Positions 1-64,000 of a stretch of DNA of 64,000 bases are shown here, piece after piece (position 1 is the first letter of the stretch; every line of letters begins with the position of its first letter). The DNA comes from Verrucomicrobiaceae bacterium (GTDB lineage Bacteria > Verrucomicrobiota > Verrucomicrobiia > Opitutales > Intestinicryptomonadaceae), in contig SUVO01000001.1 of the NCBI GenBank assembly GCA_015061955.1, forward strand, positions 2,233-66,232, read 5' to 3'. The notes below the pieces were generated by a model, which ran no database searches, was not told the origin of the DNA, and saw only the letters and a list, made by a program, of their open reading frames with translations. The position numbers and the translations under genes are program-made.

Positions 1-222
1 ATAATTCAAGAATCGGTAATATTGTCGGTTATGGGGTTTATTCCAGGTTCGTTGTTAGCTGGCGTGTTGTATAAACTTACTCGCGATATTGGTAATATGC
101 CAACTTATATGTCGGTTTCAAGTTTGGTAATAGTATTTGGTTTAACAGTGTCGATGTGCGTTGTTGCAGGGCTTTTAGCAACAAGAAAACTTCGCAATGC
201 AAACCCAGCAGATATATTTTAA
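1..222 (+). CDS. C-terminal fragment of an integral membrane protein, possibly an ABC-type or FtsX-like permease. The reading frame is open from window position 1.
   Basis: The frame is open from nt 1 to the stop at 222. The translation is hydrophobic, helix-like and ends in a basic tail (...LATRKLRNANPADIF). No stronger family assignment is possible from 73 residues. Confidence 0.3.
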   Translation: MIQESVILSVMGFIPGSLLAGVLYKLTRDIGNMPTYMSVSSLVIVFGLTVSMCVVAGLLATRKLRNANPADIF

Positions 223-234
223 ATAGATAAGAAA

Positions 235-1650
235 ATGAAAAAAACATCTCAAAAATCAAAAAAATCACAGGCTACATGGGGCGGAAGATTTTCGCAGGCT
301 CCAAGCGAATTAATGTTGAAATTTGGCGAGTCGGTCTCGTTCGATAGTGCGTTGGCACAATTCGATATTCAAGGGTCGACAGCTCACGCAAAAATGCTTG
401 CCGATGTTGGTATTATTTCAAAAAAAGAATGTGCAGATATAGTTGCAGGACTCCAGAAAATTCTCAAGAAAATCGAAGCTGGTGAGTTTGAATGGAATGA
501 AGCTTTAGAAGATGTTCATATGAACATTGAACAAGCGTTAACTAAAGAAGTTCCAGCAGCAGCAAAACTCCATACAGCACGTAGTCGCAACGACCAAGTT
601 GCAACCGATATGCGTTTATTCTTTAAATCGGCAACTGTTGAAATTATTTTGAAGCTAAAAAATTTGCTATCAAATTTATTAGATTTAGCCGAAAAAAATA
701 TAAATGTGTATATTCCTGGTTATACTCATTTACAACGCGCACAACCAGTGAGTGTGGCTCATCATATTTTAGCATGGTGTGAAATGCTTTACAGAGATGT
801 TGAACGTTTCCAGTTTGTGTACGATGGTGCAAATGTATCGCCATTGGGTAGTGGTGCTATAGCTGGTACTACATTGCCAATTGATAGAGCAATATCGGCA
901 CGCTATATGGGATTTGTTGATGAAACCGACACTCCAGTTGTAACTGGAAATTCTATGGACGCTGTCGCCGATAGAGATGTGTTCTTCGAGTTCGCTTTTG
1001 CTTGCGCAACTATGGCAGTTCATTTCAGCAGAATTGCAGAAGATGTAATTATTTGGAACTCGTCGGAATTTGGTTTTGTTCGCTTGCCCGACACGTTTAC
1101 AACAGGGTCGTCGTTAATGCCTCAAAAGAAAAATCCTGATTCGTTCGAGCTTATGCGTGGTAAGTCGGCAAGAATGATTGGTAATTTAAATACTTTGATG
1201 TTGCTTGTGAAAGGTCTTCCTCTTACATATAACAGAGACTTGCAAGAAGATAAACCACCAGTGTTCGATTCGTTCAAGCAAGCATGTATGTGCTTAGATG
1301 TGTTGTCGGCATGCTCGGTAGATATTGAATTCAATAAACAGAAATGCGCCGAAGCTGTATCAGATCCATTGTTGTTGGCTACCGATTTGGCAGACTACTT
1401 TGTAATGCAAGGCGTACCTTTCCGCAATGCGCATCATATGGTTGGGGCAATAGTGGCATTGTCGGAGAAAACAGGTGTGCCAATTAATGAGCTTGCAGAT
1501 GAAGAAATTTTTGCAATTTGTCCGAATGCTAAGAAAGATTGGCGTAGTGTTTTCAATCTTGAGCGAGCATTTGAAATGCGCAAAGGCATAGGTATGCCCA
1601 ATTTGAAGTTGATTGCTAAGCAAATTGAAAATTTTAGAGATTTAATATAA
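235..1650 (+). CDS. argH: argininosuccinate lyase
   Basis: 471 aa with the N-terminal WGGRFS motif. Fumarate-lyase family signatures (GSSxMPQKKNP and [10 protein letters not shown]) are conserved throughout. Confidence 0.9.
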
Positions 1651-1672
1651 GGTTTTTAGTTATTTTATTGCA

Positions 1673-1710
1673 AAAGGTTCTTTCGAGAACCTTTTTTTAT
1701 TTTTTTTTTG
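1673..1710 (+). terminator. rho-independent terminator after argH
   Basis: Stem aaaggttct (1673-1681) pairs with agaaccttt (1686-1694), loop ttcg, followed by a T-run of more than 10 nt. Confidence 0.6.
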
Positions 1711-1766
1711 AAAATTTACATAAAAATATCTTGCATTTTTACATTAATTTGTCTTGGTATTTTACC

Positions 1767-2606
1767 ATGGAATTTTTTATATATAGTACTGCTTTAAAAA
1801 CAAATCTTTTGGCTTCAGCGCTAATAGATTATTTCAGGGATTCTAACTTAGCTGGTCAGGCAATCGTTGTTATTTTGTTTCTTATGAGTGTTGTTGCATG
1901 GGCTGTTATGTTTATGAAATACGCCGACTTATCTACAATAGAGGAGTTAAATATCAAAGCTGCAAAATGTGTAAAAAGTAGTGCAAGTTTGATAAATGCA
2001 GTAAGTAGTGTACGTTCAATTCCGAGTCCGTATTCTGTATTGCTAAAAGAAGCTTTAAATGCACGTTCAGACGCAGGTAATTGCAAGAATGTAAATATGA
2101 AAATTACAATGGTTGAAAATGCTCTTGCACGTGGATTGGCTCGTCAGATATCAAAATACGAAGAAAAAATGACTCTTTTAGGTACTGTTATTAGTGGTGC
2201 GCCATTCTTGGGACTTTTGGGTACTGCTTGGGGGGTTATGGATTGCTTCGGCTCAATGAGTGGTCAAACTTCGGTAACATTGCAACAGCTTGCTCCAGGG
2301 GTATCGGGTGCTTTGTTGACAACCGTTGCTGGCTTGGTTGTGGCTATTCCTTCTGTTTTCGGCTATAACTTTTTGAGCACGAAAATCAAAAAAATGATTG
2401 TTGATACAGAAAATTTTGCAGGATTGCTCTCCGACAAAGTTACAGTAGAAGCTATGTCGGAAGATTCTCCAGCGGTAGCAACGCGCGAACCTAAGCAAAC
2501 ACCATTGGTAGAGCGCGTTGTTAAAGGCTCAGCAGAAGCTGACAAGGTGATAGATTTTAGCCTTGATGATGATTCTATTGAGATGTCGAATTTTGATGAT
2601 GAATAA
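1767..2606 (+). CDS. exbB: MotA/TolQ/ExbB-family proton channel
   Basis: Three-TM topology with the typical MotA/TolQ/ExbB C-terminal helix pair (GLLGTAWGVMDCF...LLTTVAGLVVAIP). The start is set at the ATG at 1767 because the longer ORF beginning at 1668 runs through the argH terminator hairpin. Confidence 0.75.
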   Translation: MEFFIYSTALKTNLLASALIDYFRDSNLAGQAIVVILFLMSVVAWAVMFMKYADLSTIEELNIKAAKCVKSSASLINAVSSVRSIPSPYSVLLKEALNARSDAGNCKNVNMKITMVENALARGLARQISKYEEKMTLLGTVISGAPFLGLLGTAWGVMDCFGSMSGQTSVTLQQLAPGVSGALLTTVAGLVVAIPSVFGYNFLSTKIKKMIVDTENFAGLLSDKVTVEAMSEDSPAVATREPKQTPLVERVVKGSAEADKVIDFSLDDDSIEMSNFDDE

Positions 2607-2608
2607 TA

Positions 2609-3019
2609 ATGAAGCCACGTCATAGAGAATCGTTGTCGATTATGACAGAACTCAACGTTACGCCATTGATGGACTTGGCGTTTTCGTTGTTGATTATCTT
2701 CATGATTTCAACCCCACTATTAGAGCAAACTATACCTATAAATTTGCCTAAACAAGATGAACATACTGCAAGTAAACGCCCTGAAATAGATTTTCAGATA
2801 ATATCTATAAATAAAAGTGGTCAGATATATTGGGGTAAACAACCTGTTAGTATGGACGAACTAAATAATTTGTTGCACTCTATTGCCGGAAAAAAAGAGC
2901 CTCCAGCTATTAGTTTGCGTGCCGATTTTACTTTGCCATATCAAAAAATAGTCGACGTAATCGACGCTATAAAACGTAATAATTTAACAAAATTGCATCT
3001 AGATACGGAAGTAAAATAA
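2609..3019 (+). CDS. exbD: biopolymer transport protein ExbD/TolR
   Basis: About 136 aa with a single N-terminal TM helix (LNVTPLMDLAFSLLIIFM) and a periplasmic domain. It sits directly after exbB and before tonB; the true start may be the internal ATG at 2642. Confidence 0.75.
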   Translation: MKPRHRESLSIMTELNVTPLMDLAFSLLIIFMISTPLLEQTIPINLPKQDEHTASKRPEIDFQIISINKSGQIYWGKQPVSMDELNNLLHSIAGKKEPPAISLRADFTLPYQKIVDVIDAIKRNNLTKLHLDTEVK

Positions 3020-3828
3020 TGGCAAGTAATAATGTAAAGTTGGGTTATGTTTATTCGTTGGCTTTGCATATATTGATTGCAATTGCTATGTTTGCTTGGG
3101 CGTTGATTGATGTTCTGTTCCCCAAAGAAACAGTCGAAAATAAGTTGGTCTTTGAGATGGTTGAGCCATCAGAAAATCCTCCAGCACCACCTCCACCACC
3201 AACTGCTCCAGATACTCCACAAATAGAGGTTGAAAAGGTAAAAGAGATAGAGCCTATTGACATTCCAGATCCAACACCCCCTGAACCAGAGCCTACACCT
3301 CCAGAGCCTACACCAACTCCACCAAAAGACGACGCTCCGGTAGTTAAGCCTAAGCCAACACCTACACCTCCTAAAAAGGTCGATTTTAACGAGTGGAAAA
3401 AGAAAAATAAAAATAGAGCAACAAATCGTACTAATACTACTCCTCCAAAGAGAAAAGCAGTAAAGATTGGTCCGATAACATCAAAACATACTTCTATAAA
3501 TTCAATTTCCGATATAAAATCGCCAGCATCAAGTTCTATGTCGAATAGTGCAATGCGCGATGCTTTTGCTGAATATACAAATGCAATTTATATAATAGCA
3601 AAACGTAATTGGAAGCGACCCATGGTAAGTAGCGATATTTCTACTTTGTCGGCAAAGGTAACTTTCAGAGTAAGCAAAAATGGCATAATAAGTAATGTTC
3701 GCATTATTGAATCAAGTGGTGATAAAGATTTTGATAATTCGGTTATTCAAGTGTTCAAAATCATAACAATTCCACCACCACCCGATAATGCATCGCACAA
3801 CGTAAATATTACCTTTAGAGGTAGGTAA
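3019..3828 (+). CDS. tonB: energy transducer TonB
   Basis: N-terminal TM helix, a Pro-rich spacer (PPAPPPPPTAP...PEPEPTPPEPTPTPP) and a C-terminal TonB-like domain. Its start codon overlaps the exbD stop, indicating operonic coupling. Confidence 0.7.
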   Translation: MASNNVKLGYVYSLALHILIAIAMFAWALIDVLFPKETVENKLVFEMVEPSENPPAPPPPPTAPDTPQIEVEKVKEIEPIDIPDPTPPEPEPTPPEPTPTPPKDDAPVVKPKPTPTPPKKVDFNEWKKKNKNRATNRTNTTPPKRKAVKIGPITSKHTSINSISDIKSPASSSMSNSAMRDAFAEYTNAIYIIAKRNWKRPMVSSDISTLSAKVTFRVSKNGIISNVRIIESSGDKDFDNSVIQVFKIITIPPPPDNASHNVNITFRGR

Positions 3829-3846
3829 TATACGTAATGTTGTTAG

Positions 3847-3897
3847 AAAACGCACAAGAAAATACAAAATATTGTTTGTCTTGTGCGTTTTTTTTCC
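3847..3897 (+). terminator. terminator hairpin after tonB
   Basis: aaaacgcacaag (3847-3858) is complementary to cttgtgcgtttt (3880-3891) and is followed by a T-run. The loop is long, about 21 nt. Confidence 0.45.
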
Positions 3898-3913
3898 GTA
3901 TAAATAGATGTAA

Positions 3914-5230
<1,317 letters not shown>

Positions 5231-5296
5231 ATAAAATTGGTCTTGTTATGTGCTAATGCTTGACTTTATTTGAGTTGTAGCATTTTATAAGGCCTT

Positions 5297-7048
5297 ATGA
5301 GATGCTTATTTTTATTATTGCTATTTCTGTTCTTAACACCTGCTTTGAAGTTATTTGGTGTAAGTGTAGATTTGCCAGAATTACCTAAAACTCCAGTTTC
5401 ACAGTTAGGTATGGGTCAGTTGAGCGAAGTATTGAGTACTAATTCAACTGAAGCGTGGAATACTATCGCCGAAGAAGCAAAACAAAAGGCGTTGTCTCTT
5501 GCACAATCTGGCGATATAAAACAAGCATCGAATTGGTTGTATACTTCGCTTGCAGCATCGGTTTGTGGTAGAGAAGGCGAAAAAATGCCAATCGAGTTAA
5601 AACGAATTTTTATTGAAAATATTCCAGTTTTTTTTGATTTCTACGAATCTCTTACAAAATACGATTCTTTAAGTAATGCTTGCGATGTTGCTACTCAATT
5701 ATTCATAAATCAACCTGCTCAAGCAAAAAAATATTTTAGAGCAACATTAGCGTTAGCTCTTATTTACGATGTATCGTTGCCACCAAATTGGCCACGTTGC
5801 AATGTTGTTGATGAGCCTACGCAAGTTTCAATGCCTCAAGAAATCTTCTTGTATCTGACTTTGCATGCCGACAAATTGGCATTCGACTTAAACAAACTTT
5901 CAATTGCCGAGTTAATTCATGTTATGGGGCTTTGTGGTCCGTTGCCAGAGCTTGAAAAAGTTTTTGTTGAAAATATTAAATTGCGCGAAATTGAAAATGT
6001 ACAAACATCAATAAAAACCGATAGTTCGCGTGCTCGTGGTGCGAAAAGTAAAGATTGGGACACCACTAAAAATGATTTTACTTTAGAAAATATAAAGCGA
6101 CTTGGTGCAACTCCATACGAAAAAACTTTCTATGCGTGGCGTTTAGCAAATGCCAATGGTATACCATGCTTGTTTTTTAACGATTCAGTTCGTAGTACAA
6201 AATTTGCATGGTTGGCATATATGAATGGTGCAGGTACTTGGAAGTTTGATGTTTTTAGAGATCCAGCATCGAAAATGCTTTTTGGCGCTCCTTTAAATCC
6301 ACAAACATGGAAACCTATTACAATGTTTGATTTGCACAGATTGGTAAAGCGCGAGCATATTACAGAAAAATCAGCACAAAGTATTGTGTTGTATCGTTTA
6401 GCTCAGTTGTTGTCTGATGCTGGTAAATATGCACTTGCTCGAGATTTTGCAAAAAAGGCTCTTGAGGAAAATCCACTAAATTGGCGTGCGTATAGTTTAT
6501 TGATTCCTTCTATGGCTCGTTGTGGGGCATCGTCTAAAGAATTAGATGAAGTTTATAGGCAGAGCTTTGAGGCATTTAAAGATTTTCCAGAGCAGTCCAC
6601 CAAAATGTTAAATTTGTATCGTGATAATTTGATAGCTCGCAAAAAAGCAAAAGAAGCCGATACTTTATTCCACAATGCAATGAAGCCAATTAACCGAGCA
6701 AATCCGGGTTTGGTGGCTGTTTTGTACGGCGATGTGTTAGAAGATATGTTGTCGAGAGCTAAGTCGGATTCTGAAGCATTAAGTGTTTTTAAGAACGTGA
6801 TGCGTTATTCATCAAAAGCTCCAGTTCAATTTTACGATTATGTGGCAAAACCATCTATCGAATACTTTTGGAAGAAAAACGATAGAAAATCGGCATTTGC
6901 GGCAATAAAAATAACATCATCGTTGGCAAGATCAAATAGCTATGTTGAAAATGCTTTAAACGATATAAAAATCAAGTTTGAAGATGAAATTAAACTTGAA
7001 AAACAAGGACCTACCGCAGAGAAAAAACCTAAACCATTTTACGAATAG
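5297..7048 (+). CDS. hypothetical secreted protein (583 aa)
   Basis: Long ORF with a hydrophobic, signal-like N-terminus. I recognise no family. Confidence 0.35.
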
Positions 7049-7059
7049 CGAGGAATGTT

Positions 7060-8253
7060 TTGAAAATTCTAAAGAATTTAAAAAGTAAATTAAAAAACTA
7101 TTCACAACGCTTCGCCCATTTTACAGCAGATGTAATTTATGATAGAGCCGATGGCTTTACTGCTATTATTTATGGAGGTTTGTTGTATTGTTTATCCTTT
7201 ATTTTTGAAGGTATAGCACGTTTGCGTTTTTATATGTACAACAAACGAATTTTGCGAGATGCTCCGTTGGGGTGTTTGGTTGTTGTTGTTGGTAATTTGA
7301 CTGTTGGTGGTACTGGTAAAACACCTATCGTTGAAAAATTTGCAAAGTCGCTTGCCGATAGAGGTAGAAAAGTTGCAATATTAAGCCGAGGCTACAAAAG
7401 TAAATCGGATAGTACTTTTAACAAAATTATAAGATGGTTTACGCATGGCGAATCTCCAAAACCTCGTGTTGTTTCTAACGGGGATAAAGTTTTGTTAGAC
7501 TCGTCTGTTGCAGGTGATGAACCATTTATGTTGGCTCGAAATCTCCCTGGGGTGATTGTGATTGTAGATAAAAATAGAGTCAGAGCAGGGCATTATGCTA
7601 TTACTGAATTTGGTGCCGATACCCTCATTTTAGACGATGGTTTTCAGTATCTGCCATTGCGTGGTCAACTTCAACTTTTGTTGGTCGATAAAACTAATCC
7701 TTTTGGGAACCGACGCTTGTTGCCTCGTGGAATTTTGCGTGAACCAGTGTCGCATTTAAAACGTGCTTCGTACATATTTTTAACAAAGAGCGATGGCGAA
7801 AAAGACTTCGAGCTTGAACAAACAATACGTCAGTACAACAAAACTGCCGAAATTATAGAATGCGCTCATAAGCTTAGATATTTAGTAGATTTTTCAACTA
7901 ATGAACGTTTCGAGCTTTCGTATCTTAAAGATAAAAAGATTGCCTGCTTTTCGGCTATTGCAGCTCCTGAAAGTTTTGAGAGATTTTTGCGTGAATTTGG
8001 TGCTAAGCTCGTTTATAAAAAACGTTTCCTCGACCACCACAGATTTACTGAAGACGAACTTAACGAAGTATTTTTAAATGCCAAAAATGCAGGTGCCGAA
8101 TTTATTGTTACTACTGAAAAAGACTCGGTTAGAATTGATTCTGCGTATAAGTCGGTAATTCCTTTCTACTATACCAAACTTGAAATTGAAATTCTAAGTG
8201 GGACAGAAGACTTCAATAAAGCTGTTGAACGCATTTGTTTCCCAGAGTTGTAA
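7060..8253 (+). CDS. lpxK: tetraacyldisaccharide 4'-kinase
   Basis: Walker A motif [13 protein letters not shown], an N-terminal membrane helix and the C-terminal DHH...TEKD region. It uses a TTG start at 7060 with an aggaa RBS. Confidence 0.8.
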
Positions 8254-8265
8254 AAACTTCGTAAA

Positions 8266-9117
8266 ATGAAAGAGAAAGATTTTGCAGCAATGTTGTCGGT
8301 TGTGGCGGCTGGAGGGCTTACGCTTGCCAAGATTGTTGTAGGGGTTGCTACGGGGAGTTTAGGGATTATTTCTGAAGCGTTGCATTCGGCATTAGATTTA
8401 TTGGCTGCAGGTATGACTTGGTTTGCCGTAAAATTGTCCGACAAACCTGCCGATAAAGAACACAATTTTGGACACGGGAAAATTGAAAATCTTTCAGCAT
8501 TGTTCGAATCGGTTTTATTGTTGGCTACTTGTGTATGGGTTATATACGAAGCCATTTCAAGATTGTATTACAAAGATACTGCGTTTTCGTTAAGTGCGTG
8601 GGCTTTTGCTGTTGTTGTGGTATCAATAATTGTTGATTTTTTCAGATCTCGTCATCTGATGAATACTGCAAAAAAATACAATAGCCAAGCCTTAGAAGCC
8701 GACGCTTTGCATTTTTCAATCGATATGTTAAGCTCGTTTGTTGTGTTGATTGGGTTGGTGGCATCGTATTTAGGCTACGATTTTGCCGATAGCATTGCGG
8801 CATTGGGCGTTTCGGTTATAGTTGCGTGGGTGTCGTTGAAACTTTCATATAGGGCAATAAATGCTTTGTTAGATACAGCACCTGTCGGAATTGTCGAACA
8901 AATTGATGGTGTGTTGTCTTCGATATCAGACATAAAAAAATGGCACGATTTGCGTGTGCGTAGCAATGGTTGTGGGTATGAAATCGATATAAATATCCAT
9001 GTAAAACCCAATCTAACTTTGGTTGAAGCTCATGAAATATCGGAACGATTGGAAAATGAAATTCGTACATTGATAGGTGTTGCAACAATAAATGTTCATG
9101 TTGAACCCGATGATTAG
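8266..9117 (+). CDS. cation diffusion facilitator family transporter
   Basis: CDF signature (SEALHSALDLLAAGMTWFAVKLSDKPADKEHNFGHGKIENLSAL), six TM segments and a C-terminal cytoplasmic domain. Confidence 0.8.
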   Translation: MKEKDFAAMLSVVAAGGLTLAKIVVGVATGSLGIISEALHSALDLLAAGMTWFAVKLSDKPADKEHNFGHGKIENLSALFESVLLLATCVWVIYEAISRLYYKDTAFSLSAWAFAVVVVSIIVDFFRSRHLMNTAKKYNSQALEADALHFSIDMLSSFVVLIGLVASYLGYDFADSIAALGVSVIVAWVSLKLSYRAINALLDTAPVGIVEQIDGVLSSISDIKKWHDLRVRSNGCGYEIDINIHVKPNLTLVEAHEISERLENEIRTLIGVATINVHVEPDD

Positions 9118-9174
9118 TGCTTTTTTTTATTGTCAATAATGTTAAAAATCGGTGTATGATGTTATAAATATTGT

Positions 9175-9203
9175 TTGACCTTTTTTGTGTTAGTTGGTAA
9201 AAT
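9175..9203 (+). promoter_or_regulatory. sigma70-like promoter upstream of the glycoside hydrolase triplet
   Basis: TTGACC (9175-9180), a 17-nt spacer, then TAAAAT (9198-9203). It lies about 55 nt upstream of the aaggag RBS and the ATG at 9259. Confidence 0.35.
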
Positions 9204-9258
9204 CAATTTGTTGAGCTTTAAATTTTATTTATAGAAAACAAATAATCAAAGGAGTTGT

Positions 9259-10371
9259 ATGAAAATAAAATCATTTATAATTGGGGCGTTGTCGTTTGTA
9301 GTTGCCTCAACATCGTTTGCACGCGATGTTTGGACAGCCGAAGAAGCAAATGCGTGGTTTGCAAAACAACCATATAGAGCAGGTGTGAACTATATTCCAG
9401 CATATGCAATTAACGCAATAGAAATTTGGCAGAAAGAAACATTCGATATCAAAGTTATCGAAAAGGAGTTTGCCTTAATGCAGTCGATAGGTTTCAACGC
9501 AATTCGTGTGTTCCTTAATGATTTAGTTGTAAATGACGACCCCAAAGGTTTCCTTGAACGCTTCGAGCTTTTCCTCAAGACAGCCGACAAATACGATATT
9601 GGTGTTATGGTTGTATTCTTCACAAATGGAGGTAGAGACGATGCAAAGCTTGGCAAACAACCAGAGCCAAATGGCACTCACAATTCAGGTTGGAAAAAGC
9701 AACCCTCTTATAAAATCTTGGGCGATAGATCGAAATGGGGACACTTAGAAAAATATGTAAGAACAGTTGTTGGTGCTCACGCCAAAGACCCACGCATTAT
9801 TTGTTGGGATATCTTTAATGAACCTGGGAATATTCGTAGTGAACACATCGTTGGTGGTGGAGCAGGGCTTACAAAAGAACGCATAGAGTATTTGCAAGAT
9901 TGCGTTGTAGAAGTCATAAAATTAAGTTCGCAGTGGGCTCGTTCGTACGATCCAATTCAGCCAATTACATATGGTATGTGGGCTCGCTCTCCAGAGTTCA
10001 AAAAGAAGTTCGATAAAGTTCAGTTTGAAAATAGCGACGTTGTTTCGTATCACTCGTACGGAAATCTTCGTGAACAAATACTTCGTCATAAAGAGCTTAA
10101 AAAATTCAATAAGCCGGTATTCTGTAAAGAATGGATGGGCAGAATTTTGGGTAGTACATATAATCCAATATTGCAGTATCATAAGCAAAATAAAATTTGG
10201 TCGTTTGCATTTGGTTTAGTTGCAGGTAAAATGGAAACATGGCGTCCTTGGCCACATCATGATACTCCAGAAACAAAAGGTATATGGTTCCATGATTTGT
10301 ACAAGGCAGACCACACTCCATATTGCCCAGAAGAAATCGAATACATTAAGAGAGTTTTAAAAGATAAATAA
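9259..10371 (+). CDS. secreted clan GH-A (GH5-like) glycoside hydrolase, paralog 1 of 3
   Basis: Signal peptide followed by TIM-barrel motifs: NAIRVFLND, the WDIFNEPGN (NEP) acid/base and a CKEWMG putative nucleophile. About 65-70% identical to the next two ORFs. Confidence 0.55.
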   Translation: MKIKSFIIGALSFVVASTSFARDVWTAEEANAWFAKQPYRAGVNYIPAYAINAIEIWQKETFDIKVIEKEFALMQSIGFNAIRVFLNDLVVNDDPKGFLERFELFLKTADKYDIGVMVVFFTNGGRDDAKLGKQPEPNGTHNSGWKKQPSYKILGDRSKWGHLEKYVRTVVGAHAKDPRIICWDIFNEPGNIRSEHIVGGGAGLTKERIEYLQDCVVEVIKLSSQWARSYDPIQPITYGMWARSPEFKKKFDKVQFENSDVVSYHSYGNLREQILRHKELKKFNKPVFCKEWMGRILGSTYNPILQYHKQNKIWSFAFGLVAGKMETWRPWPHHDTPETKGIWFHDLYKADHTPYCPEEIEYIKRVLKDK

Positions 10372-10388
10372 AATAGAAAGATAAATAT

Positions 10389-11507
10389 ATGAAAATAAAA
10401 TCACTTATAATAGGAGCATTATCGTTGGTGGTTGCCTCAACCACGTTTGCACGCGATGTTTGGACAGCCGAAGAAGCAAATGCATGGTTTGATAAACAGC
10501 CATATAGAGCAGGGGTGAACTATATTCCAGCATACGCAATTAACGCAATAGAAATTTGGCAGAAAGAAACTTTCAATATCGAAGTTATCGAGAAGGAATT
10601 TGCACTCTTGCAAAAAACAGGTTTCAATGCAATTCGTGTGTTCCTTAATGATTTGGTTGTACACGACGACCCTAAAGGCTTCCTAGAACGCTTTGAGCTT
10701 TTCCTCCAAAAAGCTGATAAATACAACATCGGCGTAATGGTAGTTTTCTTCACAAACGGCGGTAAAGACGACGGGAAGTTAGGTAAACAGCCAGAGCCAG
10801 ATGGCACCCACAATTCAGGTTGGAAAAAACAGCCATCGTACTCAATCTTAGGTGATAAATCTAAATGGGGCTACTTAGAATTTTATGTAAAGACTGTCAT
10901 TAAAGCCCACGCAAAAGACCCACGTATTATTTGTTGGGACATCTTCAATGAACCTGGTAATATCACTAGTGTTCATATAGCAGGCGCTGAGAAAGGTTTA
11001 ATTCAAAAGCGAATTGAATATCTTGAAGATTGTTGCTACGACCTCATCAAAGAAAGTGCAAAGTGGGCTCGTTCTCTCGATCCAATTCAGCCAATTACTT
11101 TTGGTGTTCATCGTTATGACCATACGCCATTGGGTAAAAAGCTTAACGATCTTCAATATGCCGAAAGCGATATTATTTCGTATCACTCGTACGCAAATTT
11201 GTTAATTCAAGCAAATTTTGTAAAAAAGTTGAAGAGATTTAACAAACCATTGATGTGTAAAGAATGGATGGGTCGCAATCGTGGTAGTACGATAAATCCA
11301 ATCTTGGGCTTCCATAAGAAGAATAGAATTTGGTCGTTTATGTTCGGTTTTGTTGCTGGCAAAATAGAAACGTGGCGTCCTTGGAAGTTTGATGAAAATC
11401 CTCTCTCATCTGACGTTTGGTTCCACGATTTATATCATGCCGACCACACTCCATATTGCCCAGAAGAAATTGCTTACATCAAGCGTATTTTACAAGATAA
11501 AAAATGA
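10389..11507 (+). CDS. secreted clan GH-A (GH5-like) glycoside hydrolase, paralog 2 of 3
   Basis: Same architecture as 9259-10371. The first ~75 codons are near-identical at the nucleotide level to paralog 1. Confidence 0.55.
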   Translation: MKIKSLIIGALSLVVASTTFARDVWTAEEANAWFDKQPYRAGVNYIPAYAINAIEIWQKETFNIEVIEKEFALLQKTGFNAIRVFLNDLVVHDDPKGFLERFELFLQKADKYNIGVMVVFFTNGGKDDGKLGKQPEPDGTHNSGWKKQPSYSILGDKSKWGYLEFYVKTVIKAHAKDPRIICWDIFNEPGNITSVHIAGAEKGLIQKRIEYLEDCCYDLIKESAKWARSLDPIQPITFGVHRYDHTPLGKKLNDLQYAESDIISYHSYANLLIQANFVKKLKRFNKPLMCKEWMGRNRGSTINPILGFHKKNRIWSFMFGFVAGKIETWRPWKFDENPLSSDVWFHDLYHADHTPYCPEEIAYIKRILQDKK

Positions 11508-12667
11508 AAATAAAATCATTTTTTTTAACATTCATAGCTTGTATTGTTGCAATATCCTCGTTTGCACGCGATATATGGACACCAGAACAAGCAAATGCGT
11601 GGTACGCAAAACAGCCATTTAGAGCTGGTGTAAATTACATTCCATCGTACGCAATAAATACAATCGAAGTTTGGCAGAAAGAAACATTTAAGCTTGATGT
11701 TTTTGAGAAAGAATTTGCATTGATGGAATCAATAGGCTTCAACGCAATTCGTTTGTTCCTCAATGATCTTGTAGTTAATGACGATCCTAAAGGTTTCCTT
11801 GAACGCTTCGAGCAAGTTTTGAAGGCTGCCGATAAGCATGGGATTGGTGTTATGGTCGTATTTTTTACGAACGGAGGTAGAACAGATGGTACGCTTGGAA
11901 AACAACCTGAACCAGATGGAACGCACAATTCAGGTTGGCGTAGACAGCCTGCATATTCTATTCTGCGAGATAAATCGAAGTGGGGACATCTCGAGTTTTA
12001 TGTTAAAACGGTTGTTGGTGCGTATGCAAAAGACCCACGTATTATTTGTTGGGATGTTTTCAATGAACCAGGTAATATAAAAAGCGATCATATTGTAGGA
12101 GGTGGAAAAGGTTTGACAGAAGCAGATATGGAACATCTGCGTCGTTGTAGCCTCGATTTGGTCAGAGAAAGTGCCAAATGGACGCTTTCGTTTGATCCAA
12201 TTCAACCTATTACGTATTGTTTGTGGTCTCGTACACCGAAGGGCTTTGAGAAAGTTCAGATTGAAAATAGCGATATTCTTTCGTTCCATTCCTATGGTGG
12301 CTTAGGTCAACAAGTTCAACGTTATAAAAAACTGAAGAAGCATAATAGACCTGTTTTATGTACGGAATGGTTGGGGCGTTCTACAGGTAGTACGTTTAAT
12401 CCGATTTTAGAATTCCATAAAGACAATAATATATGGTCGTTTGCTTTTGGCTTTGTTGCTGGAAAAATGGAAACGTGGCGTAATTGGCCAGCTATGGACG
12501 ATTCGGAAATTAGAAGCATATGGTTCCACGATTTGTATCGTGCCGACCATACTCCATATTGCCCAGAAGAAATTGCTTACATAAAGCGAATTTTGAAGGG
12601 CGAAAACGCATGCAAAACTCCTTCTAAAAAGAAAAATAAACCACGCAAAGTCGGTAAATACTTCTAA
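11504..12667 (+). CDS. secreted clan GH-A (GH5-like) glycoside hydrolase, paralog 3 of 3, with a basic C-terminal tail
   Basis: Same motifs (WDVFNEPGN, CTEWLGR). Its start overlaps the paralog 2 stop in an ATGA junction. It ends in a Lys/Arg-rich tail (KTPSKKKNKPRKVGKYF). Confidence 0.55.
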   Translation: MKIKSFFLTFIACIVAISSFARDIWTPEQANAWYAKQPFRAGVNYIPSYAINTIEVWQKETFKLDVFEKEFALMESIGFNAIRLFLNDLVVNDDPKGFLERFEQVLKAADKHGIGVMVVFFTNGGRTDGTLGKQPEPDGTHNSGWRRQPAYSILRDKSKWGHLEFYVKTVVGAYAKDPRIICWDVFNEPGNIKSDHIVGGGKGLTEADMEHLRRCSLDLVRESAKWTLSFDPIQPITYCLWSRTPKGFEKVQIENSDILSFHSYGGLGQQVQRYKKLKKHNRPVLCTEWLGRSTGSTFNPILEFHKDNNIWSFAFGFVAGKMETWRNWPAMDDSEIRSIWFHDLYRADHTPYCPEEIAYIKRILKGENACKTPSKKKNKPRKVGKYF

Positions 12668-12686
12668 GAAACTATTTATAAAATTT

Positions 12687-12716
12687 AAGGCACTCTAAAT
12701 TGAGTGCCTTTTTTGT
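12687..12716 (+). terminator. rho-independent terminator after the glycoside hydrolase triplet
   Basis: aaggcactc, loop taaatt, gagtgcctt, then TTTTTT. Confidence 0.6.
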
Positions 12717-12736
12717 AAAAAAATGTAATTTTTTGC

Positions 12737-12766
12737 TTGACAAAGATTATTAGGGGGGGGTAGCAT
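12737..12766 (+). promoter_or_regulatory. putative promoter of the PEP-CTERM gene with a G8 homopolymer in the spacer
   Basis: TTGACA (12737-12742), an 18-nt spacer that contains GGGGGGGG (12753-12760), then TAGCAT (12761-12766). It lies about 30 nt upstream of the ATG at 12795. Confidence 0.35.
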
Positions 12767-12794
12767 TTGCCAACTAATTTAATAAAGATATATT

Positions 12795-13976
12795 ATGAAA
12801 AAAATTCTTGCATTAGTTTGTGCAACAGCACTATTTACATCGGCATTCGCTTTAAATGTCAGCGAAGATAAAACTATTGTTAATGGTACAGATACCATCA
12901 ACTTTACAGCACCAAATGTTACCCTTACTATTACTGGTAAATTTGATAAGTTGTGGTATTCGCCACGTGCAAATTTTGGTGATGATTATGTATATACCGA
13001 AGGTGACAAAGTTACAGTAAAGTTGGAATATGGCGCATCTCTTGTATTGGATGCTTCTCAAGGGGGCTTGTTTGGTGGTGATTCAGTTTCTACAAGTAAA
13101 GTTGATATGCATATTACTGGTGGTGGTACAATATCTACAACTCTCGAATCTATTACAACTACAAATAATAGAGGGAAACTCTACTTAGACGCATTTACCG
13201 ATTTTACTAATGCCACATATAACATTGGGTCTGCAACACAACCCACAAATCTTACATTATCAAATGCGTTGGTAGTTAACAAACTTACACTTTCAAAAGG
13301 TTCAGTTTTAACAATGTCTTCCGATGATGATTCTTCGGCAGATATTTCTGTTTTAGGTTCTTCATCAACAATCAATGGGAATTTTGTTCAAACTGCAGGT
13401 AGATACGAGGCATTAAATACAACAACAGTTGTAACTGGTACTCTTGATTTGGCTGTTTCAAAAGGTTTTGTATCACGTTGGTTAACTATTGGTAATGGTT
13501 CTACAATTATTATTCGTGCCAATAATGCAATCATGCAGAGCGAAACAGCATATCGTGTTTTTGGTATGTCTAAAGATGCAGTATCAACATTGAAACTTTA
13601 TGCCGATCAACAGTTCGCTGATTTGTGGTTTGATAATGCTAATACTACTGGAACTTTGAATGCTTATACAAATGGCAATGCGCTTACTTTTACTGGTATA
13701 AATTCAACAGGTACTCTCAATATTTTTATTGAAGAAGATTTTTCGTGGGAAAATGATAAAATCCACTTTACAAATGCAACAGTAGAGAGAGTTGTATCAA
13801 TCTTGGGTACAATTACCATTGGTGATACTGTTATTGATAAATCGTTTTGGGATATTGTAAGCGACGGTAATAAAGGTGTATATGTAAACTTGACTCAAGT
13901 TCCAGAGCCAGCCGAATGGGCTCTCATCTTCGGAGCGATAGCACTCGGCTTCATCGCCTATCGTCGCAGAAAGTAA
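12795..13976 (+). CDS. PEP-CTERM sorting-domain surface protein (Thr/Ser/Asn-rich)
   Basis: Signal peptide, then a low-complexity T/S/N/G-rich body likely forming a beta-helix or beta-solenoid. The C-terminus is VPEPAEW-ALIFGAIALGFIAY-RRRK: a canonical PEP motif, TM helix and basic cluster. Confidence 0.7.
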   Translation: MKKILALVCATALFTSAFALNVSEDKTIVNGTDTINFTAPNVTLTITGKFDKLWYSPRANFGDDYVYTEGDKVTVKLEYGASLVLDASQGGLFGGDSVSTSKVDMHITGGGTISTTLESITTTNNRGKLYLDAFTDFTNATYNIGSATQPTNLTLSNALVVNKLTLSKGSVLTMSSDDDSSADISVLGSSSTINGNFVQTAGRYEALNTTTVVTGTLDLAVSKGFVSRWLTIGNGSTIIIRANNAIMQSETAYRVFGMSKDAVSTLKLYADQQFADLWFDNANTTGTLNAYTNGNALTFTGINSTGTLNIFIEEDFSWENDKIHFTNATVERVVSILGTITIGDTVIDKSFWDIVSDGNKGVYVNLTQVPEPAEWALIFGAIALGFIAYRRRK

Positions 13977-14760
13977 AGCAAAACCGTGAGGAGCTTGCTT
14001 TAGTGGTGGTGGTTTTTACTAATAATGAATAAATGCGTTTCTTTAGAAACGCATTTTTTTTATAAATATAACCACCACCAAAGCAAGCAGTTTGATTATT
14101 ATTCGGTTTTATTTCGGACTTACGTACATAGTACGCTACGCCTCATAAAACGCGAATTCTAATGCAAACCTCACGATTTTGTACTTGCAACACGAACCTT
14201 ATTCTAAATCTTAAAACGTGCGAGAGCGCGTTTTCTTTGATGATGAGTTTTAATTTACACTATAAGGAACTTCGATGAAGTGCCTTTTTTTATTAAATAA
14301 ACTCATCAAAGAAAACACTTTACCCTCCATTTTGGTTTTAGCTTCGACTGCAGTGCGTAGCACAGCAACGCTCGCTAAAACGCAAAAGCATCGGGACAAT
14401 CTCGCACGTTTAAAACGTGCGAGGACGGTGTCTCGATTGCGAAAAATATTTATATAGAGATAAGAGCATTCCATTTGGAATGCTCTTTTTGTATAAGATC
14501 GCAATCGAGGCACCTCACAGCTTATGACGCACTTTTGCATCGACTCACGACCAAAGGTCGCTCACGCTCGCAAAAGCGACGTCCTAAGCACGTGCCTCGC
14601 ACGTTTTACTTCTTGCAACCTATGTTGGTTCTAATCTTATGGCTGAATTTTTCTAATAAAAAGTAGAGCCACATGCGAAGCATTGGCGACGGTGCCCAAC
14701 ATATAAAAACACGTTTTACTTCTTGTAACCTATGTTGGTTCTAATGTGTACTATTTTGTA
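13977..14760. repeat. intergenic mosaic of dispersed repeat modules (A, B, A', C, C-partial) at a convergent junction
   Basis: Module A (14213-14316), module B (14323-14411), module A' (14412-14510), module C (14529-14635) and a partial C (14709-14745). Each recurs at 23509-24032 and/or 55283-55810. Confidence 0.7.
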
Positions 14761-14867
14761 AGAGTATAGTGAAGTAATTTTCATTAATTTATAACCATAC
14801 AAATGCTCTATAAACAAAAAAATGCGTATAAAACGCATTTTTTTGGTAAGTTATATAAGTTATATGT

Positions 14868-15770
14868 TTATTGTTTTTTTACAGCTTTATCAGCAATTTT
14901 TTGGAATCGCTTTGCAATGGCATCTTCCATATTATCTGGTATGTATTTTATTTCGGTAGCAGACTTTTTATACAACGTTGCAAACCACACGCATGCTTGC
15001 AGATATTCTCCATATCTATTTAAGTGAATAGTATCGCTATCTATGTACATATAACCTTTTTTTGATTTTCTCCAGTAATATTTACCAACAACATCTCCAG
15101 CTTGTCTTGGCATATCGGGATATTTATACGACTTCAAGTCTGTTGGCACTACAAATGGTTCTTTTATTGCTTTTCTTGCTAATTGAACTGCTCTGCCTGA
15201 ATAGATTTGTTCTAAGCCCAACTTTTCTGCTGCTTCGGCGTAAGCGCTTTCTAATTTATTATACATTTCTTCTTGCGATAATTTCCATTGTTTCAAACGT
15301 GGGCTATCGGCTCTATACGACCACGTTTGTTGAATATATATTTTTGCTGTTGGGCAGTGTTTTTTTACATAATCAACAATATTTTGAGCATATGGAAAGT
15401 ACGATTCTTTTATATAGCTTTTATGGCTGGCTTGCTGAATTGTTACTATATCCCACTTTTTACTTTGTAAGATTTTCTTGAGGGTTGTTGTACCTCCATG
15501 GTAAATTTGTTTACCTTGTTGCTCTTCTTCTGTGATGTATCTCCAGTGGCGATCCAATTCGCAACCACCGAAGTTTGCAAGTTCTAAATCGAGTTTACAA
15601 CCTTCAACCGAGTTTACAACTTTACTAAAGTATGTGTTTAAGCTCCATGTAAAACTATTGCCTATTGTTAGAACTTTCAGTTCTTGAGCAAACGATAGAA
15701 CGCTTGAGCTAATTAAAAATATAAAAAATAATATATAAATTCTGAATGAATGTTTCATATAGTAAGCCAA
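14868..15770 (-). CDS. secreted SGNH/GDSL-like hydrolase (putative esterase)
   Basis: Signal peptide plus a GNSFT block close to the mature N-terminus (TIGNSFTWS), and the size and composition typical of SGNH hydrolases. The assignment is weak. Confidence 0.35.
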   Translation of the reverse strand: MAYYMKHSFRIYILFFIFLISSSVLSFAQELKVLTIGNSFTWSLNTYFSKVVNSVEGCKLDLELANFGGCELDRHWRYITEEEQQGKQIYHGGTTTLKKILQSKKWDIVTIQQASHKSYIKESYFPYAQNIVDYVKKHCPTAKIYIQQTWSYRADSPRLKQWKLSQEEMYNKLESAYAEAAEKLGLEQIYSGRAVQLARKAIKEPFVVPTDLKSYKYPDMPRQAGDVVGKYYWRKSKKGYMYIDSDTIHLNRYGEYLQACVWFATLYKKSATEIKYIPDNMEDAIAKRFQKIADKAVKKQ

Positions 15771-16005
15771 AATAATATTTCAGAATATGTCAAATTTATA
15801 TTATTATGCTGAATGAAAATTTTTCTTGGTTTATTAGAGATGTATTTCAATGTAGTTTTTACCCTTTTTCTACTATAAAAAAATGTAATTTATATAAAAA
15901 ATGGATTGACTTCTAAAGTATTGTTTTAAATATTAAATATGAAAGCGTTTTTACAATGCTCTTATATGCTTTACAAAAATATCAAAAAAACAAAATAATA
16001 TTATT

Positions 16006-17010
16006 ATGAAAATGAAAAAGTTTATCAACGCTCCTGAAAATCTCACAATTGAATTGCTCGAAGGTTTGCAGGCTGCATATCCTAATACACTTAAACTTGA
16101 AGGCAAGGTAGTTGTACGTGCTAAACCAAAGTCGAAAGACAAGGTTGCTGTTATTACCTTAGGTGGTGCTGGTCATGAACCTGCATTGAGTGGTTTTGTT
16201 GGTTATGGTATGCTTGATGCAAGTGTTGTAGGCGATATTTTTGCAGCTCCTAATGCAATGACTTTGTTAGAAGGATTGCGCAAGTTTAAAGACTATGCTG
16301 GCATTTTGCTCGTAGTTCTCAATCACGCAGGTGATGTAATGAGTGCAAATATGGCTTTGAAAATGGCAGCCCGTGAAAATATCAACGTAAAGAGTATTCT
16401 TGTTGCTGAAGATATTAGTGCTGGCTTAGATTCAGATATTAAAGATCGTCGTGGTTTGGCAGGTTGCATTCCACTCATCAAGGTTGCTGGTGATGCCGCA
16501 GAACAAGGTAAGAGCTTAGACGAGGTTTTGGCTGTTGCTGAAAAATTCAATTCGCGTATAGCTACTTTGGCTGTTGCAATGACTGGTTGTACTCATCCTC
16601 AAAATGGCGACCCTATCGCAGAGTTGGGCGAAGATGAAATGGAAATCGGCATGGGTCAGCACGGCGAAGGTGGTGGTGGCAGAATGGAAGTAAAATCTGC
16701 CGACGAAACTGCAAAGATTATGTTTGGTAATTTGGCAAAGGCTGTTGATTTAAAGGCTGGTGAAAAAGTATTTTTAGTTATCAATGGCACAGGTGCATGT
16801 ACTCCAATGGAAATGGCTATTGTATTTCGTGCATGTTCAAAATTGGCAGAAGAAATGGGCGCTAAAGTTGAATGTGGTATAATTGACGAAATACTCACTG
16901 TTCAAGAAATGGCTGGTTTCCAAATGATATTGTGCGTAGTTGACGATGAGCAATTAAAGGCTCTGAATGCTAAGAGTGGCGCACCATATTGGACTTGTTT
17001 GGGAGAATAA
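16006..17010 (+). CDS. dhaK: dihydroxyacetone kinase, DhaK (DHA-binding) subunit
   Basis: Collinear with DhaK from N-terminus (MKKFINAPENL...) to C-terminus; the Dak1-domain His-containing regions are conserved. Confidence 0.8.
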   Translation: MKMKKFINAPENLTIELLEGLQAAYPNTLKLEGKVVVRAKPKSKDKVAVITLGGAGHEPALSGFVGYGMLDASVVGDIFAAPNAMTLLEGLRKFKDYAGILLVVLNHAGDVMSANMALKMAARENINVKSILVAEDISAGLDSDIKDRRGLAGCIPLIKVAGDAAEQGKSLDEVLAVAEKFNSRIATLAVAMTGCTHPQNGDPIAELGEDEMEIGMGQHGEGGGGRMEVKSADETAKIMFGNLAKAVDLKAGEKVFLVINGTGACTPMEMAIVFRACSKLAEEMGAKVECGIIDEILTVQEMAGFQMILCVVDDEQLKALNAKSGAPYWTCLGE

Positions 17011-17012
17011 AA

Positions 17013-17630
17013 ATGAAAAATCTTACTCTCGAAAATTTAAAGGCAATGTTTTCTGCTGCAGCCGAAGTTATTTCGGCTCAAGAAAAGTATCTTTGTGAGC
17101 TCGATGCAACTTGTGGCGATGGCGATCATGGTGTTGCTATTAAAGGAGCTATTTCTGCCGCAAACGATGCTATTCAAGCTTCGACAAATCTCAAAGACGC
17201 GTTTTTCGATGGTGGTATGATGGCTATGTCGAATTCTAATGGTTCAACAAGTTCAATCTATGGAACTTTGTTAATGGGCGTTTCTGAAGGTATTGATGCT
17301 TCGGCGCAAGAGCTTGATGCTCCATCGCTTGCAAAGGCTTTTGAAGTTGGATTGGCTTCTATGCGTGATATCGTAAAAGGTGATGTTGGCGATAAAACTT
17401 GCTTCGATGCACTCATTCCAGCTATTCAAGCTATGGCAGGTAAATCAAGCGTTGAAGAACTCTTGAACGCTGCAGCACAAGAAGCCGATAAAGGTGCAAA
17501 AAATACTGTAAATTTACAGGCAAAATTCGGTAGAGCCAGAAATTTAGGCGAAAAATCTATCGGCACTCTCGATCCTGGTGCAGTTTCAAATGCAATGATT
17601 TTTGAAGCATTCGCAAAGGCTTTTAAATAA
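17013..17630 (+). CDS. dhaL: dihydroxyacetone kinase, DhaL (ADP-binding) subunit
   Basis: Dak2 domain with a DATCGDGDHG motif. The start is set at the ATG at 17013, which follows a ggaga RBS directly after the dhaK stop. Confidence 0.8.
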   Translation: MKNLTLENLKAMFSAAAEVISAQEKYLCELDATCGDGDHGVAIKGAISAANDAIQASTNLKDAFFDGGMMAMSNSNGSTSSIYGTLLMGVSEGIDASAQELDAPSLAKAFEVGLASMRDIVKGDVGDKTCFDALIPAIQAMAGKSSVEELLNAAAQEADKGAKNTVNLQAKFGRARNLGEKSIGTLDPGAVSNAMIFEAFAKAFK

Positions 17631-17658
17631 ATTTAAATACAAATAGTAAGGAAAAATT

Positions 17659-18537
17659 ATGGCAGACGCAGAAGGAAATATCGACGCAAAAAATTATGGA
17701 ATAGGTGTCGAAACAAATAACGAAGGCTTTTTCTTGAAAGGCTCTGGAAATTTAGATTGGGGCGTAAAGGCTCGCTTGTCTCGTATTTTCAATCCAAAGA
17801 GTGGCAATACTGTTATGTTGGCATTCGACCATGGTTATATTATGGGACCAACAAGTGGTTTGGAACGTATGGATTTATCAATTGTTCCTTTAATTGAGTA
17901 TGCTGATTGCATTATGTGTACTCGTGGTTCGTTGCGTTCGGTTGTTCCACCAACATGTAATAAACCAGTTGCTTTGCGTTTCAGTGCAGGTTCTACAATT
18001 CTCACAGAACTCAACAACGAGTGCTTGGCTGGAATTGAAGATGCTATAAAATTAGATGCGTCGGCACTTGCTCCAATGGTTGCAATTGGTGATCCAAATT
18101 TTGAAGCACTGACAATTAAAAATTTGGCGAAGTGTGTAGACTATACTGCACAGTATGGTATTCCAACATTGGGCGTAACTGCTGTTGGTAAAAATTTGGT
18201 TCGCGATGCTCGTTATCTTGGTTTGGCAACTCGTGTATGTGCTGAAAACGGTGCTACATTCGTAAAAACTTACTACTGCGAAGAAGGTTTTGAGAAGGTT
18301 GTAGCTGGTTGTCCAGTTCCTATCGTTATTGCTGGTGGCAAAAAACTTCCAGAAAAAGATGCTCTCGAGTTGGCTTACAAGGCTATTTCAAGTGGTGCAA
18401 GAGGTGTTGATATGGGAAGAAATATTTTCCAATCGGAAAATCCTGTTGCTATGATAAAAGCAGTCAAGGCTGTTGTACACGAAGGTATGAAGCCAGACGA
18501 AGCGTTTGAGCTTTACAGAAGCGAAGTTAATAAATAA
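17659..18537 (+). CDS. class I aldolase of the DhnA/FbaB/LsrF family
   Basis: 292 aa with a VMLAFDHG block and a (beta/alpha)8-barrel-like composition. Its position downstream of dhaKL fits a fructose-6-phosphate or fructose-bisphosphate aldolase type. Confidence 0.55.
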   Translation: MADAEGNIDAKNYGIGVETNNEGFFLKGSGNLDWGVKARLSRIFNPKSGNTVMLAFDHGYIMGPTSGLERMDLSIVPLIEYADCIMCTRGSLRSVVPPTCNKPVALRFSAGSTILTELNNECLAGIEDAIKLDASALAPMVAIGDPNFEALTIKNLAKCVDYTAQYGIPTLGVTAVGKNLVRDARYLGLATRVCAENGATFVKTYYCEEGFEKVVAGCPVPIVIAGGKKLPEKDALELAYKAISSGARGVDMGRNIFQSENPVAMIKAVKAVVHEGMKPDEAFELYRSEVNK

Positions 18538-18557
18538 ATTATAGGAGAGGAATTTAT

Positions 18558-21500
18558 TTGAAAGGACTGTTTATGAAAAAAATCTTTTTTACATTATTTG
18601 TTGCATTTGCTACATCGCTTTTTGCAACACAAAGTAATGACATAAAAAGCATTGCTGATAAATTATATTCAAAGAAAGACACGTTTTTAGATACGGTCCT
18701 TCAAACCCGTTCAAATTATGCGTCGTGGTTGAAAGCGCAACCCGACGCAAACGCAAATTTGAAATTTGGCGATTGGTATGTATCGCAAGCGTTGGAACGT
18801 TATCGTAAAAATGCTTTAAAGTTTGCTAATCCACAAGAAAATGGTATCGATTTAAAAGCCATTTATGGCAGAGAACCTCTTTGGCGTAAGTATGATATCA
18901 AAGATGGAACATTATTCCCATTGTGTTCTACAAATCATCGTTTGTTGCAAACTTGTATAGCTTATGTGGCTCGTGAAATTACTGCCGATGCCGATACTAA
19001 ATTTTCTTTTACAGTTGGTGCTAGAACAAGTAATGTTATAGATGTATTGCTAAATGGTAAATTTTTGAAAACTATCAAAACTGGCGATGCACAATCGTTT
19101 GAAGTCCCACTAAAAAAGGGTAAAAATATTCTTTCGTTTACTATAAAATATTTGGGTAGAATGAATGAAGATGCATTCTACTTTGTGCCATATACTGATC
19201 CAGCAGTAGAACTTACTGCAAAATTGAGAAAAGATTTCCCAACTTTTTATAACGCCTTAACTTCAATGCGTTATTATTATGCCGAAACTCCAGCTTTGTT
19301 GCCTTTCGATTGGTTTGTTGCCAAAGATAATTCGGTTTCGCACAAAGATGTAATTCAGGGTATGATTGAACATTCGCTATTTTCGGCTGGTAAGTTGGAA
19401 GAACGTTTCAAGAAAATTAAAGACGATACATCTGAAAATGCGTCGGTTGAACGTATAAAGCTTTTGGCAGATGGATTTGCTATCTTGTGTGTAGAGCGCG
19501 AGTTTGGTTATTGCATTAAGAATGTAAGATCTGCAATGGAAGATATCAAAAAAACTTACCCAGATTACGATAAAGACGGAAAACTTTTTGCAGAGCTTGC
19601 CGATTGGGAAAAACGTATGCCAGCTCTCTACAATAGCGTTCTTGAAGATGTAAAATTAAATAAACAATCGTCTTTTGCCGAAGCTAAAAAGTTTAATTCT
19701 TTTGCAACAAAGGCATTGCTTGCAAATCCACTTTTAAAGCAGTATCCACAGTGGGTTATGATTAAGCGTGATAAGGGTTCAAGTCGTTTAGGATTGCCAC
19801 AAAATTGGCAAGGTAATTCTACCTTAGCATGTAATCCTTGGTCTTCTAATAATAAGAGACAACCGAAAGTTTGTGCAACTTATAAAGATGAAATTTACAA
19901 GTTCGATATCACAAAACCACAAGAAAAACAGTTGTTGTTTAAGCCTGCAAAAAACAACATCATTTGCGATTTAGATATATCATTCGATGGTAAGAAAATT
20001 TTGTATTCTACCTTAGACGATAAAATGTATTTCCGCATGGACGAACTCGATACCACATCGGGCAAGACAAAAACTATAACGCCAACAATGCACGAGAAAA
20101 TAGATTATTACGATGGTATTTATTTGCCAGATGATCGCATTTTGTTCTGTTCAACTGCGTGTTGGGTGGGTGTTCCTTGTGTGTCGGGTACAGACTCGGT
20201 TGCAAACCTTTATGTAATGGATCCAAATGCAGGTGATGAAAAAGCTGTTGATGAATCTATACGTCAGCTCACTTTCGAGCAAGATGCCGACTGGATGCCT
20301 GTGTTGATGGAAAATGGCAGAATTATGTATACTCGTTGGGAGTACGTTGACAACTCGCACTATTTCTCGCGTATTCTAATGCATATGAATCCTGATGGCA
20401 CTGCACAATCGTCGTTGTATGGTTCTGTTAGTTATTGGCCAAATTCGCTCTTTTACGCACGTCAAATTCCGAACGACCCAAATAAATTTGTTGGTATTGT
20501 ATCGGGGCACCATGGCGTAGCTCGCACAGGTGAGCTTCATTTGTTCGACATTTCTAAAGGAACAAAAGAAGAACAGGGCAGAGTACATCAGTATCCTTCG
20601 CATGGTCGTAAATATGTTGCAGAAACTAAAGACGAACTTGTGCGTGGTAAATTCCCTCAGATTATCCATCCGTATCCTCTTTCAGAAAAATATATTGTTG
20701 CATCGGTACGTCATCACTTGGCAAATCGTATTGGTTTTGCAGTTTGTTTGATTGATAAATTTGACAACATAATAACATTGCAATCGTTTGACGATAATCA
20801 TCATGCTTTCGAGCCATTGCCATTGCAAGCTCGCCAAAAGCCTGTTGAAATTGCCGATAAAACAAATCCAGATTTAGATTATGGCCATGTGTTCCTTAAC
20901 GATATTTATCAGGGAGATGGCTTGAAAGATGTACCTCGCGGAACTGTAAAATCTTTGAGAATTTTGGAATACCATTATGCTTATCGCGATATGGGTTCGC
21001 ATGCTGTAATTGGTAATGAAGGCTCGTGGGACGTAAAACGTATTCATGGTACTGTTCCAGTTCTTGAAGATGGTTCGGCTATGTTCAAAGTTCCAGCAAA
21101 TCGTCCACTTGCACTTCAACCTTTAGACAAAGATGGTAAGGCATTAGCTTTAATGCGTACATGGTTTACTGTAATGCCTGGTGAAGTTCAAAGTTGTGTA
21201 GGTTGCCACGAAGGACAAGGTATGTCGCCAACTTCAAAGCCTGCATTGGCTTCTCGTAAGGCTCCAACAAAAATTAAACCATTTGTTGCTGGTGTGCGTG
21301 GTTATTCGTTCCATAGAGATGTTCAACCTGTTCTCGATAAATATTGCGTAGGTTGTCATAATGGTGGAAATGAAAAATTACCAAACTTTAAGCGTGGCGT
21401 ACGGGGTTATGCACACTTCCCTAAAGCATACTTAGACTTGGCTAAATTTGTGCGTCGCTCTGGTCCAGAATGTAATCAGAATATGCTTACACCTATGGAA

Positions 21501-22811
21501 TTTAATGCCGACACAAGCGAGCTTATTCATATTTTGAAAAAAGGTCATAAAGGAGTAAAGCTTGATGATCAATCTATGAAAATCCTCATTACATGGATTG
21601 ATATGAACGTCCCATGTTTTGGTACTTGGAAAGAAATAAAAGCAGATATTCCACACAATGGCGATGTAATGCGCAGAAAGTACCTTGCTAAATATGCAAA
21701 TCGTCATGAAGACCAAGATGCAATTACATACGATGGTGGTGTTCAAGAATTTGTTGCACCTGCTCAAGCTAAGAAGCATCCACAGAAAAACCTTAAGGCT
21801 GATAATTTCCCATTCGATAGTGCTACAGCTAAGAAAATGATTGAAAACACAGCTGTAAAAGCTGAAGGCTTTACCGGATTATTTGGTGCTAAGAAAAAAT
21901 TACCATCCGAAATTGAATGCGATGTTGATGGCGTGAAAATGCGTTTTGTACTCGTGCCAGCTGGTAGTTTTGTAATGGGTTCAAATCGTGGTTATTACGA
22001 TGAAGGTCCAGCAAAGATTGTACGTGTTGAAAAACCTTTCTATATGAGTCAGTTTGAAGTGTCGAATTTGCAGTACGCTAAGTTCGATGCCTCGCACAAC
22101 TCTGGATATCACGATAGACAATGGAAAGACCATGTAAATCGTGGCTACATTGCAAACAATCCAAATCAACCAGTTGTTCGTGTAAACTGGAATCAGGCAA
22201 ACGCATATGCAAGATGGTTGTCAGAAAAGGTTGGTGTTAAAGTTTCGTTACCTACCGAAAAACAATGGGAATGGGCTGCACGTGCTGGTACATCGGGCGA
22301 CTTCTGGTTTGGTAAACTCGGTAAAAATTATGGCGATTGCGAAAATTTAGCCGACTTTACTATTCGCAATTTTGCTGTTAATGGGGTAAATCCTAAACCT
22401 CGTGCCGACGAAAGCCCTCTAAACGCTTATACTCCACGCGACGACTTTGCTAACGACGGTCAGCTGGTAGGTTGTGATGTAGGTATGTTTAAACCTAACG
22501 CTTTCGGTTTGTACGATATGCTTGGTAATGTTTCAGAATGGACTGCCGACGATTTCAGCGAAACTCTTTTCGGCAAAAAACTTCAAGACAAAAAAGCAGT
22601 TCGCGGTGGTTCGTGGCGCGATAGAGCTAAACGCAGTAGAGTTACAATGCGTCGCGACTATTACTCTTGGCAGAAAGTTTACAATGTAGGTATTCGCCTC
22701 GTTATTGACGATGTTGAAACTGCAGCAAAAACTTTCGAAACTGCTAAAAAACTCCCAGAATATATCGAACGCGACATTTCTGTGAAAGTCGATAACGTTC
22801 CACACGATTAA
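18558..22811 (+). CDS. large secreted multidomain protein with PSCyt-like CxxCH motifs and a C-terminal FGE-sulfatase-like domain
   Basis: 1417 aa with a signal peptide. Two CxxCH motifs (CVGCHEG at nt 21195-21209; PVLDKYCVGCHNGG at nt 21345-21359) sit in a Planctomycete-cytochrome-c-like context. The C-terminal ~290 aa match the FGE-sulfatase fold (NWNQANAYARWL, YDMLGNVSEWT, RGGSWRD). TTG start at 18558 with an aggagagg RBS; the ATG at 18573 is an alternative. Confidence 0.6.
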   Translation: MKGLFMKKIFFTLFVAFATSLFATQSNDIKSIADKLYSKKDTFLDTVLQTRSNYASWLKAQPDANANLKFGDWYVSQALERYRKNALKFANPQENGIDLKAIYGREPLWRKYDIKDGTLFPLCSTNHRLLQTCIAYVAREITADADTKFSFTVGARTSNVIDVLLNGKFLKTIKTGDAQSFEVPLKKGKNILSFTIKYLGRMNEDAFYFVPYTDPAVELTAKLRKDFPTFYNALTSMRYYYAETPALLPFDWFVAKDNSVSHKDVIQGMIEHSLFSAGKLEERFKKIKDDTSENASVERIKLLADGFAILCVEREFGYCIKNVRSAMEDIKKTYPDYDKDGKLFAELADWEKRMPALYNSVLEDVKLNKQSSFAEAKKFNSFATKALLANPLLKQYPQWVMIKRDKGSSRLGLPQNWQGNSTLACNPWSSNNKRQPKVCATYKDEIYKFDITKPQEKQLLFKPAKNNIICDLDISFDGKKILYSTLDDKMYFRMDELDTTSGKTKTITPTMHEKIDYYDGIYLPDDRILFCSTACWVGVPCVSGTDSVANLYVMDPNAGDEKAVDESIRQLTFEQDADWMPVLMENGRIMYTRWEYVDNSHYFSRILMHMNPDGTAQSSLYGSVSYWPNSLFYARQIPNDPNKFVGIVSGHHGVARTGELHLFDISKGTKEEQGRVHQYPSHGRKYVAETKDELVRGKFPQIIHPYPLSEKYIVASVRHHLANRIGFAVCLIDKFDNIITLQSFDDNHHAFEPLPLQARQKPVEIADKTNPDLDYGHVFLNDIYQGDGLKDVPRGTVKSLRILEYHYAYRDMGSHAVIGNEGSWDVKRIHGTVPVLEDGSAMFKVPANRPLALQPLDKDGKALALMRTWFTVMPGEVQSCVGCHEGQGMSPTSKPALASRKAPTKIKPFVAGVRGYSFHRDVQPVLDKYCVGCHNGGNEKLPNFKRGVRGYAHFPKAYLDLAKFVRRSGPECNQNMLTPMEFNADTSELIHILKKGHKGVKLDDQSMKILITWIDMNVPCFGTWKEIKADIPHNGDVMRRKYLAKYANRHEDQDAITYDGGVQEFVAPAQAKKHPQKNLKADNFPFDSATAKKMIENTAVKAEGFTGLFGAKKKLPSEIECDVDGVKMRFVLVPAGSFVMGSNRGYYDEGPAKIVRVEKPFYMSQFEVSNLQYAKFDASHNSGYHDRQWKDHVNRGYIANNPNQPVVRVNWNQANAYARWLSEKVGVKVSLPTEKQWEWAARAGTSGDFWFGKLGKNYGDCENLADFTIRNFAVNGVNPKPRADESPLNAYTPRDDFANDGQLVGCDVGMFKPNAFGLYDMLGNVSEWTADDFSETLFGKKLQDKKAVRGGSWRDRAKRSRVTMRRDYYSWQKVYNVGIRLVIDDVETAAKTFETAKKLPEYIERDISVKVDNVPHD

Positions 22812-22835
22812 TTTTAAACTAAAAAAGGAATAAAA

Positions 22836-23510
22836 ATGAAAAAATTACTTGCAACTATTATATCAATCGTAACACTATTGTTTCTTGGTGCATGTTCTTC
22901 ATGCCCAAAAGGCGAATGTTGCTTTAAATCTCAACCAAAATTAACAAAAGATATGTTTTACAAAGATGGTAAATTCGATCAAGATGCTGCCAAGCAAGCA
23001 TACTTCGATATGATGGAAAAACTCGGTTATCCAATCAGCGATAATCTTCGCAAAAATATGTGGGTAACAGACTTCGCTTTAGGCGATTTTCCTAACGTAG
23101 GTATGGCTGGTATATTTTGGGCTCATGAAAACAAAAATGGCGTTTTTGGTCACGAAATTATCTTATTGCCTAACCAAATGCTCGTTGAACACTGGCACGT
23201 TGCCGGCTTAGGTTTGCCTGCTAAAAACGAATGCTGGCAGGCTCGTGCAGGTAAAACTTACTGCTTTGGGGAAGAGGGCGAAGATGCTTCTAAATATCCA
23301 AACGTAAAAGTTCCAGAAAGCCAGAAGAAATTTATTACTGTAAATAAAGTTGCATGTGCTGATGCTAAAGAAGGTAATGTTGTATGGCTCAATCGCTTAG
23401 AAGCACGTCATTATCAGATTGCTGGTCCAGAAGGTGCAGTTGTAACTGAATATGGTGCATTCCACAGCAACGACAACAATCGCTTCACCAACCCAAAGGT
23501 CGGCTTCTAA
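22836..23510 (+). CDS. hypothetical lipoprotein (224 aa)
   Basis: Lipobox LGACSS after the signal peptide. A His-rich block (HENKNGVFGHEIILLPNQMLVEHWH) hints at a metal-binding or cupin-like fold, but no family could be confirmed. Confidence 0.35.
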   Translation: MKKLLATIISIVTLLFLGACSSCPKGECCFKSQPKLTKDMFYKDGKFDQDAAKQAYFDMMEKLGYPISDNLRKNMWVTDFALGDFPNVGMAGIFWAHENKNGVFGHEIILLPNQMLVEHWHVAGLGLPAKNECWQARAGKTYCFGEEGEDASKYPNVKVPESQKKFITVNKVACADAKEGNVVWLNRLEARHYQIAGPEGAVVTEYGAFHSNDNNRFTNPKVGF

Positions 23511-24032
23511 AACGTGCGAGAGCGCGTTTTCTTTGATGATGAGTTTTTATTTACACTATAAGGCACTTCGTTGAAGTGCCTTTTTTTATTAAATAAACTC
23601 ATCAAAGAAAACGCTTTCGGCTGTTATTTGGTTTCGTATCGCCTCACGTACATAGTACGCTACGGCTCACAAAACACAAATTCCAGCTCGAATCTCGCAC
23701 GTTTTACTTCTTCCAACACATGTCGGTTCTAAACTGATTTTATTTAACCACATTCTCTTTGATGATGAGTTTTTATTTACACTATAAGGCACTTTGATGA
23801 AGTGCCTTTTTTATTAAATAAACTCATCAAATAAAACGCTTTGCCCTCCATTTTGGTTTTAGCTTCGACTGCAGTGCATAGCACAGCAATGCTCGCTAAA
23901 ACGCAAAAGCATCGGGACAATCTCGCACGTTTTTTTATTTCCGTTCCTAAGTTTATCCTAATCCGATTTAGTTAGGCAAAGAAGCTATTGCGAAGCAATC
24001 TTCGCCACTTCTCAACATACAAAAACACGTTT
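23509..24032. repeat. intergenic mosaic of repeat modules (A, E, C-tail, A, B, F) at a convergent junction
   Basis: Module A at 23509-23613 and again at 23753-23838. Module B at 23844-23931. Module F at 23932-24032, shared with 55684-55775. The E and C-tail segments at 23614-23735 are shared with 14120-14165 and 14600-14635. Confidence 0.7.
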
Positions 24033-24290
24033 TTAAGAGAGGAGTTTTATTCGCACATCTGCACAATTTGAAATTTCAACAAGCTTATCGCGAGAGGTTT
24101 CGCCAGTACATATTTCTATATCGTTGCGAGATATTCCCAATTTTTTAGCTAAAAATTTAATGAGTTCGGTATTCGCTTTTCCGTCCATTGCTTGAGCGGC
24201 AATCTTTATTTTTATCGCATCACCGTACTCGCCAACGCACTCGCTTTTGGGGGCGTTTGGAACTACTCGAATTTTTATACGTTCAGCCAT
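24033..24290 (-). CDS. DUF167/YggU-family protein (UPF0235)
   Basis: 85 aa. The blocks VVPNAPKSE...DGKAN and LIKFLAKKLGISR, and the overall length, are characteristic of YggU. Confidence 0.65.
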   Translation of the reverse strand: MAERIKIRVVPNAPKSECVGEYGDAIKIKIAAQAMDGKANTELIKFLAKKLGISRNDIEICTGETSRDKLVEISNCADVRIKLLS

Positions 24291-24293
24291 TTT

Positions 24294-25349
24294 TTATATG
24301 GGGAAACTTCCGAGCCATTTTATCATTGGCAGGGTACTGCGCAAATGCTCAACAATATTGTGAGCCTGCGTATCTTCCCAATGACCTTCAAAATCGATAA
24401 AGAAATAGTAATCCCATGCTTTTTTATGAGATGGGCGCGATTCTATTCTCTTTAGATTTATACCAGCTTCTTCAAAAGGCTTAATAACTTCACTTAGGGC
24501 TCCTGGACGATCGTTTATAGAAACAACCATACTTGTTCTGTATTTAACGTTGTCGGTTTTTTTATTAGGAGTTTTTCCGATTACCAAGAAGCGTGTTTGA
24601 TTATCTTTCAAATCTTGAATGCCATGTTCGAGAATTGGAACATTGTAGTAAGTTGAAGCAACTTCGCTTGCAATTGCAGCAATTTCTGGATTTTCTTGAG
24701 CCATACGTACAGCTGTTGTTGTGCTATCGACTGGTTCAAGTTCTACTTCCGACAAATTTCTACGCAACCAATCTCTACATTGTGCAATTGCTTGGTCTTT
24801 TGAACATATCTTGCGAATATTCTCAAGTTTGCCACGCGAAAGCAAGCAATGTTCTATTGGTAAATACACCTGACCGACAATGACAAGTGATGTTTCGGCA
24901 AGCATATCCATTGAGTGCATAACAGCACCTTCTGTCGAGTTTTCAATAGGAATCACTCCGTAATCGGCATCACCTGTTTGAACTGCTATAAAAACATCTG
25001 GGATTGAAGGTGCCGAAATGTATTCAACGCTTGAGCCAAAATTTTTAATTGCTGCCTGATGTGTAAAAGTTGCTTTTGGTCCTAAATAAGAAACTGTTAA
25101 TTTTTTTTCGGCAGAAATAGATGCCGATATTATTTCACGATAAATTGCGCGTATAGATTTTTCTGAAACTTTACCAGCGTTTTTCTTGAGCAAATTTTCA
25201 AATACAATTTTTTCTCGGCTTGGAACATACACTTCTTCGCCTTTATCATTTTTTATTTTGCCAATTTCTTTTGCACAAGATATACGCTTAGCAAGTAAAT
25301 CTAAAATTTGCGAGTCTATTGAATCTATTTCTTTTCTGAAATTATCCAT
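24294..25349 (-). CDS. pheA: bifunctional chorismate mutase / prephenate dehydratase (P-protein)
   Basis: An N-terminal chorismate mutase helix (EIDSIDSQILDLLAKR), a prephenate dehydratase domain (TSMV..PGAL region) and a C-terminal ACT domain. Confidence 0.85.
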   Translation of the reverse strand: MDNFRKEIDSIDSQILDLLAKRISCAKEIGKIKNDKGEEVYVPSREKIVFENLLKKNAGKVSEKSIRAIYREIISASISAEKKLTVSYLGPKATFTHQAAIKNFGSSVEYISAPSIPDVFIAVQTGDADYGVIPIENSTEGAVMHSMDMLAETSLVIVGQVYLPIEHCLLSRGKLENIRKICSKDQAIAQCRDWLRRNLSEVELEPVDSTTTAVRMAQENPEIAAIASEVASTYYNVPILEHGIQDLKDNQTRFLVIGKTPNKKTDNVKYRTSMVVSINDRPGALSEVIKPFEEAGINLKRIESRPSHKKAWDYYFFIDFEGHWEDTQAHNIVEHLRSTLPMIKWLGSFPI

Positions 25350-25360
25350 TGCTTATTTTG

Positions 25361-26212
25361 TTAAATGTTTTCGTTATCTGATGATGTTTCTATATCGCTT
25401 GCAGATTGCTCGAAAGTCTCTTCGGCTGATATTTCTACTGGGGCTTCTTGTTTATTTTCATCTTCAGAAGGCAAGCCTACGTCTTGGTCTTTGGGTGCAG
25501 GTGCGCTTGCACGTTTTATCCATTCCGAAATTTGCCCTGGGCTTAGTACATCTGACGATGGCAATTCTTCTATTGAATTTACGCCTACAAAATCTAAGAA
25601 ATTTTGCGAAGTCGAGTATTGAATTGGTCGACCTGGTAGGTCGGCACGTCCACTAATGAAAATCAAATCTTTTTCTGTTAATCGTGTTATAGCACTGTCG
25701 GCACTGACACCACGTATTGCTTCAATTTCTGCTCTTGTAACAGGTTGGCGATATGCTATAATTGCCAAAGTTTCTAATGCTGCACGCGAAAGCTTTTGTG
25801 GACGAGGATCGTTGCGTAAAAGTCTGACCCATTCGGCATATTCTTTTGAAATTACAAGCTTAAAGCCTGAAGAACTCTGGATTAGACGGAATACTTCATC
25901 GGAAGATTCTAATTCAGCGCCAATTTCTTCCATGGCTTCACGAATTTGTGTTGCCGTAAGCAGTGTTGGTACTTGAGCCATAATATCTTCAATAATAGTT
26001 TGTTCGTCATCTGCAACAACTTCTAAGATTTCATCTTGTGCAGGTGCGTTTTTCTCCGACTGCTCTTTTTCAGCGTGATAGCGCGATATAACTGCCTGAA
26101 TGTCCTTAATCGACAACGCTTCGTTTGTCGAGAACATCAACGACTTCAAAATTTTCTTAAGATTAAAACTCATAATAAACAGCCTCTTATTATGACTAAC
26201 CAAACAAAACAC
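25361..26212 (-). CDS. scpB: segregation and condensation protein B with an acidic C-terminal extension
   Basis: Winged-helix ScpB core (AYRQPVTRAEIEAIRG...). The true start is probably the internal Met (MSFNLKK...). The tail is Glu/Asp-rich. Confidence 0.7.
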   Translation of the reverse strand: MFCLVSHNKRLFIMSFNLKKILKSLMFSTNEALSIKDIQAVISRYHAEKEQSEKNAPAQDEILEVVADDEQTIIEDIMAQVPTLLTATQIREAMEEIGAELESSDEVFRLIQSSSGFKLVISKEYAEWVRLLRNDPRPQKLSRAALETLAIIAYRQPVTRAEIEAIRGVSADSAITRLTEKDLIFISGRADLPGRPIQYSTSQNFLDFVGVNSIEELPSSDVLSPGQISEWIKRASAPAPKDQDVGLPSEDENKQEAPVEISAEETFEQSASDIETSSDNENI

Positions 26213-26244
26213 TCAACACATTTTTTTCTCATTATAAAAAAATA

Positions 26245-28403
26245 TTGCATTTGTCTGTTATAAAAATACTTTTCATGCACATGGTTAGATTATTGTTTTT
26301 ATTATTCAAGGTTAATCTTGTTTGTTTTTTTGCTACATATTCTTTTGCAACAGCTCAATATACAAATATATTAACTGAAGACTTTGAAAATGGTGGTGGT
26401 AATTTTATAAAATTACTGCAATCTTCAAAATTTCTCAGAGTAGGAAATGAGCATGCTATATCAGGGAAATCATCGTTGATATTAGATTCTACCCAAAGAG
26501 CTGGAGAGTGGTTTTTGTATGCAAATTTTGGTAGAGGGGTAGTAGAAAAAGGCTCCGTTTATGAGGTATCGTTTAAATACGATTTAAAAGTTAGCCAAGC
26601 CCAATCGGCAGATTGTTATTTTGCAATAGCGTCTCCCGAAAAAAAGTTTTATGCAAGAACATGTTTTGCAGTAGCCGAAGGTCAAAAAGATAATGTAAAG
26701 TTTATATTTGTATTACCAGCCGATGCAAAAGAGCCATCTTTTAGAATATTTTCACGCAATCCGTGTCTGTTAGTTATCGACGACTTGCAAATAAAAAAAT
26801 GCAACATAAATATAGATTCATGGATATTCAAAGATGGAGCTTTTATCGGTATGCGTAGAACTCCAATTCACCATAATATGCTCGATTTATCTAATATGGC
26901 ATACTTTTTACCACGCGAAAAGTTCATGCCTTTTATCGATAGATATGGTCAGTATAAACACTCAAATTGGGATTGTAAAATAACTGGCAACGACGCATTT
27001 AAAATATCAATAGAAAAAGAGCAAAAATATAACCAACAAACTTGTGATATTGAAAATAGAGATACTTTAGGAGGCCTTGCAAATTCGTCGTCAAGCTCGC
27101 AAAAATCAGATGGCTTTACAACTTGCAAGGTAGACGGTAAATGGTATTTGCGAACTCCTGAAGGCAATTTATTTTGGTCTGTTGGTATAACGTGTGTAGG
27201 TATGTTTTCTTCTACTCCTATAAATAATAGGGAAGAGTATTTTGAAGAAATCGATAAGCGTTATCTAACTGATGGTCGTGGTTATAAACCTGGAACTTAT
27301 TATTACAATAAACCCGTAAAAAATTATCAGATTATTAAGAAGAATATTGTTGAAAAATACGGAGAAAACGCAGTTGAAAATTATCCACAAATTGTAGGTA
27401 ATAGAATGCGTAAGTGGGGGATAAATACTTGTGGTGCATGGAGCTCAGGCGATGTAATGCGTTCTTCTGGAGTCCCATTTACAGCAATAGCATCAAGTGG
27501 AGGCATACAGAAGTTAAAAACGAAGAAAAAATGTTTGCTTTATGGGGAAATATAGCCGACTACTTTTCACCAAATTTTGCTAAGCAAACAGAAACTAACG
27601 TAGCTAAAATAAAAGATTTATTAGAACATAAAAATTGTATAGGTGCATTTGTTGATAACGAATTGTCTTGGCAAATGAAAGCTGGTATTACAGGTTTATC
27701 GGTATTGAGTTGTCCACCAGAACAACCAGCAAAAATGGTTTTCAAAAATATGCTTGAAAATAAGTATCACGACATTTCAGCACTCAACAATGTGTGGAAA
27801 AGTAAATATCAATCGTGGGACGATTTTCTTAAAACTACAAATTTTGAACCTAAATTTGTAAATGCAAAGTCAGATATTTTAGAATTTGAAGAAGCTTTTT
27901 ATGCAAATTATTTCAAAGTTTGTCGCGATGCCGTAAAAAAAGTGTGTCCTAAGGCATTGTATTTAGGATGTCGCTTTGCCTCGAGAAACCCCTTAGTTGA
28001 GCGTGTAGCTTTCGATTATTGCGATGTTGTAAGCTACAATGCTTACCGTAGAGATACAACGTCGGTAAAATTTCCAAAAAATAGAAAAGATAAACCTGTT
28101 ATAATAGGGGAGTTTCATATTTGTAGAACTGATAAAGGCTCGCCATATGGAGGCTTGTTAGAAGTAAGAAATGCAAAACTTTCAGCCGAAGCTTATTATA
28201 AATATATGAAATCGGCAGCGGAAAATCCTGCAATAGTTGGTGCCCATTGGTTTCAATGGTTTGATATGGCCATGACTGGTAGAGCCGATGGTGCGAATGC
28301 TTCGTGTGGATTTGTAAGTGTTGTTGATGAACCAGATTACACTTTAATTGAGGCATCTCGAAAATTTGCCGAAGATATTTATAAAATAAGAATGGCAAAA
28401 TAG
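26245..28403 (+). pseudogene. large secreted glycoside hydrolase gene interrupted by a single-nucleotide frameshift
   Basis: Two overlapping ORFs: 26245-27555 in frame 1 and 27414-28403 in frame 0. Each carries a plausible protein sequence only on its own side of about nt 27500-27531. The switch maps to the A-tracts at 27516-27520 and 27526-27531. N-terminal beta-sandwich (CBM-like) region and C-terminal TIM-barrel region. Confidence 0.5.
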
Positions 28404-28507
28404 CATCAAGTTTTTGTTGGTTTAAATTAGCTACATAATTAGTGTCAAAAAGGTTGACGTTTGTTAATCATAATGATTTTATAATTCAATTATTGTTTTC
28501 AAAAAAT

Positions 28508-30343
28508 ATGCCAGAATATAGATCTAAAAAAAGTTTTGAAGGTAGAAACATGGCTGGAGCACGTGCCTTGTGGCGTGCTACTGGCGTTAAAGAACAAGAT
28601 TTCGGCAAGCCGATAATCGCTGTTGTAAACTCGTTTACGCAGTTTGTTCCCGGACACGTTCACTTGGATAAAGTTGGTGCGTATGTCAGAGAACAAGTTG
28701 AAAAAGCTGGTGGTATTGCTCGCGAATTTAATACAATAGCAATCGACGATGGTATTGCTATGGGGCATGAAGGTATGTTGTACTCGCTTCCTTCTCGCGA
28801 ATTGATTGCCGATAGCGTTGAGTATATGTGCAACGCGCATTGTGCCGATGCTATGATTTGCATTTCGAATTGCGATAAAATCACTCCTGGAATGATGATG
28901 GCATCAATGCGTATGAATATTCCAACAATATTTGTATCGGGTGGTCCAATGGAAGCAGGTGTTGGTAAATTAAGTACAGGTGAACGCAAACTCGACTTAG
29001 TAGATGCCATGATTGCAGGGGCAAATCCAAATGTATCTGATGCCGATAGCGAAATTATGGAACGCAATGCGTGTCCAACTTGTGGCTCATGTTCGGGTAT
29101 GTTTACTGCAAATTCAATGAATTGCTTGGCAGAAGCTATTGGTTTTGCATTGGCTGGCAATGGTACTGTTGTAGCAACACATAAGGCTCGTAAAAACCTC
29201 TTTGCACAGGCATCGAAACGTATTGTTGAAATGGCTAAAGCATACTACGAAAATGGCGATGAAAGCGTATTGCCACGTTCTATTGTAAAGCGTGAAAGCT
29301 TCTTGAATGCTATGCGTTTAGATATTGCTATGGGTGGAAGTACAAATACAGTTCTTCACCTGTTGGCAATTGCTCGTGAAGGCGAAGTCGATTTCTCGAT
29401 GAAAGATATAGATGCCCTTTCTCGCATAACTCCATGTATTTGCAAAGTTGCACCAAGTACACAGAAAGTACATATTCAAGATGTTCATCGTGCAGGTGGT
29501 ATAATGGCTATTTTGGGAGAGCTTGCAAAGGCTGGTTTGCTCGATACATCGGTTGGAACTGTTCATGAAAAAACTCTTGCCGATGCTATTGCAAAGTACG
29601 ATATTTCGTCGGCAATGTGTGCCGATGAAATAAAGAAATTCTATCGTGCAGCACCTGCAAATAAATATTCGGTTGAAGCATGGACTCAAGAAGAATACTA
29701 TGCAGAAAATGATTTTGATAGAGAAAATGGTGCAATTCGTTCAGTTGAAAATGCTTTCAGTAAAGATGGAGGTTTGGCAGTGTTGTTTGGCAATATTGCT
29801 CGCGATGGTTCAATTGTAAAAACTGCTGGTGTTGATGAATCGATACTCAAATTTAAAGGAACTGCAAAGGTTTATCATTCAGAGCAGTCGGCAAGTAAGG
29901 CAATTCGTGCAGGCGAAGTTTCACCTGGAGATGTTGTTGTTATTCTTTACGAAGGTCCTCGAGGTGGTCCAGGTATGCAAGAAATGCTCTATCCAACAAG
30001 CCACTTGAAAAGTATGGGCTTGGGTAAAGTTTGTGCATTGCTCACCGATGGAAGATTTTCTGGTGGTACAAGTGGTTTGTCTATCGGTCACGCCTCGCCA
30101 GAAGCAGCCGATGGTGGCGATATTGCTCTTGTTGAAAATGGTGATATTATCGATATAGATATTCCAAATCGTACAATATCGTTGGCAATTTCAGATGAAG
30201 AGTTGAATGAGCGCAGAGCAAAAATGCAGGCAAAGGGTAAAGACGCATATAAGCCTGTTCGTGATCGCAAAGTTTCAAAATCGTTGCAGTTCTACGCACA
30301 GTCGGTTTCTTCGGCAGCCGATGGTGCTGTTCGCAAAATCTAA
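28508..30343 (+). CDS. ilvD: dihydroxy-acid dehydratase
   Basis: Start at MPEYRSKK. Contains the IlvD/EDD family motifs ([30 protein letters not shown]). Confidence 0.9.
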
Positions 30344-30397
30344 CTTTAACAAACGCCCGTTTGCCTAAAATTATGGCAACGGGCTATTTTTTATTCT

Positions 30398-31276
30398 ATG
30401 AAAAGTATGACAGGCTTCGGCAGAGCAAGTGCCGATTACAGTGATTTCTCAATAACCATAGATGTTTCTTCTGTAAATAAGAAGGGGCTTGAAGTGTATG
30501 TTTCGGTGTTGCGTGATTGGCTTCCTATGGAACGTATGATAAACGCCGAATTAAAAAAGTTTTTTTCGCGTGGTAAATTCAATATTTCGGTATCGGTAGA
30601 TTTCAAGCGTGGGGCAGAAGATTTGTTTGCTTCGGGCGATTCTATTGCAGAAGCTTTAAATGTTTTGAAGAACTTGTGCTTGAAAAATGGAGCAGTTTAT
30701 ACGCCTGAAACTTCTACTGTTTTGGAAATAAATAGAATGCTTTGCGAAAATACGTCGCAAACTAAAACCGATTGGCAAGATGCTTGGGAGCTTGTGTGCC
30801 CTGTTTTCGTATCGGCTTGCGAAAATCTTGATAAAATGCGTGAGCTTGAAGGCGAGCAGTTGAAAGTTGATTTGCAACAACGCATTCAAACAATTCAAAC
30901 TCTTGTAGATAATGCTCAGCAAGTAGCAAAGGATACTCCACAAAATTATAAAGAACAGCTTTTACAACGTATAGCAACGCTCGGTTTAGAAATTGATTGC
31001 AACGACGAGCGTCTTTTAAAAGAAGTGTGTTTCTTTGCAGATAAGTGCGATGTTGCAGAAGAAATAACGCGTTTAAATAGCCATACAAAACAATTCTTGC
31101 AAATTTTAAATTCAACTGAAGCCGTAGGGCGAAAATTAGATTTTTTGTGTCAAGAGATTGGTAGAGAAATTAATACAACTGCAAGTAAAGCAAATAATAT
31201 CGAGCTTACAAAAATTACCCTCGATTTAAAAAATGAGCTTGAAAGAATCAGAGAACAAGTTCAAAATATAGAGTAG
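30398..31276 (+). CDS. yicC: YicC/YloC-family protein
   Basis: N-terminal MKSMTGFGRA signature and a C-terminal DUF1732-like coiled-coil region. Confidence 0.7.
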   Translation: MKSMTGFGRASADYSDFSITIDVSSVNKKGLEVYVSVLRDWLPMERMINAELKKFFSRGKFNISVSVDFKRGAEDLFASGDSIAEALNVLKNLCLKNGAVYTPETSTVLEINRMLCENTSQTKTDWQDAWELVCPVFVSACENLDKMRELEGEQLKVDLQQRIQTIQTLVDNAQQVAKDTPQNYKEQLLQRIATLGLEIDCNDERLLKEVCFFADKCDVAEEITRLNSHTKQFLQILNSTEAVGRKLDFLCQEIGREINTTASKANNIELTKITLDLKNELERIREQVQNIE

Positions 31277-31289
31277 TTAATTTAATTCA

Positions 31290-32690
31290 TTGAATGCAGG
31301 AAGGATAGAAATGAATATAAATATGAGTATGTTTCCAATGTTGATTGGGGTGGTGTTGGTAGTTGCTGTTGTCTGTATAATAGTATGGGCTTTGACATTG
31401 CGAAGAGTTGTACCTTTAAGCGTTGTTCATATTGTACAATCGCGTAAATCAACAAAATCATATGGTAAAGGGCAAGAAAACGGTAACGTTTATTACGAAT
31501 GGCCAAGTTGGATTCCTGTTATAGGCGTAACTAAACGCGTGTTGCCTGTTTCGAATTTTTCTTTAGATATAAACGCATATGAAGCTTACGATATTGATAG
31601 GTTGCCTTTCTGTGTTGATATTGTGTCGTTCTTTCGTATTGCTGATACGAACGAAGCCGCAAATAAAGTTGAAGACTTTATGGAGTTAAAAGAACATTTG
31701 CTTTCAATTGTTCAAGGGGCTGTTCGTTCTATTTTGGCAAAAGCAAAGCTTGAAGAAATATTGTCGGAACGTTCTATTTACGGAAAGAAATTTACTGAGG
31801 CTGTTGCTGAACAAATACGTCAGTGGGGGTGCGAGGTTACAAAATCGCTTGAGTTGCTTGATGTTCGTGATTCAAGAGATTCTCGTGTTATCCAGAATAT
31901 AATGGAGAAAAAGAAGTCTGAAATAGAAAAAGAATCTCGTGTAGAAGTTGCTCGCAATAAAAAATTGGCTGAACAAGCTGAAATTGAAGCAGAACGTGAA
32001 GTTCAACTTTCGGAACAAGAAGCTAAAGAAAAAGTAGGCATTCGCGAAGCTGAAGTTGAAAAGACTGTTGGTTTGCAAAAGCAAAAAACTCAACAAGAAA
32101 TACAAGAAGCTGCTCGCGTTACCAAAGAAAAAGAAATGGAAGTTAAACGAGTTGCAGAAGTAAAAACTGCCGAAATTGAAAAACAAGCTAAAATTATCGC
32201 AGCAGAACAAGCCAAAGAAACTTTGGTAATCAATGCTCAGGCAAAGCTCGATGCTCAATCTAAAGAATCGGAACAAATTAAGATTGAAGCCGATGCTAAA
32301 CTACACGCAAAACAGAAAGAAGCCGAAGGTATTCAAGCTGAAGGTGGTGCTAAAGCCGATGCCGAAAAACAAATGCAAATGGCTCGTGTAACTTCTGAAA
32401 TTGAACTTGCTAAGCAAATTGCAGATAGCCAAGCATATCAAGATTATCTCGTTAGAATGCGTGAAGTCGAAGCTAAACAAATTGTTGGTGTAGAACAGGC
32501 AAAAGCTATAAAAGATGCTAACTTAAAGGTTATAGCTAATGGTGGTTCTGTTGCTGATGGTGTTTCGAAAATAGGTGATATATTTTCTGCACAAGGTGGA
32601 CAGAATGTTGCATCAATGATTGAGGGGATAATTCAAACCGATGCAGGTAAAGCTTTGGTAGAAAAACTACTTGGTAAGCAAAAAAAATAA
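31290..32690 (+). CDS. SPFH/flotillin-family membrane protein with a long E/K/A-rich coiled coil
   Basis: N-terminal TM helix, a band-7/SPFH domain, then about 200 aa of EA/KQ-rich repeats typical of flotillins. Confidence 0.7.
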   Translation: MNAGRIEMNINMSMFPMLIGVVLVVAVVCIIVWALTLRRVVPLSVVHIVQSRKSTKSYGKGQENGNVYYEWPSWIPVIGVTKRVLPVSNFSLDINAYEAYDIDRLPFCVDIVSFFRIADTNEAANKVEDFMELKEHLLSIVQGAVRSILAKAKLEEILSERSIYGKKFTEAVAEQIRQWGCEVTKSLELLDVRDSRDSRVIQNIMEKKKSEIEKESRVEVARNKKLAEQAEIEAEREVQLSEQEAKEKVGIREAEVEKTVGLQKQKTQQEIQEAARVTKEKEMEVKRVAEVKTAEIEKQAKIIAAEQAKETLVINAQAKLDAQSKESEQIKIEADAKLHAKQKEAEGIQAEGGAKADAEKQMQMARVTSEIELAKQIADSQAYQDYLVRMREVEAKQIVGVEQAKAIKDANLKVIANGGSVADGVSKIGDIFSAQGGQNVASMIEGIIQTDAGKALVEKLLGKQKK

Positions 32691-32838
32691 TATAAATTTT
32701 ATTTGTATTTATTTGGAGCAATGAAAATTGCTCCATTTTTTATAGTGAAAATCGAAAAAATATAGTTAAAAATATTGTGCTTTTACATGGTTTTTTTATT
32801 GACTGTACCAATTTATTTTTCGATAATTATCAGTAGAT

Positions 32839-33687
32839 ATGGCTAAGAAAAATGTTAGACGAACCGTTCCAGTTATAAAAAAATCGGAAGTGTTTTCTTC
32901 CGATCCAGCTCCAATAGAGTGCATATTTTCGGATATGTCGGAGCGTTTGCTGAAAATACAACGCGATTTGCTCATGCCAGCGTTTATTTTCGAGAAAAAT
33001 AAAATTCAGCATACAATAACGTTCTTTGGAGCATCTCGAATAAAATCGGAAGAAGTTGCTAATGCCGAGTTGGCAAAGGTAAAGAAAAATCCAAAAGCAA
33101 AAGATTATAAAGAAAAACTTAAGGCTGCAAAAAAGTCGGTAGCGATGTCGAAATATTATACAGCTGCCGAAGAATTAGCACGTCGTTTGCAGGAGTGGGT
33201 TAATATGTCGGGTTTGCCCGAAGAAGAACGCTTTCATATTATGACAGGTGGTGGTCCTGGTATTATGGAAGCTGCCAGTAAGGGTGCTGTAAAAGCTGGT
33301 GGTACATGTGTTGGTGCTACAATTTCGATAGGCTCAGAATCTCCCAATGAGTATCTTGAGAAAGGAGTGTCGTTCAACTTTAATTATTTCTTAATGCGTA
33401 AGTTCTGGTTGTTGTTTTTTGCAAAAGCAATAGTTGTGTTCCCTGGTGGTGTAGGTACGTTCGATGAACTTTTTGAGGTTTTTACCCTTATAAAGACTCG
33501 CAAAACTCAAGGTAAAATTCCGATGGTGTTGTTTGGTAAAAGTTTTTGGCAAAAAGCTGTCAATTTCCAAACATTGATAGATGCTGATGTCATAACAGAA
33601 CGCGATATGGATCTGATAAAATACGTAGATTCGGTAGACGAAGCTTTTGATTACATAATTTCAATAATTGATAAGAAATCTAAATAA
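32839..33687 (+). CDS. LOG-family (TIGR00730) Rossmann-fold nucleotide-binding protein
   Basis: PGGVGTFDELFE motif (LOG-family PGGxGTxxE) and a GGGPGIMEA glycine-rich loop. Confidence 0.7.
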   Translation: MAKKNVRRTVPVIKKSEVFSSDPAPIECIFSDMSERLLKIQRDLLMPAFIFEKNKIQHTITFFGASRIKSEEVANAELAKVKKNPKAKDYKEKLKAAKKSVAMSKYYTAAEELARRLQEWVNMSGLPEEERFHIMTGGGPGIMEAASKGAVKAGGTCVGATISIGSESPNEYLEKGVSFNFNYFLMRKFWLLFFAKAIVVFPGGVGTFDELFEVFTLIKTRKTQGKIPMVLFGKSFWQKAVNFQTLIDADVITERDMDLIKYVDSVDEAFDYIISIIDKKSK

Positions 33688-33810
33688 ATAGTTTTTTGTG
33701 GTTTTTGAATGAGGTTGCAACTATGAGCAATCTCATTTTTTTTGTGTTTTTAAAGTCGGAAAGTTATTTTTATTCTTGAGTTTGGTCGTTTTTTGAATTG
33801 AATATATGGC

Positions 33811-36141
33811 GTGATTTTTTCAATGAAATTTTGTATGCGTTTGTTTTTTAACATTTGCGTGTTGGCAAGTGTTAGTTTTGTGTGTGCTCAGACCCCTAAA
33901 ACAAAAAAAGTAAAGCGTGCTGATGTTCCTTGGGTGTCGTTAGCTCATCAGCGTGAATTGGCTAAAAAAGCTGATAATGAAGCCGATAAACAGAAGGTGT
34001 TGGGGGCGATAGAAAAGCCTCAAGTTAAAAAGCTTGCCCAAAATGTACAGGCTCCAGAGCTTACTGCCGATAAATTCAGTTATGCAACTGGCGATACAAG
34101 TGTTCTTGTTGCAACTGGTAATGCTCGTATTGGCTCGTCAGAATTTGATGTTAGTGCCGAAAAAATTGTGTATATGCGTTCGTTTAATGCTGCTCGCGTT
34201 ATGGACGATGTTCGCATATCTGTCGATACAAATAGAATTGTTACAGAAGCTGCCGATATTACGCTTGATGGTAAATATGTAAAATCAACTAAGTCTCGTT
34301 TTGGAACTTATCCGTTGTATGTTTCGGCTGAAGTTGCAAGTGGCGATACAAAAACATATTCTTTAGAAAAATCGCATGTGTATTTTGGTGAACCATCGAT
34401 AGGTTCATTTAATGCTGAAGCTGCAAAAACTACTTACGATAAAGACTCTCGTGTAATAAAAATGGAAGATGTTTGGTTTAAGATTGACCAAATTCCTCTT
34501 GTTCATATGTCGTCGGTAGAAATAACACCCGATAATAATTTCCCATTTGAAGTTGTTAATCGTCTTTCTTACAATAGTGATTATGGCTTAGGTTTAAGAA
34601 ATACAATTCATTATCTCGGTTATGAAAATTTTGCTCCTGGGGCATTGTTCGACATATATACGGCACGTTCAGTGTTGGCTGGTCCTGCATTTAAATACAA
34701 TGTGTCGGCACCCGATAATAAGATGAAAGGTTTCTTGCAGTCGGGCTTTATATACGATACAGGTTCGCGTGACGATATAGGTGAAAACTTCTTTGGTACT
34801 CCAATCGATAGGGAACGTTATTTTGTTGAGTTTCGTCATAATCAAATTTACAAAGAACGCTTTGGCTTGACAGCCGTTGTAAGTGCGTGGAGCGATGAAT
34901 TTGTAACTCGCGACTTCCGTAGTAATTACTTCCGTAATAATCAAACACCAGATAATTTTGTTGAAGGCATCTACTATGGCGATATGTGGACTACTTCGGC
35001 TTTTACGCGTTTTGCGCCAAATAATTGGGAACTTGTTCAACAGCGTTTGCCTGAAGTTCGTTTTGATTTACAGCCTCTTGAAATTCCAAATACTGGTGCA
35101 TATGTACGCGCGTTTGCATCGGCTGTGTATTTGCATCAATACAATCCGTATCCAGATGAGTATTTCTTTGCTCCGGCTGAAAGTATAGTCTCGAAGCGTG
35201 TTGATGGTTATGTTGGAATTGATCGGCCGATAGAGTTGTCGAGTTGGGCAAAAATTACACCTGTTGCTGGTGTTAGATCTACAAGCTATTTCGATACTGC
35301 TAACGGTAGCTCGGATTATACGCGTACTTTGGGTCAAGTTGGTTTTGATGCTCAAGCCGATGCTTGGGGGCAGTTTGATGTTCAAAGCAAAACAATGGGT
35401 ATTGATGGTTTGCGTCATCATATAATGCCTGTAATTAGTTATCGATATATTCCAGAAGCCGAAACTGGAAAGAATAAAATTCGCGCAGTTGATTACGATT
35501 ATTTTACAACATATCCACCTATTCTCGACTTGGGTAGTATGCGCAATATAGATGATATGTCGGAAGTAAATACGTTGCGTTTTGGTATTAAAAATGTGTT
35601 TGAAACGCGCGATAATGAATTTGGTTCTCGCGAGTTGGCTAGATTTGATGTGTTCCAAGATATTAATTTTAAGCGTCGTCAGCCAGCTCTAAGATATAAG
35701 TATTGGGACGATGTAAACGAATATAAACAAGATTATTCCGAATTGTACGTTAATGCAAGCGTTTCGCCTGCACGTTGGCTTACGGTTGGTGCATATACGC
35801 GTGTGAGTGTAGAACATTCAACAGTTCCAGAAATACATCCTTATATTATGTTGATGGAAAGTGATATTGCTTCGTTATCGCTTGGGGCTGTTTATTTAAA
35901 AGATACACAAACCTTAAAACAGTATTATGCAGCTTTAGAATATAGATTTAGCGAACGTTATCAAACATACGCTAGTTGGCATTACGATGCTGAATTAAAT
36001 GAATTTATTCGTCAAGAATACGGATTGCGTACAAAGTTGGGTAATACTTGGTTGTTAGAATATTATTTGTCGCACAGAACTGGTTCTACGCGTGGAAATA
36101 GTACATCGGTTGGTGTAAATGTTATTGTGTTAGGCATGTAA
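33811..36141 (+). CDS. large outer-membrane protein, LptD/OstA-like
   Basis: Signal peptide and 776 aa, with an aromatic-rich beta-strand composition consistent with a large beta-barrel. The N-terminal region is OstA-like. The call rests on size and composition only. Confidence 0.4.
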   Translation: MIFSMKFCMRLFFNICVLASVSFVCAQTPKTKKVKRADVPWVSLAHQRELAKKADNEADKQKVLGAIEKPQVKKLAQNVQAPELTADKFSYATGDTSVLVATGNARIGSSEFDVSAEKIVYMRSFNAARVMDDVRISVDTNRIVTEAADITLDGKYVKSTKSRFGTYPLYVSAEVASGDTKTYSLEKSHVYFGEPSIGSFNAEAAKTTYDKDSRVIKMEDVWFKIDQIPLVHMSSVEITPDNNFPFEVVNRLSYNSDYGLGLRNTIHYLGYENFAPGALFDIYTARSVLAGPAFKYNVSAPDNKMKGFLQSGFIYDTGSRDDIGENFFGTPIDRERYFVEFRHNQIYKERFGLTAVVSAWSDEFVTRDFRSNYFRNNQTPDNFVEGIYYGDMWTTSAFTRFAPNNWELVQQRLPEVRFDLQPLEIPNTGAYVRAFASAVYLHQYNPYPDEYFFAPAESIVSKRVDGYVGIDRPIELSSWAKITPVAGVRSTSYFDTANGSSDYTRTLGQVGFDAQADAWGQFDVQSKTMGIDGLRHHIMPVISYRYIPEAETGKNKIRAVDYDYFTTYPPILDLGSMRNIDDMSEVNTLRFGIKNVFETRDNEFGSRELARFDVFQDINFKRRQPALRYKYWDDVNEYKQDYSELYVNASVSPARWLTVGAYTRVSVEHSTVPEIHPYIMLMESDIASLSLGAVYLKDTQTLKQYYAALEYRFSERYQTYASWHYDAELNEFIRQEYGLRTKLGNTWLLEYYLSHRTGSTRGNSTSVGVNVIVLGM

Positions 36142-36143
36142 AT

Positions 36144-37007
36144 ATGGATTCTTCGGTTGAAATAGACGATGGCTTGATTGATTCGGTTTCCGATATGGCA
36201 GTGAAACTCGATGTTTTCGAGGGGCCATTAGATTTGTTATTGTTTCTAATCAGAAAGAACGAAATTGATATCTACGATATTCCTATTGCCGAAGTAACGC
36301 GTCAGTATATGAGTGTTTTGCGTTCAATGGAAAAGCTTTCTTTAGATGTAGCAGGCGAATTTTTCGTTATGGCTGCTACTTTGATGTATATAAAAAGTAG
36401 AATGCTTTTGCCTTCCGATGAACGTTTGCATCAGGAAAACGAAGAAGATTTAGATGCCGATATAGACCCACGTTGGCAATTAGTAGAGCAGTTGCTCGAA
36501 TATAAAAAAGTAAAACAAGCAGCAAATGCACTCGAAGATATGATTGAAAGTCGTCAAAATTTTGGCGAGCGCGTGTTGTCGGCAAAAGACGAAACTCCAG
36601 CAGAGCGTCCGTTGCAACCTTCAGATAGAATGGAAATCTGGAATACTTTTAATCTTATATTGCGTCGTCTTGCCGAAAAACTAATCCATGGCGAAATTAA
36701 GGGCGAAAATGTAACTGTTTCGGATAGAATGGAATTTATTTTGGCTGTTGATAAAAAAGAGTTTTCGTTTACGTCGCTTTTCGATGGCGAAAAACCTACT
36801 ATTGTCAAAATTATGGCTACATTCTTGGCTATGTTAGAGCTTACACGTTTGAAGCGTTTAGTATTGCGTCAAGATGCTGTTTTTGGAGAAATTTATTGTA
36901 CTAAGTTAGAAGAACCTCAGCGTAAAGAAATTGTTGTCGATGAGGAAAATAAAGAGGCTGAAAAATCTTCATCAGCCGATGAATCGTTAAAATCGGAATT
37001 TGATTAA
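36144..37007 (+). CDS. scpA: segregation and condensation protein A
   Basis: N-terminal FEGPLDLLLFLIRKNEIDIYDIPIAEVTRQY is a near-consensus ScpA motif. Confidence 0.8.
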   Translation: MDSSVEIDDGLIDSVSDMAVKLDVFEGPLDLLLFLIRKNEIDIYDIPIAEVTRQYMSVLRSMEKLSLDVAGEFFVMAATLMYIKSRMLLPSDERLHQENEEDLDADIDPRWQLVEQLLEYKKVKQAANALEDMIESRQNFGERVLSAKDETPAERPLQPSDRMEIWNTFNLILRRLAEKLIHGEIKGENVTVSDRMEFILAVDKKEFSFTSLFDGEKPTIVKIMATFLAMLELTRLKRLVLRQDAVFGEIYCTKLEEPQRKEIVVDEENKEAEKSSSADESLKSEFD

Positions 37008-37259
37008 TTGAAAATGAGAGATAATACTAAAAAATCGCATTTATTAGGTGTTGGGCTTGATGGAAAAGATGGTCATAAACGCATAACACAAGCAGATCGT
37101 TTTTCTATTGTAGGTGGTAGCGAAGAAACTCATGAACTCATGACAGAAACTGTTATGAAAACATTTGAAGATTTAAAACGTAAAGGAAAAGATTTAGACG
37201 ATACTTCGGCTGAAGAACTTTCAGATATTATCAGAAAACACACTCATAACAAACGATAG
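37008..37259 (+). CDS. small charged hypothetical protein (83 aa) wedged between scpA and glmM
   Basis: Its start abuts the scpA stop and its stop abuts the glmM start. No family recognised. Confidence 0.3.
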   Translation: MKMRDNTKKSHLLGVGLDGKDGHKRITQADRFSIVGGSEETHELMTETVMKTFEDLKRKGKDLDDTSAEELSDIIRKHTHNKR

Positions 37260-37260
37260 T

Positions 37261-38613
37261 ATGAAATATTTTGGTACAGACGGAATTAGAGGCACCTATG
37301 GTGATGTAGAAATTAGCGAACCTTTCTTCAATGCTTTGGGAAAAGCTGTTGCAGAATATGTATGCGAAAATTCGCCAGAAAATAAATTTATCGTTGTTGG
37401 TGGCGATACTAGAGCTTCAACAGATTGTTTGAAAAACGCATTTATTCAGGGCGTTCAAGATGGTGGAGTAAAGTGTCGAGATGTGGGGGTGTTGCCTACA
37501 CCAGCTTTGGCTTATGCAGTGTTGCATACATCGGCTTATTTGGGTGCTATGATAACGGCATCACATAATCCATATACCGATAATGGTATAAAATTTTTCA
37601 ACTCGCAAGCGTTGAAAGTTGAAGACGATGTTCAACTTGCTTTTGAAGAAAAACTCGAAAAATTCTATTTGCCAAATCCATCTTATGTGAAGTGCGAATT
37701 TCAACCACGTCAGATAAATACCGGTGAATTTGCTGTTGAAGAATATGCCAAGAAAATGTCTGGTATATTTCCAGCAAACTTTTTGAAAGGTGTGAAAATT
37801 GCCATCGATATGGCAAATGGTGCCACAAGTAAAATTTCTTCGGCTGTATTTAAAATGTACGGAGCCGAAGTTTTTGAAAAATCATCGTCGCCCGATGGAA
37901 TGAATATCAATAATGGTGTTGGTAGTCAGCATCCTGAAGAAATATCGGCATTTTGCAAAGAAGTTGGTGCCGACGTAGGTTTTGCACACGATGGCGATGG
38001 CGACAGAGTTGTGGTTGTTGATGAAAATGCATCGGTTCTTGAAGGTGAAGAAGTTCTCTACTTGATTGCCGACGATGCTCAGAACAGAGGCGTTTTAAAG
38101 GGCAATGCTATTGTTACTACATTACAAAGTAATATGGGCTTAGACGATTGTTTGGCTAAAAAAGGTATAGCTGTTCATAGAAGTGGTATTGGCGACCGAC
38201 TTGTTATGCGTATGATGCTTGAAAACAACTGTAATATTGGTGGTGAAAATTCTGGACACTTTATTTTTTCAGAAATATCGCCATGTGGCGATGGTTTAGC
38301 GGCAGCGTTATCGGTGTTGTCGGTAATGGTTTGCTCTGGCAAAAAATTGTCTCAATTACGTGGTGGTGTGGTTATGTATCCATGTAAATCTAAAGCTTTA
38401 AAAGTTGAACGTAAAACACCAATCGAAGAAACAAATACTCTAAAAAATGCAATCGAACAATGTCAGCAAAAACTCGGTTCAGAGGGCAGATTACTTGTTC
38501 GTTATTCAGGTACTGAAAAGAAAATTAGATTGCTTGTTGAAGGCAAAAATATAGATTTAGTTGATGAATGTATGCTTATTTTAGAAAAAGGTGTAGAAAA
38601 TGACTTGCAGTAA
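37261..38613 (+). CDS. glmM: phosphoglucosamine mutase
   Basis: The active-site Ser loop TASHNP, the Mg-binding DGDGDR motif and full-length collinearity with GlmM. Confidence 0.85.
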   Translation: MKYFGTDGIRGTYGDVEISEPFFNALGKAVAEYVCENSPENKFIVVGGDTRASTDCLKNAFIQGVQDGGVKCRDVGVLPTPALAYAVLHTSAYLGAMITASHNPYTDNGIKFFNSQALKVEDDVQLAFEEKLEKFYLPNPSYVKCEFQPRQINTGEFAVEEYAKKMSGIFPANFLKGVKIAIDMANGATSKISSAVFKMYGAEVFEKSSSPDGMNINNGVGSQHPEEISAFCKEVGADVGFAHDGDGDRVVVVDENASVLEGEEVLYLIADDAQNRGVLKGNAIVTTLQSNMGLDDCLAKKGIAVHRSGIGDRLVMRMMLENNCNIGGENSGHFIFSEISPCGDGLAAALSVLSVMVCSGKKLSQLRGGVVMYPCKSKALKVERKTPIEETNTLKNAIEQCQQKLGSEGRLLVRYSGTEKKIRLLVEGKNIDLVDECMLILEKGVENDLQ

Positions 38614-38665
38614 TGAGTTTTTTTCATAAACTTTCAATAATTGAATTTTAACAAAGTACTTATTT

Positions 38666-40084
38666 ATGGCAGAACAATCCCAAGAAATTAAAGAAATATC
38701 TATATCAGAACTCGACCCACGTTTTGTAAAGAATATTGAAAATGCGGAAAAGTCGCTTTCTAAAAATCCAGACTACGCAATTGATATTTGTACTACCGTT
38801 TTGAACAAATATCCAAATTGTGTTGAAGTTCGCAAGATTTTGCGTCAGGCTCAGTACAGAAAATACGGCAAGGGAAGTCCTTTTGCTAAAATTGGAGCTT
38901 CGGCAAAAGCTTTAATGTTGCAAATGAAAGCTGGTGGTATGATTAAAAGTGGTCAGGCACTCGAAGTTATCAATATGGCAGAAGCGCTCTTGAACGATTG
39001 CCCAGACAATCCAGTTGCAGTTAAGATTCTTATAACAGCTGCCGAAGCTATTTCGTATTTCGGTATTGCAACTACTGGTTATCAGGCTTTGGTTCAGTAC
39101 TCTCCATCAGAAGCAAATCTCTTAGCTTTGGCAAATGCCTACATTAAAAATAAACAGCCCGATGAAGCTATGCAAGTTTGCGAAGATATTCTCAATAAAA
39201 ATAGAGCAAATGGCGAAGCTCAAGCTATTGCACGTACTGCATCGGTTATGAAAACCATGAACAAGGGCAAATGGGAAGAAGAAGGTAGTGCAAAAGACAA
39301 AGTTAAAGATGCTCAAGAACAGCTCGAACGCGAACGTCTTACAAGCTCAACTAACGATGATGAAACTGTTGCTAAGTTTGTTGAAGACCTCAAAGAAAAA
39401 ATCGCTGCAGACGAACAGAACATCAACTATTACAGAGATATTTGCAAATATTTGCGTCAACTCCGTCGCTACTCTGAAGCTTTGGAATATGTTCGTTTAG
39501 CTCGCAAACAACCTCTCGGCGCTGGCGATACTACTTTTGAAAAATTAGAACAAGATTTCGTTGTCTTAGAAGTTGAACAAGCTCGCGATACTATCAAAGC
39601 TGAGCTCGAAGCAAATCCAGACAATGCCGAAATTAAAGCAAAGCTTGTTGAAACTGAAAACAAAATTCGTCAGATTAAGCTCAACAACGCTAAAGAACAA
39701 GTCGAACGCTATCCAAACGACTACAATGCTCGCTACGAACTCGGCAGACTATATCTTGAAGACGACATTCTTGACGAAGCTATCAAGCAACTTCAGGTTG
39801 CTCAACGCAGTCCAAAGCATCGCTTATTGGCTCTCTTAGGCTTAGGCAGAGCATTCTTTAAAGGTGGTAAATACGACTTAGCAGTTGAACAGCTAAATGT
39901 TGCCAAGACTGAATCTAAAATTATGAATGACGCTAAAAAAGAAATCATTTACGAATTAGCTACAGCTTATGAAAAAATGGGCAAGGGCGATATGGCTTTT
40001 TCTGAATTTAAAGAAATCTATACAGCTGATGCTTCGTATAAAGATGTATCGGCAAAGGTTGATTACTATTACGCTAATAAATAA
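38666..40084 (+). CDS. TPR-repeat protein
   Basis: Multiple degenerate 34-aa helical repeats with no other domain. Confidence 0.55.
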   Translation: MAEQSQEIKEISISELDPRFVKNIENAEKSLSKNPDYAIDICTTVLNKYPNCVEVRKILRQAQYRKYGKGSPFAKIGASAKALMLQMKAGGMIKSGQALEVINMAEALLNDCPDNPVAVKILITAAEAISYFGIATTGYQALVQYSPSEANLLALANAYIKNKQPDEAMQVCEDILNKNRANGEAQAIARTASVMKTMNKGKWEEEGSAKDKVKDAQEQLERERLTSSTNDDETVAKFVEDLKEKIAADEQNINYYRDICKYLRQLRRYSEALEYVRLARKQPLGAGDTTFEKLEQDFVVLEVEQARDTIKAELEANPDNAEIKAKLVETENKIRQIKLNNAKEQVERYPNDYNARYELGRLYLEDDILDEAIKQLQVAQRSPKHRLLALLGLGRAFFKGGKYDLAVEQLNVAKTESKIMNDAKKEIIYELATAYEKMGKGDMAFSEFKEIYTADASYKDVSAKVDYYYANK

Positions 40085-40103
40085 ATATTTTAAGTGTATT
40101 TTA

Positions 40104-40132
40104 AAAAGGCAATTTTTAATTGCCTTTTTTTG
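40104..40132 (+). terminator. terminator after the TPR gene
   Basis: aaggcaatt, loop ttt, aattgcctt, then TTTTTTT. Confidence 0.6.
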
Positions 40133-40177
40133 TAGATAAACATAGTTACAAATTTATAACAGAATATATATAAAAAT

Positions 40178-40212
40178 AAAAAAAAGACACTTAATTTTAA
40201 GTGCCTTTTTTT
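40178..40212 (-). terminator. terminator for trxA (minus strand)
   Basis: The palindrome cacttaa/ttaagtg is flanked by an A-run on one side and a T-run on the other, so it may be bidirectional. Confidence 0.5.
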
Positions 40213-40237
40213 TATTTATTATAAGTCAGAAGTAAAC

Positions 40238-40552
40238 TTAAGCTAATGCTTTTAAACGGGCTTTTAGATCATCTTTCGATGTCATTCCACAAGCACCAAC
40301 ACGTTCGCCATTTTTAAAGAACAAAATTGTTGGAACTGCATTCACTGAAAAGCGTTGTGCAATGTCTGGAGCTACATCGACATCAAGCTTACAGATTACA
40401 GCGCTATCACCAATTTCTTCAGCAAGTGCATCGATTGTTGGTCCCAACATTTTACATGGTCCACACCATGGTGCCCAAAAATCAACCAACACTGGTTTTG
40501 TTGTATTTATTACTCTATCAAAATTTTCTGATGTTAAATGTATTAATGCCAT
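40238..40552 (-). CDS. trxA: thioredoxin
   Basis: 104 aa with a WCGPC active site. Confidence 0.9.
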   Translation of the reverse strand: MALIHLTSENFDRVINTTKPVLVDFWAPWCGPCKMLGPTIDALAEEIGDSAVICKLDVDVAPDIAQRFSVNAVPTILFFKNGERVGACGMTSKDDLKARLKALA

Positions 40553-40590
40553 AGTATATAATATTTCGGTAATTTTTATCTAAAGTAAAA

Positions 40591-41001
40591 TTACATTTCC
40601 ATAAAAATTAAAACAGCAAATGCAACACAAACTGCAGCTACAGCAAAATCTATAGCCATCGACAACGCACTCGACGATTCTTCTTGAACAGCTACTGGTG
40701 CCGATGCAACAGGGCTTACTCGTGGAGCTGCTACAACTGGCTTGGGAGCGTTAGGCAAAACTGTCTTAGGTGCTTCAGGCAAGATTGTTTTGGGAGCCTC
40801 AGGAAGTATTGTCTTAGGTGCTTCTGGTAAAATTGTTTTAGGCGCCTCAGGCAAGATTGTCTTAGGAGCTTCTGGAAGCACGGTTTTAGGTGCCTCAGGC
40901 AAAACTGTTTTAGGAGCTTCTGGAAGCACGGTTTTAGGCGCCTCAGGCAAAACTGTTTTAGGAGCCTCTGGTAAAATTGGGGTTGGGTTTTGATCTGACA
41001 T
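40591..41001 (-). CDS. tail-anchored proline-rich tandem-repeat protein (LPEAPKT[VI] x9 plus one degenerate unit)
   Basis: The N-terminus is MSDQNPTPI, followed by nine LPEAPKT[VI] units, one LPNAPKPV unit and a C-terminal hydrophobic helix (AIDFAVAAVCVAFAVLIFMEM). It is encoded by a 24-nt period array on the minus strand at about 40745-40985. Confidence 0.6.
   Translation of the reverse strand: MSDQNPTPILPEAPKTVLPEAPKTVLPEAPKTVLPEAPKTVLPEAPKTILPEAPKTILPEAPKTILPEAPKTILPEAPKTVLPNAPKPVVAAPRVSPVASAPVAVQEESSSALSMAIDFAVAAVCVAFAVLIFMEM
40745..40985 (-). repeat. 24-bp coding tandem repeat array, about 10 units
   Basis: The units differ at synonymous positions, yet the encoded peptide repeat is nearly perfect. 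Confidence 0.8.
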
Positions 41002-41100
41002 AATAACTTATAATTTAAATTTAATGTTAAAAATGTAATGTAGTTAGAAGTCAGTATTTCATATCTATTTTATTTTTCAAGCTTTTTTGTGTTGATAATA

Positions 41101-42274
41101 ATGACAAGTTTTGAAAAAATTATATTTATGATTATTGATACTGAAGTAAAAAATTCTGCTGAAAACATAAAGAAACGTGCTGGATACTTATGGAGGTTTC
41201 TTTGACGTCCCTAAAAAGCAAGAAGAAATCGAAGAATTAGAAAAAGCTATGTCGGCTCCAACATTCTGGGACGATCAAACATCGGCTCAGAAAACAGTAT
41301 CCGATATGGCTCGTTTAAAAGCCTTAGTTGCTCCACAACTTCAGTTGAAGACTATGATTGACGACCTTCAGGCTCTATTTGAGCTTGCTGAAGAATCCGA
41401 CGACGATCAGGCTTTGGCATCTGACTTAGCTTCAGAAACTCAATCATTAGCTGAATTTTTAGATCGTATAGAAATTGAATCATTCTTGAGTGGTCCACAC
41501 GATAAATGCAATGCTATTGTTACAATACACGCAGGTGCTGGTGGTACCGAAAGTTGCGATTGGGCTGAAATGCTATTTAGAATGTATATGCGTTGGGCTG
41601 AACGCAGAGGATTTTCTTTAGAAATTGAAGATATGCAAGATGGCGAAGAAGCAGGGGTTTCAAAAGTAACTTTCAGAGTTGTTGGCAATAATGCTTATGG
41701 TTATATAAAAGCTGAACGTGGAGTACATCGTTTAGTGCGTATTAGTCCATTCGATTCTAACAAACGCCGTCATACATCGTTTTCTTCTGTCGATATTATT
41801 GCAGAAATTGAAGAAGATATAGACATTGAAATCAAAGAAGAAGAACTGAAAATCGATACTTACAGAGCCAGTGGTAAAGGTGGTCAGCACGTCAACAAAA
41901 CCGAAAGTGCTGTTCGTATAACACACATACCAACAGGGATTGTGGTTGCATGTCAGAACGAGCGTTCGCAGTTTAAAAATAAGGCAACTGCAATGAAAAT
42001 TCTTAAAAGTAGAATTTACGAAAAACTTCTCGATCAAAAACGTTCTGAAATGGATAAGTTTTATGGCGAGAAAGGTGAAATATCGTGGGGTAATCAGATA
42101 CGAAGTTATGTTTTTCAACCATATCAGATGGTAAAAGACCTCCGAACTGGTGCCGAAACAGGCAACTTGCAAGCTGTTATGGACGGCGATATAGATTTGT
42201 TTATAAATGCGTGGCTTAGAGCTGGTGGTCCAACAACACGCAATAAAAATTATCAATTAGATGAAGACGAATAA
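41101..42274 (+). CDS. prfB: peptide chain release factor 2 with a programmed +1 frameshift at 41200-41206
   Basis: Frame 0 runs from the ATG at 41101 (or 41128) to the in-frame TGA at 41203-41205: ...RAGYLWRFL*. The +1 frame from GAC at 41204 encodes [14 protein letters not shown]... and the full RF2 body, including SPFDS and [13 protein letters not shown]. An SD-like GGAGG (41192-41196) lies 3 nt before the CTT TGA C shift site, as in E. coli prfB. Confidence 0.85.
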
Positions 42275-42275
42275 T

Positions 42276-44480
42276 ATGAAAAAATTATCTATTACAATTA
42301 TCTTATCGACAATCTTATTTTTAACTGGGTGCGATTATAAAAAGGAAAACATTGATTATGTAAATATGTATATTGGCTCAAAAGGTATACATTTTACGCA
42401 GAATACAGAATATGGTGGTACAACGCCTGCCGTTAGCGCACCTTTCGGTATGACTCAATGGTGTGCAGCAACTCGTGTTAATTGTATATCTAAGACAATG
42501 TATCATTACGATGATACAAATTTGATTGGCTTTATGGCAACACATCAACCTTGTGTGTGGATGGGTGATTATGGTTATGTAACATTTATGCCTCAGTGTA
42601 AGGTACGTTTTGATGCTATTGAACGTGCTCAAAAAATCGATAAATCTAAGGAAATTGCTACTCCTTATTTCTACGAAGTATCTTTTGAAGATTTCCCTAA
42701 TGGTATAATTAAGACTCAATTGACTGCAACTTCACGTTGTGGTTTTGCAAAAATAACATATCCTAAAGGTAGTGAGCCATCGTTTATGATTGAAATTACT
42801 CGTGGCTTAGGCGAGGGTAATTATATTATCGATAAACAGAAACGTGAAGTTCGCGTTTACAACGCTGAAACTCACGAAAAACACATAAGCCCAAAGCTTA
42901 AAAATTTAAAAGGCTATTATGTGTTTAAGTTCAATAAAAATATTAAAGATTTTATAGTGTTGCATCATGCACGTTTTTCAAAAGATAAGTCGCTTACATC
43001 TGAAAATCAGATGTCTATAAATGTGCAGTTTGCAAAAGGTACAGAAGATGTTGAAGTTTGTATAGGTTCGTCGTTCATCGATTACGCTCAAGCAGAAGAT
43101 AATCTCAACAGAGAAATTGGCAACAAGAGTTTTGCTGAAGTTAAAGAAAGTGTAAAGTCTTTGTGGTCGAATTATCTAAATAAGGTTAATATCGAAGGTG
43201 CAACAGATGCAGAAAGAACAATGTTCTATACATCGCTTTTTAGAACATTGCAGTATCCTCGCGAATTTTCAGAGTACGGTCGTTATTACAGTGCTTTTGA
43301 TGATAAAGTTCATAATGGTGTTTCTTACAACGCATACTCGTTGTGGGATACCTTTCGCGCTCAACATCCATGGCTTCAGATTATAGCACCTGAGCGTGTT
43401 GATGATATGATGCAAGCTTTAGTGCAAATGTACAAAGAAAGTGGTTGGTTTCCTAAGTGGCCAAATCCGTCGTTTACAAATATTATGATTGGCACTCATG
43501 CCGATACTGTAATAGCCGATGCATATATAAATGGGTTTAGAAACTTTGATGTAAAAACAGCTTTTGAAGGTATGAAGAAAGATGCTACAATACCTCCAAA
43601 AGACGACCTTAAAAAAGATTGGCGCGATGTAAATAGAATTAGAGTTCCAGAACATCATACAAAGTGGGAACGCGATGGTTATGAGGCTCGTGGTGGACTT
43701 ACAAACTATTTAAAACTCGGTTATGTAGCAGCCGATTATACAAGAGAATCTGTATCACGAACTCTCGAATTTGCTTTGAGCGATTACTGTATTGCTCAAA
43801 TGGCAAAGGCAATGGGTAATGAAGCCGATTATAAGTATTTTATGAAGCAATCGCAAAATTATAAAAATTTGTATAATGCTAAAACTGCGTTTTTCCATGC
43901 AAAAAATTCAGATGGCTCGTTCCATAAAAATAAAAATGAAGGTTTAACCGAAGCTAGCAATTGGAATTACAGATTTTGTGTAATGCAAGATGCACAAGGT
44001 CTTATTGATTTAATGGGTGGCGCAGAAAATTTTGTAAAGAATTTAGATGAAGTTTTTGATGGAAAACATTATCGTCATGATAACGAGCCTTCGCATCACT
44101 ATGTGTATATGTACAACTATTGTAATCGTTTAGATAAAGCTCAGTTGCGAATACCAAACATTATAAAGAAAAATTATAGTGCGTTGCCAGATGGTCTTTC
44201 TGGTAATGACGATTGTGGTCAGATGTCGGCATGGTATTTGTATAGTTGTATGGGTTTTTATCCTGTATGTTCGGCTTCGGGCGAATACGCATTGGGTATT
44301 CCACAGTTCAAACGTATAACAGTTGCCCTTAGAAATGGTAAAACTCTCGAGATTGTTGCCGATAAAATTGGTAAAGAAAAGGTTTTGACAAACGTTTCAT
44401 TCAATGGCAAAAAACTTGAAAGAAATTTTATAAAAGTTGGTGATGTTTTCAATGGTGGAAAACTCGTTTTCGATAAATAA
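42276..44480 (+). CDS. secreted lipoprotein glycoside hydrolase, GH92-like (putative alpha-mannosidase family)
   Basis: Signal peptide with a lipobox (LTGC). About 735 aa with blocks such as GTHADTVIADAYINGF and NEPSHHYVYMYNY that resemble GH92. I could not verify the family. Confidence 0.4.
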   Translation: MKKLSITIILSTILFLTGCDYKKENIDYVNMYIGSKGIHFTQNTEYGGTTPAVSAPFGMTQWCAATRVNCISKTMYHYDDTNLIGFMATHQPCVWMGDYGYVTFMPQCKVRFDAIERAQKIDKSKEIATPYFYEVSFEDFPNGIIKTQLTATSRCGFAKITYPKGSEPSFMIEITRGLGEGNYIIDKQKREVRVYNAETHEKHISPKLKNLKGYYVFKFNKNIKDFIVLHHARFSKDKSLTSENQMSINVQFAKGTEDVEVCIGSSFIDYAQAEDNLNREIGNKSFAEVKESVKSLWSNYLNKVNIEGATDAERTMFYTSLFRTLQYPREFSEYGRYYSAFDDKVHNGVSYNAYSLWDTFRAQHPWLQIIAPERVDDMMQALVQMYKESGWFPKWPNPSFTNIMIGTHADTVIADAYINGFRNFDVKTAFEGMKKDATIPPKDDLKKDWRDVNRIRVPEHHTKWERDGYEARGGLTNYLKLGYVAADYTRESVSRTLEFALSDYCIAQMAKAMGNEADYKYFMKQSQNYKNLYNAKTAFFHAKNSDGSFHKNKNEGLTEASNWNYRFCVMQDAQGLIDLMGGAENFVKNLDEVFDGKHYRHDNEPSHHYVYMYNYCNRLDKAQLRIPNIIKKNYSALPDGLSGNDDCGQMSAWYLYSCMGFYPVCSASGEYALGIPQFKRITVALRNGKTLEIVADKIGKEKVLTNVSFNGKKLERNFIKVGDVFNGGKLVFDK

Positions 44481-44490
44481 AACAAGTACT

Positions 44491-44988
44491 ATGTTAGAGT
44501 GGCAAATAAAACCTTTGGCAAAAAAATCGACATCAGGTAAAGAAATTAAGCCTGGCGATACTGTTGTGTGTGCAGTGTTTATAGATGAACTCGGCAATTT
44601 GGATCGAGCTGATTTTTTGAAAGAAGAATTTAATCAACAACAAATATCAGGTAGAACAATAGGTCGCTGGGAGCGTGTAGTGAGTGCAAATCCTGATGAA
44701 GATGAGCGTATGGCGCGCAAAATGTCGTTGGCATCGTCAGAAGACTTTTTTATATCGTTGTTTGATGATTCATCGCAAGTTCAGACAGAAGAAGCTGATG
44801 TGGTAAAGCAAATGCTTGCATTGTTGTTGGAACGAAAACGTGTGTTGCGTCCGATGGGTAGAGCAGTAGGTGATGTTCAAAAATATCTGCATGTTTCTAC
44901 GAAACGCGTGTTTGAAGTTCCTCAAAAAAATTTAGACGAAGATTTAATTATAAAAATTCAATCACAATTAGGAAGCATAATAATATGA
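44491..44988 (+). CDS. hypothetical protein
   Basis: Its ORF overlaps the next gene by ATGA. No family recognised. Confidence 0.3.
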   Translation: MLEWQIKPLAKKSTSGKEIKPGDTVVCAVFIDELGNLDRADFLKEEFNQQQISGRTIGRWERVVSANPDEDERMARKMSLASSEDFFISLFDDSSQVQTEEADVVKQMLALLLERKRVLRPMGRAVGDVQKYLHVSTKRVFEVPQKNLDEDLIIKIQSQLGSIII

Positions 44989-45494
44989 AAATACTTAAAT
45001 TTATATCTCTTTTATTTATTACATTGTTGGTGTCGGCTTGTAGCAGTAATAAAGATGCCAAGTTAATTACTTTTAATGTGGCAACTTTGCGTGGTGTTGA
45101 TACCGGACGCGCATATAAATCGGTTGTTATGCCCATAACAGGAACTCGTTTGTTTGTTAATACCGATATCATTTTGTATAGTGGTGATATCGAAAAAATT
45201 AATGTTGCCGAAAATGCAATGCCAATGGGAGGTAAAATAGAAGGTTTCTATTTTACATTGAATGACCGTGGTATTAGAAAACTCACTAATGCTACTGCAT
45301 CGAATATGGGTTCTTACATAGTTTGCAGTTATAATTCGAATCCAATAGGTTTGCGTATAATAGACACAGTTATTACCGATGGTCGTTTGTTTGTTCCAAG
45401 TGAATATTACGATGCTAAAAAGACTATTCACGAATTTGTAGAGGAAATGACAGATGAACTCGACAAAGTAAACGAAATGAAACGAGACCTCTAA
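44985..45494 (+). CDS. hypothetical lipoprotein
   Basis: Signal peptide with a lipobox (LLVSAC). Confidence 0.4.
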   Translation: MKILKFISLLFITLLVSACSSNKDAKLITFNVATLRGVDTGRAYKSVVMPITGTRLFVNTDIILYSGDIEKINVAENAMPMGGKIEGFYFTLNDRGIRKLTNATASNMGSYIVCSYNSNPIGLRIIDTVITDGRLFVPSEYYDAKKTIHEFVEEMTDELDKVNEMKRDL

Positions 45495-45498
45495 CTTT

Positions 45499-46491
45499 AT
45501 GTTGCGATACCTTTCATTAGTAATATTAGCTTTTTCTTGCCATGCTCTAAATGCTGACGTTGTTTGGCCAACGCCTTTAGACGATTTTGCGTTAGGGCGT
45601 AACCCCGAAAGTTTTTTGCAACCTACTGCAAGTGGAAATCCAACCAGTGGTGCTTTTGGTGATGTTCGTAATAACGGCTATAAATTTCATGAAGGTATTG
45701 ATATTCGTCCGTCGAAACGCGATAAACGTCGAGAAGCTCTCGATGATATTTATGCTGCTTTAGATGGTAAGATTGTTTGCGTAAATCAGCATTCGGGTAA
45801 TAGTGGTTATGGCAAATACGTTGTGATGGTTCATACTAACGAAGATGTTCAAGTTTATTCGCTTTATGCTCACTTAGCTGAAATCGATAAAGCAGTTGGT
45901 GTTGGTCGTTCGTTTAAGGCAGGTGAGCGTTTGGGTAAAATGGGGCGTTCGGCTGGAGGGTATAAAATTCCAAAAGAACAAGCTCATTTGCATTTTGAAA
46001 TTGGTCTTATGTCGAGTATGAGTTTCAATAAGTGGTATTATGGATCGCGTAAGTTCAAAGAGAAAAACAGATTTGGTAATTATAATGGTATAAATTTAAC
46101 AGGTTTTGATCCACTCGATTTTATGTATGCTGCTCGTGCTGGTAAGGTTTCGAGTATGGCAAAGTATATTCAAGGTTTACCAACTGCATTTGTTGTCAGA
46201 GTTTATACAAATACAATTCCTGATTTCGTAAAAATGTATCCTAATTTGGTAGATAACAATGGTTCTGATTGTGGGTGGGATATCCATTTTACATGGTATG
46301 GATTACCTCAAAAATTTGAACGTATAAAAAATCCCGACATTAAAAAACGTGGTTCAGGTGAAATAGAAATTGTAAAGTATAATCCTGAAGAAATAAAGCG
46401 TAAGTGTAGAGTTATGATGGTAGTTAATCGAAAAGGACAAGTTTTTGTAAAAACGACTTTAGTAGAAACTATAAAGAAACTTTTCCCATAA
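45499..46491 (+). CDS. M23-family metallopeptidase (LytM-like)
   Basis: HEGIDI, YAHL and HLHFE blocks typical of peptidase M23, plus a signal peptide. Confidence 0.55.
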   Translation: MLRYLSLVILAFSCHALNADVVWPTPLDDFALGRNPESFLQPTASGNPTSGAFGDVRNNGYKFHEGIDIRPSKRDKRREALDDIYAALDGKIVCVNQHSGNSGYGKYVVMVHTNEDVQVYSLYAHLAEIDKAVGVGRSFKAGERLGKMGRSAGGYKIPKEQAHLHFEIGLMSSMSFNKWYYGSRKFKEKNRFGNYNGINLTGFDPLDFMYAARAGKVSSMAKYIQGLPTAFVVRVYTNTIPDFVKMYPNLVDNNGSDCGWDIHFTWYGLPQKFERIKNPDIKKRGSGEIEIVKYNPEEIKRKCRVMMVVNRKGQVFVKTTLVETIKKLFP

Positions 46492-46577
46492 ACGATATTT
46501 AAAACTTATAATTTGAAAATAAATCTTGACAATCTATCAACTCAAATCTAATTAACATAAGGGAAAATCAACCGACT

Positions 46578-48134
46578 ATGAATAGTTTAGATGATAAATT
46601 TTTCTTGGACGCCGATGCGTTCTTCCATGCCAACGCGGGTTATGCCCTAACTTACGATGATGTGTCTTTGGCTACACAGTATTCTGATGTTCTTCCTCGT
46701 GAAACCAGAACCGATTCGTCGTTGTCTGATTCTATTGATTTGCCTTTGCCGATTATTTCATCGGATATGGATACTGTTACAGAATCGCAGATGGCTATCG
46801 CAATGGCTCGAAATGGTGGTTTGGGACTTATTCATTGCAATATGTCGCAACAAGATCAGCTTGCAGAGGTAATAAGAGTAAAAAATTACATACACGGTTT
46901 AATTCAAGATCCTATAAAAGTTTCGCCAAATATGTTGATTGGCGATGTACTTGGAATGGTAACCGATAAGAATTTCCGTTTCCGTACATTCCCAGTTGTT
47001 GATGAAAATAATACTCTTGTTGGTTTGCTTCCAGGTAGTATTGTAAAGGATCGTTATGCTTCGTTGCCAGTGGCTAAAGCAATGACTCCTCGTTCAGAAG
47101 TTTATACAGTGCGTCAAAGCGAGCTTGGTGGTGATCCAATAGCAGTTGCCGATACTTTCTTTGATAAACATTTTGGAGTTCATAAACTTTTGGTTGTTGA
47201 CGATAACGATAAATTGCGTGGCTTGTTCACTCTTAGCGATATCGAACGTATTTCAGAAGAACGCAATCGTCAGCAAAAGAATACTCGCGACTCTAAATTC
47301 CGTTTGCGTTGTGGTGCGTCGATTGCAATGATGCGTAAGCCAGATGGCTCGCTCGATTTTGAAAACATTATAAATCATGTTGGCTCTATGGTTGACGAAG
47401 GCTTAGATGTTGCAGCAGTTTCCACAGCTCATGGCTTTACACAAGGTGTTGGCGATACTGTAAAAGCACTTCGCGATGCATTTCCTGAATTGACCTTGAT
47501 TGGTGGTAATGTAACTAATGCTGCTGGGGTAGAGTTTCTTGCAGAACGTGGTGCCGATGCTATCAAAATTGGTCAAGGTCCTGGTTCTATTTGTACAACT
47601 CGTATCGTTGCTGGTGTCGGTATACCTCAGCTTACAGCGTTGTATGTTTGCTCAACACAGGCACGCAAGCTTGGTGTTCGTACTATTGCCGATGGTGGTA
47701 TTACCAAAAGTGGCGATATGGTTAAAGCCTTGACTCTTGCAGATTGTATGATTTGTGGTGGGCTTCTTGCAGGTTGTCCTGAAGCTCCTGGACAGATTAT
47801 GGAAATTAATGGCAAGATGTATAAGCAGTATCGTGGTATGGGTTCGTTATCTGCTATGAAGGCTGGTTCGGCTGCTCGCTACGGACACGATATCAAAAAT
47901 AAGACCGACAAAATTACAGCTGAAGGTGTTGAAGCACTCAAAGAAGTTTCAGTTTCGGTTGATGATATGTTGCGTCAGTTTGTTGGTGGTATTCAAAGTG
48001 GTATGGGCTATCTTGGTGCAAGAACGTTGCCTGAGCTTCGTGCAAATGCTCGTTTTACACGTTTGACTGGTGCTGGTCAAAAGGAAAGCTCGCCTCACGA
48101 TGTAATTGAAATCAAGCAAACTCCAAGTAAATAG
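46578..48134 (+). CDS. guaB: inosine-5'-monophosphate dehydrogenase
   Basis: Catalytic loop [12 protein letters not shown] and a tandem CBS-pair insertion. Collinear with IMPDH. Confidence 0.85.
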
Positions 48135-48150
48135 TTTTTTTATAAAAAAT

Positions 48151-48185
48151 AAAAGCAGTGTAAGAAAAAATACACTGCTTTTTTG
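48151..48185. terminator. hairpin terminator between guaB (+) and holA (-)
   Basis: aagcagtgta, loop agaaaaaa, tacactgctt, then TTTTT. A-rich on the other side, so possibly bidirectional. Confidence 0.55.
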
Positions 48186-48200
48186 TTTGTAACAAATATA

Positions 48201-49298
48201 TTAACGAACTGATAAAAATAATTCGCGCATTATAGCTTCATCGTTATTCGGACGCGTTATCAAATTCTCAAAAGCTTTAGTCAAATTCATCTGAATATCT
48301 ATAAGTTGCTTTAGTGTAAATTTAGCAGCAATAGGGGCAAGCTTTGAGCCTGCATACCATTCGTTTTGAGAAAATAAATTGTACGAACTTTTTTTATCGG
48401 CACCTTCAAAATATTTGCCTAAAATATTTTCGGCGTTTGAAATTGCACCTCTTGGCTGAGGTGAATTTACGCGTGGCAGAATTTTTGTATCCATTAAAGT
48501 TCTCAACTGAATAAGTAGTGAGTTTTGCTTTTGTATAACTGTTATTATTGGGCGTGCCGACGCGTTTTTATTTGTGAAAAAATATCGGTGCAGTGCTGCC
48601 ATTGCTGTTTCTATATCACCAGAATAAAAAGCGTTCGATATTTCAAAAAAATCGCCTTCGCCAAAAATTGGTACCATATCTATTACATCTTTTTCTGAAA
48701 TAGGACGTTCAAAATTTACATATGTAGCAAGCTTTTTTAACTCTTGAAGCGCCATACGCGAATTATTTGCAACAATGGCAGATATTGTTTCTGGAACACC
48801 TCGCTCAAGTTCTATGTTTAATTTCTTGGCTTCTATTTTAATTAAATCGCTACATGCGTTTTCTGAATCTTTTGTTTTAAAGTCTTCAAAATTTGATGTT
48901 GAGCTGAAATCCTTAAATATCTTGCTTGTTCGATTTACAGGCGAGGCATTTATTATTACTGTTACGTCGTTTGGCGATAATTCGGAAAGAGTGTTTAGCA
49001 TATGCTTTAATGCTTCGCGAACATCGTCGTTTTTAGATATAGGCGAATCGTTAAGGAAGTTTAGATTACGCGCCCACACTACTTTCTTTCCTCCAAAAAG
49101 AGGTGTTGTAAGTGCTGCCGATACAATTTTATTACACACGTTTAAAGCATCTTCTATTTTGCTTACAGTAGCTTCTATTATCTCAATAGACATATCATCT
49201 AAGACTTCTCTTGAAGCTTCTTCGTATATTTCTCTTGCTCTATTGATAGCAATGAAATCATCGTCTGAGACAATTAAATGTATAACGTGTTCTGACAT
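48201..49298 (-). CDS. holA: DNA polymerase III delta subunit
   Basis: About 365 aa with a helical AAA-like delta architecture and N-terminal conservation. Moderate confidence. Confidence 0.5.
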   Translation of the reverse strand: MSEHVIHLIVSDDDFIAINRAREIYEEASREVLDDMSIEIIEATVSKIEDALNVCNKIVSAALTTPLFGGKKVVWARNLNFLNDSPISKNDDVREALKHMLNTLSELSPNDVTVIINASPVNRTSKIFKDFSSTSNFEDFKTKDSENACSDLIKIEAKKLNIELERGVPETISAIVANNSRMALQELKKLATYVNFERPISEKDVIDMVPIFGEGDFFEISNAFYSGDIETAMAALHRYFFTNKNASARPIITVIQKQNSLLIQLRTLMDTKILPRVNSPQPRGAISNAENILGKYFEGADKKSSYNLFSQNEWYAGSKLAPIAAKFTLKQLIDIQMNLTKAFENLITRPNNDEAIMRELFLSVR

Positions 49299-49431
49299 AC
49301 TCTCTATACTTTTTTTTTATGATACAATGTCAAATCAAATAATAATATGTTTATGTTGGCAAATAAAAAAGGTTGCAATGAATTCATCGGTTTTAAATAA
49401 TTAAGTCAAACGTTTAATTTACTTATAATTT

Positions 49432-51813
49432 ATGAAGAAAATAATAAATATCTTGATGATGTGTTTGGGATTTTCGGTACCATCGTATGCCGATACCTAC
49501 GAAAATCCGGTTGTTGAAACCGATGCAATTTGGCAGAATGTTCCTAATGCCTTAAAAAGTGCAATGTGGATGTGGCCAGGAGAAGGCTCGTGGGGGTACG
49601 ATATCACAAATTCATATGCTGGTTTTAGAAAAACTTTCGATATTAAAAATAAACCTCAAAAAGCAATAATGTACATAACTGCCGATGCTACATATCGTTT
49701 GTACATAAATGGAGAGTTTGTCTGTAATGGTCCTGCTCGTGGTTATCAACGTTCGTGGCCTTATGACGAAGTTGATGTTGCCCGATATTTGAAAGTTGGT
49801 AAAAACGTAATAGCAGTACGCGTATTTAATCCTGGCAGACACACCTTTAGCTATGTTTTTGAAGGTAGAGCAGGTTTGTTGTTTGCTTTAGATATGGGTA
49901 AAGATTGTGTTATAAAATCTGATACTAAAATCAAGTGCCGTCGCCTTGTAGGTTATCATCGTGAAACAGCGCCATATTCTGTTCAACGCGAAAATCAGGA
50001 ACATGTTGACCTTCGCATAGAAAATCCTGAGTGGATTTTACCAGAATTTGATGATTCTTCTTGGGATACTGGTACAAAGTGGGCACGTTCTTGTTATAAT
50101 GCAATGCCATATTACTCGTTTGAAGAACGTATGATTCCTATGAACGAGTACAAAATTATTTCAATGAAAACTCTCGTTGCAGAAGGCGAAGGCAAGGCAC
50201 TTGATAATTCCGACAAAGTTCAAAATGTTGCAAAACTCATAGCTATGGAGGGAGAGACGTTGCAAAAGGGTATTGAAAAACAACAGACTTCTTTTGTTGT
50301 TTCACCATCTGCAAAAGATATGCAACGTTCGTATTTGATAGACTTTGGCAAAGTAAATGTTGGTATTCCTATTTTTAAAGTAGAAGGTGCTAATGGTGGC
50401 GAAATTATTGATACCTTGTTTACTGAATATTACACAGATGGTTATGATGTCGATAACCCATACAACATTGGTTCAATGCGTTCTATGGCTAACAGAATGA
50501 TTTGTAGAAAGGGCAGTTTTACTCACGAGTTTCATGCCTTACAGGGATTTCGCTATATGCTTGTTCGTGTTCGCAATAACTCGAGTCAACTCAAGATAAC
50601 ACCTACACTTCGTTGGGCTGCATATCCACATGCCGATAAGGGTGTTTTTAAGGTTTCAAACGATAACGCTCAAAAGATATGGAATGCTTGCAAACATACG
50701 CAAAAAATTTGTTCGCTCGATGCTTATGTTGATACGCCTTTTAGAGAACAAGCTCAATGGTGGGGCGATGCTCGCGTTCAAGCGTGGAATTCGTTCTTTA
50801 TATCGGGCGATACCAAGTTGTTGCGTAGAGGTATAAAAATTATATCTATGCAACAAGTTCCCAATGGTCTTACTTACGGACACGCTCCAACATTTGCACA
50901 CTCCTGCATATTGCCCGATTTCTCGCTGACTTGGATTATGACTATTTGGGATTATTATTGGCAAACTGGTTCTATCGAGCCTTATCTCAAGCACAAGAAG
51001 GTTGTAGATGCTATTATTTCGTACTTCGAGAATATGACTGATGAGAAAACTGGATTGGTAAAATACGATAATCGTTATTGGTTGTTCCTTGATTGGACTG
51101 GCATTCAGAAAAGTGGTCAACCAGCAATACTTAATCATTGGTATTTGCAGGCTATGGACAAACTTGTTTTAATGTGCAAGCAAAACAATTTGCAAGCCGA
51201 TGCTAAGCGTTACGAACGCATAGCAAAAAACATAAGAAAATCTATTCAGACACACTTGATAAACAAAGATGGGTTAGCTGTTGATGGTATATTACCCGAT
51301 GGTACACAAAACAAACTTTGTAGTATACAAGCTCAGATTGTATCGAAGATGAACAACATTGAGGGGTTCGATTTTGAAAAAGCCAAAACTAAAATTTTGT
51401 TGCCATACTTAAGATCCGATTTAAAAACACATGCCGAGCCATCTTCGTTCTGGGTTGTTTATGTTTTTATGACTATGGTTGATGCTGGTTATGGTCAAGA
51501 CGTTTACAACTTCATTATGCGTCGTTGGAAAGATATGGGCGAATATGGTACTACCTTTGAAAATTACGATGCCTCAAAGATGACGCACTCGCATGCTTGG
51601 ACTGCTCATCCAGCATTTATTCTACCTCAAATTTTAGGTGGTATAAAACAACTTAGTGCAGGATGGAAAAAAGTTTCTATAAACCCTTCAAATATTGAAG
51701 ATGCTTACGAGATTGTTTATCCTACACCATTGGGTGATATAGTTGTGAAAAAAGAATCTGGTAAAAAGCCGAGAGTCGAAATTCCCGTAGGTATAGAGAT
51801 AGTTAATAAATAG
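49432..51813 (+). CDS. secreted glycoside hydrolase with an (alpha/alpha)6 domain, alpha-L-rhamnosidase (GH78)-like
   Basis: Signal peptide, an N-terminal beta-sandwich resembling the bacterial rhamnosidase N-domain, and a C-terminal six-hairpin region (WWGDARVQAW...). Confidence 0.4.
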   Translation: MKKIINILMMCLGFSVPSYADTYENPVVETDAIWQNVPNALKSAMWMWPGEGSWGYDITNSYAGFRKTFDIKNKPQKAIMYITADATYRLYINGEFVCNGPARGYQRSWPYDEVDVARYLKVGKNVIAVRVFNPGRHTFSYVFEGRAGLLFALDMGKDCVIKSDTKIKCRRLVGYHRETAPYSVQRENQEHVDLRIENPEWILPEFDDSSWDTGTKWARSCYNAMPYYSFEERMIPMNEYKIISMKTLVAEGEGKALDNSDKVQNVAKLIAMEGETLQKGIEKQQTSFVVSPSAKDMQRSYLIDFGKVNVGIPIFKVEGANGGEIIDTLFTEYYTDGYDVDNPYNIGSMRSMANRMICRKGSFTHEFHALQGFRYMLVRVRNNSSQLKITPTLRWAAYPHADKGVFKVSNDNAQKIWNACKHTQKICSLDAYVDTPFREQAQWWGDARVQAWNSFFISGDTKLLRRGIKIISMQQVPNGLTYGHAPTFAHSCILPDFSLTWIMTIWDYYWQTGSIEPYLKHKKVVDAIISYFENMTDEKTGLVKYDNRYWLFLDWTGIQKSGQPAILNHWYLQAMDKLVLMCKQNNLQADAKRYERIAKNIRKSIQTHLINKDGLAVDGILPDGTQNKLCSIQAQIVSKMNNIEGFDFEKAKTKILLPYLRSDLKTHAEPSSFWVVYVFMTMVDAGYGQDVYNFIMRRWKDMGEYGTTFENYDASKMTHSHAWTAHPAFILPQILGGIKQLSAGWKKVSINPSNIEDAYEIVYPTPLGDIVVKKESGKKPRVEIPVGIEIVNK

Positions 51814-51831
51814 AAATGTTTTAAGAATGAG

Positions 51832-51863
51832 AAATGGTATTCGAATAGAATACCATTTTTTTG
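51832..51863 (+). terminator. terminator after the GH78-like gene
   Basis: atggtattc, loop gaata, gaataccat, then TTTTTTT. Confidence 0.6.
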
Positions 51864-51955
51864 AAATTATTTTTTATTGACTTTTTTATTAAAAAGAAAA
51901 AGATGTGGGCAGTTCAAGGAACATAACGAAACACGAATGAAAGGAAATACGTAAT

Positions 51956-52720
51956 ATGCAAACATACCTATATTTATCGTTGTCACCAGAAGCGTTAATT
52001 GCATCGAATTTACCACCTAAAGAGTTTGGTTCGTATTTTGCAACTGGATCGTTGCGTAGAAATTATTCGCAGGCAATCTTCTTTGAAGTCGACAAAAATT
52101 TTGTCAGCGATTATCTTCCTGTTTCAAAGATCGATGATCTTTGTAAACCACACGCCGATGGCTCGCCACATAAGTCGGTTTATTTGTCGGTTTACAGAGT
52201 TTTAGAACATGTACCAATTAGTGCAATTGGTAAGTTGTATGTAGTAACAAGCGATGGTAAAACTTTAGAAATTTCAAGTGCCGAATATAAGCCAGAAAAC
52301 AAGGTGCATCCTTATATGTATCAAACGTTAGCACCTGCTCGTACACGCGTGGTTAGCATTTTGAATCCGAGTCAGTATGTTGCCGAAATTACATCGCAAG
52401 AAGCATTAGTGCGTTTCGATAAAATTGCTTTTTGCGATATGAAATTAGGTGAACTTGAAAACGATATTTACAATGGCGATATGTCGGTTTTACCATATAA
52501 AAATCAGTATCATTTGCGTGATTGTTTAATACAAGTTTCATCAAAAGGAGGTAAAAATAACAAGGTTTTGTTGCGTACTACAAGCGAGTTTCCATACAGA
52601 ATGATCCGTTCGGGATTTTTTGTCGGAGGTAAAGATGGCTTATTGTTTTACCCCATACCCTCTATTAAACAATTAGAAGACGAGCATTACGATTGGTGGC
52701 GTTCAGCTTCAATACAATAA
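51956..52720 (+). CDS. orphan hypothetical protein (254 aa, cytoplasmic)
   Basis: A monocistronic unit flanked by terminators at 51832-51863 and 52737-52768. No recognisable family. Confidence 0.35.
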   Translation: MQTYLYLSLSPEALIASNLPPKEFGSYFATGSLRRNYSQAIFFEVDKNFVSDYLPVSKIDDLCKPHADGSPHKSVYLSVYRVLEHVPISAIGKLYVVTSDGKTLEISSAEYKPENKVHPYMYQTLAPARTRVVSILNPSQYVAEITSQEALVRFDKIAFCDMKLGELENDIYNGDMSVLPYKNQYHLRDCLIQVSSKGGKNNKVLLRTTSEFPYRMIRSGFFVGGKDGLLFYPIPSIKQLEDEHYDWWRSASIQ

Positions 52721-52736
52721 ACTAAGCTTTTTATAT

Positions 52737-52768
52737 AAAAAATGAGATACATGTATCTCATTTTTTTT
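52737..52768 (+). terminator. perfect palindromic terminator
   Basis: aaaatgagatacatgtatctcatttttttt. Confidence 0.65.
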
Positions 52769-53015
52769 AAGAATTTTTGTTTTATAGTTTATCGAAATGA
52801 ATTAAAAAACTTTAAAAACTCAAACAAAGGTTATTTTATATGTTGTTTTTTTGTGGGTTTTGTTTGAAACGATATGTTTTGCATGTACTTATGAAAGAAA
52901 AAAAATTATTTAACTAAAAAAAAATGTTCGATATTTTTTTTATTTGTGTAAGACTTATTGTGAGAAAATTTTTATCTTTCGTTTTAGAAAGAACATTTAC
53001 AAACAAAAAGTAGAT

Positions 53016-55283
53016 ATGATTACATCAATAATAACAACAATGTCTGAATCGGCTATGATGTCGGCAACAGTTAATCCAGCGTTTTGGTTAGTTCCAATCG
53101 CTTCAGTAGTAGCGTTAGTTTTTGCGCTATTATTTTATAAAGGAATGAAGTCGGAAGAAGAAGGAACCGACATCATGAAAAAAATTGCCTTACACGTACG
53201 TCAAGGTGCATTGGCATATTTAAAACAACAATACAAAATAGTTGCTTGTGTATTTGTTGCTTTATTTCTCTTCTTTGCTTTTTTGGCATATGGCTTAGGT
53301 GTGCAGAACGAATGGGTACCGTTTGCTTTTATAACTGGTGGCTTTTTCTCTGGTTTGGCTGGGTTCTTTGGTATGAAAACTGCAACCTATGCATCGAATC
53401 GTGCTGCATATGCCGCTAAGAATTCCCTCGACCACGGATTGCGTGTTGCGTTTCGTTCTGGTGCAGTTATGGGGCTTGTCGTGGTGGGCTTAGCTTTGCT
53501 CGACATTTCTATTTGGTTTGTAATTCTAAACTATTTTATTGAAGATGCAAATCCAGCACATAAGATGATTATCATAACCACTACAATGCTCACTTTTGGT
53601 ATGGGGGCTAGTTTGCAAGCTTTGTTTGCTCGTGTTGGTGGTGGTATTTTCACAAAGGCTGCCGACGTAGGTGCAGACCTTGTTGGAAAAGTTGAAGCTG
53701 GAATCCCAGAAGACGATCCTCGCAATCCTGCTACTATTGCCGACAACGTAGGCGACAACGTAGGCGACGTTGCTGGTATGGGCGCTGACTTGTACGAATC
53801 GTACTGTGGCTCTATCTTAGCAACAGCTGCATTAGGTGCTGCTGCTTATATGACTAACGTTGATGTACAGATGAAAGCTGTGTTAGCGCCTATGATTATT
53901 GGTGCTATTGGTGTTGTGCTTTCTATTGTTGGTATTTACTTTGTACGCGTAAAACCTGGTGCCGACAGCAAACAACTTTTAGGTGCTTTAGGTAAGGGTG
54001 TAAATGCTAGTTCTATTTTAATTGCCATTGTTTCTGCTTTGATTTTATGGCAACTCGGTATGCCAAACTGGCTTGGCAACTGGGCTTCTATTATTACAGG
54101 TTTGATAACTGGTATTTTCATTGGCAAAATTACCGAGTACTATACTTCAGAAGCTTACTCGCCAACTCGTGGTATTGCCGAACAAGCAAAAACTGGTCCA
54201 GCAACTGTAATTATTGCTGGTATGGGTACTGGTATGATTTCTACATTCTATCCAGTTATGGCTATTGTTGTTGGTACTGCATTAGCATTTATTTTCTCAG
54301 CAGGTGGCGATTTCTCAAATATGTCGGAAGGTCTTTATGGCATAGGTATTGCTGCTGTTGGTATGTTATCAACTTTAGGCATTACTTTGGCTACGGATGC
54401 TTACGGCCCAATTGCTGACAATGCTGGTGGGAATGCAGAAATGTCGGGCTTGGGAAAAGAAGTTCGTCGTCGCACCGATATGCTCGATTCTCTCGGTAAT
54501 ACTACTGCCGCAACTGGCAAGGGTTTTGCTATTGGGTCGGCAGCATTGACTGCTCTTGCTCTATTGGCTTCGTATGTTGAAGAGCTTCGCATTGGTTTAG
54601 TTCGCATAAAGGGCAATGCAAACATTTCTGAATACGCTTCTTCTATCTTAGAAAAATTTGAGAAAGTTGGTGGTGTTCAAAACGCTTCACTACTCGATTT
54701 TATGAACATTTACGGCGTAAACTTGATGAATCCAAAAGTTCTTTTGGGTATGTTCATTGGTTCGATGATGTCGTTCCTTTTCTGTGGTCTTACAATGAAT
54801 GCTGTCGGACGCGCTGCCAACCAAATGGTAAACGAAGTTCGTCGTCAATTCCGTGAAAATCTCGGCATTATGCAAGGTACTTCTGATCCAGACTATGCTC
54901 GTTGTGTAGAAATTTCTACCAAGGCTGCTCAAAAAGAAATGCTTTTCCCTTCGTTATTAGCTGTTGCAACTCCTGTTATTACTGGATTAGTTTTTGGCGT
55001 AACTGGTGTTTTAGGACTCCTCGGTGGTGCTTTAGCTTCGGGGTTTGTTTTAGCTATATTTATGGCAAACAGTGGTGGTGCTTGGGACAACGCCAAGAAA
55101 TACATTGAACAAGACAATTTTGGAGGGAAAGGCTCTGAAGCCCACAAAGCTGCCGTTATTGGCGACACTGTTGGCGATCCATTCAAAGACACATCTGGTC
55201 CATCTTTGAACATTCTCATAAAGCTTATGAGCATGGTAGCCATTGTTATGGCAGGTGTAACGGTATCATTCTCTCTCCTTTAA
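53016..55283 (+). CDS. hppA: membrane-bound H+/Na+-translocating pyrophosphatase
   Basis: Signature motifs [20 protein letters not shown] and [17 protein letters not shown], and about 16 TM helices. The start is set at MITSII (53016). Confidence 0.9.
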
Positions 55284-55810
55284 AAAAACGTGTGTGGACG
55301 CACCACGAGGGCAATATTTTTTATTATAATGATGAAAGGCAATTCTTCGGAATTGCCTTTTTTTGTATTAGCTTGCCCTCGTGGTGCTTGTAGCTAAAAA
55401 CGCACTTTTGCATCGACTCACGACCACAGGTCGCTCACGCTCGCAAAAGCACGTTTTTAGCAGACACCACACACGTTTTTTGTTTCTGTTTCTTACGTTG
55501 ATTCTAATCTGAGGGCAATATTTTTTATTATAATGATGAAAGGCAATTCTTAGAATTGCCTTTTTTTGTATTTAAATTCGCAAAGTGGTGCTTGTAGCTA
55601 AAAACGCACTTTTGTATCGACTCACGACCAAAGGTCGCTCACGCTCGCAAAAGCAACGTTCTAAGCACATGTCTCTCACGTTTTTTATTTCCGTTTCTAA
55701 GTTGGTTCTAATTTGATATAGTTAGACAAAGAAGCTATTGCAAAGCAATCTTCGCCATTTCCCAACATATAATAAAAAGTTTGCCCTCGTGGTGCTTGTA
55801 GCTAAAAATG
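55283..55810. repeat. intergenic mosaic of repeat modules (D, C, D, C, F, D-tail) at a convergent junction
   Basis: Module D at 55300-55400 and 55511-55606. Module C at 55402-55508 and 55607-55715. Module F at 55716-55775. D-tail at 55779-55808. A 14-bp inverted repeat aaaaacgtgtgtgg / ccacacacgttttt at 55285-55298 and 55470-55483 brackets the first D+C unit. Confidence 0.7.
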
Positions 55811-55818
55811 AACAATTT

Positions 55819-58212
55819 TTAAAATCTAAGAATTGTATAAGAATAAGGTTTTGCCTTGAAGGTTTTTGTACTATCGAACTGCCAAATATATTCAACTGGG
55901 CTGATATGTTCGGGAGCATAAGGTGTGTTTTCATCTTTGCAATTTCCCAAAATTGTAGTAGCTTTTGCTTTTGATGTACTACCAGCGAAATTTGATATAT
56001 TTATCGGCACATCTATTTCTTCCATTGTTGGATTTACAATATAAACAGCTAATGTTTTACCTTGTTCATCGGTTGCTGCCGATACAATTAGTTTATTATG
56101 TTCCGATGTTTTTACTACGCGTGGAAGTAGGTTTTGCGAATCCATTTTCTGAACATGGAACGATGGTTGGCCAAATGCTTTATTTTGGTCGAAGAACACA
56201 ATGCCTTGGTGCCAACCATTGAAGTTTTGTTTGTAGGCTTCGAGTGCGTTAGCTGGGCAAGTAGCAATTACAAAGTCCATATTCTTGCGTACTGTTTGCA
56301 AAATTCCAGCGTGCGATATAGCTCGTTGATGATTACAAATTGAGCCATTTTCCTCGAGGATAATCACACGCATTTTATGGTCGGGTTTGAATTTCTTGAA
56401 AGAGTCGCGCCAATGTTTAATAGTGCGTTCCAAATTTTTTCCGCTATTGATATTATTTACCCATGGGTGCATATCCCAAAAATCTGCAATGCCATCGAGT
56501 TCATTTAGAACGTATTTCATTATTTCAGGGATTTTATCGTTCCACCAGCACGCATGGATAATTTTTATAGACGGATCTTTTTTCTTTATGACTTCGGCTA
56601 ACAACTTTATGCGTTTTACAGTATATTCGTAATTTTCTTTATATGGGTCGATTATACATTCTTCGTTGCCGAGTTCTATATATTTTATTTTGTATGGTTC
56701 GGGGTATCCGTCTTTAGCACGTTTTGCTCCCCATTTTGTAGATGTATCGCCATTGAAATAGTCTATCATATCGGCAACATCTTCGGGAGTTTCATCTACA
56801 TTTATTGCAAATACGGGTTCTGCTCCCATAGCTTTGCAGAACTTCGTAAACTCAATAACACCAAAGCCCAGCGTTGCATAACGATACCAGTGCCCCCTGA
56901 ATGTTGGGCGTTTATCTTTGTCGCCATACATCGACTTAAATTTGTAATTTGGATTATTTACCATTGTACCTCCATAACGGAGTATACCCAAGTTTTGTTC
57001 AGCCATTTTATCAGCTATATCGGGACGAACATTTGCCATATTACGCCACAATTTTGAGCGATGCAAATATGCCATATCGAGTGCTATTTTACCTTTTCCT
57101 TGTAGTATTATAGAAAATTCATTTACATCTTGAGCGTATTTTTTATTTATTTTGAATGGATATTTTTTTATTTCGCCATTTGAATTTTTGTCTACTTTTA
57201 GCTCAACTTTATTACCTGTAATTTCTACAAAAACTTTTGCGTTTTCATCGAGGTTTGTACGCATTGTTATAAAGCCTTCAAACTCTTCATTGTCTTTTAC
57301 AGGAAAACCATTCCCATTTTTGAATGTTCCTAAATTTGTTATTTGAGCTACCGACGAATCATCTAAACCTTCTACAATTTGTAGCGTACGATTATTTTCG
57401 TGGGCAATTTGAAAATTTGCATTGTTGCTGTTTTCCGACCTAATCCAACGTCCACTAATTTGAGCTTTACTTGAATATCCAGCTAATGGACTATAAAAGT
57501 TTTTTCCGTTGCCAGTAAATTTAAAATTTCTAATACCACTGATTTCCCCTGGGTCTGTGTTATAACCAATGCCGAAGTAGCCCTTGCGAAGTGGTTTTAA
57601 ATCGGGGTAGTGTGCTACAACTTTGCCATTGAGCTTTACTTCGAGACCATTTTTATGCGATATTTTTGCACCAAAAGTATTCCACTTTTCAAATTCATAA
57701 TTTACGGGTGTCTTGCGTAAATATTTGCGATTAGCTCCAAAAATTATTATTTCACGCTGACGAATATCTACATAATAAGTATCCATTTCTCCCAGATTTT
57801 TATTATCTGGATATGTTCCATTGAGCATAAGAATTGGTTTATGTGGTTTGGGCGACATCTCTACGGAAATCTCGCCTTCTTCGGCTTGTTCTTTATACAA
57901 TAGCACTGCAATTTCTGAGCTTGGATCGCCTTCTGTGTGTGTTGGCAGTGTACGCCACGAGCCATGAGCAACTTCAAATTCAGGTGGAATTGCACCTTCT
58001 GGTGGTTCTTCAAAGCGTTCGCCGAAAATCATTTGACCATAAAGACCACCATAGACTTCATGATTGAGATCTTCCAAACATGCACCATGTAGGAAGTTTG
58101 TTGCTGTTTGAATTTGCTTAGAACAATCTACATCGATAGATTGCGTTTGTGCATTTAAACAAATTGTTGCTCCTATAATAGAAGCTATTGTAATTATTTT
58201 TTTGTATTTCAT
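55819..58212 (-). CDS. large secreted glycoside hydrolase with an N-terminal beta-sandwich plus TIM-barrel (GH51/GH39-like)
   Basis: Signal peptide and 797 aa, with an ELGNEE-type acid/base block (KYIELGNEECI) in the C-terminal half. Sits beside a GH43 gene. The family is uncertain. Confidence 0.4.
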   Translation of the reverse strand: MKYKKIITIASIIGATICLNAQTQSIDVDCSKQIQTATNFLHGACLEDLNHEVYGGLYGQMIFGERFEEPPEGAIPPEFEVAHGSWRTLPTHTEGDPSSEIAVLLYKEQAEEGEISVEMSPKPHKPILMLNGTYPDNKNLGEMDTYYVDIRQREIIIFGANRKYLRKTPVNYEFEKWNTFGAKISHKNGLEVKLNGKVVAHYPDLKPLRKGYFGIGYNTDPGEISGIRNFKFTGNGKNFYSPLAGYSSKAQISGRWIRSENSNNANFQIAHENNRTLQIVEGLDDSSVAQITNLGTFKNGNGFPVKDNEEFEGFITMRTNLDENAKVFVEITGNKVELKVDKNSNGEIKKYPFKINKKYAQDVNEFSIILQGKGKIALDMAYLHRSKLWRNMANVRPDIADKMAEQNLGILRYGGTMVNNPNYKFKSMYGDKDKRPTFRGHWYRYATLGFGVIEFTKFCKAMGAEPVFAINVDETPEDVADMIDYFNGDTSTKWGAKRAKDGYPEPYKIKYIELGNEECIIDPYKENYEYTVKRIKLLAEVIKKKDPSIKIIHACWWNDKIPEIMKYVLNELDGIADFWDMHPWVNNINSGKNLERTIKHWRDSFKKFKPDHKMRVIILEENGSICNHQRAISHAGILQTVRKNMDFVIATCPANALEAYKQNFNGWHQGIVFFDQNKAFGQPSFHVQKMDSQNLLPRVVKTSEHNKLIVSAATDEQGKTLAVYIVNPTMEEIDVPINISNFAGSTSKAKATTILGNCKDENTPYAPEHISPVEYIWQFDSTKTFKAKPYSYTILRF

Positions 58213-58216
58213 TTTT

Positions 58217-59248
58217 TTATTTTAAAGTTCTTGCTTTTACACCTTTGAAAGTCATTTTTACTGGTTTAATTTTTCCGTCTTTATCGAAGTAAAGTCTATC
58301 GATGCAAGTCATTCTATGGTCTCTATGATAGTTTGGTATTGGGCGACGATGATAACAAATATACCAATCGTCAGTGTTTGGGTAGTTGAATACCGAGTGA
58401 TGCCCCGCACCTGTTGCAACATTTTCATCGTTTTCAAGAACTGCTCCTAAGCGTTCAAACGGACCAAATGGGGTATCGGCAATTCCGTATGCAACCTTGT
58501 ATGTGCCTTTTGTCCAATTGCCTTCCGACCACATAAAGTACCACTTGCCTTTGCGTTCAAACATAACAGAGCCTTCAACATAACCTTGTGGAGTCATATC
58601 TTTGTACATTGAGCCGTCTGGAAATGGCTTGAGCGATTTGAAATCGTCAGCCAACTGAACTAAGTTGCATTTTCGCCAACCACCATAAATCATGTACCAT
58701 TGATTTTTATATTTGAAAACGTATTGGTCGATTGGTTGTGCAATGTTCCAAAATTTGTCGATTAGAGGTTTACCGATTAGGTCTTTATACGGACCTTCGG
58801 GTTTATCGGCAACTGCTACACCAATGCCTCCGTATTTTTTGTCGGTAGTTTTACGGACAGTCATATCGCCACCTTTACGATCAATAGGGTAGGCGTCGTT
58901 GCCCGAAAAGAACAGATAATATTTGCCGTCTTTCTCGATTGAATCAGGTGCCCATAAGCAACTGTTGACCCATTTTAGTTCTTTATTGTCGATAATTCGT
59001 TGATGTTTTGTCCAAGTAACCAAGTCAGGAGAACTAAAGCAATCAAAGAACACTTGATTTTTAAATAAACCTGAAGTTGTTGGAAAAATCCAATACTTGC
59101 CTTCGTAAATTCTTATTTGAGGATCTGCATACCAACCGTCGATAACAGGATTTCCTGAGTATCCACGTTCTCGTTCCAACATTTTTGCCGACAACGAAGT
59201 AGCTGTAATTCCCAATAATAAACATATAATAGACTTTATAGATTTCAT
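58217..59248 (-). CDS. glycoside hydrolase family 43 (beta-xylosidase or alpha-L-arabinofuranosidase type)
   Basis: Signal peptide, a GWYADPQIR N-terminal block (GH43 catalytic Asp region) and the size of a five-bladed propeller domain. Confidence 0.6.
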   Translation of the reverse strand: MKSIKSIICLLLGITATSLSAKMLERERGYSGNPVIDGWYADPQIRIYEGKYWIFPTTSGLFKNQVFFDCFSSPDLVTWTKHQRIIDNKELKWVNSCLWAPDSIEKDGKYYLFFSGNDAYPIDRKGGDMTVRKTTDKKYGGIGVAVADKPEGPYKDLIGKPLIDKFWNIAQPIDQYVFKYKNQWYMIYGGWRKCNLVQLADDFKSLKPFPDGSMYKDMTPQGYVEGSVMFERKGKWYFMWSEGNWTKGTYKVAYGIADTPFGPFERLGAVLENDENVATGAGHHSVFNYPNTDDWYICYHRRPIPNYHRDHRMTCIDRLYFDKDGKIKPVKMTFKGVKARTLK

Positions 59249-59325
59249 AATCTTATTTTCTGTTTCTTTAAAAAAATGTCAATTCTACTTTGATAAAAAT
59301 ATGGTTGATTGACACTTTCTTTTAA

Positions 59326-60789
59326 TTGATAATGCGTTGTATGTTTAATGAAAAAGTAAAATTACCACCAGTGTGGATATCGCTTATTCCGTTGGTACTA
59401 TTAGTTGTGCTGATTGGTTGTGTTGTGTATGTGTTTGGAAGCAATTCGCTTGCTGGAGCAAGTCAGATTTCATTGTTGATTGCATCAGCAATGTCAGTGG
59501 GGTTAGGTATGTTTTTTAAGCACATAACGTGGGCTGATTTTGAGAAGTCTGTAGCCGATAAAATTGGTGGAGTTTCGCAAGCTATTATTATTCTACTAAT
59601 GATAGGTGCTTTAGGTGGTGCATGGATGGTAAGTGGTATTGTGCCAACTATGATTTACTATGGTTTGCAAATTCTAACACCAGAATGTTTCTTGGCTATA
59701 ACTTGTTTTGTGTGTGCTATTGTATCGGTTGTGACAGGAAGCTCGTGGACAACAGTTGCAACTATTGGTGTTGCTTTAATTGGCATTGGTAGAGCATTAG
59801 GAATAAGTGATGGTTGGATAGCTGGTGCTATTATTTCTGGTGCGTATTTTGGCGATAAAATATCGCCTTTGAGCGATACTACTGTGTTGGCATCATCAAC
59901 TGTGGGAACTCCGTTATTCACACACATTAGATATATGCTCTATACAACTATACCCACATTTATGATTGCGTTGGCTATTTATGTTACGTACGGTCTTTGT
60001 CATGATGTATCGGCTTCAACATCTGTTGATTCTTATCTTAATGCTATATCGAGTACATTTTACATATCTCCTGTATTGCTTATTGTTCCCATTATTACAG
60101 GTATTATGATTGCAAAGAAAATGCCTTCTATTATGGTTTTATTTTTGGCAACAATGATAGCTGTGTTTGTTGCAATAATTGCTCAACCACATTTGTTAAG
60201 TGAAATTTCAGGTTGTAAAGATGGTGGTATTATATCGCATTTTAAAGGTGCAATGATTATAGTTTACGGAAGTACTGGTATCGATACTGGGTTGTCTGAA
60301 CTGAACAATTTAGTTTCTACACGTGGAATGGCTGGTATGATGAGCACTATTTGGCTGATATTGTGCGCTATGGTTTTTGGTGGTGCAATGACTGTTACTG
60401 GAATGCTTGAAAGTATAATGCGTTTGTTTTTGCGATTTGTGAAAACTACAGTTAGTGCAGTTGCATCGACTGTATGTGTTGGTAGCTTTTTGAATACAAT
60501 TTGTGGTGATCAATATTTATCTATTATTTTAACTTCGAGTATGTTTAAAAATGTTTACGAGCAAGAAGGCTACGAAGCACGTCTTCTGAGCCGAACGGTA
60601 GAAGATTCAGTAACCGTTACATCGGTGTTAGTTCCATGGAATACTTGTGGTATGACACAAGCAACAGTGTTGGGAGTATCAGTTTTGGCTTTTGCACCTT
60701 ATGCGTTCTTTAATTTGTTAAGTCCACTTATGTCTATTATCGTGGCTGCAAGTGGATACAAGATTTATAGAAATGTATTAAAAAAATAA
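59326..60789 (+). CDS. Na+/H+ antiporter NhaC family
   Basis: About 12 TM helices with NhaC-like organisation and length. Confidence 0.6.
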   Translation: MIMRCMFNEKVKLPPVWISLIPLVLLVVLIGCVVYVFGSNSLAGASQISLLIASAMSVGLGMFFKHITWADFEKSVADKIGGVSQAIIILLMIGALGGAWMVSGIVPTMIYYGLQILTPECFLAITCFVCAIVSVVTGSSWTTVATIGVALIGIGRALGISDGWIAGAIISGAYFGDKISPLSDTTVLASSTVGTPLFTHIRYMLYTTIPTFMIALAIYVTYGLCHDVSASTSVDSYLNAISSTFYISPVLLIVPIITGIMIAKKMPSIMVLFLATMIAVFVAIIAQPHLLSEISGCKDGGIISHFKGAMIIVYGSTGIDTGLSELNNLVSTRGMAGMMSTIWLILCAMVFGGAMTVTGMLESIMRLFLRFVKTTVSAVASTVCVGSFLNTICGDQYLSIILTSSMFKNVYEQEGYEARLLSRTVEDSVTVTSVLVPWNTCGMTQATVLGVSVLAFAPYAFFNLLSPLMSIIVAASGYKIYRNVLKK

Positions 60790-60843
60790 AAAGCAATATT
60801 GACCTATTTAAATATAAGACTAACATTTTTTTTTAATTTATAT

Positions 60844-61317
60844 ATGAAACTAAAAGATAGAATAAAGGAGTTTTATAAAAAGATTGTGGGTGAAGATGCT
60901 TCGCCTGAATTTATTGCTCGTGGTTGGGCAATTGGAATGTTCTATGGTTGTTTAATTCCATTTGGTTTACAACTTATATTGTCGATTCCTACTGCGTTTA
61001 TTTTAAAGGGAAGCAAAGTTGGTGCTACGATTGGTACATTTATTACAAATCACTTTACTGTTTTTGTAATATATCCGTTGCAGTGTTATGTAGGAAGCAT
61101 AATTTTACGAAATGGATTATCCTACGATATAATAAAAGATGCAATGCTTAAGGTTATAAACGAACAAACTTACGATAGTTTGGTTTCGTGTGGAGCCGAT
61201 TTAGTTTACTCGTTTTTTATGGGTGGGTTTTTACTTACTGCAATTATGACTCCTATTACATATATTGGGGTTTTATATATGGTAAAGAGCTATCGTAGTA
61301 AGAAAGAACAACAATAG
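60844..61317 (+). CDS. DUF2062-like small membrane protein
   Basis: Start at MKLKDRIKEF; three or four TM helices. Confidence 0.35.
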   Translation: MKLKDRIKEFYKKIVGEDASPEFIARGWAIGMFYGCLIPFGLQLILSIPTAFILKGSKVGATIGTFITNHFTVFVIYPLQCYVGSIILRNGLSYDIIKDAMLKVINEQTYDSLVSCGADLVYSFFMGGFLLTAIMTPITYIGVLYMVKSYRSKKEQQ

Positions 61318-61372
61318 TTTACACAAAAAAATGCTGAATATTATTCAGCATTTTTTTTATGTGTTAATATTT

Positions 61373-63085
61373 TTAAGCTTGTTGATTATTTGTATTTTCA
61401 ACATTTCTACGAACACGAGGGATTTTATCGTAGAACTTGCCAGCTCTGTCGATAATATTGAACAGGTTTTTAGCAACCTTGCGAATCGATTCTAACAATT
61501 CGAGGTACAAAATACCAATTTCAGGGCGACATGTACCCGAATTTACACGCGAAACGTGTTCGGCTTCAACATTGTTTAAAGTTTCGACAATAGAAGCTCT
61601 TATTTTTAGAGCATTTTTAGATGCCTCTTGCGACTTTGTTTCTAATAGAACTATAGCACATTGTGCAAGCGATTCTAACTTTTGATGTAAATCGTTATAT
61701 TCTGTTTCTGCATTTGGACTGAAAGTATACTTATTTTTCTTTATACGATTCATAATATCGCGTATACCCTCAGCTAAGTCGCCAATGCGTTCGGCATCGT
61801 TAGTGCAGTGTAGGAGCATTGGAATTTGGTCGGCTTCTTCCGATGTTAAATCGCACTGCATCAGTTTTGCAAGATATTGGGTGATGTCTTTTTGACGTGT
61901 ATCTACATCGTTTTCACTTGTATCAAGACTCTTGAGGAATTCTTGATTTTTTTCATCGTTTTTATTATATATGTTGAGCGTGCAATCTGCCATTTTCCAC
62001 GATTTTTTCAACATTTTACGCAACGCAGACGCAGCTTGTGCCAATGCAATAGGTGGTGTCGACAACAAGCTTGGTTCAAGACGCTGATAACGAACGCGTT
62101 CGTTACCAATTGGGATAACTTTTTCGCATATTTTTGCAAATGTAGGCACAAATGCTATTAGTACTATTGTTGTACATACGTTGAATAATGTGTGGGCATT
62201 TGCAATCTGGCGAGGCAAATCGCCACCCTTTGAAAACCATTCAACTGCTTTAAAAAATATTGGTTCTCCATCTATCGTGAACCAGAATGTGCAAACTATA
62301 ATAAGAACACCCATTAAATTAAAAAGAGTGTGTGCCAAAGCTGTTTGTTTTGCAATTCTGTTTGCTGGTATTGCCGCAAGCTGAGCAGTTATTGTTGTGC
62401 CGATGTTTGAACCTAATACTAAAGCAACTGCTGTATAAATATCTACCAAACCACTTGCACCTAAGGCAACCACAATACCCGAACAAGCCGATGAACTTTG
62501 AATTACAAACGTTGCTATCATACCTATTGCAATAGCTCCGAAAAGCTCAATAGGTGGAATAACACCATTTACTGGAGCACACTTGAATGTTTGAAAAGCT
62601 TGTTTGAAAGCTGGATCTTCTGCCAGAGTTTTAAGTTCGTTGCTCATCATTTCCATACCCAAGAACAAGAAGCCCAAACCTATGATAGTTGCACTCCAGT
62701 TGCTTATAGTACGCTTTGGAATAAAGCTCAAGACCAACCCCAATATAATAGATGGCATAATAATCCAACTAATATCGAATGCTACTAATTGAGCAGTTAT
62801 TGTAGTACCTATATTAGCACCAAAAATAATGCTGATTGCCTGAACTAAACTGAGCAAACCAGCATTAACAAAACCAATAACCATAACTGTACTTGCACTC
62901 GAAGATTGTATAACTGCCGTAACAGTTGCCCCCGATACAACCCCGACAAATCTGTTTGCCGAGAATAAGCGGAGAATTGTACGCATACGTTCTCCCGCTA
63001 CATGATGAAGCCCATCGCTCATAAGCTTCATTCCGAATATGAATATGGCTAAACCACCAAATACTTGTAATAATAGTTCTGTCAT
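61373..63085 (-). CDS. Na+/phosphate cotransporter (NptA/YjbB family) with a C-terminal PhoU-like domain
   Basis: An N-terminal Na_Pi_cotrans repeat pair (GANIGTT x2) and a C-terminal PhoU-like helical domain. Confidence 0.75.
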   Translation of the reverse strand: MTELLLQVFGGLAIFIFGMKLMSDGLHHVAGERMRTILRLFSANRFVGVVSGATVTAVIQSSSASTVMVIGFVNAGLLSLVQAISIIFGANIGTTITAQLVAFDISWIIMPSIILGLVLSFIPKRTISNWSATIIGLGFLFLGMEMMSNELKTLAEDPAFKQAFQTFKCAPVNGVIPPIELFGAIAIGMIATFVIQSSSACSGIVVALGASGLVDIYTAVALVLGSNIGTTITAQLAAIPANRIAKQTALAHTLFNLMGVLIIVCTFWFTIDGEPIFFKAVEWFSKGGDLPRQIANAHTLFNVCTTIVLIAFVPTFAKICEKVIPIGNERVRYQRLEPSLLSTPPIALAQAASALRKMLKKSWKMADCTLNIYNKNDEKNQEFLKSLDTSENDVDTRQKDITQYLAKLMQCDLTSEEADQIPMLLHCTNDAERIGDLAEGIRDIMNRIKKNKYTFSPNAETEYNDLHQKLESLAQCAIVLLETKSQEASKNALKIRASIVETLNNVEAEHVSRVNSGTCRPEIGILYLELLESIRKVAKNLFNIIDRAGKFYDKIPRVRRNVENTNNQQA

Positions 63086-63169
63086 AAAATAATCAGTTCA
63101 GTAGTGTGGCAATTTTTTTATTCTTGTAAAGATTTTTCGTAAAATTATGTTTTGAGGTTGTCGGGGAAT

Positions 63170-63200
63170 GAAAAAAGACTAAGATTTGTTCTTAGTCTTT
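63170..63200 (-). terminator. terminator for the small chimeric ORF (minus strand)
   Basis: agactaag, loop atttgtt, cttagtct, followed by TTTTTT on the minus strand. Confidence 0.5.
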
Positions 63201-63237
63201 AAGTTGTTTATTAGTAATGTTTTATCTTGTTGTTTTG

Positions 63238-63519
63238 TCAATTTTCAACATTTCTACGAACACGAGGGATTTTATCGTAGAACTTGCCAGCTCTGTCGAT
63301 AATATTGAACAGGTTTTTAGCAACCTTGCGAATCGATTCTAACAATTCGAGGTACAAAATACCAATTTCAGGGCGACATGTACCCGAATTTACACGCGAA
63401 ACGTGTTCGGCTTCAACATTGTTTATTTTTTCAGTTGCTATAAAAATATAGGCAACAATCAGAATTGCCGCAGAAAATGTAACGGCATTCATTTTTACAT
63501 ATTCTAAAAAAAAATCCAT
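63238..63519 (-). CDS. chimeric small ORF: new TM N-terminus fused to a duplicated C-terminal 61 aa of the Na/Pi cotransporter
   Basis: nt 63241-63425 are 100% identical to 61394-61578. The encoded NNVEAEHVSRV...RVRRNVEN is identical to the cotransporter C-terminus. The N-terminal 32 aa (MDFFLEYVKMNAVTFSAAILIVAYIFIATEKI) are unique and hydrophobic. Confidence 0.4.
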   Translation of the reverse strand: MDFFLEYVKMNAVTFSAAILIVAYIFIATEKINNVEAEHVSRVNSGTCRPEIGILYLELLESIRKVAKNLFNIIDRAGKFYDKIPRVRRNVEN

Positions 63520-64000
63520 GATTGATTATTCTTTTTCAGGATACATTGCACCATAATCTAAGTTTACAATGTTCCTATTTATTTATTTTTTTGATACGCA
63601 CAACAATGGAACAATAATTCCTACTTTATGCGTAAACGACTGAAACGAATCATTGATTTTACATAAAAACAGGCATACACACCTGTGTAGTCAATGCTTC
63701 TTATAATTATATTAGAATATCAATCAGATTATAAGTACTGTCGAGTTTTCGCAGTAGCTACTTTTACATACATAGGTATCATCTTTATAAATTTTTTCTG
63801 ATACCAGTTCGCAACATTTAGTATTAGTTGCAACAAATAATTCGTAAAATTTAACAATAGCTACAACAGCTAAAAGTGCAAATGCTCCAGATTTAGAAAA
63901 GCACATCGACATATCAAACAAAAATTTTCTTCTGTTTTGTCTATCCACTTTATAACTTCTATCTATGGAAGAATACATAACCGATGGTGGATGTGCATAA

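Follow-up and report, generated by a model that had tools for sequence, protein, structure and literature searches.

A 93-codon open reading frame beside a Na/Pi cotransporter gene is very probably the scar of one deletion in the genome of a gut member of the Verrucomicrobiota

The window analysed here, a stretch of 64,000 nt from the MAG "Verrucomicrobiaceae bacterium", carries a 93-codon open reading frame (ORF93) that is very probably the scar left in a gut Verrucomicrobiota (Opitutia-like) genome by one deletion of ~4.7 kb. This event would have fused the 5' end of a permease gene, termed X, to the 3' end of NaPi-1, a lost tandem paralogue of the Na/Pi cotransporter gene NaPi-2 that follows ORF93. 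At NCBI the two products are MBE6412969.1 (ORF93) and MBE6412968.1 (NaPi). The features of the region are as follows, with L numbers denoting the contigs used for comparison.

63724..64000, minus strand: 131-aa hypothetical gene, 3' part, which runs past the window end; syntenic with a 145-aa gene of L092
63669..63686, minus strand: terminator-like hairpin after the upstream 131-aa gene
63238..63519, minus strand: ORF93, chimeric in-frame fusion joining the 5' end of permease X to the 3' end of NaPi-1; NCBI hypothetical protein MBE6412969.1 (E7035_00260)
63426..63519, minus strand: X-derived part, ATG plus ~31 codons, covering the N-terminus, with the first TM helix, of a CitMHS/ArsB-type permease; DNA collinear with L092 up to here
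63419..63425, minus strand: probable deletion junction, 7-nt microhomology TAAACAA, common to X (ATAAACAAAGTTG) and NaPi (TTAAACAATGTTG) in the same frame
63241..63425, minus strand: repeat copy 1, probable remnant of the lost NaPi-1 3' end, codons ~504-564; 185/185 against NaPi-2
63215..63240, minus strand: diverged NaPi-1 tail, homologous to the NaPi-2 tail only with gaps
63174..63200, minus strand: intrinsic terminator inherited from the former NaPi-1, a hairpin with orthologues behind the L007 remnant and behind L011 NaPi-1
63086..63173, minus strand: NaPi-2 upstream region, CTTTACA…AAAAAAAYTGCCACACTACT…ATG, kept in four genomes
61373..63085, minus strand: NaPi-2, the full-length Na/Pi cotransporter that survives, 570 aa, its C-terminal domain PhoU-like
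61394..61578, minus strand: repeat copy 2, inside NaPi-2, codons 504-564
61325..61357, either strand: bidirectional terminator hairpin separating NaPi-2 from the DUF2062 gene that runs towards it; no sequence relation to the ORF93 hairpin

The repeat and the chimeric reading frame

As claimed in the preliminary description of this DNA, positions 63241-63425 and 61394-61578 form a perfect direct repeat, matching at 185/185 nt. The exact match stops at both edges and is present in two copies in total within the window; a gapped alignment adds ~23 nt of homology on the 3' side, to 210 nt at 96.7% identity. On the coding (minus) strand the repeat fragment lies upstream of the 570-aa transporter gene and in the same orientation. 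ORF93 (63238..63519, minus strand, 93 aa) keeps the proposed frame for the transporter's last 61 aa, its residues 33-93 being residues 504-564 of NaPi-2. Its residues 11-29 are strongly hydrophobic (mean Kyte-Doolittle 2.0), and the chimera that had been described, a TM N-terminus joined to 61 in-repeat residues of the transporter C-terminal domain, was confirmed. So was a separate downstream hairpin terminator, found at 63200..63174 (minus strand) with an 11-bp stem and a T-run (-11.9 kcal/mol, z = -4.9).

Pfam analysis of the 570-aa NaPi-2 returned the two Na_Pi_cotrans repeats (PF02690, E = 2.4e-61, 2 stretches) and a single PhoU match (PF01895) at residues 355-441, with 28.3 bits against a cut-off of 23.5. 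A PDB sequence search with the C-terminal domain gave no significant match. The promoter and 5' UTR of NaPi-2 presumably lie within 63086..63173. Because a terminator-like hairpin stands at 63669..63686, ORF93 would need the former X promoter, which would lie in 63520-63668. A sigma-70 promoter scan yielded a site count not above that of shuffled sequence, and an Rfam scan of 61000-64000 gave sub-threshold matches on the terminator only and no known RNA element.

The 131-aa gene upstream of ORF93 (63724-64000; L001 9401-9796) is hypervariable, with 54% amino acid identity to its L092 orthologue as against 95-97% for its neighbours. Pfam gives no match, and the start is called at varying positions, for products of 123-157 aa. 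Elsewhere in the window, a ~204-nt tandem repeat (55307-55808, 2 copies, 87% identity) occupies the intergenic space between 52944..55283 (plus strand) and 55819..58212 (minus strand), and each unit holds a GC-rich hairpin with a T-run (GGCAATTCTTCAGAATTGCC).

The two parent genes and the junction between them

The 3' part of ORF93 had been read as a duplication of the resident gene's 3' end. Comparison with relatives points instead to the residue of a separate upstream paralogue. On L011, a contig of a close relative whose NaPi-2 is 97% identical to that of the window at the amino acid level, a second Na/Pi-PhoU gene (NaPi-1) lies directly upstream of the NaPi-2 orthologue. It is at least 484 aa long, a lower bound as the gene is cut by the contig end, and shares 88% amino acid and 85% nucleotide identity with NaPi-2 of the same contig. 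The hairpin after ORF93 and the CTTTACA…AAAAAAAYTGCCACACTACT…ATG block align with the sequence after L011 NaPi-1 and after two further NaPi-1 remnants, in L009 (130 aa) and L007 (89 aa); the terminators after full-length NaPi genes are unrelated to this hairpin. The downstream flank of the remnant is thus orthologous to NaPi-1 flanks, which identifies the window copy as the NaPi-1 3' end and not as a new copy of NaPi-2. The TGA stop of ORF93 (63240-63238) falls at a position where L011 NaPi-1 reads TCA.

Candidatus Spyradenecus (L015, L016) has tandem NaPi pairs too, as do less closely related MAGs of the PVC group and of Hydrogenedentota (L034, L070, L071). Candidatus Spyradosoma, a further close match, belongs to the Verrucomicrobiota, class Opitutia. 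A scan of the genome collection returned no conspecific genome, the best match reaching 76% amino acid identity. In this closest species-level genome, SUVQ01000002.1 (L031) and SUVQ01000006.1 (L032) both end inside a NaPi gene at aa 442; the genome probably holds two NaPi copies sharing a repeat that broke the assembly.

The 32 N-terminal residues had been called hydrophobic and novel. The former holds; the latter does not, as they correspond to the start codon and first helix of permease X. A tblastn search placed residues 1-32 at the beginning of a gene of 448 aa that immediately precedes NaPi in an Opitutales MAG (L037), and this gene encodes a CitMHS/ArsB-type permease (Pfam CitMHS, PF03600, E = 6.7e-86). 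Residues 1-35 are 80-83% identical to the intact 442-aa permeases P0032, P0045 and P0040 and share their start Met. P0045 is encoded on L092, which, like L011, is a separate contig of one and the same sample. Over 8.1 kb, L092 and L001, a contig of the window type, are collinear with 90% identity, the common order being sigma-70, SDF, glpD-like, glpK, MIP and small gene, and at the orthologous position L092 has an intact X. The two contigs cease to be homologous at L001 10109 (L092 8109), 15 nt beyond the start of the repeat; past this point L092 carries the remainder of X, then a small oadG-like ORF and an oadB-like gene. On L091 an oadB-like gene is followed by the start of a NaPi gene. Both parents therefore exist in relatives, on separate contigs: X is intact in L092, and NaPi-1 has orthologous downstream flanks in L011. 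A metagenome scan with L011 NaPi-1 returned L091 as its sole hit and did not recover the full ancestral array. The L091 gene (1236-1856), downstream of the oadB-like gene, is 93.5% identical to the NaPi-2 5' end of the window over its first 557 nt, and its reading frame ends after ~188 aa, running into unrelated sequence; it may be another decayed NaPi-1.

At the breakpoint, the sequences are GAAAAAATAAACAAAGTTGTAG for X (L092), GAAACTTTAAACAATGTTGAAG for NaPi and GAAAAAATAAACAATGTTGAAG for the window. X and NaPi have in common the microhomology TAAACAA (63425..63419, minus strand), and the junction match reaches 11/12 nt once the GTTG after TAAACAA is counted. The base after the microhomology, T at 63418, has the NaPi state. 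TAAACAA stands in the same codon phase in both genes (I-N-K-V in X, L-N-N-V in NaPi; fusion junction in ORF93, IATEKINNVEAEH), so that an in-frame fusion results without any need for selection, and one ~4.7-kb deletion accounts for the in-frame chimera.

We propose that the ancestral order was glpK, glpF(MIP), small gene, permease X, oadG-like, oadB-like, NaPi-1, NaPi-2 and DUF2062. Illegitimate recombination or slippage at TAAACAA would have joined X codon ~33 to NaPi-1 codon ~504, and the product would be the in-frame 93-codon ORF with the start region of X and the stop region and terminator of NaPi-1. The ~4.7 kb is an estimate summed from the L092, L091 and NaPi-1 pieces, the ancestral array being present on no single contig, and the link from oadB to NaPi-1 rests on L091, a ~90% relative with a truncated NaPi.

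Sister genomes have lost NaPi-1 as well, in other ways. L007 retains 295 nt of it (5983-6277) directly after MIP, with the small gene, X and oadGB gone; L009 retains ~370 nt (120-488) after unrelated sequence; and the window retains 185-210 nt after the head of X. The left flank of the L009 remnant (nt 1-119) had no match among the sequences compared. Since their left ends differ, the three truncations are separate events. ORF93 itself turned up elsewhere in identical copies only, and the sister genomes carry other truncations in place of the chimera. The right breakpoints fall at codons ~473 (L007), ~446 (L009) and ~504 (window), all within the last 22% of the gene. This clustering is a mild oddity, mildly non-random with n=3 and mildly unexpected under purely neutral deletion. 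The 3' piece would have been kept since longer deletions would remove the terminator and promoter before NaPi-2; this need probably explains the retention, possibly with stepwise erosion as an added cause. In L007 the interval from NaPi-2 to DUF2062 (8240-9617) also holds three small genes, of 137, 119 and 145 aa and with no Pfam match on record, and the Na_H_antiporter gene found at 59326..60789 in the window is missing.

Product and possible roles of ORF93

ORF93 may well be transcribed and translated from the X signals, and is most likely a non-functional deletion scar. Pfam analysis of ORF93 gave no match to PF02690, none to PF01895 at E ≤ 0.1 and none to PF03600, its homology to CitMHS/ArsB being limited to aa 1-35. 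From the ~230-residue C-terminal cytoplasmic region of the transporter it retains 504-564, and nothing of the PhoU match at 355-441. A single-sequence AlphaFold model predicts a long helix (2-45), a loop, a second helix (51-83) and a short helix (85-92), with pLDDT 75 and pTM 0.40. The proximal ~75 nt upstream of ORF93 resemble those of the intact X gene in L094. Promoter decay upstream of ORF93, considered on account of 50% identity to L092, was dropped, as the similarity to L094 indicates a different allele.

A remnant that is not inert is very improbable. It could act as a tethered PhoU-tail fragment tuning or interfering with NaPi-2 or phosphate signalling, or have a role in cis before NaPi-2. 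If the former were true, the promoter that once served the permease would drive the fragment, and through gene conversion ORF93 would stay matched to its partner; the latter, if true, would explain why three independent deletions each spared the last 185-370 nt of NaPi-1.

The more specific proposal that ORF93 is an expressed and selected small membrane protein, a TM-tethered PhoU-tail fragment that modulates NaPi-2 or phosphate signalling and is kept matched by conversion, is highly improbable. It would be in keeping with an intact, in-frame ORF that has an X-like upstream region and a separate terminator, and with the TM helix and helical hairpin suggested by the AlphaFold prediction. PhoU domains of NptA-type transporters are moreover regulatory in S. 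aureus (PMC13170248). However, the in-frame state follows from the in-frame microhomology, and the residues kept lie outside the Pfam PhoU match. The chimera is restricted to one clonal lineage, all carrier contigs being 100% identical, and the remnant ORFs of L007 (89 aa) and L009 (130 aa) lack the X-derived TM anchor and use other starts. Because the chimeric architecture is conserved in no sister lineage, a dominant-negative or regulatory microprotein is disfavoured; the idea is not absurd, given the S. aureus case, but none of the present findings supports it. The dN/dS of the 32 X-derived codons against L092 is raised to 0.63, on a tiny sample, compared with 0.04-0.07 for SDF, glpK and MIP, and the stop is premature.

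Assembly support, identity of the copies and known counterparts

The preliminary description had allowed for an assembly artefact, and independent assemblies speak against this. Four independent metagenome contigs (L001-L004) encode precisely this 93-aa product, each time in the order MIP, 131-aa gene, ORF93 and NaPi, and two more (L005, L006) run from within ORF93 across the whole NaPi gene into DUF2062. All six are 100% identical to the window, and the junction-spanning contigs stem from at least six samples.

That the MAG contains a collapsed or mis-joined repeat, and that no cell has a 93-aa ORF, is accordingly exceedingly unlikely, even though contig ends tend to fall within the repeat or close to it (L001, L005, L006) and two other contigs depart from the window arrangement. 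L008 (6001-6300) passes from the head of ORF93 through the repeat to the NaPi tail, skipping the 1662-bp NaPi-2 loop and giving a 99-aa product (P0004); L010 is a circular-looking loop contig of 1987 nt (1847 plus a 140-nt terminal overlap) that codes for a 564-aa NaPi with the tail of ORF93. These may be assembler artefacts or may reflect real recombination between the 185-bp repeats that deletes or excises NaPi-2. Against a mis-joined repeat stand the path from the head of X through repeat and terminator to NaPi-2 in L001-L004 and the window, and the path from repeat through terminator, NaPi-2 and second repeat to DUF2062 in L005 and L006, in contigs that differ in sample and assembler. Since the unique loop is bordered by the repeat on both sides, a linear genome requires two copies. 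L007 has the same architecture with copies that differ at 15/185 positions, so that they are not confusable there.

The zero divergence of the two copies had been taken as a sign of a very recent event. Neither the flanks nor the distances within the 185-nt core agree with this. The core distances are as follows.

Window remnant versus window NaPi-2: 0 differences
L011 NaPi-1 versus L011 NaPi-2: 0 differences
L007 remnant versus L007 NaPi-2: 15 differences
Window versus L011, either copy: 14 differences
Window or L011 versus L007: 27-30 differences

The differences between genomes are mostly synonymous. Sequences cluster by genome in the core and by locus in the flanks, a hallmark of concerted evolution through gene conversion, which is known from prokaryotes (PMC6053082). 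Homogenisation shows even in L011, whose two copies are both long, NaPi-1 being cut by the contig end alone: there the identity between NaPi-1 and NaPi-2 is a mosaic of 97-100% over the last ~300 nt, 93-98% over the first aligned ~100 nt and 67-90% in the middle, suggesting repeated short conversion tracts at the gene ends. In contig coordinates, the two genes compared (3-1457 and 1589-3301) have near-identical ends and a divergent middle. The left edge of the perfect repeat in the window coincides with the deletion junction, and its right edge with the point at which the NaPi-1 and NaPi-2 tails differ in all genomes. What follows the remnant, namely the hairpin and the NaPi-2 upstream region, has orthologues across four genomes, at a divergence between genomes of 8-16%, so the locus is old.

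We therefore regard as scarcely credible a recent partial duplication of the resident Na/Pi gene 3' end, inserted upstream and fused to new sequence: the copies are identical at 185/185 positions with sharp boundaries, yet the outer flanks have their orthologues beside NaPi-1 or its remnants (L011, L009, L007) rather than beside NaPi-2, the X/NaPi-1 deletion junction forms the left boundary, and in L011 two copies of at least 484 aa are likewise perfectly identical at the 3' end.

Under the deletion model, the ends of the tandem paralogues would evolve in concert through gene conversion, putatively of the RecA type, between direct repeats, and the remnant would be identical to the NaPi-2 3' end for this reason. 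Gene conversion is thus the probable cause of the match to the surviving gene; either it continued past the deletion, or the deletion post-dates the last conversion. In L007 the remnant has drifted from NaPi-2, and conversion appears to have come to an end there.

Overall, ORF93 is a new example of known processes, namely microhomology-mediated deletion, pseudogene remnants and gene conversion, and no new biology is needed to account for it. A perfect repeat with a neat chimeric ORF in a MAG can mimic a new gene or an artefact, and here the comparison with relatives reveals the remnant of an old paralogue whose identity concerted evolution has maintained. The 185-bp repeat makes assembly loops that assemblers resolve differently, from which the 99-aa and 564-aa phantom products arise. 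The comparison also documents the recurrent independent loss of one tandem Na/Pi-PhoU transporter, together with permease and oadGB-like genes, in gut Verrucomicrobiota.

With bacterial gene remnants left by deletion at microhomologies, ORF93 shares intact parents in relatives, a breakpoint in a short microhomology, a restricted lineage, remnant lengths that vary between lineages and the loss of functional domains. It differs in being unusually pristine, with zero differences from a live paralogue, and in happening to make up a tidy ORF, in frame and complete with start region and terminator. As in other concerted bacterial paralogues (PMC6053082; for rRNA operons, PMC8022953), likeness is greater within than between genomes, identity occurs in mosaic tracts and flanks group by locus; here, however, one partner is truncated, presumably dead and only ~185 nt long, and the homogenised tracts are limited to the gene ends. 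NaPi-2 resembles NptA/YjbB-type Na/Pi cotransporters with a PhoU-like domain in its two Na_Pi_cotrans repeats and PhoU, and the repeat lies in its C-terminal cytoplasmic domain, whereas ORF93 lacks the transporter domain, keeps only the last 61 tail residues and is not a member of the family. Finally, residues 1-35 of ORF93 share homology with the N-terminal end, including the first TM helix, of CitMHS/ArsB/NhaD-superfamily anion permeases (AILIVAYIFIATEKI), although > 90% of the permease is absent from ORF93, in line with the lack of a Pfam match.
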